From NCBI RefSeq assembly GCF_003334405.1, contig NZ_QOWM01000001.1: a stretch of DNA of 64,000 nt; one strand, written 5' to 3'. The stretch comes from Escherichia coli. GTDB lineage: Bacteria > Pseudomonadota > Gammaproteobacteria > Enterobacterales > Enterobacteriaceae. Under the pieces are notes generated by a model that saw nothing but the letters and a program-made list of their open reading frames with translations, was not told where the DNA came from and did not search any database. The position numbers and the translations under genes are program-made. Each line of letters opens with the position of its first letter. Positions within the stretch are counted from its first letter, which is position 1. Of the stretch, positions 1 to 64,000 are shown piece after piece.

Positions 1-33
1 TTATGACCACAATACGACAGGTTGTGGTCATAA
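1..33 (+). terminator. 12-bp perfect inverted repeat (TTATGACCACAA / TTGTGGTCATAA, 9-nt loop) followed by a T-rich stretch; possible terminator of the gene ending upstream of the window (yfdX in K-12 synteny)
   Basis: Inverted repeat read directly at the window start; it may be clipped by the window edge. Assignment to the upstream gene is inference. Confidence 0.3.
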
Positions 34-187
34 AATTATTTGGCGCTCGCGGTGCTATAAACTCGCATTTTATATTCCTCAAAGTAAACCGCAATAATCC
101 CGTGTCATCACAAATCATTTATTATGTTATGTTTTATGGTACGCTTTAAAAAGCGTAATCATACCCTTGCTTGTAAATCACCGGCGC

Positions 188-205
188 TTCTTACAGTTGT
201 AAGAA
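188..205. promoter_or_regulatory. Candidate EvgA box: perfect 18-bp palindrome TTCTTACA-GT-TGTAAGAA upstream of frc
   Basis: Sequence read directly; matches the EvgA-box consensus as I recall it (inverted TTCPyTACA half-sites, 2-bp spacer). About 250 bp upstream of the frc start codon. Confidence 0.5.
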
Positions 206-456
206 TAACATCACAAATGTCGCGACTCTCTCTGATTACCACGAATCAATATTTATCATATTCTTCTTTTCGTCCTCACTACTTACCATGCAGAAAGGAA
301 TTGGAAGTGGCGATGAAATGATTTTCAGCACTTGATACAGGATTTTAAAAATATCGAGTGCAGCTACGACGATATTTTGCGGGTTATTTATAGAAGATAT
401 TACGCCTTAAATAAACGCTAAATTAACACATATTTAATTAACTAATAGGTATTGCT

Positions 457-1707
457 ATGTCAACTCCACTTCAAGGAATTAAAGTTCTCGATTTCACCGG
501 TGTGCAATCTGGCCCATCTTGTACTCAAATGCTGGCCTGGTTTGGCGCTGACGTTATTAAAATTGAACGTCCCGGCGTTGGTGACGTAACGCGTCACCAG
601 CTGCGAGATATTCCTGATATCGATGCGCTTTACTTCACCATGCTTAACAGTAACAAACGTTCTATTGAGTTAAATACCAAAACAGCGGAAGGCAAAGAGG
701 TAATGGAAAAGCTGATCCGCGAAGCTGATATCTTAGTCGAGAACTTTCATCCAGGGGCCATTGATCACATGGGCTTCACCTGGGAGCATATTCAAGAAAT
801 CAATCCACGTCTGATTTTTGGTTCGATCAAAGGGTTTGATGAGTGTTCGCCTTATGTGAATGTAAAAGCCTATGAAAACGTTGCTCAGGCAGCGGGTGGC
901 GCGGCATCCACTACGGGTTTTTGGGATGGTCCGCCGCTGGTAAGCGCTGCAGCGTTGGGTGACAGCAACACCGGAATGCATTTGCTGATCGGTTTACTTG
1001 CTGCTTTGCTGCATCGCGAAAAAACGGGGCGTGGGCAACGAGTCACCATGTCAATGCAGGATGCCGTATTGAACCTTTGCCGCGTGAAATTACGTGACCA
1101 GCAGCGTCTCGATAAATTGGGTTATCTGGAAGAATACCCGCAGTATCCGAATGGTACATTTGGTGATGCAGTTCCCCGCGGTGGTAATGCAGGTGGTGGC
1201 GGTCAGCCTGGCTGGATCCTGAAATGTAAAGGCTGGGAAACCGATCCTAACGCCTATATTTATTTCACTATTCAGGAGCAAAACTGGGAAAACACCTGTA
1301 AAGCCATCGGCAAACCAGAATGGATTACCGATCCGGCATACAGTACAGCCCATGCACGACAGCCACATATTTTCGATATTTTTGCTGAAATCGAAAAATA
1401 CACTGTCACTATTGATAAACATGAAGCGGTGGCCTATTTGACTCAGTTTGATATTCCTTGTGCACCGGTTTTAAGTATGAAAGAAATTTCACTTGATCCC
1501 TCTTTGCGCCAAAGTGGCAGTGTTGTTGAAGTGGAACAACCGTTGCGTGGAAAATATCTGACCGTTGGTTGTCCAATGAAATTCTCTGCCTTTACGCCGG
1601 ATATTAAAGCTGCGCCGCTATTAGGTGAACATACCGCTGCTGTATTGCAGGAGCTGGGTTATAGCGACGATGAAATTGCTGCAATGAAGCAAAACCACGC
1701 CATCTGA
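457..1707 (+). CDS. frc: Formyl-CoA:oxalate CoA-transferase (family III CoA-transferase)
   Basis: 416-aa ORF, N-terminus [20 protein letters not shown] typical of Frc/YfdW; length and synteny with oxc. Confidence 0.93.
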
Positions 1708-1760
1708 TATTAACGGGGGCTTCTGGCTCCCAATTTATAAAAATTTCGAGGTTATTAATC

Positions 1761-3455
1761 ATGTCAGATCAACTTCAAATGACAGATGGTATGCATATCA
1801 TCGTTGAAGCATTAAAACAGAATAATATTGACACTATTTATGGTGTTGTAGGTATTCCTGTGACGGATATGGCACGCCATGCCCAGGCGGAAGGCATTCG
1901 TTATATTGGTTTTCGTCATGAGCAGTCGGCAGGCTATGCCGCTGCGGCAAGCGGTTTTCTTACCCAAAAACCGGGGATCTGCCTGACAGTTTCTGCGCCA
2001 GGATTCCTCAATGGTTTGACCGCATTGGCCAACGCAACGGTAAATGGTTTTCCGATGATCATGATTAGCGGCTCCAGCGACCGCGCGATCGTCGACCTAC
2101 AGCAAGGTGATTATGAAGAGCTGGACCAAATGAATGCGGCAAAACCGTATGCCAAAGCAGCATTTCGCGTTAATCAGCCGCAGGATCTTGGCATTGCATT
2201 GGCACGCGCTATCCGGGTCTCTGTATCGGGTCGCCCTGGCGGAGTTTATCTTGATTTGCCAGCAAATGTCCTGGCCGCGACGATGGAAAAAGACGAAGCG
2301 TTAACCACGATTGTTAAAGTTGAAAATCCGTCGCCAGCATTATTGCCATGCCCGAAGTCAGTCACTAGCGCAATTTCGCTTTTAGCAAAAGCTGAACGGC
2401 CATTAATTATCCTTGGCAAAGGCGCGGCGTATTCACAAGCTGATGAACAGCTTCGTGAATTTATTGAAAGTGCTCAGATTCCATTCCTGCCAATGTCTAT
2501 GGCGAAAGGGATCCTTGAAGATACGCATCCACTTTCTGCGGCAGCTGCGCGTTCGTTTGCCCTGGCAAATGCTGACGTTGTCATGCTTGTTGGTGCACGA
2601 CTGAATTGGTTATTGGCACACGGTAAAAAAGGATGGGCGGCAGATACACAGTTTATTCAACTGGATATTGAACCGCAGGAAATTGACAGCAACCGCCCCA
2701 TTGCTGTGCCAGTCGTTGGTGATATTGCATCCAGTATGCAAGGTATGCTGGCAGAACTGAAACAAAACACATTTACGACTCCACTGGTATGGCGCGATAT
2801 TTTAAATATCCACAAGCAGCAAAATGCACAAAAAATGCATGAAAAATTAAGTACAGATACTCAACCATTAAATTACTTTAATGCATTAAGTGCTGTGCGC
2901 GACGTATTGCGCGAGAACCAGGATATTTATTTAGTTAATGAAGGTGCAAATACCCTGGATAATGCACGAAATATTATTGATATGTATAAACCACGTCGTC
3001 GTCTGGATTGTGGTACCTGGGGTGTCATGGGCATCGGTATGGGCTATGCCATCGGTGCTAGCGTGACTTCTGGTTCTCCGGTTGTCGCCATTGAAGGTGA
3101 TAGTGCTTTTGGTTTCAGTGGGATGGAAATTGAAACGATTTGTCGATATAACCTGCCGGTGACGATCGTTATTTTTAATAATGGCGGCATCTACAGAGGA
3201 GACGGTGTTGATCTCAGTGGCGCTGGTGCACCATCACCAACGGATCTGTTGCACCATGCAAGGTATGACAAATTAATGGATGCGTTTCGTGGCGTTGGCT
3301 ATAACGTCACCACGACAGATGAACTTCGTCATGCTTTAACCACCGGTATTCAGTCGCGCAAACCGACCATTATTAATGTGGTCATCGACCCTGCAGCAGG
3401 AACTGAAAGTGGCCATATTACCAAACTTAACCCAAAACAAGTCGCTGGTAATTAA
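1761..3455 (+). CDS. oxc: Oxalyl-CoA decarboxylase (thiamine-diphosphate dependent)
   Basis: 564-aa ORF with ThDP-binding motif (GDSAFGFSGMEIETICRYNLPVTIVIFNNGG); synteny with frc. Confidence 0.93.
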   Translation: MSDQLQMTDGMHIIVEALKQNNIDTIYGVVGIPVTDMARHAQAEGIRYIGFRHEQSAGYAAAASGFLTQKPGICLTVSAPGFLNGLTALANATVNGFPMIMISGSSDRAIVDLQQGDYEELDQMNAAKPYAKAAFRVNQPQDLGIALARAIRVSVSGRPGGVYLDLPANVLAATMEKDEALTTIVKVENPSPALLPCPKSVTSAISLLAKAERPLIILGKGAAYSQADEQLREFIESAQIPFLPMSMAKGILEDTHPLSAAAARSFALANADVVMLVGARLNWLLAHGKKGWAADTQFIQLDIEPQEIDSNRPIAVPVVGDIASSMQGMLAELKQNTFTTPLVWRDILNIHKQQNAQKMHEKLSTDTQPLNYFNALSAVRDVLRENQDIYLVNEGANTLDNARNIIDMYKPRRRLDCGTWGVMGIGMGYAIGASVTSGSPVVAIEGDSAFGFSGMEIETICRYNLPVTIVIFNNGGIYRGDGVDLSGAGAPSPTDLLHHARYDKLMDAFRGVGYNVTTTDELRHALTTGIQSRKPTIINVVIDPAAGTESGHITKLNPKQVAGN

Positions 3456-3524
3456 ATACTGACATCGTCTCCTCTTGCCAACTCATTATGCGATGGTGAG
3501 GGGACCCTTATCGGAAATACTATT

Positions 3525-4469
3525 ATGCTAACATTTTTTATTGGCGATTTATTGCCTATTATCGTAATCATGCTGTTGGGTTATTTTAGCGGCAGACGAG
3601 AAACATTTTCAGAAGATCAAGCTCGGGCATTTAATAAACTGGTATTAAACTACGCGCTTCCTGCGGCTCTATTTGTATCTATTACTCGGGCAAACAGGGA
3701 AATGATTTTTGCGGACACTCGTCTGACCCTTGTATCACTTGTGGTTATTGTCGGATGTTTCTTTTTCTCCTGGTTCGGTTGCTACAAATTTTTTAAACGT
3801 ACCCATGCAGAAGCAGCTGTATGTGCATTAATTGCAGGTTCACCTACCATTGGATTCCTGGGGTTTGCAGTTCTCGATCCTATTTATGGTGATTCCGTAT
3901 CAACAGGTTTAGTGGTAGCAATTATTTCTATTATTGTTAACGCAATTACTATTCCTATTGGTCTGTATTTGCTGAATCCTTCTTCAGGAGCGGATGGTAA
4001 GAAGAATAGTAATCTGAGCGCATTAATTTCTGCGGCAAAGGAGCCAGTAGTATGGGCACCTGTTCTGGCAACGATCCTGGTGTTGGTTGGGGTAAAAATT
4101 CCGGCAGCATGGGACCCAACCTTTAATCTGATTGCGAAGGCTAACTCAGGGGTAGCGGTATTCGCTGCGGGGTTGACTCTGGCTGCACATAAATTCGAGT
4201 TCAGTGCCGAAATTGCTTATAACACCTTCCTGAAGCTGATTCTGATGCCACTGGCACTGCTTCTCGTTGGTATGGCATGTCATTTGAACAGCGAACATCT
4301 GCAGATGATGGTACTGGCAGGCGCATTACCGCCGGCATTCTCCGGAATCATTATTGCCAGCCGGTTTAATGTCTACACCCGTACTGGTACAGCGTCATTG
4401 GCTGTGAGCGTACTGGGCTTTGTCGTCACGGCTCCCTTGTGGATTTATGTCAGTCGACTGGTTTCATAA
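3525..4469 (+). CDS. yfdV: AEC-family membrane transporter YfdV
   Basis: 314-aa hydrophobic ORF; position between oxc and yfdE as in K-12. Confidence 0.85.
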
Positions 4470-4497
4470 TTAATCATGTTATTGATTTTACATAAAT

Positions 4498-4528
4498 GCC
4501 GAAGTGTCTTTTCACCTTCGGCTTTTTT
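4498..4528 (+). terminator. Rho-independent terminator-like hairpin (GCCGAAG...CTTCGGC + T6) between yfdV and yfdE
   Basis: 7-bp GC-rich stem, 11-nt loop, then TTTTTT, read directly. Confidence 0.5.
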
Positions 4529-4542
4529 CAAGGCATAAGCAA

Positions 4543-5688
4543 ATGACAAATAATGAAAGCAAAGGGCCGTTTGAAGGCTTATTAGTTATCGATATGACAC
4601 ATGTCCTTAATGGACCTTTCGGAACTCAACTTCTTTGTAATATGGGCGCAAGGGTAATTAAAGTTGAGCCGCCGGGTCATGGTGATGATACCCGCACATT
4701 TGGTCCCTATGTGGATGGACAGTCACTCTATTACAGTTTTATTAATCATGGCAAAGAGAGTGTGGTTCTTGATTTAAAGAATGATCACGATAAAAGTATA
4801 TTTATAAATATGCTCAAACAAGCTGATGTATTAGCTGAGAATTTTCGCCCAGGTACAATGGAAAAACTGGGGTTTTCATGGGAAACGCTTCAAGAAATCA
4901 ACCCGCGCCTCATATATGCTTCATCGTCAGGTTTCGGACATACCGGTCCGCTAAAAGATGCTCCTGCCTACGATACCATCATTCAGGCAATGAGCGGGAT
5001 AATGATGGAAACAGGATATCCTGATGCTCCGCCAGTGCGCGTTGGTACATCTCTTGCGGATCTATGCGGCGGTGTCTATTTATTCAGCGGAATAGTGAGT
5101 GCACTTTATGGCCGCGAAAAGAGCCAGAGAGGGGCGCATGTCGATATAGCGATGTTTGATGCCACGCTGAGTTTTCTGGAGCATGGTCTGATGGCATATA
5201 TCGCAACTGGGAAGTCACCACAACGTCTGGGAAATCGCCATCCCTACATGGCACCTTTTGATGTTTTCAATACTCAGGATAAGCCGATTACGATTTGTTG
5301 TGGTAATGACAAGCTTTTTTCTGCGTTATGCCAGGCACTGGAGCTTACGGAACTGGTTAATGATCCCCGATTTAGCAGCAATATTTTACGCGTACAAAAC
5401 CAGGCTATTCTTAAACAATATATTGAGCGGACGTTAAAAACGCAGGCAGCTGAAGTTTGGTTAGCCAGAATACATGAAGTTGGTGTACCCGTCGCGCCGT
5501 TATTAAGTGTGGCTGAGGCCATTAAATTGCCACAAACTCAGGCGAGAAATATGTTGATTGAAGCCGGGGGAATAATGATGCCGGGTAATCCGATAAAAAT
5601 CAGCGGCTGCGCGGACCCGCATGTTATGCCGGGAGCGGCAACGCTCGACCAGCATGGGGAACAAATTCGCCAGGAGTTCTCATCATAA
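4543..5688 (+). CDS. yfdE: Acetyl-CoA:oxalate CoA-transferase (family III CoA-transferase) YfdE
   Basis: ORF track gives 394 aa from 4504; I place the start at the internal ATG 4543 (MTNNESKGPFEGLLVIDMTH, 381 aa), just after the terminator hairpin. Paralogous to frc. Confidence 0.85.
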   Translation: MTNNESKGPFEGLLVIDMTHVLNGPFGTQLLCNMGARVIKVEPPGHGDDTRTFGPYVDGQSLYYSFINHGKESVVLDLKNDHDKSIFINMLKQADVLAENFRPGTMEKLGFSWETLQEINPRLIYASSSGFGHTGPLKDAPAYDTIIQAMSGIMMETGYPDAPPVRVGTSLADLCGGVYLFSGIVSALYGREKSQRGAHVDIAMFDATLSFLEHGLMAYIATGKSPQRLGNRHPYMAPFDVFNTQDKPITICCGNDKLFSALCQALELTELVNDPRFSSNILRVQNQAILKQYIERTLKTQAAEVWLARIHEVGVPVAPLLSVAEAIKLPQTQARNMLIEAGGIMMPGNPIKISGCADPHVMPGAATLDQHGEQIRQEFSS

Positions 5689-5711
5689 ATGTAAGATGTG
5701 CTGGTAAATAG

Positions 5712-5736
5712 CTCCCACATTTGAACATTGTGGGAG
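5712..5736. terminator. Hairpin (CTCCCACA...TGTGGGAG) between convergent yfdE and evgS; putative bidirectional terminator
   Basis: 8-bp inverted repeat with 9-nt loop read directly; T-runs are weak. Confidence 0.35.
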
Positions 5737-5743
5737 CCGCTAT

Positions 5744-8700
5744 TTAGTCATTTTTCTGACAGAAAACAGCAATCTCCTGGTCCAGCTCTGCAATGTGTTC
5801 TTTTACAGAGTTCAGCAACTGAAGAATTTCAGGCTTACTGTCATCTGAAACAGGTGTTATTTCTAACTGATGGCTAATATTAATCAACTTTTGCAAATTC
5901 AGGATGTTAGCCGCACCGTGGATGCGATGAATACACTGATGGAAAGTTCTGTTATCGCCAGCTTCTAGTGCTTGAAACGCAGCGGGTAGATCTTTATGCG
6001 TTTCATGCTGGAAAGTCATGAGAATCTCCTGCATCAGTTGTAGATCGTTCGCCGTATTATTTTTCAGGGCTTCGATATCAAGGTGGCGATACTGAGGTGC
6101 AATATGCGCAACTTGGTGTAACTGACTTAAATGTGTTTTCAGTACATCCAGGGTCAACGGTTTGAACAAACATAAGTTCATGCCGCAACTTAACCCTTTT
6201 TCACGTTCGTTAGCCTGTGCGTTGGCTGTAAGCCCCCAGATGGGTAAGGAAGAATTTTGCTCACGGAGTTTGCGAGTCAACTCAAAACCATCCATATTCG
6301 GCATATTAACGTCAGTAATAAGCAGATCATAATGTTGCATACTGACTTTGTGTAGCGCTTGCACACCATCAGTGGCTTCATCAACATCATATCCTAATAG
6401 ATTTAGCTGGCGTTTGAGTAATAGCCTGTTGGTCGGATGATCATCCGCGATTAATATGCTCAACTTTTCAGGTAGTGTGATGGGTTGTTCTGCTTTTGCC
6501 TCGACAGTCGCCACTTGCTGGCTAATTTCTACCGGGATTGTGATCGTAAATGTTGTTCCTATGCCTGGATGACTTTCTAATGACAAATCGCCCTGCATAT
6601 TTTTAATTAATTCTTTGCAGATCATTAAGCCTAAACCAGAACCTGTTTGCTGACGACCTGCACTTGTTTGGCTGTAGCGTTTAAACAGTTGTTGTTGTTC
6701 TTCCTGCGATAATCCACTTCCAGAATCCATAATCGTCATTTTGATAACAGCGTGGTTGTCATCAATGTGACCCAGGGAGGTCGTAATTTTTACTGCCCCC
6801 TCGGTGGTAAATTTGAGAGCATTACTCAGTAAATTTGATAAGACCTGCTTAAACGCCTGAGGGTCGATCTTAACCAGGTAATGTTCAGGAAACGTACTGC
6901 TGCAACTTAATGCGATCGATTTGCTTGCAGCAATCGCACCGAAAGAGTGACAAGTGTTCTGGACTAAAGTAGGGATATCGACCCATTGTGGTTGAAGTTG
7001 ATAGTTACCCGATTCAATTTTGTCGACATCAAGGATTTCACCAATTAAGCCGAGGAGTGATTGTCCGGTGGCGTAGGCAAGTGAAATCGCCTCCACCCGT
7101 TGCTCCTTGCTAAGACCAGAACCCGACAGAAGTTCCAGGAAGCCCATAATAGAGCTTATTGGTGTTCTTATTTCGTGACTCATCGTTGCCAGAAACTGAC
7201 TTTTTGCTACGGTAGCCTTTATCGCTTTATTTTTTTCTACCTCGAGTGCATTAATTAGATCACGCGTTTCAGTAATATCTTGCCAACCACAAATATATAC
7301 TGCATTGTCACTTGCAGGAAGATTGCATAATGTATGCCAGTGATTAATGCATCTTTTCTCGATGCCATTATCAATTTCAAATACCTGTGTGTATATTGTT
7401 CGATTTTCTTTCGTTTCTGCTGTGACTTCATGCGCATTAGAAAAAACATCTTTAAAGGGTGAGTCACTGTTTTCTAATGGTAACATTGCATTTTTGTAGT
7501 AATCCGCAGTGAAATAATGTTCAAAAGCACTATTATGACTAATGACATTACCTTGCCAGTTTACAACATAAGTTGGATTCGGTAAGGAATCCGAGAGTGC
7601 TTTTCGGAATGATATTTGGTTTTCTAAATCACCCTGAATGACTTTACGACGACGAACTGAGCGTAACAGGTAGAATCCCCATAAAAGGCTACTGCCAACT
7701 AATAAAACGGATAATGTCGTAACAATATAAAATTGCTCGCTATATAGGTCCCATGTGTCAATGGTCACATTGGGCATTTTAATCCATTTTTCCGTCAGGC
7801 GCAGAACTTCGCTTGGGGGAATTGCATTCAGTGCTTTATTAATAATATCCTTAAGTTCCGGTTCTCCGCGAGGAAAAGCGAACGAAAGCGATGCATTCGG
7901 AACGCCAGGAATAAGAAAATGATAAAGTTCATTAGGATAGTAATGATCGATCATGTAACGCGAATTTAGCTGTGTCGCGACCAGAGCATCAAGTTCACCT
8001 TCCTTAACCTTGTGAAATGCAGCGCTGGCATTATCGACCTGTATCCATTCAACCTCCGGATACATCTCTTTTAATTGCGAATGCAGCTCATAATAATATG
8101 GAATGGCAACTTTCATTCCTTTTTTTAATGTTTGTTCACTGTCAGGCGCTTTTTGCATGACAAAAACGTAAGGCGTTGTTATGAAGGCTTCAGCAAATAA
8201 AACATTATTTTCTCGATCTTCACTATAAATAGCGCCAGGTATTATATCCCATCCTCCGGGGCTAAGCTGTGTTCCAGCATGGATATTGTGTGAAACGGTG
8301 ATCGGAGAAAAATTTAAACCTGTTTGCAAGGTAATAATATTAAGAATGTCCCCCATAACGCCCCGAACCGAGCCATTTTCATCCGTCATAGAATAGGGGG
8401 GCGAGTAAGGATTTTCCAGCACCTTTAAATTGGGATGCTGCTTAATCCACTGTTTTTCATGTTCAGTGAGTTCTAATGGTTTGTTCAGAAAGGCCAGGTT
8501 TCCTGTATCAAGCCAATTTTGTGATACTTCATAGCGAACTTCATTTGTTAAAGCATCAACAAATCTATTGAGTACTTCATTAAGAATGACAGATTCTTTT
8601 CTGGTCAAGAAAAAATTATATTGACGCGGCGAGTTATAATATTTCACTACATTTAAGGAGTGAGTGAAATAGCGGGAAATCATACTGCTGGTAATGATGT

Positions 8701-9337
8701 TACTACCAATAAAGTAATCATTGTGCCCAGCTGAGACGGATGCTAATGCCTGATATAAATTTGTAAAAGAGATAATTGTTGCTTTTGGAAATGATTGATG
8801 AATTACCTCGTCTGGGGGGTAATTTGCTACCCGAGCAATATTTACTGGTTTTGGTGAGGTAAGCGGTCGCATTGAGTCGTGAAGGGTGGTTACCAGCGCC
8901 GGAAAGGTAATTATCAATGGTTTGGTTGCAGCAATGTCATTATTAAGAGGCGGCGAAGTAACTAAATGTGATAACACTATATCGACTTCACCTTCTGCAA
9001 GCGCGTCCATTGCTTTTTGATGATCTGCGTATTCCCGGAGTGTTAATTTGATATTTAACGCTCTTTTTAAAAGATTTAAATAATCAGCATTAATACCACG
9101 AACCCGTTGCTGCGAATCGGTATGCAACAACGTAGCCGTTTGGGACTTATGTACTGCAATCACAAGATTTTTTTTGCTCGCTAACCAACGTAATTCCTTG
9201 TTGCTCAGACGTAGTGGATCAAGTGTGACACGGTTGTTACTACTGATGCCACGATATTCGATGTAATCTTCGTCTGCGAAACTTATGGTCGACCAAAGAC
9301 CACAACAGAGAAGAAAAATATAGGGTAAAAACTTCAT
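5744..9337 (-). CDS. evgS: Hybrid sensor histidine kinase EvgS (periplasmic binding-protein domains, HisKA/HATPase, receiver, HPt)
   Basis: 1197-aa ORF with signal peptide, H-box MSHEIRTP, receiver domain (LIADDHPTNR) and C-terminal HPt; adjacent to evgA. Confidence 0.95.
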   Translation of the reverse strand: MKFLPYIFLLCCGLWSTISFADEDYIEYRGISSNNRVTLDPLRLSNKELRWLASKKNLVIAVHKSQTATLLHTDSQQRVRGINADYLNLLKRALNIKLTLREYADHQKAMDALAEGEVDIVLSHLVTSPPLNNDIAATKPLIITFPALVTTLHDSMRPLTSPKPVNIARVANYPPDEVIHQSFPKATIISFTNLYQALASVSAGHNDYFIGSNIITSSMISRYFTHSLNVVKYYNSPRQYNFFLTRKESVILNEVLNRFVDALTNEVRYEVSQNWLDTGNLAFLNKPLELTEHEKQWIKQHPNLKVLENPYSPPYSMTDENGSVRGVMGDILNIITLQTGLNFSPITVSHNIHAGTQLSPGGWDIIPGAIYSEDRENNVLFAEAFITTPYVFVMQKAPDSEQTLKKGMKVAIPYYYELHSQLKEMYPEVEWIQVDNASAAFHKVKEGELDALVATQLNSRYMIDHYYPNELYHFLIPGVPNASLSFAFPRGEPELKDIINKALNAIPPSEVLRLTEKWIKMPNVTIDTWDLYSEQFYIVTTLSVLLVGSSLLWGFYLLRSVRRRKVIQGDLENQISFRKALSDSLPNPTYVVNWQGNVISHNSAFEHYFTADYYKNAMLPLENSDSPFKDVFSNAHEVTAETKENRTIYTQVFEIDNGIEKRCINHWHTLCNLPASDNAVYICGWQDITETRDLINALEVEKNKAIKATVAKSQFLATMSHEIRTPISSIMGFLELLSGSGLSKEQRVEAISLAYATGQSLLGLIGEILDVDKIESGNYQLQPQWVDIPTLVQNTCHSFGAIAASKSIALSCSSTFPEHYLVKIDPQAFKQVLSNLLSNALKFTTEGAVKITTSLGHIDDNHAVIKMTIMDSGSGLSQEEQQQLFKRYSQTSAGRQQTGSGLGLMICKELIKNMQGDLSLESHPGIGTTFTITIPVEISQQVATVEAKAEQPITLPEKLSILIADDHPTNRLLLKRQLNLLGYDVDEATDGVQALHKVSMQHYDLLITDVNMPNMDGFELTRKLREQNSSLPIWGLTANAQANEREKGLSCGMNLCLFKPLTLDVLKTHLSQLHQVAHIAPQYRHLDIEALKNNTANDLQLMQEILMTFQHETHKDLPAAFQALEAGDNRTFHQCIHRIHGAANILNLQKLINISHQLEITPVSDDSKPEILQLLNSVKEHIAELDQEIAVFCQKND

Positions 9338-9341
9338 GTGG

Positions 9342-9956
9342 TTAGCCGATTTTGTTACGTTGTGCGAATGTGTAAAGATCCATCAGTGATTTACATTCTA
9401 ATTTTTCCATCAGGCGACTTTTATAAGTGCTGACAGTTTTGTTGCTGATGAACATTTTTTCAGCAATGTCATTATTATCCTTGCCATCAAGAATATACCG
9501 CATGACACTAATTTCTTGTTTCGATAAGGAGTCGAGTTTTTGCTGGTCGGACGTTAAACTTCCAACAAACCGGTTGAGAGAGAAGGGGAAATAGCAGTAG
9601 CCATTTTTTGCAGCTTCAATAGCCGCAATGATATTGTTCATGCCTTCTTTTTTACTCACGAAACCATTAGCGCCAGCATCAGCACAATGTTTCCCGTAAA
9701 AATGGTCATTTTTAGCGGAGACGATAATAATAATTCCGCTATATTGGCGCTTCCTCAGCGTTTCTAACACCTGGATACCGTTAACTCCGGGGATATCGAC
9801 ATCAATGATGACGATATCAGGCTTAAGTGTTTCCACCCGCTGAACGGCACTTCCGCCTTCAGTCAACTCTGCTAAGATTTCAATATCGTTTTTGATCAAT
9901 AAATTACGAATTGCTGCGATAGCAAGAGGATGGTCATCAATAATTATTGCGTTCAT
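9342..9956 (-). CDS. evgA: Response regulator EvgA (NarL/FixJ family)
   Basis: 204-aa ORF MNAIIIDDHPLAIAAIRNLL with receiver and LuxR-type HTH; 4 bp upstream of evgS. Confidence 0.95.
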   Translation of the reverse strand: MNAIIIDDHPLAIAAIRNLLIKNDIEILAELTEGGSAVQRVETLKPDIVIIDVDIPGVNGIQVLETLRKRQYSGIIIIVSAKNDHFYGKHCADAGANGFVSKKEGMNNIIAAIEAAKNGYCYFPFSLNRFVGSLTSDQQKLDSLSKQEISVMRYILDGKDNNDIAEKMFISNKTVSTYKSRLMEKLECKSLMDLYTFAQRNKIG

Positions 9957-10180
9957 AGATTATTCCCTTTGCAATGAAGCATCTCCCTTCTCCCTGTAGT
10001 AATACAGACATAAGGCGTCATCTCATTTTCTCAATAAAAATAAGAAAATCTGAGCTTCCTTTAAGATAATTCGACAAGTATACCATATAAATAGTCGGCA
10101 TAAATGAAATGTCAACAATAAAATCAGGGATTGTACCGATGATTTATAGTTTCAAGTTGGCACTATAAGTCTTCTTACTA

Positions 10181-10198
10181 ATCCTACAGGCGTAAGAA
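10181..10198. promoter_or_regulatory. Candidate EvgA box (ATCCTACA-GG-CGTAAGAA) in the evgA/emrK divergent promoter region
   Basis: Near-palindrome read directly with one mismatch per half-site to the consensus; an additional TTCTTAC half-site lies at 10173-10179. Confidence 0.45.
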
Positions 10199-10371
10199 TT
10201 GTATTGCAAAAGCCACGGTTTAGTCCTCTGTTGTTTTTTTTGCACCTCATTTAAATTAGGCCTCCAACGTTCCTGGGATAATGTGCAACACATGCACTGT
10301 GTTTGATATGAAGAATGAATGCTCTTTTCATTCAATTCATAAATTTCATCTATGAGAAATGAGAGATAATA

Positions 10372-32400: not shown

Positions 32401-32885
32401 GAAAGACTTTCTTAACCCTGCTTTGTGTCAGTAGCGCCATAGCTCATGCTGCTGATGAAGACATCACCTTTCACGGGACATTATTGTCACCGCCAACCTG
32501 TAGCATCAGCGGTGGTAAAACCATTGAAGTCGAATTTCGCGATCTCATTATCGACGACATCAACGGCAACTATGGTCGTAAAGAGGTGCCATATGAACTC
32601 ACTTGTGACTCGACGACCCGTCATCCAGATTGGGAGATGACCCTCACCTGGACTGGTACACAAACCAGTTTTAATGATGCAGCAATTGAAACTGATGTAC
32701 CCGGTTTTGGTATCGAGCTTCAGCACGATGGTCAGCGTTTTAAACTCAATACTCCGCTTGCTATCAACGCCACTGATTTTACGCAAAAGCCGAAGCTGGA
32801 GGCCGTACCGGTAAAAGCGAGTGATGCTGTGTTAAGCGATACGAATTTTTCGGCTTACGCAACATTACGGGTGGATTATCAATGA
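32397..32885 (+). CDS. yfcQ: Fimbrial minor subunit (YfcQ-like)
   Basis: 162-aa pilin-like ORF; ATGA overlap with yfcR. Confidence 0.8.
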   Translation: MRKTFLTLLCVSSAIAHAADEDITFHGTLLSPPTCSISGGKTIEVEFRDLIIDDINGNYGRKEVPYELTCDSTTRHPDWEMTLTWTGTQTSFNDAAIETDVPGFGIELQHDGQRFKLNTPLAINATDFTQKPKLEAVPVKASDAVLSDTNFSAYATLRVDYQ

Positions 32886-33421
32886 ATAAATCAATGATTC
32901 AGTCCGGTGGTTACGTCCTGTTAGCGGGGCTGATATTGGCAATGAGTAGCACGTTATTCGCGGCAGATAATAATCTGCATTTCTCCGGTAATTTATTAAG
33001 TAAATCCTGTGCGCTGGTGGTGGATGGCCAATATCTGGCAGAGGTGCGCTTTCCCACGGTCAGTCGTCAGGATTTGAACGTTGCAGGCCAGTCCGCTCGT
33101 GTACCCGTAGTCTTTAAGCTGAAAGATTGCAAAGGGCCGGCGGGATACAACGTAAAAGTCACGCTCACGGGGGTAGAAGACAGCGAACAACCCGGTTTTC
33201 TGGCACTGGATACGTCATCAACCGCTCAGGGAGTGGGAATTGGCATGGAAAAAACCGACGGAATGCAGGTTGCCATCAACAATACAAATGGGGCGACCTT
33301 TGCGCTAACCAATGGCAATAACGATATCAATTTCAGAGCCTGGCTACAGGCGAAAAGCGGCCGTGATGTGACGATCGGTGAATTTACCGCCTCTTTAACT
33401 GCGACATTTGAGTATATTTAA
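32882..33421 (+). CDS. yfcP: Fimbrial minor subunit (YfcP-like)
   Basis: 179-aa pilin-like ORF; ATGA overlap with yfcQ. Confidence 0.8.
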   Translation: MNKSMIQSGGYVLLAGLILAMSSTLFAADNNLHFSGNLLSKSCALVVDGQYLAEVRFPTVSRQDLNVAGQSARVPVVFKLKDCKGPAGYNVKVTLTGVEDSEQPGFLALDTSSTAQGVGIGMEKTDGMQVAINNTNGATFALTNGNNDINFRAWLQAKSGRDVTIGEFTASLTATFEYI

Positions 33422-34244
33422 AATGAAAATACTACGATGGTTGTTCGCTCTGGTCATGCTTATTGCTACTACAGAAGCTATGGCTGCCGGGCATAGCGTT
33501 GACGTTTACTACGGTTACAACGGTGATTCGCGTAATATTGCGACTTTTAATTTAAAAATAATGATGCCATCCGCAGTGTACGTTGGTGAATATAAAAGTA
33601 GTCAATGGCTCATGACTGGGGAAATATTGCAAAATGTGAGCTGGAGTGGTCCTCCTCCTGCCCCTTCGGTTAAGCTGATTGGCTACCATCAAAATATCAA
33701 CAAAGCAAGTTGTCCTGGATTACCGTCTGGGTGGAACTGCGGGTATTATACATTTGAGGTTATTGTCTCTGCAGAGATTGAATCTTACTTTTCTTGTCCA
33801 TGGTTGGTTATTATGAATGACTCTGAAGCCTCTCCAGGGGGCGTGACGTATCAGGGGCCTGATAGTCACGACACGATTTGTCCATCCGTTTCTGTTCAAC
33901 CTTATGACGTTTCATGGAATGAGAATTATGTCAGTAAGTCAAAACTGCTCACCCTGCAGTCGACGGGCGGTGTGGTTGAGAAAACGCTTTCAACGTATTT
34001 GATGAAAGATGGGAAGTTGTGCGACAGTACGCAGATGAATGAAACAGGTGGTTACTGCCGCTGGGTTGCACAGATGATAACTTTTACCGCGTCGGGATGT
34101 GACAAGGCGGAAGTCTCGGTCACGCCAAATCGACACCCTATAACGGACAAACAGTTACACGATATGGTCGTGCGTGTTGATACCAGCAGTATGCAGCCAA
34201 TCGATTCTACTTGCCGGTTCCAGTACATACTGAATGAGTTGTAG
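33408..34244 (+). CDS. yfcO: Fimbrial-cluster terminal protein (YfcO-like); putative tip adhesin
   Basis: 278-aa secreted Cys-rich ORF at the operon end; the adhesin role is inference from position only. Confidence 0.7.
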   Translation: MSIFKMKILRWLFALVMLIATTEAMAAGHSVDVYYGYNGDSRNIATFNLKIMMPSAVYVGEYKSSQWLMTGEILQNVSWSGPPPAPSVKLIGYHQNINKASCPGLPSGWNCGYYTFEVIVSAEIESYFSCPWLVIMNDSEASPGGVTYQGPDSHDTICPSVSVQPYDVSWNENYVSKSKLLTLQSTGGVVEKTLSTYLMKDGKLCDSTQMNETGGYCRWVAQMITFTASGCDKAEVSVTPNRHPITDKQLHDMVVRVDTSSMQPIDSTCRFQYILNEL

Positions 34245-34259
34245 CCCTTAGATACACCA

Positions 34260-34281
34260 GGCAGGGGCATTCGCCCCTGCC
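34260..34281. terminator. Hairpin (GGCAGGGGC attc GCCCCTGCC) between convergent yfcO and smrB
   Basis: 9-bp GC stem with 4-nt loop read directly. Confidence 0.5.
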
Positions 34282-34314
34282 ATTACCCGTACCTGGCGCA
34301 ACGCGCTCAACTCC

Positions 34315-34866
34315 TCAGGGCAACTCCGGCGGCAGCCACTCTTCGACTTCAATCAACACCAACAACGCCGCATCACCGCCATACTCTTTTGGTGCCTGAT
34401 GAAAGGCCATCACATGCGGATGTTGTGCCAGCCACAGCGGTGTTTGTTGCTTCAAAATATGCTTCCCGTGCCCATGCATCACGCAGGCGCAAAACACATG
34501 TTCACGGCGGCAGGCGGCAATCAACGCCCCCAGTTCCTGCTTGGCCTGCAGCTGCGTCAGACCGTGTAAATCCAAAAACAACTCCGGCGAATAATCGCCA
34601 CGGCGCAGTTTCTTCGCCTCAAAATGGCTGACATCCGGGCGAACATATTTCACCGGACCTTCGGTATTTAATAACGGCTGAAACTCATCGGAGAAATAAT
34701 GGCTGGCATCAGCCTGCTCCTGGATCAAGCGTTTCACCGGCACTTCGCTGATTTTTTTACGCTGCGGTCGGTGGACAATCGTGTCCTGCTTAATCTTGCG
34801 AGTCCCCGCCATCAACTGGCGAAACAGAGCCTGGTCCTCCTCGCTAAGTGTTGTTTTCTTTTTCAT
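34315..34866 (-). CDS. smrB: Ribosome-rescue endonuclease SmrB (Smr domain)
   Basis: 183-aa ORF with C-terminal Smr-like region (LDLHGLT...HGHGKH). Confidence 0.9.
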
Positions 34867-35031
34867 TTATCTGTCTCTATTTCTAATTTTCCTACAGTTT
34901 ACCCGACTCGTAGCGCAATCGATCGTTTTAAACGTATTTTTCCTCACTCACCGCGCGTGAATGCTGATTTATCGTCATCTTCATGGCAAACTAGCCGCCG
35001 AAATTATTGCGATCATGCCCTGGAGGAATAC

Positions 35032-35964
35032 GTGGATAAAATTTTCGTTGATGAAGCAGTAAATGAGCTGCAAACCATTCAGGACATGTTGCGCTGGTCG
35101 GTGAGCCGCTTCAGCGCGGCAAATATCTGGTACGGTCACGGTACCGATAACCCGTGGGATGAAGCCGTACAGCTGGTGTTGCCTTCGCTCTACCTGCCGC
35201 TGGATATTCCGGAAGATATGCGCACCGCGCGTCTGACCTCCAGCGAAAAACACCGTATTGTTGAACGCGTGATCCGCCGCGTCAATGAACGCATTCCGGT
35301 GGCTTACCTGACCAACAAAGCGTGGTTCTGCGGCCATGAATTTTACGTCGATGAACGCGTGCTGGTGCCGCGCTCGCCGATTGGTGAACTGATCAACAAT
35401 AAATTTGCCGGACTTATCAGCAAGCAACCGCAGCATATTTTAGATATGTGTACTGGTAGCGGCTGCATCGCCATTGCCTGTGCTTATGCCTTCCCGGATG
35501 CAGAAGTCGACGCGGTGGATATCTCTCCAGACGCGCTGGCGGTTGCTGAACAGAACATCGAAGAACACGGTCTGATCCACAACGTCATTCCGATTCGTTC
35601 CGATCTGTTCCGCGACTTGCCGAAAGTGCAGTACGACCTGATTGTCACTAACCCGCCGTATGTCGATGCGGAAGATATGTCCGACCTGCCAAACGAATAC
35701 CGCCACGAGCCGGAACTGGGCCTGGCATCTGGCACTGACGGCCTGAAACTGACGCGTCGCATTCTCGGTAACGCGGCAGATTACCTTGCTGATGATGGCG
35801 TGTTGATTTGTGAAGTCGGCAACAGCATGGTACATCTTATGGAACAATATCCGGATGTTCCGTTCACCTGGCTGGAGTTTGATAACGGCGGCGATGGTGT
35901 GTTTATGCTCACCAAAGAGCAGCTTATTGCCGCACGAGAACATTTCGCGATTTATAAAGATTAA
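35032..35964 (+). CDS. prmB: Ribosomal protein uL3 glutamine methyltransferase PrmB
   Basis: ORF track frame 34699-35964; start placed at GTG 35032 ([14 protein letters not shown]..., 310 aa). Contains the NPPY methyltransferase motif (VTNPPYV). Confidence 0.85.
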
Positions 35965-35998
35965 GTAAACACGCAAACACAACAATAACGGAGCCGTG

Positions 35999-37084
35999 AT
36001 GGCTGGAAACACAATTGGACAACTCTTTCGCGTAACCACCTTCGGCGAATCGCACGGGCTGGCGCTCGGCTGCATCGTCGATGGTGTTCCGCCAGGCATT
36101 CCGCTGACGGAAGCGGACCTGCAACATGACCTCGACCGTCGTCGCCCTGGGACATCGCGCTATACCACCCAGCGCCGCGAGCCGGATCAGGTCAAAATTC
36201 TCTCCGGTGTTTTTGAAGGCGTTACTACCGGCACCAGCATTGGCTTGTTGATCGAAAACACTGACCAGCGCTCTCAGGATTACAGTGCGATTAAGGACGT
36301 TTTCCGTCCAGGCCATGCCGATTACACCTACGAACAAAAATACGGTCTGCGCGATTATCGCGGCGGTGGACGTTCTTCCGCCCGCGAAACCGCCATGCGC
36401 GTGGCGGCAGGAGCTATTGCCAAAAAATATCTCGCCGAGAAATTTGGTATTGAAATCCGTGGCTGCCTGACCCAGATGGGCGACATTCCGCTGGATATCA
36501 AAGACTGGTCGCAGGTCGAGCAAAATCCGTTTTTTTGCCCGGACCCCGACAAAATCGACGCGTTAGACGAGTTGATGCGTGCGCTGAAAAAAGAGGGCGA
36601 CTCCATCGGCGCTAAAGTCACCGTTGTTGCCAGTGGCGTTCCTGCCGGACTTGGCGAGCCGGTCTTTGACCGCCTGGATGCTGACATCGCCCATGCGCTG
36701 ATGAGCATCAACGCGGTGAAAGGCGTGGAAATTGGCGACGGCTTTGACGTGGTGGCGCTGCGCGGCAGCCAGAACCGCGATGAAATCACCAAAGACGGTT
36801 TCCAGAGCAACCATGCGGGCGGCATTCTCGGCGGTATCAGCAGCGGGCAGCAAATCATTGCCCATATGGCGCTGAAACCGACCTCCAGCATTACCGTGCC
36901 GGGTCGTACCATTAACCGCTTTGGCGAAGAAGTTGAGATGATCACCAAAGGCCGTCACGATCCCTGTGTCGGGATCCGCGCAGTGCCGATCGCAGAAGCG
37001 ATGCTGGCGATCGTTTTAATGGATCACCTGTTACGGCAACGGGCGCAAAATGCCGATGTGAAGACTGATATTCCACGCTGGTAA
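35999..37084 (+). CDS. aroC: Chorismate synthase
   Basis: 361-aa [23 protein letters not shown], classic AroC N-terminus. Confidence 0.95.
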
Positions 37085-37087
37085 AAA

Positions 37088-37912
37088 ATGAATAAAACCG
37101 CGATTGCGCTGCTGGCTCTGCTTGCCAGTAGCGCCAGCCTGGCAGCGACGCCGTGGCAAAAAATAACCCAACCTGTGCCGGGTAGCGCACAATCGATAGG
37201 CAGTTTTTCTAATGGCTGTATTGTCGGCGCTGACACGCTGCCGATACAGTCCGAACATTATCAGGTCATGCGTACCGATCAGCGTCGCTATTTCGGTCAC
37301 CCGGATCTGGTGATGTTTATCCAGCGTCTGAGTAGCCAGGTGAGCAATCTGGGCATGGGTACGGTGCTGATTGGCGATATGGGGATGCCCGCTGGTGGGC
37401 GTTTCAACGGCGGTCATGCCAGCCACCAGACCGGACTGGATGTCGATATCTTTCTGCAACTGCCGAAAACTCGCTGGACCTCCGCGCAGCTCTTGCGCCC
37501 GCAAGCACTGGACTTAGTTTCCCGCGACGGTAAACACGTTGTCTCCACGCTGTGGAAGCCAGAAATTTTCAGCTTGATCAAACTCGCCGCCCAGGACAAA
37601 GACGTCACGCGCATTTTTGTTAATCCGGCGATTAAACAACAACTTTGCCTTGATGCGGGCACCGATCGCGACTGGTTGCGCAAAGTGCGACCCTGGTTCC
37701 AGCATCGCGCGCATATGCATGTACGATTACGTTGCCCTGCCGATAGTCTGGAGTGTGAAGATCAACCTTTACCGCCATCAGGCGATGGTTGCGGGGCAGA
37801 ACTGCAAAGCTGGTTTGAACCTCCAAAACCGGGAACAACAAAGCCTGAGAAGAAGACACCGCCTCCGTTGCCGCCTTCCTGCCAGGCGCTACTGGATGAG
37901 CACGTGATCTAA
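37088..37912 (+). CDS. mepA: Penicillin-insensitive murein DD-endopeptidase MepA
   Basis: 274-aa secreted ORF, synteny after aroC. Confidence 0.9.
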
Positions 37913-38721
37913 TGGAAACGTTTAATAGCCTGTTTATGGTTTCCCCGCTGTTGCTGGGAGTTCTCTTTTTTGTCGCCATGCTGGCGGGATTTATCGACTC
38001 GATTGCCGGTGGCGGTGGGTTACTCACCATTCCGGCATTGATGGCAGCGGGGATGTCTCCCGCTAATGCGCTGGCAACCAATAAACTGCAAGCCTGCGGC
38101 GGCTCTATTTCCGCTACTATCTACTTTATTCGCCGCAAAGTGGTTAGTTTAAGCGATCAGAAACTCAATATCGCCATGACCTTTGTCGGCTCAATGAGCG
38201 GCGCACTGCTGGTGCAATACGTTCAGGCTGATGTCTTACGGCAGATTTTGCCCATTCTGGTAATTTGTATCGGCCTCTATTTCTTGCTGATGCCAAAGCT
38301 AGGTGAAGAAGACCGCCAGCGCCGGATGTACGGTTTACCCTTCGCGTTAATAGCCGGTGGCTGCGTCGGTTTTTATGATGGATTCTTTGGCCCGGCTGCC
38401 GGGTCGTTTTACGCGCTGGCCTTCGTTACGCTGTGCGGATTTAACCTCGCCAAAGCCACGGCTCACGCCAAATTACTCAACGCAACGTCAAACATCGGCG
38501 GTTTACTGCTGTTTATTCTCGGCGGCAAAGTGATTTGGGCGACGGGCTTTGTCATGCTGGTGGGGCAGTTCCTCGGCGCGCGCATGGGTTCACGACTGGT
38601 GTTGAGCAAAGGACAAAAGCTGATCCGCCCGATGATTGTTATCGTCTCGGCGGTGATGAGTGCCAAATTACTTTACGACAGCCACGGACAGGAGATCCTC
38701 CACTGGTTGGGGATGAACTAA
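37912..38721 (+). CDS. yfcA: Membrane transporter YfcA (TauE/SafE family)
   Basis: 269-aa polytopic membrane ORF overlapping the mepA stop. Confidence 0.85.
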   Translation: METFNSLFMVSPLLLGVLFFVAMLAGFIDSIAGGGGLLTIPALMAAGMSPANALATNKLQACGGSISATIYFIRRKVVSLSDQKLNIAMTFVGSMSGALLVQYVQADVLRQILPILVICIGLYFLLMPKLGEEDRQRRMYGLPFALIAGGCVGFYDGFFGPAAGSFYALAFVTLCGFNLAKATAHAKLLNATSNIGGLLLFILGGKVIWATGFVMLVGQFLGARMGSRLVLSKGQKLIRPMIVIVSAVMSAKLLYDSHGQEILHWLGMN

Positions 38722-39269
38722 TGAACAGTACACACCACTACGAGCAGTTGATTGAAATTTTTAATAGCTGCTTTGCCGATGATTTTAATACCCGTCTGAT
38801 TAAAGGCGACGACGAACCGATCTATCTTCCTGCTGATGCGGAAGTACCGTATAACCGAATCGTCTTTGCTCATGGCTTTTATGCCAGCGCAATTCATGAG
38901 ATTTCGCACTGGTGTATTGCCGGGAAAGCGCGCCGTGAGCTGGTTGATTTCGGCTACTGGTATTGCCCGGACGGACGCGATGCCCAAACGCAAAGCCAGT
39001 TTGAAGATGTTGAAGTGAAGCCGCAGGCGCTCGACTGGTTGTTCTGTGTGGCGGCGGGATATCCGTTTAACGTCAGTTGCGACAATCTGGAAGGGGATTT
39101 CGAACCGGATCGTGTGGTGTTTCAACGGCGAGTACATGCGCAGGTGATGGATTATCTGACAAATGGCATTCCGGAACGTCCGGCACGCTTCATTAAAGCA
39201 CTACAAAATTATTATCACACGCCGGAACTTACGGCGGAACAGTTCCCGTGGCCGGAAGCGCTCAACTGA
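38721..39269 (+). CDS. epmC: Elongation factor P hydroxylase EpmC
   Basis: Start placed at ATG 38721 (MNSTHHYEQLIEIFNSCF, 182 aa) overlapping the yfcA stop; the ORF track frame extends upstream into yfcA. Confidence 0.85.
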   Translation: MNSTHHYEQLIEIFNSCFADDFNTRLIKGDDEPIYLPADAEVPYNRIVFAHGFYASAIHEISHWCIAGKARRELVDFGYWYCPDGRDAQTQSQFEDVEVKPQALDWLFCVAAGYPFNVSCDNLEGDFEPDRVVFQRRVHAQVMDYLTNGIPERPARFIKALQNYYHTPELTAEQFPWPEALN

Positions 39270-39302
39270 AGCCAGCGCCACGTTTTACAATGAGGAAAGA
39301 AG

Positions 39303-39581
39303 ATGATCGCGGAGTTTGAATCACGCATTCTGGCATTAATCGACGGTATGGTTGACCATGCCAGTGATGATGAGTTGTTTGCCAGTGGGTATTTGCGTGG
39401 CCACCTGACATTAGCCATCGCAGAACTGGAAAGTGGTGATGACCACTCCGCTCAGGCGGTGCATACGACCGTTAGCCAGAGTCTGGAAAAAGCCATTGGT
39501 GCTGGTGAATTGTCGCCGCGTGACCAGGCGCTGGTGACCGATATGTGGGAAAACCTGTTTCAGCAGGCGTCACAGCAGTAA
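39303..39581 (+). CDS. yfcL: Small conserved protein YfcL
   Basis: 92-aa ORF, synteny between epmC and mnmC. Confidence 0.8.
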
Positions 39582-39600
39582 GTTGCGGCGTCTGGAGCAG

Positions 39601-39685
<85 letters not shown>

Positions 39686-39701
39686 ACACTGCGAGAGCAG
39701 A

Positions 39702-41774
<2,073 letters not shown>

Positions 41775-41785
41775 CTATTAAATGG

Positions 41786-41818
41786 CTGATCGGACTTGTT
41801 CGGCGTACAAGTGTACGC
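41786..41818. promoter_or_regulatory. fabB promoter operators: FadR-like site (CTGATCGGACTTGTTCG) adjoining a FabR-like palindrome (GCGTACA-AG-TGTACGC)
   Basis: Palindrome read directly; assignment to FadR/FabR comes from known fabB regulation. Confidence 0.5.
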
Positions 41819-41866
41819 TATTGTGCATTCGAAACTTACTCTATGTGCGACTTACAGAGGTATTGA

Positions 41867-43087
41867 ATGAAACGTGCAGTGATTACTGGCCTGGGCATTG
41901 TTTCCAGCATCGGTAATAACCAGCAGGAAGTCCTGGCATCTCTGCGTGAAGGACGTTCAGGGATCACTTTCTCTCAGGAGCTGAAGGATTCCGGCATGCG
42001 TAGCCACGTCTGGGGCAACGTAAAACTGGATACCACTGGCCTCATTGACCGCAAAGTTGTGCGTTTTATGAGCGACGCATCCATTTATGCATTCCTTTCT
42101 ATGGAGCAGGCAATCGCTGATGCGGGCCTCTCTCCGGAAGCTTACCAGAATAACCCGCGCGTTGGCCTGATTGCAGGTTCCGGCGGCGGCTCCCCGCGTT
42201 TCCAGGTGTTCGGCGCTGACGCAATGCGCGGCCCGCGCGGCCTGAAAGCGGTTGGCCCGTATGTGGTCACCAAAGCGATGGCATCCGGCGTTTCTGCCTG
42301 CCTCGCCACCCCGTTTAAAATTCATGGCGTTAACTACTCCATCAGCTCCGCGTGTGCGACTTCCGCACACTGTATCGGTAACGCAGTAGAGCAGATCCAA
42401 CTGGGCAAACAGGACATCGTGTTTGCTGGCGGCGGCGAAGAGCTGTGCTGGGAAATGGCTTGCGAATTCGACGCAATGGGTGCGCTGTCTACTAAATACA
42501 ACGACACCCCGGAAAAAGCCTCCCGTACTTACGACGCTCACCGTGACGGTTTCGTTATCGCTGGCGGCGGCGGTATGGTAGTGGTTGAAGAGCTGGAACA
42601 CGCGCTGGCGCGTGGTGCTCACATCTATGCTGAAATCGTTGGCTACGGCGCAACCTCTGATGGTGCAGACATGGTTGCTCCGTCTGGCGAAGGCGCAGTA
42701 CGCTGCATGAAGATGGCGATGCATGGCGTTGATACCCCAATCGATTACCTGAACTCCCACGGTACTTCGACTCCGGTTGGCGACGTGAAAGAGCTGGCAG
42801 CTATCCGTGAAGTGTTCGGCGATAAGAGCCCGGCGATTTCTGCAACCAAAGCCATGACCGGTCACTCTCTGGGCGCTGCTGGCGTACAGGAAGCTATCTA
42901 CTCTCTGCTGATGCTGGAACACGGCTTTATCGCCCCGAGCATCAACATTGAAGAGCTGGACGAGCAGGCTGCGGGTCTGAACATCGTGACCGAAACGACC
43001 GATCGCGAACTGACCACCGTTATGTCTAACAGCTTCGGCTTCGGCGGCACCAACGCCACGCTGGTAATGCGCAAGCTGAAAGATTAA
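41867..43087 (+). CDS. fabB: 3-oxoacyl-ACP synthase I (KAS I)
   Basis: 406-aa [25 protein letters not shown] with active-site cysteine context ([14 protein letters not shown]). Confidence 0.97.
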
Positions 43088-43091
43088 TTCG

Positions 43092-43130
43092 CAGTAGGTC
43101 GGAGTAGACGCGCCAGCGTCGCATCCGACG
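43092..43130. repeat. REP-like element downstream of fabB
   Basis: GTAGGTCGGAGTAGACGCGCCAGCGTCGCATCCGAC resembles the REP consensus in inverse orientation. Confidence 0.5.
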
Positions 43131-43162
43131 TTACGCGCCAATGCGGCCTCCGGCACTAACGC

Positions 43163-43189
43163 AAAAGGGAACCTGATGGTTCCCTTTTT
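43163..43189. terminator. Bidirectional rho-independent terminator (AAAA GGGAACC tgat GGTTCCC TTTTT)
   Basis: Perfect 7-bp GC-rich stem flanked by A- and T-runs. Confidence 0.65.
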
Positions 43190-43348
43190 CACATCATTGA
43201 CAATCGCCGCCAGTTCCAGGCAAACTTCCCGCTTTGTCGATTTCCTTCTGAAAAGACGTACGCGTTAAATCCTGCCAACGCACCGTAACCCTGAAACCAG
43301 AGAGATGAGACGGGGATACTCCTCGCCTTGCGCTGCATTCTGGAGTAA

Positions 43349-45522
<2,174 letters not shown>

Positions 45523-45620
45523 TACGTATCCTTATACCTGAAATCTTCGCAAGTATGCCTGGCCGCGAGATTATGGCACACTTGTCCGGTTAACTCTCGT
45601 CTCATACAGGTAACACAAAC

Positions 45621-46757
45621 GTGAAAATCCTTGTTGATGAAAATATGCCTTATGCCCGCGACTTATTTAGCCGTTTGGGTGAGGTGACCGCGGTTCCCGG
45701 GCGTCCAATCCCCGTCGCTCAACTGGCAGACGCGGATGCGCTGATGGTGCGTTCGGTCACGAAAGTGAATGAATCTTTGCTGGCAGGAAAACCCATTAAA
45801 TTTGTTGGCACTGCCACTGCGGGGACCGACCATGTCGATGAAGCATGGTTGAAGCAGGCGGGAATTGGTTTTTCCGCTGCACCTGGCTGTAATGCGATTG
45901 CGGTGGTGGAATATGTTTTCTCCTCCCTGCTGATGCTTGCCGAACGCGATGGATTTTCACTGTACGACCGTACGGTGGGGATCGTGGGCGTTGGTAACGT
46001 TGGACGTCGATTGCAGGCGCGACTGGAAGCGTTAGGGATTAAAACCTTACTTTGCGATCCGCCTCGCGCCGACCGTGGGGATGAGGGTGATTTCCGCTCG
46101 CTGGATGAGTTAGTCCAGCGCGCGGATATTCTGACTTTCCATACGCCACTCTTTAAAGATGGTCCGTACAAAACGCTACATCTGGCGGATGAAAAACTGA
46201 TCCGTAGCCTGAAGCCCGGAGCGATTCTGATTAACGCCTGCCGTGGCGCAGTCGTCGATAATACTGCGTTGCTGACCTGCCTGAATGAAGGCCAGAAGTT
46301 AAGCGTAGTGCTGGATGTCTGGGAAGGCGAACCGGAACTCAACGTCGAGCTGCTGAAAAAAGTGGATATCGGCACGCCGCATATCGCAGGCTATACCCTG
46401 GAAGGTAAAGCACGCGGTACTACGCAAGTGTTTGAAGCTTATAGCAAGTTTATTGGGCATGAACAGCACGTTGCGCTGGATACATTACTGCCTGCGCCAG
46501 AGTTTGGTCGCATTACGCTGCATGGCCCGCTCGATCAACCGACGCTGAAAAGGCTGGTGCATTTGGTGTATGATGTGCGCCGCGATGACGCACCGCTGCG
46601 TAAAGTCGCCGGGATACCGGGTGAGTTCGATAAACTGCGCAAAAACTATCTTGAGCGCCGTGAATGGTCATCTCTGTATGTAATTTGTGATGACGCCAGT
46701 GCGGCATCATTGCTGTGTAAACTGGGTTTTAACGCCGTTCATCATCCGGCACGTTAA
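45621..46757 (+). CDS. pdxB: Erythronate-4-phosphate dehydrogenase (pyridoxine biosynthesis)
   Basis: 378-aa ORF with GTG start and a D-2-hydroxyacid dehydrogenase NAD-binding motif (GIVGVGNVG). Confidence 0.9.
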
Positions 46758-46822
46758 TCTCTTCTTCATGCTCTCTGCTGTAACATTGGCAGGGAGCTTT
46801 GCTATTTCTGGAGTAAACCACC

Positions 46823-47836
46823 ATGTCTGAAGGCTGGAACATTGCCGTCCTGGGCGCAACTGGCGCTGTGGGCGAAGCCCTGCTTGAAACGCTGGCTGAA
46901 CGTCAGTTCCCGGTTGGGGAAATTTATGCACTGGCACGTAACGAAAGCGCAGGCGAACAACTGCGCTTTGGTGGTAAGACAATCACCGTGCAGGATGCCG
47001 CTGAATTCGACTGGACGCAGGCGCAGCTGGCATTTTTTGTCGCAGGCAAAGAAGCTACCGCTGCCTGGGTTGAAGAAGCGACCAACTCAGGTTGCCTGGT
47101 GATCGACAGCAGTGGATTGTTTGCTCTCGAACCCGACGTACCGCTGGTGGTGCCGGAAGTAAACCCGTTTGTACTGACAGATTACCGGAACCGGAATGTC
47201 ATCGCCGTACCAGACAGTCTGACCAGCCAGCTGCTGGCGGCACTGAAACCGTTAATCGATCAGGGCGGTTTATCACGTATCAGCGTTACCAGCCTGATTT
47301 CAGCCTCCGCCCAGGGCAAAAAAGCGGTCGATGCGTTAGCGGGGCAGAGTGCGAAATTGCTCAACGGCATTCCGATTGACGAAGAAGATTTCTTCGGGCG
47401 TCAGCTGGCGTTCAACATGCTGCCGTTACTGCCGGATAGCGAAGGTAGCGTGCGTGAAGAACGTCGTATCGTTGACGAAGTACGCAAAATCCTGCAGGAC
47501 GAAGGGCTGATGATTTCGGCTAGCGTCGTCCAGGCACCGGTATTCTACGGTCATGCCCAGATGGTCAACTTTGAAGCTCTGCGTCCACTGGCAGCAGAAG
47601 AAGCGCGTGATGCGTTTGTTCAAGGCGAAGATATTGTGCTCTCTGAAGAGAACGAATTCCCAACTCAGGTAGGTGATGCTTCGGGTACGCCGCATCTTTC
47701 TGTTGGCTGCGTGCGTAATGACTACGGTATGCCGGAGCAAGTCCAGTTCTGGTCGGTGGCCGATAACGTTCGCTTTGGCGGCGCGCTGATGGCAGTAAAA
47801 ATCGCCGAGAAACTGGTGCAGGAGTATCTGTACTAA
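46823..47836 (+). CDS. usg: Usg protein (aspartate-semialdehyde dehydrogenase paralogue)
   Basis: 337-aa ORF with N-terminal Rossmann motif ([11 protein letters not shown]); located upstream of truA. Confidence 0.85.
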
Positions 47837-48648
47837 TGTCCGACCAGCAACAACCGCCAGTTTATAAAATTGCGCTGGGCATTGAGTACGACGGCAGTAA
47901 GTATTACGGCTGGCAACGGCAGAACGAAGTCCGCAGTGTGCAGGAGAAGCTGGAAAAGGCGCTCTCCCAGGTGGCGAACGAACCCATCACCGTCTTCTGC
48001 GCCGGGCGTACTGACGCAGGGGTACACGGTACCGGGCAGGTTGTGCATTTCGAAACAACCGCGCTGCGCAAAGACGCGGCGTGGACCTTGGGCGTAAATG
48101 CGAATTTACCTGGTGACATCGCTGTGCGTTGGGTTAAAGCTGTACCTGATGATTTTCATGCCCGATTTAGCGCCACGGCTCGCCGTTATCGCTACATCAT
48201 CTACAATCATCGGCTGCGCCCGGCGGTACTGAGTAAAGGGGTAACCCATTTTTACGAACCGCTGGACGCTGAACGGATGCATCGGGCTGCGCAATGCTTG
48301 CTGGGCGAGAATGATTTCACCTCGTTCCGTGCGGTGCAGTGCCAGTCCCGAACCCCGTGGCGCAACGTTATGCATATTAATGTCACGCGTCACGGTCCTT
48401 ATGTGGTGGTAGATATTAAAGCGAATGCTTTTGTACATCATATGGTCAGGAATATTGTCGGCAGCCTGATGGAAGTCGGTGCCCACAACCAGCCGGAGAG
48501 CTGGATAGCAGAGTTGCTGGCGGCAAAGGACAGAACGCTGGCGGCAGCAACGGCAAAAGCGGAAGGGCTGTATCTGGTCGCGGTGGATTACCCTGACCGG
48601 TATGATCTTCCAAAACCGCCAATGGGCCCGCTATTTCTGGCGGACTAA
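47836..48648 (+). CDS. truA: tRNA pseudouridine(38-40) synthase TruA
   Basis: 270-aa ORF with catalytic motif context ([11 protein letters not shown]). Confidence 0.95.
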
Positions 48649-48730
48649 CGAGAATAATGCTCGGAACATTTCAGGCTGTAGCTAACGTAGTTACAGCCTG
48701 AAAGATGACGAGTACAAGGCATAGGCAAAT

Positions 48731-49390
48731 ATGGACCTGATTTATTTCCTCATCGATTTTATCCTGCACATTGACGTGCATCTGGCAGAGCTGGTCGCGG
48801 AGTACGGCGTCTGGGTTTATGCCATTTTGTTCTTAATTTTGTTCTGTGAAACCGGTCTGGTGGTAACGCCGTTTTTACCGGGTGATTCATTGCTGTTTGT
48901 TGCCGGAGCGTTGGCATCACTGGAAACCAACGATCTCAACGTCCATATGATGGTGGTGCTGATGCTGATCGCCGCGATTGTGGGTGACGCGGTCAATTAC
49001 ACTATCGGGCGGTTGTTCGGTGAAAAGTTGTTCAGTAATCCCAATTCGAAAATTTTCCGTCGCAGTTATCTCGACAAAACCCATCAGTTTTATGAGAAAC
49101 ATGGCGGCAAAACGATTATTCTCGCCCGTTTTGTGCCGATCGTCAGAACGTTCGCCCCGTTTGTTGCGGGAATGGGCCACATGTCGTACCGTCATTTCGC
49201 CGCTTATAACGTGATCGGCGCACTGTTGTGGGTACTGCTTTTTACCTACGCAGGCTATTTCTTCGGTACAATCCCGATGGTTCAGGATAACCTTAAGCTG
49301 CTGATCGTCGGGATTATTGTGGTTTCTATTTTGCCGGGCGTCATCGAAATAATCCGTCACAAACGCGCTGCGGCACGCGCCGCAAAATAA
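48731..49390 (+). CDS. dedA: DedA-family inner-membrane protein
   Basis: 219-aa membrane ORF; synteny. Confidence 0.9.
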
Positions 49391-49545
49391 AAAGTAACTC
49401 CGCGGTTCGACCACTTTTTTATCCAAAGTTTCGGGCTGTTATGTTTTAATGTGCAACATTCATGGTCTGTTGGGGGCAAAAATGGCATTATGCGTCCCCA
49501 AAGATAAAACTGGCATCGAACCAGGTTCAGACAGAAAGGTCCCTA

Positions 49546-50460
49546 ATGAGCTGGATTGAACGAATTAAAAGCAACATTACTCCCACCCGCAAGGCGAGCA
49601 TTCCTGAAGGGGTGTGGACTAAGTGTGATAGCTGCGGTCAGGTTTTATACCGCGCTGAGCTGGAACGTAATCTTGAGGTCTGTCCGAAGTGTGACCATCA
49701 CATGCGTATGACAGCGCGTAATCGCCTGCATAGCCTGTTAGATGAAGGAAGCCTTGTGGAGCTGGGTAGCGAGCTTGAGCCGAAAGATGTGCTGAAGTTT
49801 CGTGACTCCAAGAAGTATAAAGACCGTCTGGCATCTGCGCAGAAAGAAACCGGCGAAAAAGATGCGCTGGTGGTGATGAAAGGCACTCTGTATGGAATGC
49901 CGGTTGTCGCTGCGGCATTCGAGTTCGCCTTTATGGGCGGTTCAATGGGGTCTGTTGTGGGTGCACGTTTCGTGCGTGCCGTTGAGCAGGCGCTGGAAGA
50001 TAACTGCCCGCTGATCTGCTTCTCCGCCTCTGGTGGCGCACGTATGCAGGAAGCACTGATGTCGCTGATGCAGATGGCGAAAACCTCTGCGGCACTGGCA
50101 AAAATGCAGGAGCGCGGCTTGCCGTACATCTCCGTGCTGACCGACCCGACGATGGGCGGTGTTTCTGCAAGTTTCGCCATGCTGGGCGATCTCAACATCG
50201 CTGAACCGAAAGCGTTAATCGGCTTTGCCGGTCCGCGTGTTATCGAACAGACCGTTCGCGAAAAACTGCCGCCTGGATTCCAGCGCAGTGAATTCCTGAT
50301 CGAGAAAGGCGCGATCGACATGATCGTCCGTCGTCCGGAAATGCGCCTGAAACTGGCGAGCATTCTGGCGAAGTTGATGAATCTGCCAGCGCCGAATCCT
50401 GAAGCGCCGCGTGAAGGCGTAGTGGTACCCCCGGTACCGGATCAGGAACCTGAGGCCTGA
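49546..50460 (+). CDS. accD: Acetyl-CoA carboxylase carboxyltransferase beta subunit AccD
   Basis: Start placed at ATG 49546 ([11 protein letters not shown], 304 aa); C4 zinc ribbon (CDSCGQ...CPKCDHH). Confidence 0.92.
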
Positions 50461-50529
50461 TAACTGATAAGGGCAGGGCCACTGGCTCTGCCCTTTTGCT
50501 ATTCTCACCGTAACGAATCAGCGGATACC

Positions 50530-51798
50530 ATGATTATCAAACGCACTCCTCAAGCCGCGTCGCCTCTGGCTTCGTGGCTTTCTTATCTGGAAAACCTGCA
50601 CAGTAAAACTATCGATCTCGGCCTTGAGCGCGTGAGCCTGGTCGCGGCGCGTCTTGGCGTCCTGAAACCAGCGCCATTTGTGTTTACCGTTGCGGGTACG
50701 AATGGCAAAGGCACCACCTGCCGTACGCTGGAGTCGATTCTGATGGCGGCAGGGTACAAAGTGGGCGTCTACAGTTCGCCTCATCTGGTGCGTTATACCG
50801 AGCGCGTACGTGTGCAGGGCCAGGAATTGCCGGAATCGGCCCACACCGCCTCTTTTGCGGAGATTGAATCGGCACGCGGTGATATTTCCCTGACCTATTT
50901 CGAGTACGGTACGCTGTCGGCGTTGTGGCTGTTCAAGCAGGCACAACTTGACGTGGTGATTCTGGAAGTAGGGCTGGGCGGTCGTCTGGACGCAACCAAT
51001 ATTGTCGACGCCGATGTCGCGGTAGTAACCAGTATTGCGCTGGATCATACCGACTGGCTGGGTCCAGATCGCGAAAGTATTGGTCGCGAGAAAGCAGGCA
51101 TCTTCCGCAGCGAAAAACCGGCAATTGTCGGTGAGCCGGAAATGCCTTCTACCATTGCTGATGTGGCGCAGGAAAAAGGTGCACTGTTACAACGTCGGGG
51201 CGTTGAGTGGAACTATTCCGTCACCGATCATGACTGGGCGTTTAGCGATGCTCACGGCACGCTGGAAAATCTGCCGTTGCCGCTTGTCCCGCAACCGAAT
51301 GCCGCAACAGCGCTGGCGGCACTGCGTGCCAGCGGGCTGGAAGTCAGTGAAAATGCCATTCGCGACGGGATTGCCAGCGCAATTTTGCCGGGACGTTTCC
51401 AGATTGTGAGCGAGTCGCCACGCGTTATTTTTGATGTCGCGCATAATCCACATGCGGCGGAATATCTCACCGGGCGTATGAAAGCGCTACCGAAAAACGG
51501 GCGCGTGCTGGCGGTTATCGGTATGCTACATGATAAAGATATTGCCGGAACTCTGGCCTGGTTGAAAAGCGTGGTTGATGACTGGTATTGTGCGCCACTG
51601 GAAGGGCCGCGCGGTGCCACGGCAGAACAACTGCTTGAGCATTTGGGTAACGGCAAATCATTTGATAGCGTTGCGCAGGCATGGGATGCCGCAATGGCGG
51701 ACGCTAAAGCGGAAGACACCGTGCTGGTGTGTGGTTCTTTCCACACGGTCGCACATGTCATGGAAGTGATTGACGCGAGGAGAAGCGGTGGCAAGTAA
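50530..51798 (+). CDS. folC: Dihydrofolate synthase / folylpolyglutamate synthase FolC
   Basis: 422-aa ORF with P-loop (TVAGTNGKGTT). Confidence 0.95.
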   Translation: MIIKRTPQAASPLASWLSYLENLHSKTIDLGLERVSLVAARLGVLKPAPFVFTVAGTNGKGTTCRTLESILMAAGYKVGVYSSPHLVRYTERVRVQGQELPESAHTASFAEIESARGDISLTYFEYGTLSALWLFKQAQLDVVILEVGLGGRLDATNIVDADVAVVTSIALDHTDWLGPDRESIGREKAGIFRSEKPAIVGEPEMPSTIADVAQEKGALLQRRGVEWNYSVTDHDWAFSDAHGTLENLPLPLVPQPNAATALAALRASGLEVSENAIRDGIASAILPGRFQIVSESPRVIFDVAHNPHAAEYLTGRMKALPKNGRVLAVIGMLHDKDIAGTLAWLKSVVDDWYCAPLEGPRGATAEQLLEHLGNGKSFDSVAQAWDAAMADAKAEDTVLVCGSFHTVAHVMEVIDARRSGGK

Positions 51799-52450
51799 GT
51801 TTCAGAATCGGTTAGTGGGCACGATCGTGCTGGTGGCGCTGGGGGTGATTGTACTTCCAGGGCTGCTGGACGGGCAGAAAAAACATTATCAGGATGAGTT
51901 CGCGGCTATCCCGCTGGTGCCGAAAGCGGGCGATCGTGATGAGCCTGATATGATGCCAGCCGCCACCCAGGCGTTACCGACGCAGCCGCCGGAAGGCGCA
52001 GCGGAAGAGGTGCGGGCAGGTGATGCCGCAGCACCGTCGCTCGATCCGGCCACTATTGCAGCCAATAACACCGAGTTTGAACCGGAACCTGCACCGGTCG
52101 CCCCACCGAAGCCGAAACCGGTGGAGCCGCCTAAACCAAAGGTTGAAGCACCACCTGCGCCGAAGCCAGAACCGAAGCCGGTCGTGGAAGAAAAAGCTGC
52201 ACCGACGGGTAAAGCCTATGTTGTGCAACTGGGTGCGCTGAAAAATGCCGATAAAGTGAATGAGATTGTCGGTAAGCTGCGCGGTGCCGGTTATCGGGTT
52301 TATACGTCGCCATCCACGCCAGTGCAGGGTAAAATTACCCGTATTCTGGTTGGGCCGGATGCCTCGAAAGATAAGCTGAAAGGTTCGCTGGGTGAGTTGA
52401 AGCAACTTTCTGGCTTAAGTGGCGTGGTAATGGGCTATACGCCGAATTAA
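51788..52450 (+). CDS. dedD: Cell-division protein DedD (SPOR domain)
   Basis: Start placed at GTG 51788 (VASKFQNRLVGTIVL, 220 aa); Pro/Lys-rich linker and C-terminal SPOR-like domain; overlaps the folC 3' end. Confidence 0.8.
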   Translation: MASKFQNRLVGTIVLVALGVIVLPGLLDGQKKHYQDEFAAIPLVPKAGDRDEPDMMPAATQALPTQPPEGAAEEVRAGDAAAPSLDPATIAANNTEFEPEPAPVAPPKPKPVEPPKPKVEAPPAPKPEPKPVVEEKAAPTGKAYVVQLGALKNADKVNEIVGKLRGAGYRVYTSPSTPVQGKITRILVGPDASKDKLKGSLGELKQLSGLSGVVMGYTPN

Positions 52451-52458
52451 TACGGTCT

Positions 52459-52545
52459 TGCCTGATGCGACGCTGGCGCGTCTTATCAGGCCTACGCAGG
52501 GGTAGAACCGTAGGTCGGATAAGGCGTTTACGCCGCATCCGACAC
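52459..52545. repeat. BIME: two inverted REP elements (GCCTGATGCGACGCTGGCGCGTCTTATCAGGCCTAC and GTAGGTCGGATAAGGCGTTTACGCCGCATCCGACAC)
   Basis: Canonical REP consensus matches between dedD and cvpA. Confidence 0.75.
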
Positions 52546-52579
52546 GCATTGCCCGATGCCGCAAAGGCATAAAAAGTCG

Positions 52580-52612
52580 ATGGCGTTGAATATTTTTTCA
52601 GCGCCATTTTTA
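52580..52612 (+). terminator. Weak terminator-like hairpin (ATGGCG...CGCCAT + T5) downstream of the BIME
   Basis: 6-bp stem with a long loop followed by TTTTT; weak structure. Confidence 0.3.
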
Positions 52613-52636
52613 TTGATGCGCGGGAAGGAAATCCCT

Positions 52637-52652
52637 ACGCAAACGTTTTCTT
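52637..52652. promoter_or_regulatory. PurR operator (PUR box) ACGCAAACGTTTTCTT upstream of cvpA-purF
   Basis: 16-bp match to the PUR-box consensus ACGCAAACGTTTGCGT; known PurR control of the cvpA-purF operon. Confidence 0.65.
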
Positions 52653-52708
52653 TTTCTGTTAGAATGCGCCCCGAACAGGATGACAGGGCGTAAAATCGTG
52701 GGACACAT

Positions 52709-53197
52709 ATGGTCTGGATTGATTACGCCATAATCGCGGTGATTGCTTTTTCCTCTCTGGTTAGCCTGATCCGCGGCTTTGTTCGTGAAGCGTTATCGCT
52801 GGTGACATGGGGTTGTGCTTTCTTTGTTGCCAGTCATTACTACACTTACCTGTCAGTCTGGTTTACGGGCTTTGAAGACGAACTGGTTCGAAATGGGATT
52901 GCCATCGCGGTACTGTTTATCGCTACCCTGATCGTTGGTGCTATCGTGAACTTCGTGATAGGCCAGTTGGTGGAGAAAACGGGGTTGTCAGGCACCGATC
53001 GGGTGCTGGGCGTCTGTTTCGGTGCGTTGCGCGGTGTGTTGATTGTTGCTGCCATTCTCTTCTTTCTCGACTCCTTTACCGGGGTGTCGAAAAGCGAAGA
53101 CTGGAGCAAATCACAGCTGATCCCGCAATTCAGTTTTATCATCAGATGGTTTTTTGATTATCTGCAAAGCTCGTCAAGTTTCTTGCCCAGAGCGTAA
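52709..53197 (+). CDS. cvpA: Colicin V production membrane protein CvpA
   Basis: 162-aa membrane ORF directly upstream of purF. Confidence 0.9.
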   Translation: MVWIDYAIIAVIAFSSLVSLIRGFVREALSLVTWGCAFFVASHYYTYLSVWFTGFEDELVRNGIAIAVLFIATLIVGAIVNFVIGQLVEKTGLSGTDRVLGVCFGALRGVLIVAAILFFLDSFTGVSKSEDWSKSQLIPQFSFIIRWFFDYLQSSSSFLPRA

Positions 53198-53233
53198 GTG
53201 CTCTGAGATGTGGCTTAACGAGGAAAAAGACGT

Positions 53234-54751
53234 ATGTGCGGTATTGTCGGTATCGCCGGTGTTATGCCGGTTAACCAGTCGATTTATGATGCCTTAACGG
53301 TGCTTCAGCATCGCGGTCAGGATGCCGCCGGCATCATCACCATAGATGCCAATAACTGCTTCCGTTTGCGTAAAGCGAACGGGCTGGTGAGCGATGTATT
53401 TGAAGCTCGCCATATGCAGCGTTTGCAGGGCAATATGGGCATTGGTCATGTGCGTTACCCCACGGCTGGCAGCTCCAGCGCCTCTGAAGCGCAGCCGTTT
53501 TACGTTAACTCCCCGTATGGCATTACGCTTGCCCACAACGGCAATCTGACCAACGCTCACGAGTTGCGTAAAAAACTGTTTGAAGAAAAACGCCGCCACA
53601 TCAACACCACTTCCGACTCGGAAATTCTGCTTAATATCTTCGCCAGCGAGCTGGACAACTTCCGCCACTACCCGCTGGAAGCCGACAATATTTTCGCTGC
53701 CATTGCTGCCACAAACCGCTTAATCCGCGGCGCGTATGCCTGTGTGGCGATGATTATCGGCCACGGTATGGTTGCTTTCCGCGATCCAAACGGGATTCGT
53801 CCGCTGGTACTGGGAAAACGTGATATTGACGAGAACCGTACAGAATATATGGTCGCTTCCGAAAGCGTAGCGCTCGATACGCTGGGCTTTGATTTCCTGC
53901 GTGACGTCGCGCCGGGCGAAGCGATTTACATCACTGAAGAAGGGCAGTTGTTTACCCGTCAATGTGCTGACAATCCGGTCAGCAATCCGTGCCTGTTTGA
54001 GTATGTATACTTTGCCCGCCCGGACTCGTTTATCGACAAAATTTCCGTTTACAGCGCGCGTGTGAATATGGGCACGAAACTGGGCGAGAAAATTGCCCGC
54101 GAATGGGAAGATCTGGATATCGACGTGGTGATCCCGATCCCAGAAACCTCGTGTGATATCGCGCTGGAAATTGCTCGTATTCTGGGCAAACCGTACCGCC
54201 AGGGCTTCGTTAAAAACCGCTATGTTGGCCGCACCTTTATCATGCCGGGCCAGCAGCTGCGTCGTAAGTCCGTGCGCCGTAAACTGAATGCCAACCGCGC
54301 CGAGTTCCGCGATAAAAACGTCCTGCTGGTCGACGACTCCATCGTCCGTGGCACCACTTCTGAGCAGATTATCGAGATGGCACGCGAAGCCGGAGCGAAG
54401 AAAGTGTACCTCGCTTCTGCGGCACCGGAAATTCGCTTCCCGAACGTTTATGGTATTGATATGCCGAGCGCCACGGAACTGATCGCTCACGGTCGCGAAG
54501 TTGATGAAATTCGCCAGATCATCGGTGCTGACGGGTTGATTTTCCAGGATCTGAACGATCTGATCGACGCCGTTCGCGCTGAAAATCCGGATATCCAGCA
54601 GTTTGAATGCTCGGTGTTCAACGGCGTCTACGTCACCAAAGATGTTGATCAGGGCTACCTCGATTTCCTCGATACGTTACGTAATGATGACGCCAAAGCA
54701 GTGCAACGTCAGAACGAAGTGGAAAATCTCGAAATGCATAACGAAGGATGA
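53234..54751 (+). CDS. purF: Amidophosphoribosyltransferase (glutamine PRPP amidotransferase)
   Basis: 505-aa ORF beginning MCGIVGIAG (N-terminal catalytic Cys) with PRPP-binding motif ([13 protein letters not shown]). Confidence 0.97.
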
Positions 54752-54845
54752 TGCCTTCGCTGAGGGTGCCGGTCTGGCACCCTGACTTGCAACTCCCGCC
54801 GAAATCCTGCAAAGTCTGCCTGCAAGTCTGACAGGGCAACTATTT

Positions 54846-55415
54846 ATGAAACGACTCATTGTAGGCATCAGCGGTGCCAGCGGCGCGATTTATGGCGTGC
54901 GCTTATTACAGGTTCTGCGCGATGTCACAGATATCGAAACGCATCTGGTGATGAGCCAGGCAGCGCGCCAGACCTTATCCCTCGAAACGGATTTTTCTCT
55001 GCGCGAAGTGCAGGCATTAGCCGATGTCACGCACGATGCGCGCGATATTGCCGCCAGCATCTCTTCCGGTTCTTTCCAGACGCTGGGGATGGTGATTTTA
55101 CCCTGTTCAATCAAAACCCTTTCCGGCATTGTCCATAGCTATACTGATGGCTTACTGACCCGTGCGGCAGATGTGGTGCTGAAAGAGCGTCGCCCGTTGG
55201 TGCTCTGCGTGCGTGAAACACCATTGCACTTAGGCCATCTGCGTTTAATGACTCAGGCGGCAGAAATCGGTGCGGTGATTATGCCTCCCGTTCCGGCGTT
55301 TTATCATCGCCCGCAATCCCTTGATGATGTGATAAATCAGACGGTTAATCGTGTTCTTGACCAGTTTGCGATAACCCTTCCTGAAGATCTCTTTGCCCGC
55401 TGGCAGGGCGCATAA
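54846..55415 (+). CDS. ubiX: Flavin prenyltransferase UbiX
   Basis: 189-aa ORF MKRLIVGISGASGAIYGVRLL. Confidence 0.92.
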   Translation: MKRLIVGISGASGAIYGVRLLQVLRDVTDIETHLVMSQAARQTLSLETDFSLREVQALADVTHDARDIAASISSGSFQTLGMVILPCSIKTLSGIVHSYTDGLLTRAADVVLKERRPLVLCVRETPLHLGHLRLMTQAAEIGAVIMPPVPAFYHRPQSLDDVINQTVNRVLDQFAITLPEDLFARWQGA

Positions 55416-55596
55416 CTCCGCTGTTGCCCTGTTTCAGGGCAATTTTGCAACCGCGATCAAATCCTCGACATTTTGTTTCTGCCATTCAATCGAAACGCTG
55501 CGATTCAACCGCTATACCTGCTATCTTCAACTTCAGGACAATAATGCAACGTCTTATTAACATATTTAACGTTGAATGTTACTGTTGTCGTCAAGA

Positions 55597-55612
55597 TGGC
55601 ATAAGACCTGCA
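55597..55612 (+). promoter_or_regulatory. Candidate sigma-54 promoter (TGGCAT-N5-CTGCA; GG and GC 12 nt apart) upstream of argT
   Basis: Matches the -24/-12 consensus TGGCAC-N5-TTGCA with two mismatches; about 70 bp upstream of the argT start. Confidence 0.45.
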
Positions 55613-55680
55613 TGAAAGAGCCTGCAAACACACAACACAATACACAACATAAAAAAGCCATTTTCACTTGAGGGTTATGT

Positions 55681-56463
55681 ATGAAGAAGTCGATTCTCGC
55701 TCTGTCTTTGTTAGTCGGTCTCTCCACAGCGGCTTCCAGCTATGCGGCGCTACCGGAGACGGTACGTATCGGAACCGATACCACCTACGCACCGTTCTCA
55801 TCGAAAGATGCTAAAGGTGATTTTGTTGGCTTTGATATCGATCTCGGTAACGAGATGTGCAAACGGATGCAGGTGAAATGTACCTGGGTTGCCAGTGACT
55901 TTGACGCGCTGATCCCCTCACTGAAAGCGAAAAAAATCGACGCTATTATTTCGTCGCTTTCCATTACCGATAAACGTCAGCAGGAGATTGCCTTCTCCGA
56001 CAAGCTGTACGCCGCAGATTCTCGTTTGATTGCGGCCAAAGGTTCACCGATTCAGCCAACGCTGGATTCACTGAAAGGTAAACATGTTGGTGTGCTGCAG
56101 GGATCAACCCAGGAAGCTTACGCTAACGAGACCTGGCGTAGTAAAGGCGTGGATGTGGTGGCCTATGCCAACCAGGATTTGGTCTATTCCGATCTGGCTG
56201 CAGGACGTCTGGATGCTGCGTTACAAGATGAAGTTGCTGCCAGCGAAGGATTCCTCAAGCAACCTGCTGGTAAAGATTTCGCCTTTGCTGGCTCATCAGT
56301 AAAAGACAAAAAATACTTCGGTGATGGCACCGGTGTAGGGCTACGTAAAGATGATGCTGAACTGACGGCTGCCTTCAATAAGGCGCTTGGCGAGCTGCGT
56401 CAGGACGGCACCTACGACAAGATGGCGAAAAAGTATTTCGACTTTAATGTCTACGGTGACTGA
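55681..56463 (+). CDS. argT: Lysine/arginine/ornithine periplasmic binding protein ArgT
   Basis: 260-aa ORF with signal peptide; paralogue of the downstream hisJ. Confidence 0.9.
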
Positions 56464-56521
56464 TACGTCGCTGGGAAGCTGTACCTGATGGAATGATCAT
56501 CATGGTGCACGCCAGGTTTGT

Positions 56522-56538
56522 TGCACTATCGTGGTGCA
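56522..56538. promoter_or_regulatory. Candidate NtrC binding site (TGCACTATCGTGGTGCA) upstream of hisJ
   Basis: 17-bp dyad TGCAC-N7-GTGCA as in glnAp2-type NtrC sites; read directly. Confidence 0.4.
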
Positions 56539-56683
56539 TTGAAATGCATACTTAAGCATTTTTAATGAAAAATAATACGTCTAACGGGGCGGGATATTTT
56601 GCCTTGATGGTCAATTTTATGGCACGATAAGTGTAACAAACCTGTAAATATTCCCTATAAAAAGACTGTCAGTTGAGGACATT

Positions 56684-57466
56684 ATGAAAAAACTGGTGCT
56701 ATCGCTCTCTCTGGTTCTGGCCTTCTCCAGCGCAACTGCGGCGTTTGCTGCGATTCCGCAAAACATCCGCATCGGTACCGACCCGACCTATGCGCCATTT
56801 GAATCAAAAAATTCACAAGGCGAACTGGTTGGCTTCGATATCGATCTGGCAAAGGAATTATGCAAACGCATCAATACGCAATGTACGTTTGTCGAAAATC
56901 CGCTGGATGCGTTAATCCCGTCCTTAAAAGCGAAGAAGATTGACGCCATCATGTCATCGCTTTCCATTACGGAAAAACGTCAGCAAGAAATAGCCTTCAC
57001 CGACAAACTGTACGCTGCCGATTCTCGTTTGGTGGTGGCGAAAAATTCTGACATTCAGCCGACAGTCGAGTCGCTGAAAGGCAAACGGGTAGGCGTATTG
57101 CAGGGCACCACCCAGGAGACGTTCGGTAATGAACATTGGGCACCAAAAGGCATTGAAATCGTCTCGTATCAGGGGCAGGACAACATTTATTCTGACCTGA
57201 CTGCCGGACGTATTGATGCCGCGTTCCAGGATGAGGTCGCTGCCAGCGAAGGTTTCCTCAAACAACCTGTCGGTAAAGATTACAAATTCGGTGGCCCGTC
57301 TGTTAAAGATGAAAAACTGTTTGGCGTAGGGACCGGCATGGGCCTGCGTAAAGAAGATAACGAACTGCGCGAAGCACTGAACAAAGCCTTTGCCGAAATG
57401 CGCGCTGACGGTACTTACGAGAAATTAGCGAAAAAGTACTTCGATTTTGATGTTTATGGTGGCTAA
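56684..57466 (+). CDS. hisJ: Histidine periplasmic binding protein HisJ
   Basis: 260-aa ORF with signal peptide, upstream of hisQMP. Confidence 0.92.
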
Positions 57467-57555
57467 TCGCCATCGGTGAAAGAAAGCCCGCTCCCTTCGG
57501 GTAACCGGAGGGAGACAAGAGGCGGTAATTCACCACACACGACAGGACAGGCAGC

Positions 57556-58242
57556 ATGTTGTATGGGTTTTCAGGTGTTATTTTACAGGGTGCGCTCGTC
57601 ACGCTGGAGCTGGCTATCAGCTCTGTAGTGCTCGCTGTAATCATCGGTTTAATTGGCGCTGGCGGTAAGCTCTCGCAAAATCGGCTTTCGGGGCTGATTT
57701 TCGAAGGGTACACCACGCTGATTCGTGGCGTGCCGGACTTAGTGTTGATGCTGCTGATTTTCTACGGTTTGCAGATTGCGCTAAACACGGTGACGGAGGC
57801 GATGGGCGTCGGGCAGATTGATATCGATCCGATGGTCGCTGGTATTATCACTCTCGGTTTTATCTACGGTGCTTATTTTACCGAAACGTTCCGTGGTGCT
57901 TTTATGGCAGTGCCGAAAGGACATATAGAGGCGGCGACGGCGTTCGGTTTTACTCGTGGGCAAGTGTTTCGGCGGATCATGTTTCCGTCGATGATGCGTT
58001 ACGCCCTGCCAGGCATTGGCAACAACTGGCAGGTGATCCTCAAATCTACCGCACTGGTTTCGTTACTCGGCCTGGAAGATGTGGTCAAAGCCACCCAACT
58101 GGCAGGCAAAAGTACCTGGGAACCGTTCTATTTCGCCATCGTCTGTGGCGTGATTTACCTGGTTTTCACCACTGTTTCCAATGGTGTGCTGCTGTTCCTT
58201 GAGCGCCGCTACTCCGTGGGTGTGAAGAGGGCTGACCTGTGA
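57556..58242 (+). CDS. hisQ: Histidine ABC transporter permease HisQ
   Basis: 228-aa permease with EAA-like loop. Confidence 0.92.
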   Translation: MLYGFSGVILQGALVTLELAISSVVLAVIIGLIGAGGKLSQNRLSGLIFEGYTTLIRGVPDLVLMLLIFYGLQIALNTVTEAMGVGQIDIDPMVAGIITLGFIYGAYFTETFRGAFMAVPKGHIEAATAFGFTRGQVFRRIMFPSMMRYALPGIGNNWQVILKSTALVSLLGLEDVVKATQLAGKSTWEPFYFAIVCGVIYLVFTTVSNGVLLFLERRYSVGVKRADL

Positions 58243-58955
58243 TCGAAATCTTACATGAATACTGGAAACCGCTGCTGTGGACCGACGGTTATCGCTTTAC
58301 TGGTGTGGCGATCACTCTGTGGCTGCTTATTTTGTCGGTAGTGATAGGCGGAGTCCTGGCGCTGTTTCTGGCGATTGGTCGTGTCTCCAGTAATAAATAC
58401 ATCCAGTTTCCAATCTGGTTATTTACCTATATTTTTCGCGGTACGCCGCTGTATGTTCAGTTGCTGGTGTTCTATTCCGGCATGTACACGCTTGAGATTG
58501 TTAAGGGAACCGAATTCCTTAACGCTTTCTTCCGCAGTGGCCTGAACTGTACCGTGCTGGCGCTGACGCTTAACACCTGCGCTTACACTACCGAGATTTT
58601 TGCTGGGGCAATCCGTTCGGTTCCGCATGGGGAAATTGAAGCCGCCAGAGCCTATGGCTTCTCGACTTTTAAAATGTATCGCTGCATTATTTTGCCTTCT
58701 GCGCTGCGTATTGCGTTACCGGCATACAGCAACGAAGTGATCCTGATGCTGCACTCTACTGCGTTGGCATTTACTGCCACGGTGCCGGATCTGCTGAAAA
58801 TAGCCCGCGATATTAACGCCGCCACGTATCAACCTTTTACCGCCTTCGGCATTGCCGCGGTGCTCTATTTAATCATCTCTTATGTCCTGATCAGCCTCTT
58901 TCGCAGAGCGGAAAAACGCTGGTTGCAGCATGTGAAACCTTCTTCAACGCACTGA
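58239..58955 (+). CDS. hisM: Histidine ABC transporter permease HisM
   Basis: 238-aa permease, 4-bp overlap with hisQ. Confidence 0.92.
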
Positions 58956-58962
58956 GAATACG

Positions 58963-64000: not shown

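Follow-up and report, generated by a model that had tools for sequence, protein, structure and literature searches.

The perfect 18-bp inverted repeat at positions 188–205 of the DNA analysed here is very likely the high-affinity operator through which the response regulator EvgA acts on the frc-oxc-yfdV-yfdE promoter in Escherichia coli K-12, with EvgA binding before frc stated in a paper that cites Masuda & Church 2003 and reportedly supported by Itou et al. 2009. The site is functional and its assignment to EvgA is already known, and it is not a new link between acid and oxalate. Indeed, an initial annotation of this DNA had presented the repeat as joining acid-resistance signalling to oxalate and formyl-CoA metabolism, and in this it was right, although the connection is established in the literature. 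What is possibly new is one thing only, namely a second, position-fixed element that is common to EvgA promoters.

The locus and its genes

By ‘the window’ we mean the whole stretch of E. coli DNA that was analysed, 64,000 nt in length. It is K-12 DNA: its first 460 nt are 100% identical to the yfdX–frc intergenic region of E. coli K-12 MG1655 (the K-12 coordinate is 2,493,711 minus the window position), a region that 5,407 of 5,426 complete E. coli genomes carry. Gene identities are based on NCBIfam scores above curated cut-offs together with the K-12 annotation, both of which agree with the naming frc-oxc-yfdV-yfdE that had been proposed for the genes following the box:

457–1707, + strand: frc (yfdW), formyl-CoA transferase, which opens the controlled unit (TIGR03253, 784.6 bits, cut-off 504)
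1761–3455, + strand: oxc (yfdU), oxalyl-CoA decarboxylase (NF006721, 1068 bits, cut-off 557)
3525–4469, + strand: yfdV, putative transporter (NF007384, 714 bits, cut-off 404)
4543–5688, + strand: yfdE, acetyl-CoA:oxalate CoA-transferase (NF008511, 884 bits; function from PMC3720670)
5744–9337, − strand: evgS, acid-sensing hybrid histidine kinase, convergent with yfdE (NF007420, 2882 bits, cut-off 1995)
9342–9956, − strand: evgA, NarL/FixJ-type response regulator (NF007419, 437.9 bits, cut-off 251)

The oxalyl-CoA decarboxylase also matches TIGR03254 above its cut-off. For yfdE, the mechanical ORF runs from a GTG at 4504 (394 aa), the annotated start is at 4543, the K-12 annotation has a 1146-nt gene, and the NF008511 match begins at residue 14. 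The window thus holds a frc-oxc oxalate/formyl-CoA module in which transferase and decarboxylase are encoded together, with the YfdV and YfdE genes adjacent. Directly beyond yfdE and convergent with it, just where the initial annotation had put them, come evgS and evgA, the genes of the cognate kinase and regulator, both of them intact and scoring above equivalog cut-offs; emrK and emrY lie beyond evgA on the + strand.

Insertion sequences are found at this locus in several genomes. In DA33133, an IS1A element sits in the yfdX–frc spacer upstream of the box (L049 ~250–1020, corresponding to window ~50–60), as it does in at least eight other genomes, an arrangement that uncouples frc from yfdX and keeps the box with frc. 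An IS903B element interrupts the frc coding sequence itself in AH04 (L050 1409–2377) and, by the hit table, in AH02 and CT01 as well. Farther along the window, a tRNA gene at 17116–17187 (− strand, 63 bits) is the sole Rfam match in the whole stretch, and is presumably argW, beside the CPS-53 prophage on the K-12 map.

The box at 188–205

188–205, no strand assigned: EvgA box, perfect inverted repeat TTCTTACA-GT-TGTAAGAA, putative primary EvgA dimer site of the frc promoter (consensus match, arm conservation, PMC3720670)

The box reads TTCTTACAGTTGTAAGAA. Its two 8-nt arms, TTCTTACA and TGTAAGAA, form a perfect inverted repeat separated by the dinucleotide GT, a spacer that is itself non-palindromic, and the whole repeat lies in the yfdX–frc intergenic region, with 251 nt between it and the downstream frc ATG. 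Across the 64 kb it is the only exact (0-mismatch) match to the EvgA consensus TTCYTACA-N2-TGTARGAA (TTCYTACANNTGTARGAA), which we checked against the boxes of yfdX, safA, ydeP, yegR and emrK, and such an exact match was seen in 0 of 100 dinucleotide-preserving shuffles, giving an expectation of 0. The initial description of a perfect inverted repeat that matches the EvgA consensus and stands upstream of frc therefore holds in both its parts. When up to three mismatches are allowed, the window contains two matches against 0.79 expected, a number that alone is not significant, and perfect 8-2-8 palindromes are not rare per se, the window having three where 0.9 ± 1.1 are expected. What is non-random about 188–205 is its match to the EvgA consensus and its position, not its palindromy.

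Two of the three perfect 8-2-8 palindromes of the window fall within 66 bp of one another, at 140–157 and at 188–205. The former, TACGCTTT-AA-AAAGCGTA, lies 31 bp before the EvgA box, and we considered it as a conserved operator in its own right; however, it has decayed in L018, a divergent Escherichia genome (see below), as well as in the alleles of O157, FAH, S37 and EPEC E2348/69, and because it is not conserved there it is probably no operator.

The box is also covered by a mechanical ORF, 124–321, which we tried and rejected as a small protein. Three alleles (FAH, S37 and EPEC E2348/69) have an in-frame stop at its codon 10, its variable sites are spread over the codon positions 5:7:5 with no bias, and no gene is annotated at this place in K-12 or in the RefSeq genomes that we examined. 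The ORF is not a gene, which bears out the early remark that it is probably not real.

Conservation of the box

For comparison we picked seven E. coli spacer alleles that span 85–100% identity and added L018, a divergent Escherichia genome, ~89% identical in the spacer, which came from a genome-collection scan for the exact box. The 18-bp box and the next 16 bp are invariant in all seven E. coli alleles, and three of the nine nucleotides just upstream vary. In L018, both arms of the frc box are intact and its spacer has gone from GT to GC; compared with K-12, the 48 nt preceding the box are 71% identical, the box itself 94%, the stretch from there to +115 91% and the remaining leader 78%. The proximal yfdX box of the same genome has both of its spacer bases changed (AC to GT), and its arms differ only at one position that was already mismatched to the consensus. 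Constrained arms around a free spacer are the very pattern that a dimeric helix-turn-helix operator predicts, and, to judge from these alleles, the box arms are under purifying selection and the spacer is free to vary.

The exact-box scan, run on a species-representative collection, found a single Escherichia genome together with 38 unrelated matches, where by our own estimate ~17 chance sites would be expected. About a dozen gut Clostridia MAGs (L010, L013, L015, L016, L024, L025, L028, L030, L031, L035, L041 and L042) have an identical palindrome, TTCTTACA-RY-TGTAAGAA, with common flanks (for example, L013 2801–2818 and L042 9884–9901). Here the palindrome fills the spacer between TTGAC and TATAAT, beside a divergent gene for a 67–74 aa HTH protein that is XRE-type by eye (L013 2554–2778, L042 9642–9845), and it is probably the operator of this adjoining HTH repressor, unrelated to EvgA.

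Sister boxes and published control by EvgA

The same box, with one to three mismatches, is found upstream of yfdX (two copies), safA, ydeP, yegR and evgA/emrK, all of them operons that we take to be direct EvgA targets, and among the sites examined the frc box is the only one free of mismatches. Itou, Eguchi and Utsumi reportedly gave the motif its name, ‘EvgA box’, in 2009, in work that is said to support direct EvgA binding at frc. Among our locus extracts (L001 for yfdX, L002 for safA and ydeP, L003 for yegR), the first two hold more such boxes than shuffles predict: the yfdX locus has four matches against 0.17 expected, and the locus of safA and ydeP has three against 0.14. Within the window there is one further box:

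10181–10198, no strand assigned: second box, ATCCTACAGGCGTAAGAA, two mismatches, in the divergent evgA/emrK intergenic region

Close by, the K-12 annotation includes evgL, a 9-codon leader peptide gene at window 9953–9982 (− strand), which overlaps the start of evgA and is positioned between evgA and the EvgA box common to evgA/emrK.

The literature has a good deal to say about these promoters. According to Mullins et al. 2013 (PMC3720670), the yfdXWUVE genes are activated by EvgA, and the legend to Fig. 2, citing Masuda & Church 2003, assigns EvgA-bound inverted repeats both to yfdX and to yfdWUVE, upstream in each case. Nothing substantive differs between 188–205 and the EvgA box of Masuda & Church 2003, since both are the same 8-2-8 repeat, in the same place before frc/yfdW and for the same regulator, and 188–205 is free of consensus mismatches. 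In Johnson et al. 2014 (PMC4283999), an evgS-constitutive mutant shows induction of frc and oxc, with the highest fold increase for frc, and EvgA sites are confined to genes already known as EvgA-regulated; a perfect box at frc fits well with frc being the most induced gene. In addition, other papers put the yfd operon under EvgA control (PMC6128205), count emrK as a direct EvgA target (PMC5706723, PMC8174306) and use the yfdX promoter, as one that EvgA controls directly, to report EvgS activity, citing Itou et al. 2009 (PMC5706723). The proposal that EvgA directly controls frc-oxc-yfdV-yfdE, made in the initial annotation, is accordingly supported by what PMC3720670 (citing Masuda & Church 2003) and PMC4283999 say. 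Our search of the literature for a genome-wide EvgA binding dataset (ChIP-exo, ChIP-seq, DAP-seq or SELEX) found none, and the Reg-Seq preprint mentions EvgA merely in passing.

Predicted promoter geometry and a second element

Six EvgA-target promoters (frc, yfdX, safA, ydeP, yegR and emrK) were aligned on the box, and two features of the frc promoter stand out:

230–237, + strand: second conserved element cTCTGATT (consensus a.TC.tATT), +25 to +32 from the box end, at or overlapping the predicted −35; function putative
254–262, + strand: candidate −10, TATCAT at 254–259 (17-nt spacer from TCTGAT) with overlapping CATATT at 257–262

The core of the second element, TC-Y-K-A-T-T, is at exactly +26 to +32 in all six promoters (in emrK the element lies at window 10223–10230), and the seven columns hold 6.2 bits against 3.2 ± 0.4 in random registers, a value that 0 of 1,999 controls reached. 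A CA at +9/+10 from the box is likewise common to the six. CTCTCTGATTACC does not change among the frc alleles, while sites to its left and to its right do, and L018 has TCCGATT. Moreover, −10-like hexamers are found at +48 to +59 from the box in six of six promoters. On this evidence, the −35 of the frc promoter would be TCTGAT at 231–236 and transcription would begin at ~266–270, leaving some 190 nt of 5′ UTR, and with the start site so predicted, the intergenic position of the frc site and its promoter geometry are like those of the five other EvgA promoters. A sigma-70 consensus promoter scan called none downstream of the box, which is readily explained by the poor −35 of an activator-dependent promoter.

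What might the second element be? It is strongly conserved in position, and it could equally be a shared feature of the −35 region. When a PWM built from 14 primary half-sites was run along the promoters, the best scores outside the box were at +25 (z 3.5) and +3 (z 3.0), values that are modest given the many offsets tested and a hypothesis partly formed after seeing the data; both peaks have the left-arm orientation only, and no right-arm partners were seen. Read in this way, the element may represent phased secondary EvgA contacts.

A model for such an arrangement exists in Bordetella, where BvgS/BvgA are homologues of EvgS/EvgA. The NarL/FixJ-type BvgA binds a high-affinity upstream inverted repeat, and further dimers occupy sites of lower affinity as far as the −35, in steps of about two helical turns, some 21–22 bp. 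EvgA promoters may resemble BvgA promoters such as that of fhaB, in that weak half-site-like elements appear at +3 and +25, the latter ending at or overlapping the predicted −35, but they are unlike them in that the half-sites are left-arm only, without right-arm partners, and the statistical support is modest. A stronger form of the idea would be that EvgA promoters share a fixed three-part architecture, made up of the box, the CA at +9/+10 and TC-Y-K-A-T-T at +26 to +32, abutting or overlapping the −35, in which the two extra parts are weak half-sites cooperatively occupied as in the case of BvgA. We hold this to be unlikely; if it were true, the perfect primary site of frc would explain why frc is induced most strongly. 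The literature that we searched, with the primary EvgA promoter studies outside its scope, contained no description of a second element of EvgA promoters.

Does frc have its own promoter?

1–33, + strand: yfdX terminator-like hairpin, 13-bp stem then AAATTATTT, from a terminator scan, between yfdX and the frc promoter

The alternative that fares best accepts that the frc box is functional, and proposes that frc-oxc-yfdVE is nonetheless expressed mostly by read-through from the EvgA-dependent yfdX promoter, as one yfdXWUVE operon, with the box as a booster or a redundant internal site. There is something to be said for this. The unit is often written yfdXWUVE in papers (PMC3720670 and PMC6128205), yfdX owns a pair of EvgA boxes, and the T-tract after the hairpin at 1–33 is weak and interrupted, so that termination may be leaky. 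However, the hairpin itself is strong, with an RNA fold of −16.9 kcal/mol (z −4.9), and it is kept by compensatory change, since in the avian strain Jnd12 an A>G in one arm is accompanied by a T>C in the other; in L018 only loop bases are changed. PMC3720670 also separates yfdX from yfdWUVE and assigns to each an inverted repeat of its own, and the best EvgA site is that of frc, just as the most induced gene in PMC4283999 is frc and not yfdX. Strains with an IS1 between yfdX and the box retain an intact box and frc. Finally, conservation is higher in the promoter-like block that follows the box than in the remaining spacer: positions 248–320, which would comprise the candidate −10 and the first ~55 nt of the predicted leader, are nearly invariant across alleles and are 93% identical in L018, against 78% for the rest of the leader. 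Taken together, it is quite improbable that read-through accounts for most frc expression, while it probably contributes to it, and we argue from the hairpin, the separate repeat and the conserved promoter block that frc has an EvgA-dependent promoter of its own.

The leader that would follow from such a promoter was considered as a structured leader or riboswitch and rejected, as the fold of the predicted 5′ UTR is no stronger than those of shuffled sequences (z −1.2) and no Rfam family matches the frc leader. A short ORF, 288–335 (MQKGIGSGDEMIFST), is also found inside the block at 248–320, without an obvious ribosome-binding site.

Other readings of the palindrome

Could the palindrome belong to another NarL/FixJ regulator, such as RcsB, GadE, NarL, UhpA or FimZ, and look EvgA-like through family resemblance? 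EvgA does share its DNA-binding domain family with others (FimZ, NarL, UhpA and RcsB are weaker profile matches), and proteins of the NarL/FixJ family do bind short inverted repeats. NarL, for example, binds 7-2-7 heptamer sites. These resemble the EvgA box in the protein family that reads them, in their two short inverted arms and in their uninformative 2-bp spacer, but differ from it in the sequence and length of the arms, in responding to nitrate rather than acid, and in their regulon. Against any such regulator, the 18-bp pattern recurs at an EvgA-specific set of targets, frc responds to EvgS activation (PMC4283999) and the published assignment is to EvgA (PMC3720670), so that we give this idea next to no credence.

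It is just as hard to credit that the palindrome is due to chance, or is an RNA or DNA hairpin without a protein partner, since, even though perfect 8-2-8 palindromes arise about once per 64 kb, another one lies just upstream at 140–157 and 188–205 can form a 7-bp stem as RNA, an exact match to the 16-position consensus is unexpected by shuffles, the arms are conserved while the 140–157 palindrome decays in other alleles, and the RNA hairpin, which we rejected, is weak (−6 kcal/mol, z −1.8, with 11 of 200 shuffles folding as well) and would lie upstream of the predicted start site.

How the site would work, and what it means

With EvgA as the regulator, the steps at this promoter can be proposed as follows. 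Mildly acidic pH would cause EvgS, encoded ~5.5 kb downstream, to phosphorylate EvgA, and an EvgA dimer would then use its NarL/FixJ-type helix-turn-helix domains to bind both 8-nt arms. Bound EvgA, centred ~70–75 bp upstream of the start, would recruit sigma-70 RNA polymerase to a promoter whose −35 (TCTGAT, 231–236) is poor and whose −10 lies at about 254–262, and the output would be a long-leader mRNA for formyl-CoA transferase, oxalyl-CoA decarboxylase, the transporter and a priming CoA-transferase. In this scheme we infer the precise −35, −10 and start site, the class of activation by distance, and such secondary contacts as EvgA may make.

In biological terms, the site is the molecular link from acid sensing by EvgS/EvgA to the oxalate/formyl-CoA decarboxylation pathway, a pathway that contributes to the acid tolerance of E. 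coli. The link between acid sensing and oxalate has been in the literature since 2002–2003 and is routinely used. The second element, if it is real, would refine our picture of how EvgA activates its promoters, and could improve prediction of the EvgA regulon.

Follow-up and report, generated by a model that had tools for sequence, protein, structure and literature searches.

Between yfdV and yfdE, in the EvgA-activated frc-oxc-yfdV-yfdE unit of Escherichia coli, there probably lies a constitutive, partially efficient Rho-independent terminator, with yfdE being transcribed by read-through. Throughout, the window denotes the whole stretch of 64,000 nucleotides that was analysed, and positions are counted along it. 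An MG1655 genome position equals 2,493,711 − the window position, with the + strand of the window corresponding to the minus strand of MG1655. In sequence comparison, the yfdV–yfdE region of the window is a 100% match to E. coli K-12. The genes and the regulatory site framing the element are the following.

188-205, + strand: perfect EvgA-box inverted repeat TTCTTACAGTTGTAAGAA ahead of frc, marking where the transcripts that run into the hairpin presumably originate
457-1707, + strand: frc (ORF table; gene name confirmed by the RefSeq K-12 annotation)
1761-3455, + strand: oxc (ORF table; gene name confirmed by the RefSeq K-12 annotation)
3525-4469, + strand: yfdV, transporter of 314 aa, the gene directly preceding the terminator (ORF table, RefSeq K-12 annotation)
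4467-4469, + strand: yfdV stop codon TAA, 28 nt upstream of the hairpin (sequence read directly)
4470-4542, + strand: yfdV–yfdE spacer, 73 nt (sequence read directly)
4543-5688, + strand: yfdE, acetyl-CoA:oxalate CoA-transferase of 381 aa, downstream of the terminator (ORF table, RefSeq K-12 annotation)
from 4504, + strand: GTG ORF of 394 aa, the alternative yfdE start (ORF table)
5744-9337, − strand: evgS, convergent (ORF table, RefSeq K-12 annotation)

Reading from the yfdV stop codon, the spacer runs TTAATCATGTTATTGATTTTACATAAAT-GCCGAAGTG-TCTTTT-CA-C-CTTCGGC-TTTTTT-CAAGGCATAAGCAA-ATG and can be divided into these parts.

4498-4506, + strand: 5' arm of the terminator stem, GCCGAAGTG (sequence and RNAfold)
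4507-4512, + strand: hairpin loop TCTTTT, 6 nt (sequence and RNAfold)
4513-4522, + strand: 3' arm of the stem, CA-C-CTTCGGC, in which C4515 is bulged (sequence and RNAfold)
4523-4528, + strand (MG1655 2489183-2489188, minus strand): T6 tract abutting the closing G-C pair of the stem, where the RNA 3' ends are predicted
4530-4533, + strand: AAGG, Shine-Dalgarno-like motif of yfdE, 9 nt before its ATG

A sequence-only reading had earlier placed a hairpin with a T6 tract in the 73-bp gap between both genes, and on direct reading of the sequence its coordinates are exact. The stem (4498-4522) counts 9 bp, six of them G-C, with a G-C-rich base and a single bulged C, and the yfdE ATG at 4543 follows 14 nt past the last T of T6. 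RNAfold assigns −12.4 kcal/mol to positions 4494-4530 (z = −4.28); none of 200 dinucleotide shuffles reached this stability, and the hairpin is both the MFE and the centroid structure in contexts of 76, 111, and 151 nt. At 4498-4528 we thus find a G+C-rich stem-loop and an abutting U-tract on the sense strand after yfdV, which agrees with the sequence criteria applied for intrinsic terminators (a stem of about 5-14 bp, a loop of 3-8 nt, and a U-tract starting 0-2 nt from the stem). A bidirectional terminator can be ruled out, as the tail on the minus strand is just AUUUAUGU and no minus-strand gene ends there.

The standard terminator scan, with its loop limit of 8 nt, passed over this element, whose loop it counts as 11 nt on account of the bulged C4515. 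When both strands of the 64 kb were scanned strictly (hairpin of at most 30 nt, dG <= −11 kcal/mol, TTTTTT immediately after), a single site was returned, namely the yfdV–yfdE hairpin, vs a mean of 0.12 per shuffled window (60 shuffles), placing the combination of hairpin and T6 far beyond chance. A loose scan (dG <= −10, up to 45 nt) was uninformative, giving 25 sites vs 15.8 in shuffles.

The position of the yfdE start relative to the stem needs some attention, since the 394-aa ORF begins inside the 5' arm. The earlier preference for the 381-aa start holds up on several grounds: YfdE has 381 aa in RefSeq (NP_416872.4), the numbering of its crystal structure ends at Ser381 (PMC3720670), and all orthologues start 6-8 residues ahead of a conserved GPF motif. 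The GTG at 4504 is GAG in a divergent Escherichia (L013), where a frame-breaking indel is found as well, and no conserved peptide precedes the shorter start.

Within the species, the element is nearly invariant. Of 5,426 complete E. coli genomes, 5,405 contain the yfdV–yfdE junction; among 5,381 E. coli records, 5,089 match the 53-nt core (4490-4542) at 99% identity or more. Six sampled E. coli variants carry substitutions just after the stop codon, in the Shine-Dalgarno region (C4534T), or in coding sequence, and none in the stem or the T-run. Species diversity being low, such identity would argue weakly for constraint. With a median of one place per E. coli genome for both the 53-nt and the 136-nt queries, the element is single-copy, so a REP/BIME or other dispersed repeat is ruled out. 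A further candidate Escherichia lineage, reached through P0005, turned out to be nothing but regular E. coli, in which yfdE has an internal deletion and the spacer is unaltered.

More can be learned from the close relatives. In L013, whose YfdE is 97% identical, a homologous hairpin retains the 7-bp core and is followed by T7. In Yersinia vastinensis (L005) and in L042, a metagenome contig that matches it, where YfdE is 90% identical and evgS is also adjacent, the hairpin reads ACCGAAGTA-CATATT-TACTTCGGT-ATTTTTTTT. Here, pairs 1 and 9 are A-U instead of G-C through compensatory changes in both arms, no C is bulged out, and the T-run is longer (AT8). L013 and L005 thus preserve or extend the T-run while the remaining spacer changes, and AGGCA of the yfdE Shine-Dalgarno region is conserved in both. 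Judged by sequence comparison, this pattern would be what a conserved terminator looks like, with three independent sequences being too few for statistics.

Hairpins as such are common in these clusters, and this brings in a different explanation, namely that the element mainly serves RNA stability or processing. It would then block 3'-5' exonucleases and stabilise frc-oxc-yfdV after endonucleolytic cleavage, with yfdE decaying faster and little termination taking place. We consider this unlikely. In its favour, a hairpin occupies each of the three spacers of the cluster, the yfdV–yfdE stem (4498-4522) being accompanied by two others.

1715-1731: hairpin in the frc–oxc spacer without a T-run, −11.3 kcal/mol
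3467-3505: hairpin in the oxc–yfdV spacer without a T-run, about −15.6 kcal/mol

Eleven further frc-oxc-yfdV-yfdE clusters (from Klebsiella sp., Erwinia sp., and metagenomes; YfdE 74-82% identical) were compared, and most of their yfdV-yfdE spacers hold a stem-loop of unrelated sequence in which the T-run is mostly absent; L052 has no hairpin at this place and L064 only a weak one. The oxc-yfdV spacer, used as a control, contains a hairpin wherever such a control is listed (13/14 loci), again with non-homologous sequences, two of which are no more stable than shuffled sequence (L055, z −0.18; L054, z −1.66). Taken over both spacers, most of the 14 orthologous clusters have non-homologous hairpins, mostly without a T-run, with a mean z of about −3, as would be expected of stabiliser stem-loops. 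Because most of the distant yfdV-yfdE stem-loops are without a T-run, the ancestral role of the hairpin in this spacer may, going by these sequences, have been RNA stability rather than termination.

Two points argue against stabilisation as the main role in E. coli. Firstly, most other same-strand spacers of at least 50 nt in the window also contain hairpins, so their presence is unspecific; together with the frc-oxc and oxc-yfdV spacers, they make intercistronic hairpins ordinary. The idea of a positionally conserved hairpin as a special feature of the yfdV–yfdE spacer was dropped for the same reason. Secondly, a perfect T6 abuts the stem and is conserved or lengthened in L013 and L005, whereas a stabiliser needs none. 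The distinguishing mark of the E. coli/Yersinia element is its canonical T-run. Both roles are compatible, as a terminator hairpin also protects the 3' end that it creates.

Well-known intercistronic stabiliser stem-loops are the REP hairpins of malE-malF and the hairpins of the Rhodobacter puf operon. Like these, the yfdV–yfdE hairpin is located between cistrons with the upstream segment being more abundant, and hairpins are present in every spacer of the cluster, also in orthologues with unrelated sequences. Unlike these, it is single-copy and non-REP, and possesses a canonical T6, which a stabiliser could do without.

Expression data point to a marked step at the junction. In arrays of an evgS-constitutive mutant, the log2 induction amounts to 8.37 for frc, 6.97 for yfdX, 6.59 for oxc, 6.16 for yfdV, and 3.57 for yfdE (Johnson et al. 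2014, PMC4283999, Table S4). From yfdV to yfdE, induction thus falls by 2.6 log2 (about 6-fold; a gene-level fold-change, not coverage) vs 0.43 log2 from oxc to yfdV. The earlier proposal that partial termination uncouples yfdE from frc-oxc-yfdV finds indirect support in this array step combined with the sequence criteria. Ribosome profiling at pH 5.8 lists yfdX, frc, yfdV, and oxc among the 20 largest increases (log2 4.3-4.9), a list in which yfdE is missing, putting its value below 3.33 (PMC10746267, Table 1). We infer both that termination at 4498-4528 causes the expression step and how efficient it is, which would make the element a leaky terminator of roughly 80% apparent efficiency.

The array step may have other causes, i.e., a higher yfdE baseline, probe differences, or antisense interference from evgS. 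A drop of 1.8 log2 is also seen from frc to oxc (PMC4283999), at a spacer whose hairpin is without a T-run; some polarity therefore arises without canonical terminators, and this second step down likewise speaks for the hairpins acting as stabilisers. With regard to antisense transcription, the convergent spacer between yfdE and evgS contains one further hairpin.

5711-5737: hairpin of 9 bp in the yfdE/evgS convergent spacer, GCTCCCACA…TGTGGGAGC

It has no T-run toward the yfdE side (+ strand) and just UAUUUACC in the evgS direction. A Rho-dependent region has been reported from BCM data on the evgS strand at MG1655 2488340 (window 5371), antisense inside yfdE (Adams et al. 2021), from which it follows that evgS transcription runs past this weak hairpin into yfdE. 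Such antisense read-through alone could lower or distort the yfdE signal. The Term-seq tables of the same study contain no minus-strand 3' end at 24891xx-24892xx and no yfdV entry, and indeed no minus-strand entry between yfdX and evgS; the EvgA-dependent operon is silent in the LB and M63 media used, hence these tables are uninformative here.

A further reading is that the spacer ends one transcription unit and yfdE begins another. In that case, the element would be an efficient operon-end terminator for frc-oxc-yfdV, and yfdE would be transcribed separately, from a promoter of its own within or close to the spacer. It is true that the best canonical terminator of the cluster stands before yfdE, while the hairpin after it (5711-5737) has no + strand T-run, and that a consensus promoter scan finds a promoter-like site at 4525-4554. 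However, as its −10 hexamer (4549-4554) comes only after the ATG at 4543, this site cannot yield a translatable yfdE mRNA, and promoter-like matches in the region show no excess (17 vs 20 in shuffles). Scanning with the EvgA-box consensus, reportedly that of Masuda and Church 2003, gave no box near yfdE, the frc-upstream repeat at 188-205 being the only match on the yfdE side of evgS. A second match with 2 mismatches is located beyond evgS, at 10181-10198, presumably in the evgA-emrK intergenic region.

Genomic SELEX with the sigma-70 holoenzyme points in the same direction: frc and yfdV have listed sites upstream, yfdE has none (PMC3946193). The frc promoter from that study, TTTATA-18-AATAAT, corresponds to the promoter-like site at 69-98. 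Yet in the evgS-constitutive mutant yfdE induction still reaches about 12-fold (PMC4283999), and with neither an EvgA box near yfdE nor a sigma-70 SELEX site upstream of it, this residual induction implies read-through. The literature, too, treats yfdE as a co-expressed member of the EvgA-activated yfdXWUVE/yfdWUVE operon (PMC3720670). The data fit leaky termination better than the separate yfdE promoter that the sequence-only reading had offered as an option, and we regard a separate unit as improbable. At the very start of the window (1-33), a 13-bp hairpin TTATGACCACAA…TTGTGGTCATAA is followed by an AT-rich tail; located just downstream of the end of MG1655 yfdX, it is presumably the yfdX terminator.

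It can further be asked whether termination is regulated. The yfdV stop codon lies 28 nt upstream of the hairpin, so that a terminating ribosome would leave the stem uncovered. RNA folding revealed no antiterminator, with nothing pairing with the 5' arm in the 151-nt upstream context, and an Rfam cmscan of window 1-10000 at E <= 1 gave no match in the yfdV–yfdE spacer. The distance of the stop codon, the lack of a competing fold, and the lack of an Rfam family together point to an unregulated terminator. Attenuation in the regulated sense, which had been suggested alongside partial termination, is therefore not sustained: there is neither a competing fold nor an Rfam match.

One form of regulation depends on translation instead and deserves mention because of a short ORF in the spacer.

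4476-4538, + strand: 20-codon ORF (MLLILHKCRSVFSPSAFFKA) spanning the stem and the T-run, which begins 7 nt past the yfdV stop and terminates 4 nt short of the yfdE ATG

Ribosomes leaving yfdV could re-initiate on this ORF, melt the hairpin, and reach the yfdE start, acting as a translation-sensitive attenuator or relay that couples both read-through and yfdE translation to yfdV translation. Besides the existence of the ORF, the conservation of its ATG and the surrounding TAATNAATNATGTTATT in L013 and L005/L042 is compatible with such a role. In L005/L042, the equivalent ATG shares its frame with yfdE and opens a 405-aa ORF (L005 4914-6131), and L042 (3001/3055) has GTT vs the presumed GTG start in L005. 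However, no Shine-Dalgarno motif precedes the ATG at 4476, the peptide is not conserved (a 1-nt indel shifts frame and end in L013, and in L005 the ORF is fused to yfdE), and the ORF is absent from more distant orthologues. We thus deem a relay very improbable. In the slim chance that it holds, read-through and yfdE translation would both be gated by how closely the translation of yfdV trails RNA polymerase, and in the Yersinia vastinensis lineage the same ATG would have turned into the in-frame start of an N-terminally extended YfdE.

A terminator hairpin immediately upstream of a coding start that overlaps a short ORF is reminiscent of trpL and the Rfam cis-regulatory leaders. Unlike those, the yfdV–yfdE element has no predicted antiterminator pairing and no Rfam match at E <= 1, its short ORF is unconserved as a peptide, and a full-length gene is located upstream rather than a promoter-proximal leader.

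With the leaky, constitutive terminator as the preferred reading, the course of transcription can be sketched. RNA polymerase would start at the frc promoter and transcribe frc, oxc, and yfdV. Once the stem at 4498-4522 formed in the nascent RNA, at a moment when the active site held the weak rU:dA hybrid of 4523-4528, the majority of complexes would let go of the transcript. The minority reading through would yield yfdE message, to be translated from the AAGG and ATG at 4530 and 4543. The outcome would be a fixed dosage step of about 6-fold, keeping FCOCT, OXC, and the transporter high and the 'priming' ACOCT (YfdE) low, and the hairpin would also shield the frc-oxc-yfdV RNA from exonucleases at its 3' end.

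Most likely, the element is a standard intra-operon intrinsic terminator that exerts ordinary gene-dosage control, without any new mechanism. In the literature and annotation that we searched, the terminator at 4498-4528 was found neither characterised nor annotated.

Known dosage terminators inside E. coli operons are the rplL-rpoB attenuator and T1 between rpsU and dnaG, for which 3' ends have been mapped and efficiencies measured. The yfdV–yfdE element resembles them in having a GC-rich stem and U-tract in a sense-strand intercistronic spacer without a ligand or leader peptide, and in the incomplete termination that would give the distal gene a fixed, reduced expression from the shared promoter. 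It differs in that termination is deduced from the sequence and a gene-level array step, and in the nature of the distal gene: yfdE encodes an accessory enzyme of the same pathway, whereas theirs serves a different cellular process.

If confirmed, the operon would fall into two dosage classes, with frc-oxc-yfdV being high and yfdE about 6-fold lower. A lower dosage fits the accessory role proposed for YfdE, which would only prime the formation of oxalyl-CoA (PMC3720670). Confirmation would also call for caution in work on oxalate-dependent acid tolerance, since polar effects and native yfdE expression would hinge on a leaky terminator. Beyond the yfdV–yfdE locus, it would bring nothing conceptually new. 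Nor is the arrangement found throughout the pathway: in Providencia (L007, L008), the gene order is oxc-yfdV-frc-yfdE and frc abuts or overlaps yfdE with neither spacer nor hairpin between them, which means that the dosage step of E. coli is not universal.

Finally, some strains carry rearrangements at or near the junction. In E. coli ETEC1701 (L061 1500-2330), IS200C is inserted exactly after the last T of T6 (window 4528/4529), with the junctions …CTTCGGCTTTTTT, then GTGCACAG…TATTTATT as the ends of the element, and CAAGGCATAAGCAAATG beyond it; as a result, hairpin and yfdE are ~0.7 kb apart. In E. coli VL7S7 (L004 3370-4140), IS1A has entered ~10 codons into yfdE (window ~4570), and the remaining yfdE is deleted along with evgS-evgA, bringing emrY directly next to it. 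In O157:H7 F8952 (L002), yfdE is annotated as a frameshifted pseudogene, and in another E. coli lineage (L062/L063) an internal deletion shortens the yfdE product to 350 aa with the spacer unchanged. Taken together, the two IS events, the pseudogene, and the internal deletion hint that yfdE is dispensable in some lineages.

Follow-up and report, generated by a model that had tools for sequence, protein, structure and literature searches.

The spacer between evgA and emrK spans positions 9957-10371 of the window, by which we mean the whole 64-kb stretch of Escherichia coli DNA that was analysed. Both the list of open reading frames and the K-12 annotation give it a length of 415 bp and set it between divergent genes, evgA on the minus strand and emrK on the plus strand, as the first-pass annotation had described. 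The surrounding reading frames, which run in the window in the reverse of their K-12 orientation, are:

5744-9337, minus strand: evgS (open reading frame list, K-12 annotation)
9342-9956, minus strand: evgA coding sequence, a response regulator of 204 aa (open reading frame list; K-12 b2369)
10144-10335, minus strand: a 63-aa open reading frame with a TTG start, spurious
10372-11535, plus strand: emrK coding sequence, with a GTG start (open reading frame list, K-12 annotation)
11535-13073, plus strand: emrY, directly after emrK

By alignment the spacer is identical to that of K-12 MG1655, and it was matched in 5,399 of 5,426 complete E. coli genomes, with 100% identity in many of them; among the 5,442 spacer matches of the E. 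coli genome search, 20 were to records typed as plasmids. Its G+C content is 34%, against 40–42% across the evgSA-emrKY cluster (5744-13073) and 49% over the window. H-NS binding has been flagged within the spacer (PMC3946193), and CpxR binds it and represses emrKY in an avian strain (PMC9913434). When the sequence around GTAAGAATTGTATT was judged by eye for the CpxR consensus GTAAA-N5-GTAAA the spacing was wrong, and a CpxR box was not placed. An Rfam scan of 9800-10500 returned just one meaningless sub-threshold snoRNA match, and a simple sigma-70 scan did not find a convincing promoter. The suspicion that the 63-aa open reading frame is probably spurious was borne out: in-frame stops interrupt it in three of five other E. 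coli strains (CUVET19, M1/5 and F1053) and in two more divergent sequences (L002 and L003, described below), and no annotated feature lies under it among the matches listed (12 of 5,419 RefSeq records).

The spacer contains a strong candidate binding site for EvgA, together with a neighbouring heptamer that the first-pass annotation had taken for an additional half-site:

10181-10198, unstranded: EvgA box ATCCTACA-GG-CGTAAGAA, the primary dimer site (chance expectation and conservation)
10172-10178, plus strand: TTCTTAC, the supposed half-site, in K-12-type sequences only (elsewhere TTCTCAC or TTCTCAT)

The 18-bp repeat ATCCTACAGGCGTAAGAA lies exactly at 10181-10198, with two mismatches to TTCYTACANNTGTARGAA, and matches 14 of the 16 specified positions of TTCYTACA-NN-TGTARGAA. 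This motif, as TTCPyTACA-N2-TGTAPuGAA, is reportedly that of Masuda & Church 2003; PMC3720670 cites the same authors for the yfdX and frc repeats. Boxes with no more than two mismatches are not expected by chance in a sequence of this kind: two were found in the window against an expectation of 0.02, and none of 100 shuffles reached two. The other is the perfect box TTCTTACAGTTGTAAGAA at 188-205, which lies in the yfdX-frc spacer 260 bp upstream of the frc ATG (~457) and carries on its gene side CA at +9/10, TCTGATT at +26 and TATTCT at +54 (positions here and below being counted outwards from the box). The centre of the emrK box (10189.5) is 182.5 bp upstream of the emrK GTG. Conservation was assessed in an alignment of eight sequences. 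Six are the window itself, O157:H7, a B2 strain and three further E. coli; the other two are L002, which represents a divergent lineage of Escherichia, and L003, a contig that bears the label Yersinia vastinensis and has the same emrYK-evgAS gene order. Throughout the alignment the block CCTACA-nG-nGTAAGAATTGTATT-nCAAA is invariant, with the half-site parts CCTACA and GTAAGAA unchanged in 8/8, and the box is closer to consensus in the divergent lineages (no mismatches in L002, one in L003). Across E. coli, a 36-mer of box and flank (10179-10214) is identical in 4,884 of 5,418 records (90%), and the three single-mismatch variants sampled alter the spacer (10190) or the flank (10200, 10212), never the half-sites. 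The half-sites are under purifying selection, and the box is real, selected and directional. It is a genuine EvgA-type operator, being statistically unexpected, conserved and followed by the same fixed downstream architecture as other EvgA targets; the sequence and position first proposed for it were exact. Direct binding of EvgA to the emrKY promoter is credited to Kato 2000 in PMC8174306, PMC9496106 and PMC5706723, and emrKY induction is EvgA-dependent (PMC5706723, PMC6393483, PMC8174306, PMC9496106). Papers searched for the literal motif yielded unrelated matches only, and a literature search covering EvgA ChIP or SELEX and a massively parallel reporter preprint turned up nothing on the emrK box.

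It is otherwise with the heptamer TTCTTAC, which lies one base to the left of the position first given for it (10173-10179). Six copies occur in the window where 5.66 are expected. With GTAAGAA (10192-10198) it makes up a perfect inverted repeat with 7-bp arms, the spacer of which, at 13 bp, differs from the 2-bp spacing of the EvgA dimer site; its start lies 9 bp from that of the left half-site, which fits neither the 10-bp dimer spacing nor the 20- and 42-bp spacings of the secondary sites described below. All seven aligned sequences that are not of K-12 type, L002 and L003 included, have C rather than T at 10176. The K-12-type 36-mer (10163-10198) is identical in 2,538 of 5,418 records (~47%) and absent from ~53%; its O157-type counterpart, which has C at 10176, matches 1,428 of the 5,418 exactly, and most of the remaining records are one mismatch further away. 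Because both divergent lineages carry C, the T at 10176 is a derived, strain-specific allele and not a conserved part of the operator. The proposal that a half-site repeat forms part of the operator is not supported, given a derived base found in ~47% of records, a position out of phase and a frequency equal to chance.

What distinguishes the two sides of the box is the sequence beyond it. On the emrK side we recognise:

10201-10208, plus strand: weak same-orientation half-site GTATTGCA at +3 to +10, its CA at +9/+10 invariant in six E. coli boxes
10223-10230, plus strand: weak same-orientation half-site GTCCTCTG at +25 to +32, about -41 to -34 of the predicted promoter
10252-10257, plus strand: predicted emrK -10 element TAAATT at +54 to +59, in the TANNNT register
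10303-10331, plus strand: alternative constitutive emrK promoter TTGATA-17-TTTCAT, as predicted in PMC3946193 and located here by sequence

Six E. coli boxes from the window and K-12 loci (emrK, frc, safA, ydeP, yegR and the proximal yfdX box) were anchored on the 18-mer and oriented toward their genes. Five columns on the gene side are then invariant, namely CA at +9/+10, TC at +26/+27 and T at +31, and none on the opposite side, a result reached by 0 of 20,000 random six-sequence stacks; as the safA/ydeP and frc/yfdX flanks agree at 27/40 and 20/40 positions and may be partly paralogous through duplication, inflating the apparent conservation, the relevant figure for four sequences chosen against possible paralogy is P=0.003. 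Each bona fide box bears the signature on exactly one side, and it was found at none of the chance boxes with up to four mismatches in ~170 kb of sequence. It is present too at box-like repeats adjoining evgA homologues in Klebsiella (L005) and Enterobacter (L006); in the latter, the divergent neighbours of the evgA homologue are EmrA/EmrB-family genes. Scored in the forward orientation with a half-site weight matrix, the gene side, and it alone, peaks sharply at +3 (mean -1.9) and +25 (mean -2.7), where other positions average about -13; this places the weak half-sites 20 and 42 bp downstream of the left half-site, and a TANNNT hexamer begins at +53/+54 in nine of ten independent EvgA-type boxes, which 0 of 5,000 circular shifts matched. 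A composite scan of the 64-kb window recovered the frc and emrK sites only. At emrK itself, CA at +9/+10, TCY at +26–28 and TANNNT at +53/54 all lie on the emrK side of the box and none lies on the evgA side. The TCY core of the +25 half-site is invariant across EvgA-type promoters and emrK orthologues, and L003 has TAGAAT at +53, one base earlier than TAAATT. The +26 to +34 element was also tried as a -10, with the box at -41.5 or -49.5, and was rejected, A -11 or T -7 being unconserved in either register. From TAAATT at its fixed +54 position one expects emrK transcription to begin near 10264, and the sequence predicts an EvgA-dependent start at ~10263-10267 with the box centre near -74. The alternative constitutive promoter has altered spacing in L002 and is absent from L003. 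Downstream of the predicted start, the fold of the 5' UTR is not significant (z = -1.24); an invariant GTTCC at 10269-10273 is complementary to GGAAC at 10374-10378, at and just after the GTG, and the two pair in the minimum-energy fold. At pH 5.8, emrK belongs to the genes whose translation efficiency falls most (PMC10746267).

Set beside the rest of the EvgA regulon (ydeP, safA-ydeO, yegR, yfdX and frc), emrK has the 18-bp inverted repeat in common, as well as CA at +9/10, TCY at +26–28, half-sites at +3 and +25 and TANNNT at +53/54, and all of these boxes, emrK included, lie upstream of EvgA-induced operons. The emrK box differs in its two mismatches, A at outer position 1 and C at inner position 11, both of which are T in the divergent lineages, and in its +25 element (TCCTC) and -10 (TAAATT), which are weaker than those of most regulon boxes and among the weakest of the set. 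Unlike the others, it lies between divergent operons, one of which encodes its own regulator. Such an arrangement is also found in the autoregulated CpxA-CpxR two-component system, where cpxP and cpxRA are divergent target and regulator genes; in both cases a response-regulator operon runs divergently from a direct target with a regulator site between them, although evgAS is reportedly uninduced and its box geometry is one-directional. Two further configurations were seen. In the K-12 yfdX-ypdI spacer, two EvgA boxes 38 bp apart (L001 14501-14518 and 14539-14556) apparently point in opposite directions, the weaker proximal box with the full signature toward yfdX and the better distal box with TCTTATA, and TATTAT at +53, toward ypdI. 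In Hafnia alvei (L004), the evgAS homologue is divergent from an AdiC-like arginine/agmatine antiporter gene, another acid-resistance target adjoining the regulator, and between them lies the box-like repeat GTCCTACGTATGTAGGCG (L004 3565-3582) with its signature shifted by 1 nt.

The evgA side of the spacer is occupied by a leader, promoters and post-transcriptional control sites; evgL, the evgA promoters and the CsrA sites had been overlooked by the first-pass annotation:

9953-9982, minus strand: evgL leader open reading frame, nine codons, MLHCKGNNL (K-12 b4781), its TGA overlapping the evgA ATG (ATGA)
9957-10070, minus strand: evgA 5' leader, from the published sigma-S start at -114 from the ATG (PMC11210196)
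9964-9966, 9984-9986, 9991-9993 and 10057-10059, minus strand: GGA motifs, the CsrA sites, located in the sequence and matching the description in PMC11210196
10077-10082, minus strand: -10 element TATACT of the sigma-S evgA promoter, ending 7 nt before the start at 10070
10084-10115, minus strand: predicted sigma-70 evgA promoter, TTGACA (10115-10110) with TTATAT/TATATG (10090-10084)
10130-10135, minus strand: -10-like hexamer TACAAT from the alignment, at +46 from the box and outside the EvgA register
10144-10168, unstranded: palindrome TTATAG-N13-CTATAA, an inverted repeat with arms invariant in 8/8 and a variable spacer

The evgL open reading frame and its ATGA overlap are present in all eight aligned sequences, with MLHCKRNNL and MLHFEGNNA as the divergent forms, and evgA translation is coupled to evgL (PMC11210196). 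Fusion coordinates in the same paper (-114 to +7, with the evgL ATG at +89) map the sigma-S evgA start to 10070; an RpoD SELEX study gives sigma-70 hexamers for evgA identical to those listed (PMC3946193). The hexamer at 10130-10135 is elsewhere TATAAT, TATCAT, TATTAT or TATAGT, so that T1, A2 and T6 are constant and the middle varies, the pattern expected of a real -10 element, and it may mark an upstream evgA promoter with a start near 10123. The palindrome may be the site of a regulator or a pair of -10-like hexamers facing opposite ways. The octamer CTTATAGT recurs at the same offset (+12 to +19, on the non-gene side) beside the K-12 safA box (L087). In E. coli NCTC10444 (L092), an IS1 element is inserted in the spacer at the equivalent of ~10135, immediately before the evgA promoters; fimbrial genes take the place of the EvgA box and emrKY, and evgAS is intact. 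Among the evgA-bearing sequences, the 590-kb contig labelled Yersinia vastinensis (L003) encodes an EvgA 94% identical to that of E. coli, which suggests transfer or mislabelling, and a 398-bp contig labelled Rhizobium cauense (L007) is 100% identical to E. coli evgA, probably through contamination.

It had been proposed that phosphorylated EvgA, acting at the box together with TTCTTAC, activates emrKY and positively autoregulates evgAS from one shared operator. The position of the box between two divergent operons invites this reading, evgA homologues in Klebsiella, Enterobacter, Buttiauxella and Hafnia are preceded by EvgA-like boxes, the conserved -10-like hexamer at 10135-10130 is on the evgA side, where it could still be responsive to the box, and autoregulation is to be found in the literature: a survey lists EvgA as auto-activating from a single site on evidence graded weak, citing Tanabe 1998 (PMC3219618), and EvgA has been 'reported to be autoregulatory' (PMC11210196). 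Against this, activation of EvgS leaves evgA reporters and mRNA unchanged (PMC8174306, PMC11210196, PMC6393483); PMC8174306 states, citing Eguchi 2003, that evgA expression 'is not autoregulated', evgA is not induced when EvgS is active (PMC11210196), and it is unchanged in macrophages (PMC6393483). Geometry points the same way. Because the published start maps to 10070, the box centre is 119.5 bp upstream of it; the EvgA-promoter signature is wholly absent from the evgA side, which is also without secondary half-sites by weight matrix, and the -10-like hexamers there begin at +14 (TATAGT, 10167-10162), +46 (TACAAT), +91 and +99, none at +53/54. In Klebsiella, Enterobacter and Buttiauxella, too, the signature faces the side opposite the regulator gene, and both divergent lineages, like ~53% of E. 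coli records, lack the TTCTTAC component. The box is thus not placed as a site that activates the regulator's own promoter would be. With no signature on the evgA side, a start 119.5 bp away and no reported induction of evgA, autoregulation from a shared operator is not supported, and we consider the two-way reading unlikely; its emrKY half stands, on the literature and the signature.

A different arrangement on the emrK side would have EvgA act in the Class II manner of LuxR-type activators, the box overlapping the -35 position at a centre of -41.5, with TTTAGT (10219-10224) as the -10 and a start at ~10231. In its favour, all EvgA promoters share the T at +26 (10224), which might serve as the -7 T of such an element, and yegR has a perfect TATAAT at +21 to +26. 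Yet position +22, where the critical A at -11 should stand, varies among the six boxes (T, T, C, A, A and G), some of the resulting hexamers, ACCAGT and CTCTCT among them, are no -10 elements, and the positional -10 signal at +53/54 is far better, which leaves this geometry distinctly improbable. That the box is incidental, with EvgA acting elsewhere in the spacer or emrKY induced indirectly, is scarcely credible given a chance expectation of 0.02, strong conservation, a composite architecture in common with other targets and the direct binding described in the literature.

Taken together, the region is best read as the known divergent control region of evgL-evgAS and emrKY, containing a one-way operator for emrK and a TTCTTAC heptamer for which evidence of function is lacking, a reading to which we give a probability of about 0.8. 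Under this one-way reading, phosphorylated EvgA, a NarL/FixJ-type homologue of BvgA, would bind 10181-10198 as a dimer and activate emrKY, as the literature holds, and the architecture of the sequence would make the operator a one-way module aimed at emrK. The weak half-sites, the last of which adjoins the -35 position, suggest that additional EvgA protomers are bound beyond the strong site in the direction of RNA polymerase, which they would recruit. On the other side, evgA would be driven from sigma-70 and sigma-S promoters 90–120 bp away (start 10070); its control is post-transcriptional, through evgL and CsrA (PMC11210196), and not measurably through the box. The wider proposal is more tentative, one we hold possible without favouring it: that EvgA-family promoters from E. 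coli to Klebsiella and Enterobacter follow a rigid, directional composite plan, with the inverted repeat at about -74, half-sites 20 and 42 bp downstream and the -10 at 53–54 bp from the box, and that the evgA/emrK operator is strictly one-way. There is a precedent in Bordetella, where Boucher, Stibitz and Hinton are said to have described at Pfha a heptad TTTCCTA and BvgA dimers near -88.5, -67.5 and -45.5. The half-site core TTCYTA is similar, and in both systems a strong inverted repeat far upstream is followed by weaker, phased sites (~20–22 bp) running to the -35 region. The two differ in that the emrK primary site is predicted near -74 and that the secondary sites at emrK can be recognised by their promoter-distal halves only, the binding of multiple EvgA dimers there being suggested by the sequence. 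EvgA was named after its homologue BvgA (PMC9496106).

It is worth noting that the EvgA operator and its control region are already known, that the composite architecture may already have been described in the primary footprinting and start-site papers, and that the side-result on promoter geometry is modest. Two readings should nevertheless not be carried forward from the first-pass annotation, those of a 'half-site repeat' and of a 'shared autoregulatory operator'. In their place there is a sequence rule (box, CA, TCY and a -10 at +53/54) that orients EvgA-type boxes and predicts the emrK start. If the composite plan is true, it would imply that several dimers spread in the manner of BvgA, the sequence would tell for any EvgA or KvgA box which way it points and what it targets, and the T at 10176, which makes a better extra half-site in ~47% of strains, could alter EvgA occupancy. 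The control of emrKY by EvgS and EvgA is relevant to acid adaptation, to bile and drug efflux, and to the survival of Shigella in macrophages.

Follow-up and report, generated by a model that had tools for sequence, protein, structure and literature searches.

The window that we analyzed, a 64-kb stretch of DNA, is part of the Escherichia coli chromosome and carries the divergent genes mnmC (minus strand) and fabB (plus strand), which are separated by an intergenic gap of 158 bp. A query of 601 bp around the site of interest, which includes the intergenic region and 234 bp from the 5' end of fabB, showed 100% identity to many complete E. coli chromosomes annotated with mnmC and fabB and was matched in all 5426 genomes of the E. 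coli collection. We placed the GTG start codon of mnmC at 41708, taking the annotated end of mnmC 158 bp before the fabB ATG at 41867 as the reference; the mechanical ORF list extends mnmC to a TTG at 41768. E. coli K-12 has annotated genes for both regulators considered here, fadR and fabR. The features of the intergenic region are collected in Table 1.

Table 1. Features of the mnmC–fabB intergenic region and of fabB in window coordinates; negative positions are counted from the published fabB transcription start
Feature	Position	Strand	Sequence	Remarks
fabB (beta-ketoacyl-ACP synthase I, 406 aa)	41867..43087	+		Regulated gene; from the ORF list and the annotation in genomes 100% identical over 601 bp
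fabB transcription start	41830	+		Published, RACE; 37 bp upstream of the ATG (PMC7083825)
Inferred -10 of fabB	41819..41824	+	TATTGT	Ends 5 nt before the start; overlaps the end of the FabR 18-mer by one base, the first T
Inferred -35 of fabB	41796..41801	+	TTGTTC	3/6 matches to TTGACA; overlaps the right FadR half-site; 17 bp upstream of the inferred -10
FabR operator	41802..41819	+	GGCGTACAAGTGTACGCT	18-mer enclosing the perfect 16-bp palindrome 41803-41818; -28 to -11
FadR operator	41784..41800	+	GGCTGATCGGACTTGTT	17-bp imperfect palindrome; -46 to -30, centre 41792 = -38
FabR part of the fabB composite operator			ACAAGTGT	
FadR part of the fabB composite operator			CTGATCGGAC	
CpxR box	41755..41769	+	GTAAGgctgcGCAAA	Acid-stress activator site of fabB (PMC7083825, Table 1); sequence found at these coordinates
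Predicted -35 of mnmC	41763-41768	-	TTGCGC	17-bp spacer to the predicted -10
Predicted -10 of mnmC	41740-41745	-	TAAGAT	Typical sigma-70 layout

A consensus scan called neither a promoter nor a terminator in 41600-41950, and therefore the -35 and -10 hexamers of fabB were placed from the published start site. The absent promoter call fits a weak, activator-dependent fabB promoter. Across species the -10 hexamer reads TATTGT, TATCTT, TAAAGT or TAGAGT, that is, TAnnnT is kept as expected of a -10 element. The 16-bp palindrome that a first-pass annotation, made by a reader from the sequence alone, had picked out falls wholly within the 17-bp spacer between these hexamers. The FabR 18-mer around it comprises the whole spacer and the first base of the inferred -10, which is the overlap with the core promoter that is expected of a repressor site. 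A reading of the palindrome as an RNA element was ruled out because it lies upstream of the transcription start; Rfam and tRNA scans were empty near the site.

Some further observations concern the window and the genomes compared with it. The sole RNA gene of the window, according to an Rfam gathering scan and a tRNA scan of its whole length, is a tRNA-Arg(CCT) at 17113-17187 on the minus strand. The fabB promoter region occurs twice in one or more of the 5426 complete E. coli genomes, two being the maximum number of places per genome. Genomes with 100% identity over positions 1-21000 of the window have about 6.5 kb of additional DNA between two aligned pieces, and an IS421 of 1.35 kb lies between yfcO and smrB in strain FORC 064 but not in the window (at about 34.3 kb); both differences are ordinary insertion variation among strains. 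Both fabB (41851-41859) and fabA (about 2484-2476 on the minus strand of the K-12 fabA locus, L082) have the 9-mer CTTACAGAG, with the Shine-Dalgarno region in it, ahead of their start codons. At fabB it is well conserved in Enterobacteriaceae and less so in other families, and its presence before both genes could be due to chance or to a shared post-transcriptional element.

The FadR and FabR sites

The first-pass annotation had proposed a FadR-like string followed immediately by a FabR-like palindrome, 50-80 bp upstream of fabB and fitting dual control by an activator and a repressor. We found both strings on the plus strand, CTGATCGGACTTGTTCG at 41786-41802 and GCGTACAAGTGTACGC, with perfect 7-bp arms and a 2-bp spacer, at 41803-41818; the block that they form lies 49-81 bp upstream of the ATG. 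The reading as a dual FadR/FabR operator was borne out as well, as the published sites coincide with it and matrix scans, the phylogenetic footprint and the recurrence of the arrangement at fabA agree. The FadR string corresponds to a real operator, but its register was off: the canonical 17-mer begins 2 bp further to the left (41784-41800), the annotated string includes one base of the FabR 18-mer, and the frame 41786-41802 obtained a very poor score with the FadR matrix.

The published FadR consensus is aaCTGGTCnGACC(T/A)Gtt (PMC9329746). Compared with this consensus the 17-mer has two mismatches in the 13-bp core, and the flanking AA is absent. We scanned the window with a FadR matrix trained on five fad-gene sites from the probe table of PMC4259882, with fabB excluded, and observed the 17-mer at rank 7 of ~128,000 positions (11.5 bits); with the fabA site added to the matrix it was found at rank 3. 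A strong FadR-like site that was not part of the training set, AAGTGGTCTGACCTGAT at 22960-22976, was recovered at rank 4 with 12.9 bits. It precedes the fadI ATG (23003) by 27 bp and served as positive control for the matrix within the window. The fabB site is located around -40 and overlaps the inferred -35, as expected of an activating site. The 57-bp fabB probe TCTATTAAATGGCTGATCGGACTTGTTCGGCGTACAAGTGTACGCTATTGTGCATTC, published by Feng and co-workers, is identical to 41774-41830 of the window. In gel-shift assays wild-type FadR shifts the fabB probe and FadR W60G does not (PMC4259882; PMC4537474), and the probe is bound by FadR of E. coli, Vibrio and Shewanella (PMC4537474). Expression of fabB-lacZ is 2- to 2.5-fold lower in a fadR mutant (PMC4259882).

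For FabR we trained a matrix without fabB, on the fabA and trhA sites of E. coli K-12 and the fabA site of Shewanella (PMC4537474). Applying this matrix to both strands we found 41802-41819 at the top of the window, with 17.9 bits versus 12.0 for the next match. The exact palindrome occurs once in the window, and the next-best match to it has 3 mismatches. The 18-mer fits the layout of FabR operators, an 18-bp palindrome with an ACAnnTGT core, and is similar to the fabA and trhA sites; the core motif of FabR has been given as ACAnnTGTnnnnT (PMC4804515). In the literature the same 18-mer is set off as the predicted FabR palindrome within the fabB probe (PMC4537474, Table 2), a FadR box and a FabR box are both drawn in the fabB promoter (PMC7083825), and the first detection of the palindrome is credited to a phylogenetic footprinting study (McCue 2001, as cited in PMC4804515). 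In Salmonella, ChIP and transcriptomics show that FabR occupies and represses fabB (PMC4804515), and fabB expression is increased in an E. coli fabR deletion strain (PMC9017321). For base-by-base footprints we relied on later papers that cite the primary sources (McCue 2001; Campbell and Cronan 2001; Zhang 2002; Zhu 2009; Feng and Cronan 2009/2011).

A weak FabR-like motif, GGGAAACAGGTGTACCCT, was additionally observed at 41645-41662, about 50 bp into the coding sequence of mnmC (10.7 bits, rank 5 in the window with the FabR matrix). This match probably arose by chance.

Conservation and related operators

We analyzed the upstream regions of 80 fabB loci from Enterobacterales species representatives (78-100% protein identity) and observed the near-invariant sequence CTGATCGGACTTGTTCGGCGTACAAGTGTACGCTA. 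The column identity to the window over these loci was 93% for 41784-41800 (96% for 41786-41801) and 94% for 41802-41819; in the flanks it was 41% (41773-41783) and 48% (41825-41850). The conservation of 41796-41824 is partly owed to the core promoter itself. Among complete E. coli genomes the 41-bp module 41784-41824 showed no mismatch over the aligned stretch in 5426 of 5426 cases; as at least one alignment begins at base 3, the module may be variable in its first two bases. For the 41-bp segments upstream and downstream of the module, the numbers of genomes free of mismatches over the aligned stretch were 3519 and 5203, respectively.

Deviations in this region, about 60-110 bp upstream of fabB, were seen in a few lineages. 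In Rosenbergiella (L044, L055) and Candidatus Schmidhempelia (L072) the FabR palindrome and TTGTTC are kept and the left FadR half is lost. Both sites are decayed in the mealybug endosymbiont Candidatus Gullanella (L075), and the Pantoea symbionts L064 and L065 carry point changes in the FadR core.

The arrangement recurs in the E. coli K-12 fabA promoter, which carries AACTGATCGGACTTGTTCAGCGTACACGTGTTAGCTAT (L082, 2545-2510, minus strand) with the same two regulators in the same order and, as in fabB, a 1-bp gap between the FadR 17-mer and the FabR 18-mer. Over 38 ungapped positions it agrees with 41784-41821 of fabB in 32, among them those of CTGATCGGACTTGTTC and GCGTACA..TGT..GCTAT; according to our own binomial arithmetic, the probability of this identity is of the order of 1e-13 for a single comparison. 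The two promoters differ in that the FabR site is an imperfect palindrome (AGCGTACACGTGTTAGCT) in fabA and a perfect one in fabB, and in that the FadR flank is the consensus AA in fabA and GG in fabB. Moreover, several start sites are reported for fabA but one for fabB (PMC7083825), and stronger binding of FabR has been reported for fabB than for fabA (PMC4804515).

Operators for FadR with the same 17-bp consensus are also present in the window at fadL (22252-22268 and 22276-22292) and fadI (22960-22976). The two fadL operators are published and lie, on the minus strand at 22252-22292, upstream of the fadL ORF (20850-22172, minus strand). They are nearer to the consensus than the fabB site, with 19.0 and 15.8 bits (both belong to the training set) compared to 11.5 bits, and the untrained fadI site likewise scores higher, with 12.9 bits. 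The FadR sites of the fad genes overlap the transcription start and therefore repress (PMC9329746), whereas the fabB site near -38 activates.

For FabR, the operator of trhA (yqfA), AGCTAACAGGTGTTCACT (K-12, L083, 3230-3213, minus strand), has the same ACAnnTGT core and 18-bp layout as the fabB operator but is more degenerate. FabR represses trhA (PMC9017321), for which no adjacent functional FadR site has been reported. In the trhA promoter (L083, 3247-3213, minus strand) we observed AAATCAGAATTTATTTT directly left of the FabR box. It is a degenerate and slightly longer form of the FadR-like block of fabA and fabB, and may either have been left over from a composite module or serve FabR itself as a flank. 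The FadR–FabR layout is also seen in the distant gammaproteobacterium Shewanella oneidensis, in its fabA module (GCTGATCGGAGTTGTTT AGCTTACACGTGTTCGCT). FadR binds this module in vitro, and in E. coli FabR represses a fabA-lacZ fusion (PMC4537474). There the module is located at fabA, while Shewanella fabB is reported to be without a FadR site (PMC4537474).

We regard it as highly improbable that the left block CTGATCGGACTTGTTC is kept mainly as a flanking contact of FabR rather than as an activator site of FadR, with FadR being of minor importance in vivo. In its favour, FabR without ligand reportedly depends on sequences flanking its site (PMC4804515, citing Feng and Cronan 2011), a degenerate block lies directly left of the FabR box at trhA, a target of FabR only, the effect of FadR on fabB is only about 2-fold, and a FadR site is reported to be absent from fabB of both Shewanella and Vibrio (PMC4537474). 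However, the fabB probe is shifted by FadR and not by the DNA-binding mutant, fabB-lacZ drops in the fadR mutant, and the left block matches the FadR consensus in the right register. In Rosenbergiella and Schmidhempelia, moreover, the palindrome is kept while the left block has decayed, which argues that the left block is not obligatory for a FabR site. Since the flanks are reported to matter for ligand-free binding of FabR, part of the left block may serve FabR in addition to FadR.

Slighter still is the probability that the conserved 35-bp block represents the fabB core promoter only and resembles regulator sites incidentally. It is true that the block contains or borders TTGTTC and TATTGT, both correctly spaced from the published start, and that TTGTTC survives in the genera without the left FadR half. 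However, 41786-41795 and 41802-41818 are 90-100% conserved, and neither spacers nor the bases upstream of a -35 are normally kept base for base. The spacer palindrome and the string upstream of it both recur at fabA, the FabR matrix built from other genes puts the fabB site first, and FadR binds the probe in vitro.

We also determined how often elements of this form occur by chance in the window. Perfect 7-2-7 palindromes were found 7 times versus about 3.9 expected, and palindromes with 7-bp arms and spacers of 0-4 nt 25 times versus about 19.5 expected. Searching for the FadR core CTGGTCnGACCWG with at most 2 mismatches gave 10 matches in the window versus 5.0 ± 3.0 in shuffled sequences, and searching for the ideal FadR palindrome with at most 3 mismatches gave 23 versus 17, so that no enrichment of FadR-like matches was observed in the window. 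By their bare form neither of the two elements exceeds chance in 64 kb, while their specific sequences are far beyond chance, as the matrices built without fabB, the phylogenetic footprint, the invariance in E. coli and the recurrence at fabA show independently of one another. The FadR site is recognizable solely through prior knowledge or comparison, and its match to the consensus is weak. The statement that the operator can be read directly from the sequence is thus correct for a reader with prior knowledge but not in a statistical sense. Form alone does not set either element apart from chance, and the call therefore drew on prior knowledge instead of sequence statistics; it provides a calibration case in which a reader located a real composite operator to within 2 bp. 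Although 7-2-7 palindromes and weak FadR-like matches occur near the chance rate in the window, the idea that the palindrome and the FadR-like string are functionless chance occurrences can be dismissed, as it is refuted by the cross-species conservation and the invariance in E. coli and is also opposed by the recurrence at fabA, the top motif rank and the published binding and regulation.

Control of fabB by FadR and FabR

We conclude with a probability of about 95% that the region is the known FadR/FabR composite operator of E. coli fabB itself and not just a relative of it. The binding of FadR, its approximately 2-fold effect, the repression by FabR and the start site are taken from the literature, and to these the present analysis adds the sequence and its position, the motif matches, the conservation and the recurrence at fabA. 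The dual control of fabB by FadR and FabR is already known; control of fabB and fabA by these two proteins is textbook membrane-lipid homeostasis, and the same bases have been used as binding probes. Mildly new material is limited to the conserved block under the CpxR box, which tracks the mnmC start and resembles an mnmC core promoter.

In the established mechanism, which is also the best supported here, a dimer of FadR (GntR family) would occupy 41784-41800 over the poor -35 and aid RNA polymerase at a weak promoter. Long-chain acyl-CoA would free FadR from the DNA, leading to less fabB transcription; release of FadR by acyl-CoA has been demonstrated on the Shewanella fabA probe (PMC4537474). 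One base beyond the FadR site, a dimer of FabR (TetR family) would bind to 41802-41819. Because the palindrome fills the spacer and touches the -10, we infer that FabR bound across the spacer and the edge of the -10 would exclude RNA polymerase. Unsaturated acyl thioesters would tighten the binding of FabR, and both sites together would set the expression of fabB and hence the ratio of unsaturated to saturated fatty acids.

The conserved block next to mnmC

The published CpxR box of fabB spans -112 to -98 from the start codon, with a DNase I footprint from -119 to -94 (PMC7083825). Across the 80 loci the right half of this box (GCAAA) alone is conserved. This half is formed by the block GCAAATTT (41765-41772), which is 93% conserved. 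Where the exact motif is present (about 60 of 80 loci), GCAAATTT was almost always separated from the start codon of mnmC by 57 bp; its spacing to the FadR site changes between loci, from 23 to 33-34 bp. Because the distance to mnmC is fixed and the distance to the FadR site varies, we rejected the reading of GCAAATTT as a part of the fabB promoter, be it as UP element, class I activator site or CpxR box. Loci anchored on mnmC show AAATTTGCGC, then 17 bp and then TAAGAT, TAAAAT or TAGAAT. By its sequence the segment 41740-41768 on the minus strand looks like the core promoter of mnmC, and this predicted promoter is overlapped by the published CpxR box of fabB.

The predicted mnmC promoter lies 15 bp from the FadR site, which would place FadR about 60 bp upstream of the likely mnmC start. 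This is a position used by upstream activators. We consider it unlikely that the FadR–FabR module acts on the divergent mnmC promoter too; such an action would link a tRNA wobble-modification enzyme to the fatty-acid state of the cell. The distance between the mnmC start codon and the FadR core was 79-82 bp in 52 loci, 89-92 bp in 18 loci, and 101, 114 and 121 bp in one locus each. These distances mostly differ by steps of about one helical turn, with 114 bp as the exception, and, as few independent events underlie them, give a hint of phasing between the two divergent promoters.

Follow-up and report, generated by a model that had tools for sequence, protein, structure and literature searches.

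What lies between dedD and cvpA in Escherichia coli, and which part of this spacer keeps transcription of folC-dedD apart from the purine-regulated cvpA-purF-ubiX unit? We addressed this in a 64,000-nt stretch of E. coli DNA (hereafter the window; contig NZ_QOWM01000001.1), in which the ORFs flanking the spacer, namely accD, folC, dedD, cvpA, purF, ubiX and argT, all lie on the plus strand. The spacer is 258 bp long both here and in K-12. Window positions 52400-52720 match the minus strand of E. coli K-12 MG1655 exactly (100%), so published coordinates can be carried over (MG1655 coordinate = 2483472 - window coordinate, a conversion checked on the cvpA start). The locus is present in all 5,426 complete E. 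coli genomes, flanked in each by annotated dedD and cvpA. The MG1655 RefSeq record annotates protein-coding genes alone at this place, with REP features absent, and an Rfam scan of the whole window at gathering thresholds returned just a tRNA (17116-17187) and no family in the spacer.

The spacer is an ordinary, already-characterised one: a variable repeat insertion, a strong conserved terminator and the PurR-controlled promoter of the purF operon (Table 1). As a joint explanation we consider it very probable that it consists of two conserved working parts, the terminator and the promoter with its operator, and one variable passenger, a BIME-2. A preliminary description of this DNA is thereby partly supported: its operator and the insulation between the two units stand, whereas its weak hairpin and the share it gave the REP pair in insulation do not. 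Operator, terminator and REP/BIME are all already known, and the finding itself matters little, because it concerns a textbook PurR site, a mapped terminator and the commonest repeat class. The additions made here are small ones, namely the order-wide presence of a strong terminator, a dispensable REP pair of zero to four copies, and a possible helix across the discriminator. Three ORFs that run over the REPs, two on the minus strand (52335-52607 and 52415-52570) and one on the plus strand (52556-52693), were rejected as genes and regarded as by-products of the repeats.

Table 1. Features of the dedD-cvpA spacer and its borders, and a second REP pair of the window (window positions)
Feature	Position	Strand	Basis
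dedD ORF	51770..52450	+	ORF list; dedD annotated in E. coli genomes
dedD stop codon TAA	52448..52450	+	ORF list, annotation
Z2-type REP, 37 nt, ending in CTAC (52492-95)	52459..52495	+	0 mismatches to Z2 consensus; hairpin fold
BIME-2 unit, 91 bp, present/absent and tandemly amplified	52463..52553	.	empty site and multi-copy alleles; 60-genome sample
Linker GCAGGGGTAGAACC, short S-type, 14 nt	52496..52509	.	sequence; recurs in each tandem unit of other strains
Y-type REP, inverted, 35 nt, GTAG at 52510-13	52510..52544	-	3 mismatches to Y consensus; hairpin fold
Small hairpin ATGCC-GCAAA-GGCAT just 5' of the terminator	52556..52570	+	fold; kept in empty-site strain
Terminator of folC-dedD: stem 52579-90 / 52597-52608, loop 52591-96, U-tract to 52614	52579..52614	+	fold, mapped 3' end, conservation
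PurR operator ACGCAAACGTTTTCTT, over -35 region and part of spacer	52637..52652	.	motif scan, ChIP-chip, conservation
Extended -10 element TGTTAGAAT (TG 52657-58, hexamer 52660-65)	52657..52665	+	sequence reading; alignment
Discriminator GCGCCCC, GC-rich	52666..52672	+	promoter geometry
Candidate conserved helix and loop (52666-71 with 52686-91)	52666..52691	+	covariation, pairing counts
cvpA start codon ATG	52709..52711	+	Shine-Dalgarno GGGA 52700-03
REP pair: Z2 variant, 9-nt linker (39641-49), inverted Y	39603..39685		

The terminator of folC-dedD

A weak hairpin with a T-run had been proposed at 52580-52612. Its place and T-run were right, but it is not weak: the hairpin has 12 pairs, including a closing G-U and one internal G-U, around a 6-nt loop followed by TTTATT, and it folds at -18 kcal/mol (z -5.2), a value that none of 200 shuffles equals. 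Judged from its sequence, it is a canonical intrinsic (Rho-independent) terminator. It shares with that class a GC-containing 12-bp stem, a 6-nt loop, a U-tract and an RNA 3' end within the U-tract, and it differs in being held across the order at about 30 nt from the operator of the next promoter, tighter than termination needs.

The 3' end of the dedD transcript, whose mapping the preliminary description had suggested as a check, has been published. The TRS tables (PMC10687069) list a 'Primary' dedD 3' terminus at MG1655 2430859 (range 2430854-64), which corresponds to window 52613 (range 52608-18) and falls inside the U-tract. The same tables show the identical hairpin at -18.9 kcal/mol and a dedD 3' UTR of 164 nt, and this terminator thus appears to have been catalogued already in the TRS annotation. 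From 2430859 back to the dedD coding region they list no further terminus, and therefore none at the REP pair. In the searched Adams 2021 Term-seq tables no 3' end is called anywhere in the spacer, so the terminator site is not prominent in every dataset. The TRS statistic for the dedD site, 0.47-0.67, is a measure of local drop-off rather than of termination efficiency and is disturbed by reads from the cvpA promoter, which lies about 60 nt further on; it leaves room for substantial read-through into cvpA. In the mechanism that we propose, folC-dedD transcripts would cross their 164-nt 3' UTR and stop at this strong terminator, which would separate the two transcription units.

Conservation of the hairpin was examined with one genome per species, using a pattern of the PUR core, a gap of 45-75 nt and the first cvpA codons, which returned at least 120 Enterobacterales loci. 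Among the matches listed, dedD is the upstream neighbour in 114 of 120 loci, with a spacer of 140-620 bp. Of these 114, at least 90 carry a hairpin with T-run that stands 27-34 nt upstream of the PUR core, with 66 distinct hairpin sequences among them. Several of the apparent misses are loci at which the script chose a stronger REP hairpin, and the alignment shows the canonical hairpin there too; among the Enterobacterales loci listed, Xenorhabdus and a few others are without it. The stem differs by lineage (ATGGCGTTGAA in Enterobacteriaceae, GTGCGGCGATTG in Yersinia, TTGCGGCGATTAT in Proteus and Morganella), and in the model-fitted alignment all 12 of its pairs have changed on both sides.

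When the terminator helix and the candidate helix across the discriminator (see below) are taken together, 78% of cells pair in the fitted alignment, compared with 39-50% when partners are slid, and covariation is 0.346 against at most 0.111, a value that no shuffle reaches; the fitted alignment itself leans towards structure. A plain MAFFT alignment points in the same direction (71.8% paired versus 38-52% slid). RNAalifold, run on both the MAFFT and the fitted alignments, recovered neither the terminator helix nor the discriminator helix, a null result that is uninformative because it also missed the terminator helix, which is certain.

The preliminary description took the REP pair and the hairpin as probably insulating cvpA-purF-ubiX from folC-dedD. 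For the hairpin this is borne out by the 3' end at 52613, but not for the REP pair: because the terminator is kept across the order and the REP pair is variable or absent, it is the terminator that is the conserved insulator. What we add to its catalogue entry is that the hairpin is a strong terminator, conserved order-wide and locked about 30 nt from the operator.

Several smaller observations concern the same stretch. Terminator and operator keep a constant distance of about 30 nt throughout the order, and within Enterobacteriaceae there is good conservation (GGAAAT-CCC) of the block GCGCGGGAAGGAAATCCCT (52616-52636), which runs from the U-tract to the PUR box. A bidirectional terminator was considered and set aside, since other genera do not keep the A-run that precedes the stem. 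The U-tract was likewise rejected as an UP element, as its place, about -65 to -58, is farther upstream than UP elements usually lie.

A REP pair of variable copy number

REPs and the BIMEs that they form are the commonest repeats of E. coli. An inverted REP pair had been placed at 52459-52545, and we find it at 52459-52544 by consensus match and by its hairpin folds, with the typing based on what we take to be the Z2 and Y REP consensus sequences. Both REPs are imperfect hairpins with an internal mismatch, and the region 52455-52550 folds at -45.9 kcal/mol (z -4.2). The REP core pattern has 12 matches in the window against 3.6 expected, a number that none of 100 shuffles reaches, and a 321-nt query has 89,570 matching places, with a median of 17 per E. 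coli genome, as befits a dispersed repeat.

BIME-2 elements are defined as z2 and y REPs with a short linker, in tandem copies that vary between strains (Ton-Hoang 2012, PMC3333891). From its letters, the pair is a single BIME-2 unit composed of a Z2 REP, a 14-nt linker and an inverted Y REP. It shares with that class the inverse Z2 and Y REPs with GTAG/CTAC feet, the short linker, the extragenic position just past a stop codon and a number of tandem units that differs between strains, here zero to four units of 91 bp. Its S linker is unlike the long, IHF-binding L linker of BIME-1. There is no difference in kind, although K-12 and the window carry one unit, whereas BIME-2 is typically described as multi-copy.

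Spacer lengths in E. coli step by 91 bp, from 167 bp (no unit) through 258, 349 and 440 to 531 bp, and a spacer of 235 bp is a form with a decayed partial unit. The empty site occurs in L002 (NZ_AP022221.1), and two, three and four copies occur in L006, L005 and L004, respectively. Of 60 E. coli genomes sampled at regular intervals down the ranking, two had no unit, two a partial unit, 39 one unit, one two units, seven three units and eight four units, and the remaining genome matched only partially. Three units are found in ST131, four in IHE3034, and three or four in the O157:H7 strains examined; as natural alleles, WP8-S17-ESBL-08 has no unit, K-12 one and O157:H7 DEC4E four. Terminator and PUR box are unchanged in all six E. 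coli alleles aligned. The Escherichia-type BIME is confined to Escherichia loci among the matches listed, and some Citrobacter loci have their own, different REPs at the same site. Taken together, these observations identify the REP pair, as far as alleles and alignments can be read, as a lineage-specific insertion in the dedD 3' UTR that is dispensable and not a fixed part of the control region. The variation in copy number argues against any essential role of the REPs at this locus, and the range of zero to four copies among E. coli lineages is natural material for testing the effect of REPs on a neighbouring gene.

The borders of the unit bear on how copies come and go. TTGCC stands on both sides of the 91-bp unit (52458-62 and 52549-53), which leaves its boundary ambiguous by 5 bp; in the empty site the sequence is CTTGCC|CGATGCC. 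At the left junction, TGCC|TGAT, the letters agree with the 'iREP type I' site cleaved by TnpA-REP (PMC3333891). Flanks and junction fit either gain and loss mediated by a transposase or slippage between the 5-bp repeats. They also agree with a reading in which the pair is a neutral selfish repeat, lodged in a tolerant 3' UTR, whose copies change by recombination or through TnpA-REP; the range from zero to four copies, the decayed partial unit and the different REPs of Citrobacter in the same place favour it as well. We regard this as quite plausible, if a little short of probable, given that about 97% of the sampled E. coli keep at least part of the repeat and that the units within one array stay very similar, which recent amplification would also give.

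Could the REP pair nevertheless be the working insulator, by stopping or attenuating transcription (through Rho, for example) or as a gyrase-bound supercoil barrier, with the hairpin as a back-up? In the introduction of PMC3333891, the functions credited to REPs and BIMEs are termination or attenuation of transcription, stabilisation of mRNA and topological insulation, with gyrase binding reported as well, the REP325 study reports that REPs attenuate transcription, partly through Rho, and within this window the REP pair at 39603-39685 has a Term-seq 3' end 4 nt downstream. At dedD, however, the searched 3'-end tables (TRS and Adams 2021) have no end at the BIME (MG1655 24309xx), the dedD transcript has its mapped 3' end at the hairpin, past the BIME, and the terminator is conserved even in the roughly 3% of sampled E. 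coli, and in the other genera, that are without the BIME. We therefore consider an insulating REP pair very unlikely. The share in insulation that had been ascribed to it likewise finds no support: there is no 3' end there in the searched tables, copy number runs from zero to four, and other genera without the pair keep both terminator and PUR box.

A milder role is compatible with the main explanation. As a BIME-2 unit between the dedD stop codon and the terminator, the repeat would be transcribed within the dedD 3' UTR, where it might at most tune the stability or translation of dedD mRNA, or bind DNA gyrase. More specifically, it could tune DedD output through ribosome stalling followed by mRNA cleavage and tmRNA rescue, or by slowing 3' exonucleases. 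According to the account of Liang et al. 2015 given in PMC12306157, REPs less than 16 nt from a stop codon stall terminating ribosomes and lower translation. The first paired base of the Z2 REP, 52460, lies 9 nt past the dedD stop codon, below that reported limit, so on this reading a terminating ribosome would stall at this hairpin, and the first REP keeps its 9-nt distance in strains with one to four copies. Against this, dedD occurs in none of the searched REP lists (the RepRanger supplement, for one, has no entry for the dedD-cvpA locus), some strains do without the BIME, and the terminator hairpin already shields the dedD 3' end. Such tuning of DedD is possible, though on balance we think it somewhat unlikely.

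The other REPs that had been described in the window, a pair at 39603-39685 and a single one at 43092-43130, are both real, the single one being degenerate and spanning 43094-43130. The pair lies between a plus-strand gene and a convergent minus-strand ORF of 688 aa (39702-41768; mnmC in the Term-seq table), and the Term-seq 3' end 2443784 corresponds to window 39688, so that this REP pair, in contrast to the one after dedD, does lie at an RNA end. The 3' side of fabB has the same layout as that of dedD: its stop codon (43085-87) is followed after 6 nt by the degenerate REP and then by an intrinsic terminator, GGGAACC/GGTTCCC (43167-84) with a T-run, where the Term-seq 3' end 2440281 corresponds to window 43191.

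The PurR operator and the cvpA-purF-ubiX promoter

A PUR box had been assigned to 52637-52652, and ACGCAAACGTTTTCTT lies exactly there as the operator of cvpA-purF-ubiX. It is a 16-bp near-palindrome with a central CG and two mismatches to the consensus ACGCAAACGTTTGCGT, and it is the sole match at no more than three mismatches in the 64-kb window. Because a match of this quality is not rare (0.51 expected by chance), the reality of the box rests on its position, its conservation and published ChIP. In the ChIP-chip experiments of Cho et al. 2011, cvpA-purF-ubiX has a PurR peak with the motif AAGAAAACGTTTGCGT at 2,428,842-857 (older coordinates), only with adenine. These coordinates correspond to 52637-52652, and PurR occupancy of the box in vivo with adenine confirms the binding that had been predicted. 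In a Yersinia pestis purR mutant, purF is up about 4-fold. The purF operator is a textbook PurR site, and the E. coli purF operator and promoter were reportedly described by Makaroff and Zalkin in 1985 and by Rolfes and Zalkin in 1988 (both cited in PMC3159470). The site in the window agrees with that operator in all 16 bp and in genomic position; the two are one and the same locus, without differences.

Across 116 Enterobacterales sequences, the stretch that begins with the PUR box and extends through TTTTCTGTTAGAAT varies little or not at all. The constancy of the ten-base PUR core GCAAACGTTT is not evidence, because the search pattern required it, but the search did not constrain the flanks of the box or the -10 element, and these too show little or no variation; in alignment A2, positions T87, G88, T90, A91, A93, A94 and T95 of the extended -10 element are invariant. 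By sequence reading, TGTTAGAAT is the only good -10 element, and the box overlaps the -35 region that goes with it. The -35 hexamer, ACGCAA, is 17 nt upstream of the -10 hexamer, poor, and inside the PUR box. From promoter geometry, transcription of cvpA is expected to start at about 52672-74; the SMRT-Cappable-seq and Cappable-seq supplements have no start-site entry for the dedD-cvpA locus.

We would therefore place a sigma-70 promoter of cvpA-purF-ubiX about 30 nt past the terminator, with a poor -35, an extended -10 and a GC-rich discriminator. When purines are plentiful, PurR with its purine corepressor would block the binding of RNA polymerase, an occlusion to be expected because the -35 hexamer sits inside the box.

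Other reports touch the same spacer. A genomic SELEX study assigns to the cvpA/dedD spacer a weak RpoN (sigma-54) holoenzyme peak at 2,429,072 (old coordinates), about window 52422. The sigma-54 promoter that it suggests was rejected, with no convincing -24/-12 match found by eye. Transcription of the spacer preceding cvpA (52451-52708) in the reverse direction, with a preference for sigma-70 RNA polymerase, is listed in a run-off array study done in vitro; a promoter scan of the minus strand of 52451-52708 gave no candidate.

A candidate helix across the discriminator

The picture of terminator, operator and BIME does not explain one further feature, which we offer as a candidate and a lead. 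GCGCCC (52666-71), right after the -10 hexamer, can pair with GGGCGT (52686-91), and the loop of the helix holds an invariant G at 52682. A helix of other letters occupies the same place in Yersinia (TCGCCGC/GCGGCGA), Proteus (GCTTC/GGAGC), Arsenophonus (ACCTTC/GAAGGT) and Providencia (GCACTT/GAGTGC and GCATTCGC/GTGAATGC), and Rahnella is without it. In the MAFFT alignment 82.7% of cells pair, versus 35-50% with partners slid, and covariation is 0.168 versus at most 0.067. In the fitted alignment the values are 85.4% versus 39-59% and 0.289 versus at most 0.082, with five of the six pairs changed on both sides. Single-sequence folding energies of the region are ordinary (median z -0.9).

Because its 5' arm is the discriminator, upstream of the expected start, the helix should be absent from the promoter's own transcript. 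If it acts as RNA, it would form only in dedD read-through RNA or in RNA from an upstream promoter, and read-through would then be a selected, structured route into cvpA-purF-ubiX, the opposite of simple insulation. We consider this unlikely. Leader hairpins of the pyrC/pyrD type, where control is by start-site switching, resemble the helix alone in being short hairpins at the start of a nucleotide-biosynthesis transcript. They differ from the present case, in which the 5' arm is made up of positions 1-6 past the -10 hexamer and precedes any plausible start, and the Shine-Dalgarno sequence is uncovered; for these two reasons the pyrC mechanism would not fit.

A bolder version has the terminator leaky on purpose, with dedD read-through giving cvpA and ubiX a basal supply independent of purines, on an RNA that carries the helix. 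That cvpA and ubiX also serve functions outside purine synthesis counts for it, as do the pairing and covariation of 52666-71 with 52686-91 and a TRS statistic of only 0.47-0.67. Yet the folding energies of the helix region are unremarkable, RNAalifold does not recover the helix, and operator-bound PurR could itself block read-through, and we find deliberate leakiness distinctly improbable.

Two minor points concern the region downstream of the promoter. An upstream ORF from the ATG at 52680 was rejected because this ATG is ACG in Salmonella and Citrobacter and the ORF is accordingly not conserved. Term-seq places a 3' end at 2430606 (window 52866), 157 nt into the cvpA coding region, which that study scored as not Rho-dependent.

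Follow-up and report, generated by a model that had tools for sequence, protein, structure and literature searches.

The DNA upstream of argT and hisJ in the stretch of Escherichia coli sequence that we analyzed (64,000 nucleotides in all, hereafter the window) is very probably the known Ntr control region of the argT-hisJQMP locus of E. coli K-12, operating in the manner set out below. Its two principal elements are argTp, a σ54 promoter at positions 55597–55612, at which a closed complex of RNA polymerase and σ54 is found and whose function as a promoter is documented in the literature, and a high-affinity site for NtrC (GlnG) at 56522–56538, which published ChIP-seq data show to be occupied in nitrogen-starved cells. 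Within the locus, argTp is probably the only promoter to be occupied by σ54. Genome-wide binding studies of K-12 and work on Salmonella have already located both sites to the base.

Open reading frames and the annotation of K-12 identify the region as the E. coli locus ubiX-argT-hisJ-hisQMP, carried on the plus strand of the window. Every one of 5,426 complete E. coli genomes matches at this locus, and positions 55416–56686 are 100% identical to K-12 MG1655, with window position x corresponding to 2483472 − x in U00096.3 and to 2481494 − x in U00096.2. The spacer between argT and hisJ is 220 bp in length. A single scan of a species-representative genome collection yielded 80 Enterobacteriaceae loci, in all of which the synteny ubiX-argT-hisJ is maintained; both intergenic regions were aligned, and species counts are given out of 81 sequences. 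The features of the region are as follows.

55425–55441, unstranded: hairpin or dyad TGCCCTGTTTCAGGGCA followed by ATTTTG, just past the ubiX stop codon
55557–55585, plus strand: putative σ70 promoter of argT, with −35 TTAACA (55557–55562), a 17-bp spacer, and −10 TACTGT (55580–55585)
55597–55612, plus strand: argTp, the σ54 (−24/−12) promoter, TGGCATAAGACCTGCA, read as TGGCAT-AAGAC-CTGCA, with GG at 55598–55599 and GC at 55610–55611
55626–55650, plus strand: C/A-rich stretch ACACAACACAATACACAACA in the argT 5′ leader, of the sequence type targeted by the GcvB small RNA
55681–56463, plus strand: argT coding sequence (lysine/arginine/ornithine-binding periplasmic protein), with its ATG at 55681
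56480–56509, unstranded: imperfect 30-bp inverted repeat TGTACCTGATG...CATCATGGTGCA, the arms of which are NtrC-type half-sites
56522–56538, unstranded: NtrC (GlnG) binding dyad TGCACTATCGTGGTGCA, read as TGCAC-TATCGTG-GTGCA, matching 11 of 12 positions of TGCACC-N5-GGTGCA
56543–56581, unstranded: putative ArgR operator, two 18-bp ARG-box-like sequences, AATGCATACTTAAGCATT and AATGAAAAATAATACGTC, with 3 bp between them
56599–56628, plus strand: putative σ70 promoter PhisJ, with −35 TTGCCT (56599–56604) and extended −10 TGgCACGAT (56620–56628)
56620–56635, plus strand: σ54-like element TGGCACGATAAGTGTA, read as TGGCAC-GATAA-GTGTA, which precedes the hisJ ATG by 49 bp
56684–57466, plus strand: hisJ coding sequence (histidine-binding periplasmic protein)

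The original prediction held that a −24/−12-type element, TGGCAT-N5-CTGCA, precedes argT, that a 17-bp dyad, TGCAC-N7-GTGCA, lies in the argT-hisJ spacer, and that both fit regulation of the two genes by NtrC and σ54. The first element is present at 55597–55612 on the plus strand, its last base preceding the ATG of argT by 69 bp, and it has GG and GC exactly 10 bp apart in a TGGCAC-N5-TTGCA-like context. The pattern on which the prediction drew is expected by chance 0.28 times per 64-kb window (both strands) and was matched at least once in 25 of 100 shuffled sequences; taken alone it is therefore not significant. A position weight matrix built from 41 published intergenic ChIP-seq motifs of E. 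coli σ54, argT excluded, gave argTp a score of 14.8 bits, which ranked it second among approximately 128,000 positions in the window. The top-ranking position (7324–7340, minus strand) is a published intragenic σ54 site in evgS. Among the Enterobacteriaceae, all 81 species examined retain the argT element, with scores of 12.7–17.4 bits.

Genome-wide experiments have placed σ54 on these same bases. The σ54 ChIP-seq site OS22 of Bonocora et al. (2015), with the motif ATGGCATAAGACCTGCA upstream of argT (FAT 12), is centered at 2425890 in U00096.2 and corresponds to positions 55596–55612 of the window, that is, to argTp. The ubiX-argT spacer is likewise a gSELEX target of the RpoN holoenzyme (55–61%; Shimada et al. 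2021). The σ54 ChIP-chip site at argT in Salmonella Typhimurium, TGGCATAAGACCTGCATG, is identical to argTp, and the study that reported it found a 3.5-fold ratio of argT expression in the wild type to that in a ΔrpoN mutant in the presence of a promiscuous activator and counted argT as one of four experimentally known σ54 operons (Samuels et al. 2013). Finally, argT has been described as σ54 and NtrC dependent both in E. coli (PMC6640053) and in Salmonella.

NtrC is also detected at argTp, as a weak, hand-called ChIP-seq peak (peak 13, "argT," 5.4-fold; Brown et al. 2014) that maps to positions 55553–55633, directly over the promoter. No canonical NtrC dyad matching at least 9 of 12 consensus positions was found in E. 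coli at the usual distance upstream of argTp (−80 to −150), and such a dyad was seen there in just a handful of the other species. The weakness of the peak and the missing upstream dyad, the latter overlooked in the original prediction, are counted here against the explanation that we favor. The sole recurrent NtrC-like dyad upstream of argT is the one at 55425–55441, which matches 8 of 12 positions in E. coli and reaches at least 9 of 12 in about 45 species. This dyad is probably the intrinsic terminator of ubiX: its predicted RNA fold has an energy of −15.1 kcal/mol (z = −2.95), and its stem is conserved across genera with symmetric changes.

Just upstream of argTp lie the hexamers TTAACA and TACTGT, which, as read from the sequence, would constitute a σ70 promoter for argT with a start near 55591. 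The −35 sequence is conserved across genera and the −10 sequence is not, and a simple σ70 consensus scan returned no promoter in either intergenic region. The arrangement agrees with the work of Schaefer et al. (2015), who placed the argT σ54 motif at +6 to +22 of a σ70 start and showed that σ54 represses σ70-directed transcription of argT in vitro. Overlapping σ70 and σ54 promoters are found at glmY and glmZ in Salmonella; such overlap has been reported for argT and is proposed here for hisJ. Because the two kinds of elements overlap, the two holoenzymes compete. Unlike those of glmY and glmZ, however, the argT elements do not overlap fully, the σ54 site being located within the early transcribed region.

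The second predicted element, the 17-bp dyad, was also borne out. The dyad in the spacer closely resembles the consensus quoted for NtrC in Salmonella, TGCACC(A/T)4TGGTGCA, and the simple pattern TGCAC-N7-GTGCA is expected by chance only 0.07 times per 64-kb window on both strands. In nitrogen-starved E. coli, Brown et al. (2014) observed a 23.7-fold NtrC ChIP-seq peak (peak 12, "hisJQMP") at 2424941–2425021, which converts to positions 56473–56553 and has the dyad inside it; 21 NtrC-bound transcription units, hisJQMP and argT among them, were upregulated in nitrogen starvation in that study. A literature search for ChIP-exo data on NtrC gave nothing further. OS22 and NtrC peaks 12 and 13 fall on the same DNA as is present in the window, with no difference between the two. 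The orthologous position of the dyad is conserved in other species, chiefly in its right half, GGTGCA.

Upstream of the dyad is the inverted repeat at 56480–56509, which is a full NtrC dyad ("site I") in several genera and the right arm of which, GGTGCA (56504–56509), is conserved. Nucleation of the active NtrC oligomer calls for two or more adjacent sites; the E. coli spacer contains one good dyad and one site matching 8 of 12 positions (56493–56509), 29 bp apart from center to center. As RNA, the inverted repeat would fold with an energy of −18 kcal/mol (z = −1.95), with little covariation and no U-tract. We considered it as a conserved RNA hairpin or terminator and rejected that assignment because of the weak energy z-score and the near absence of covariation. 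No terminator-like site in the spacer rose above chance.

Dyads of this kind are a general property of the spacer. Of the 81 orthologous argT-hisJ spacers, 80 contain NtrC-like dyads that match 9 or more of 12 positions; the mean is 2.05 per spacer as compared with 0.07 in shuffled sequences, and most other genera have two to three of them. Near hisJ is an invariant TGGCAC, and the dyads keep to set distances from it, about 89, 111, and 141 bp. Approximately 21 bp, containing the third dyad of most other genera, is missing in Escherichia, and as a consequence the single good dyad of Escherichia is now 91 bp from TGGCAC. Salmonella retains these 21 or so base pairs, and its orthologous spacer, the "dhuA" region upstream of hisJ, has a near-perfect dyad (TGCACTTTTTTGGTGCA in subsp. 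arizonae and TGCACCATTTTGGTGCA in subsp. diarizonae).

The invariant TGGCAC is the −24 half of a second σ54-like element, at 56620–56635, which the original prediction had overlooked. The 17-mer ATGGCACGATAAGTGTA at 56619–56635 scores 12.5 bits with our matrix (fifth in the window), and its GG is 91 bp downstream of the center of the dyad. The element departs from GG-N10-GC, however, the −12 dinucleotide being GT in all seven Escherichia sequences. Its orthologue in Citrobacter, Franconibacter, Pseudocitrobacter, and others is canonical (TGGCACGATAACTGCA, or the same with T in place of the last base; 17.5–18.5 bits, with TGGCACGATAACTGCA itself at 18.3 bits), and about 29 of the 81 species have a fully canonical element. 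GTGTA at −12 was seen in Escherichia only; Salmonella has CCGCA, and its element, TGGCACGATAGCCGCA, keeps the −12 GC. Neither the number nor the quality of the NtrC dyads depends on the quality of the −12 half (rho = 0.13, p = 0.24): the 35 species in which the element scores below 10 bits still keep about 2.1 dyads.

The paradigm for an NtrC enhancer and its σ54 promoter is glnAp2, which has 17-bp TGCACC-N5-GGTGCA dyads some 80–140 bp upstream of GG-N10-GC, at whole helical turns. Dyads of this type are absent upstream of argTp; upstream of hisJ they are present, but there the promoter half is non-canonical in E. coli and not detectably bound by σ54. The hisJ-proximal element is absent from the E. 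coli σ54 ChIP-seq tables and supplements consulted and from the gSELEX lists, which is weaker than a direct negative assay, and hisJ is not named among the ChIP-chip sites or regulated operons in the text of the Salmonella σ54 regulon study. A gSELEX peak for RpoN upstream of cvpA contains no σ54-like motif. In Escherichia the hisJ-proximal element is at best a weak σ54 promoter.

In E. coli, hisJQMP is described as transcribed from a σ70 promoter, PhisJ, on which ArgR exerts weak repression from a binding site 17 bp upstream of the −35 sequence (PMC6640053). The best match in the spacer to a tandem ARG box, 56543–56581, scores 24 of 32, as high as only three of 63,960 positions in the window; exactly 17 bp separate its end from the conserved TTGCCT at 56599–56604, and its core, TGCATAgTTAAGCA, is almost invariant across species. 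Given this spacing and the invariance of the blocks TTTGCC and TGGCAC(G/A)(A/T)T, we propose that PhisJ uses TTGCCT as its −35 and TGgCACGAT as an extended −10. The σ54-like element overlaps this putative promoter, and use of the extended −10 would account for the invariance of TGGCAC(G/A)(A/T)T, which extends even to the 35 species with an unusable −12 half. The original prediction, supported overall, needs one qualification with respect to hisJ: NtrC is bound upstream of the gene and hisJQMP is induced, but σ54 binding at hisJ has not been reported and the promoter is described as one controlled by σ70 and ArgR.

It is well established that NtrC activates σ54 promoters by looping of the intervening DNA and with the use of ATP. 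Under nitrogen limitation, phosphorylated NtrC would oligomerize on the dyad and the neighboring half-site, contact the σ54 holoenzyme by looping, and use ATP to open the promoter. Transcription from argTp, which is separated from the spacer dyad by approximately 0.92 kb, would probably continue into hisJQMP, the spacer having no terminator. Judged by geometry, the dyad would be partnered by the −24/−12-like element in front of hisJ, which is probably ancestral; in Escherichia, both the GC at −12 and a flanking NtrC site have presumably been lost. When activation is lacking, argTp-bound σ54 also dampens the overlapping σ70 promoter. In the RNA-seq data of Schaefer et al. (2015), argT, hisJ, hisQ, hisM, and hisP rise together by 4- to 6-fold in the absence of σ54, and several papers treat argT-hisJQMP as one operon. 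Another data sheet from the same study shows hisJ RNA exceeding argT RNA by 3- to 5-fold in some conditions, and hence hisJ clearly has a promoter of its own as well. The RNA-seq pattern as a whole fits cotranscription from argT together with an independent hisJ promoter.

Which promoter is served by the NtrC sites in the spacer can be read in other ways. It is conceivable, if somewhat doubtful, that hisJQMP has a functional σ54 promoter at 56620–56635 for which the dyad serves as upstream activating site, nitrogen control of hisJQMP being exerted there independently of argTp. The distance of 91 bp from the center of the dyad to GG is that of the textbook, and the fifth rank of the element, on the correct strand and 49 bp before hisJ, together with the invariance of TGGCAC and the canonical form of the element in about 29 species, points in the same direction, as does the listing of hisJQMP by Brown et al. 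(2014) as a separate NtrC-bound, induced unit. In addition, known promoters such as those of pspA and pspG function with TTGTA at −12. Yet the Escherichia sequence, GTGTA, lacks GC, the element is missing from the σ54 binding lists consulted for E. coli and hisJ from the text on the Salmonella regulon, and PhisJ is described as σ70 dependent (PMC6640053). Hits that the matrix scores higher, at 14.3 and 13.8 bits, occur at other places in the window and are likewise not listed as bound. That NtrC on the dyad acts directly on the σ70 promoter PhisJ and its ArgR operator, as a repressor, an anti-repressor, or an architectural factor, with no part for σ54, is quite improbable. The dyad ends just 5 bp before the putative ARG boxes and lies about 60 bp upstream of the putative −35, and σ54 binding at hisJ is, again, not reported. 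NtrC does repress σ70 promoters, such as glnAp1 and glnLp. The dyad is located upstream of PhisJ, however, rather than overlapping it, hisJQMP goes up and not down in nitrogen starvation, and the published work that we examined offers no experimental hint of such a mechanism. It is scarcely credible that the motifs are chance matches, or that the dyad only provides the stem for a hairpin or terminator in the RNA at the 3′ end of argT. The σ54 pattern by itself is common enough to be fortuitous, a 6-bp hairpin can form from any NtrC dyad, and the neighboring repeat has a favorable folding energy; against this, both sites are strongly conserved and bound in vivo by their cognate proteins in published ChIP experiments, and the repeat lacks a U-tract, has a z-score of only −1.95, shows minimal covariation, and has no match in Rfam.

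We consider it unlikely that the NtrC cluster in the spacer mainly, or additionally, enhances argTp by looping from about 0.9 kb downstream. NtrC enhancers can work at kilobase distances and from downstream, as studies of glnAp2 have established. In favor of such action, argTp does not vary in any of the 81 species and yet has no canonical dyad at the usual upstream position, spacer dyads are present in 80 of 81 species regardless of whether a usable hisJ-proximal −12 exists, and the NtrC ChIP signal, strong over the dyad, is weak over argTp itself. Moreover, the center of the NtrC peak lies between −11 and +48 bp from the center of the σ54 motif in 12 of 12 operons common to the two datasets, argT included; the hisJQMP peak is the exception, for it sits over the dyad, and the σ54-like element follows 114 bp downstream. 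The missing upstream dyad, the independence of the spacer dyads from the −12 half, and the place of the hisJQMP peak do not agree with a simple local model, and they would be compatible with at least partial action of the cluster on argTp. Several observations run the other way. An argTp fragment at the lac locus still responds to the loss of GlnK (2.4-fold versus 3.2-fold at the native locus), although the limits of the fragment are not given, and argT promoter fragments from Salmonella are reported to be nitrogen regulated on their own. In addition, local coupling is suggested by the constant distances between the dyads and the hisJ-proximal TGGCAC, and the dyad at the ubiX terminator could serve as a weak upstream site. 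A more specific proposal, which we regard as rather improbable, is that decay in Escherichia (GC to GT at −12 and deletion of one NtrC site) has left a strongly occupied orphan NtrC enhancer that acts mainly on argTp, from about 0.9 kb downstream and across the argT coding sequence, and that this activation of argTp holds throughout the Enterobacteriaceae.

Since published ChIP and gSELEX evidence covers the exact bases, the observation and the interpretation offered by the original prediction are correct and already documented: genome-wide experiments place both σ54 and NtrC at these sites, in a sequence identical to that of K-12. The analysis in this sense rederives from sequence the textbook Ntr regulation of a basic-amino-acid transporter and adds nothing new to it. 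What remains is the division of labor among the spacer enhancer, the decayed hisJ-proximal element, and argTp, which is posed by the contrast between universally conserved NtrC sites next to a −12 half-site that is not conserved and a conserved argTp that has no canonical NtrC site upstream. To know the target promoter of the enhancer would refine the map of a classic regulon rather than reveal a new kind of system, although the enhancer might provide a natural example of a downstream bacterial enhancer acting over an intragenic distance.

Finally, a scan of positions 55300–57700 against Rfam families returned no match, and the argT leader contains one further feature of possible regulatory interest. 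The gene is listed as a target of the R1 seed of GcvB that has been verified in Salmonella and is conserved in E. coli, and the C/A-rich stretch at 55626–55650 is a candidate, by its composition, for the site at which this small RNA acts.

Comparing Table 1 of Brown 2014 (NtrC ChIP-seq) with Table 1 of Bonocora 2015 (σ54 ChIP-seq) for the operons common to both, we found that in 12 of 12 shared operons the NtrC peak centers lay on the σ54 promoter motifs (-11 to +48 bp) and not on the upstream NtrC sites. The sole exception to this coincidence was hisJQMP. Upstream of hisJ lies a σ54-like element (56620-56635, + strand), which we set against L008, L014, L063, and other compared loci. Of the 81 Enterobacteriaceae species, about 29 had its canonical form, TGGCACGATAACTGCA; its -12 region read GTGTA in all seven Escherichia sequences. 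A stretch of about 21 bp that holds a third NtrC dyad is also missing from Escherichia.

The top score of the entire window with our σ54 weight matrix (17.9 bits) belonged to CTGGCATACATTATGCA (7324-7340, - strand), which is IS29, an already published intragenic σ54 ChIP-seq site within evgS. A published gSELEX RpoN peak (U00096.2 2429072) falls in the dedD-cvpA spacer (about 52400-52560); no σ54-like motif was found in this spacer (top score 6.7 bits). The spacer contains REP-like palindromes.

The following features were found around argT and hisJ:

55425-55441, 3' of ubiX: hairpin TGCCCTGTTTCAGGGCA, then ATTTTG
55445-55475, conserved block 1: TTTGCAACCGCGATCAAATCCTCGACATTT
55496-55530, conserved block 2: CGCTGCGrTTCA...CTGCTATCTTC
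55545-55575, conserved block 3: TGCAACGTyTTATTAACAtATTTAACGT
56543-56581: putative tandem ARG-box-like operator, core TGCATAgTTAAGCA, almost invariant
57486-57513, hisJ-hisQ spacer: strong stem-loop CTCCCTTCGGGTAACCGGAGGGAG

The hairpin resembles both the terminator of ubiX and an NtrC dyad, the latter at 8 of 12 specified positions in the window and, for Klebsiella and Raoultella, at 10-11 of 12. Its distance from the GG of the argT σ54 promoter clusters at 165 or 195-196 bp. The three blocks upstream of that promoter are strongly conserved; none matched the consensus for NtrC or, by eye, for IHF. Block 3 includes TTAACA, the inferred σ70 -35 element. As for hisJ, the position of the putative operator agrees with published work that has ArgR bound 17 bp upstream of this gene's -35 element.

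The argT leader (55626-55650) is C/A-rich (ACACAACACAATACACAACA) and differs in length among genera; argT appears in target lists for GcvB (R1 seed), and hisQ is likewise a reported GcvB target. The hisJ-hisQ stem-loop is part of a larger fold with an energy of -31.8 kcal/mol (z -4.6), and published RNA-seq places hisJ RNA 3-7-fold above hisQMP RNA.
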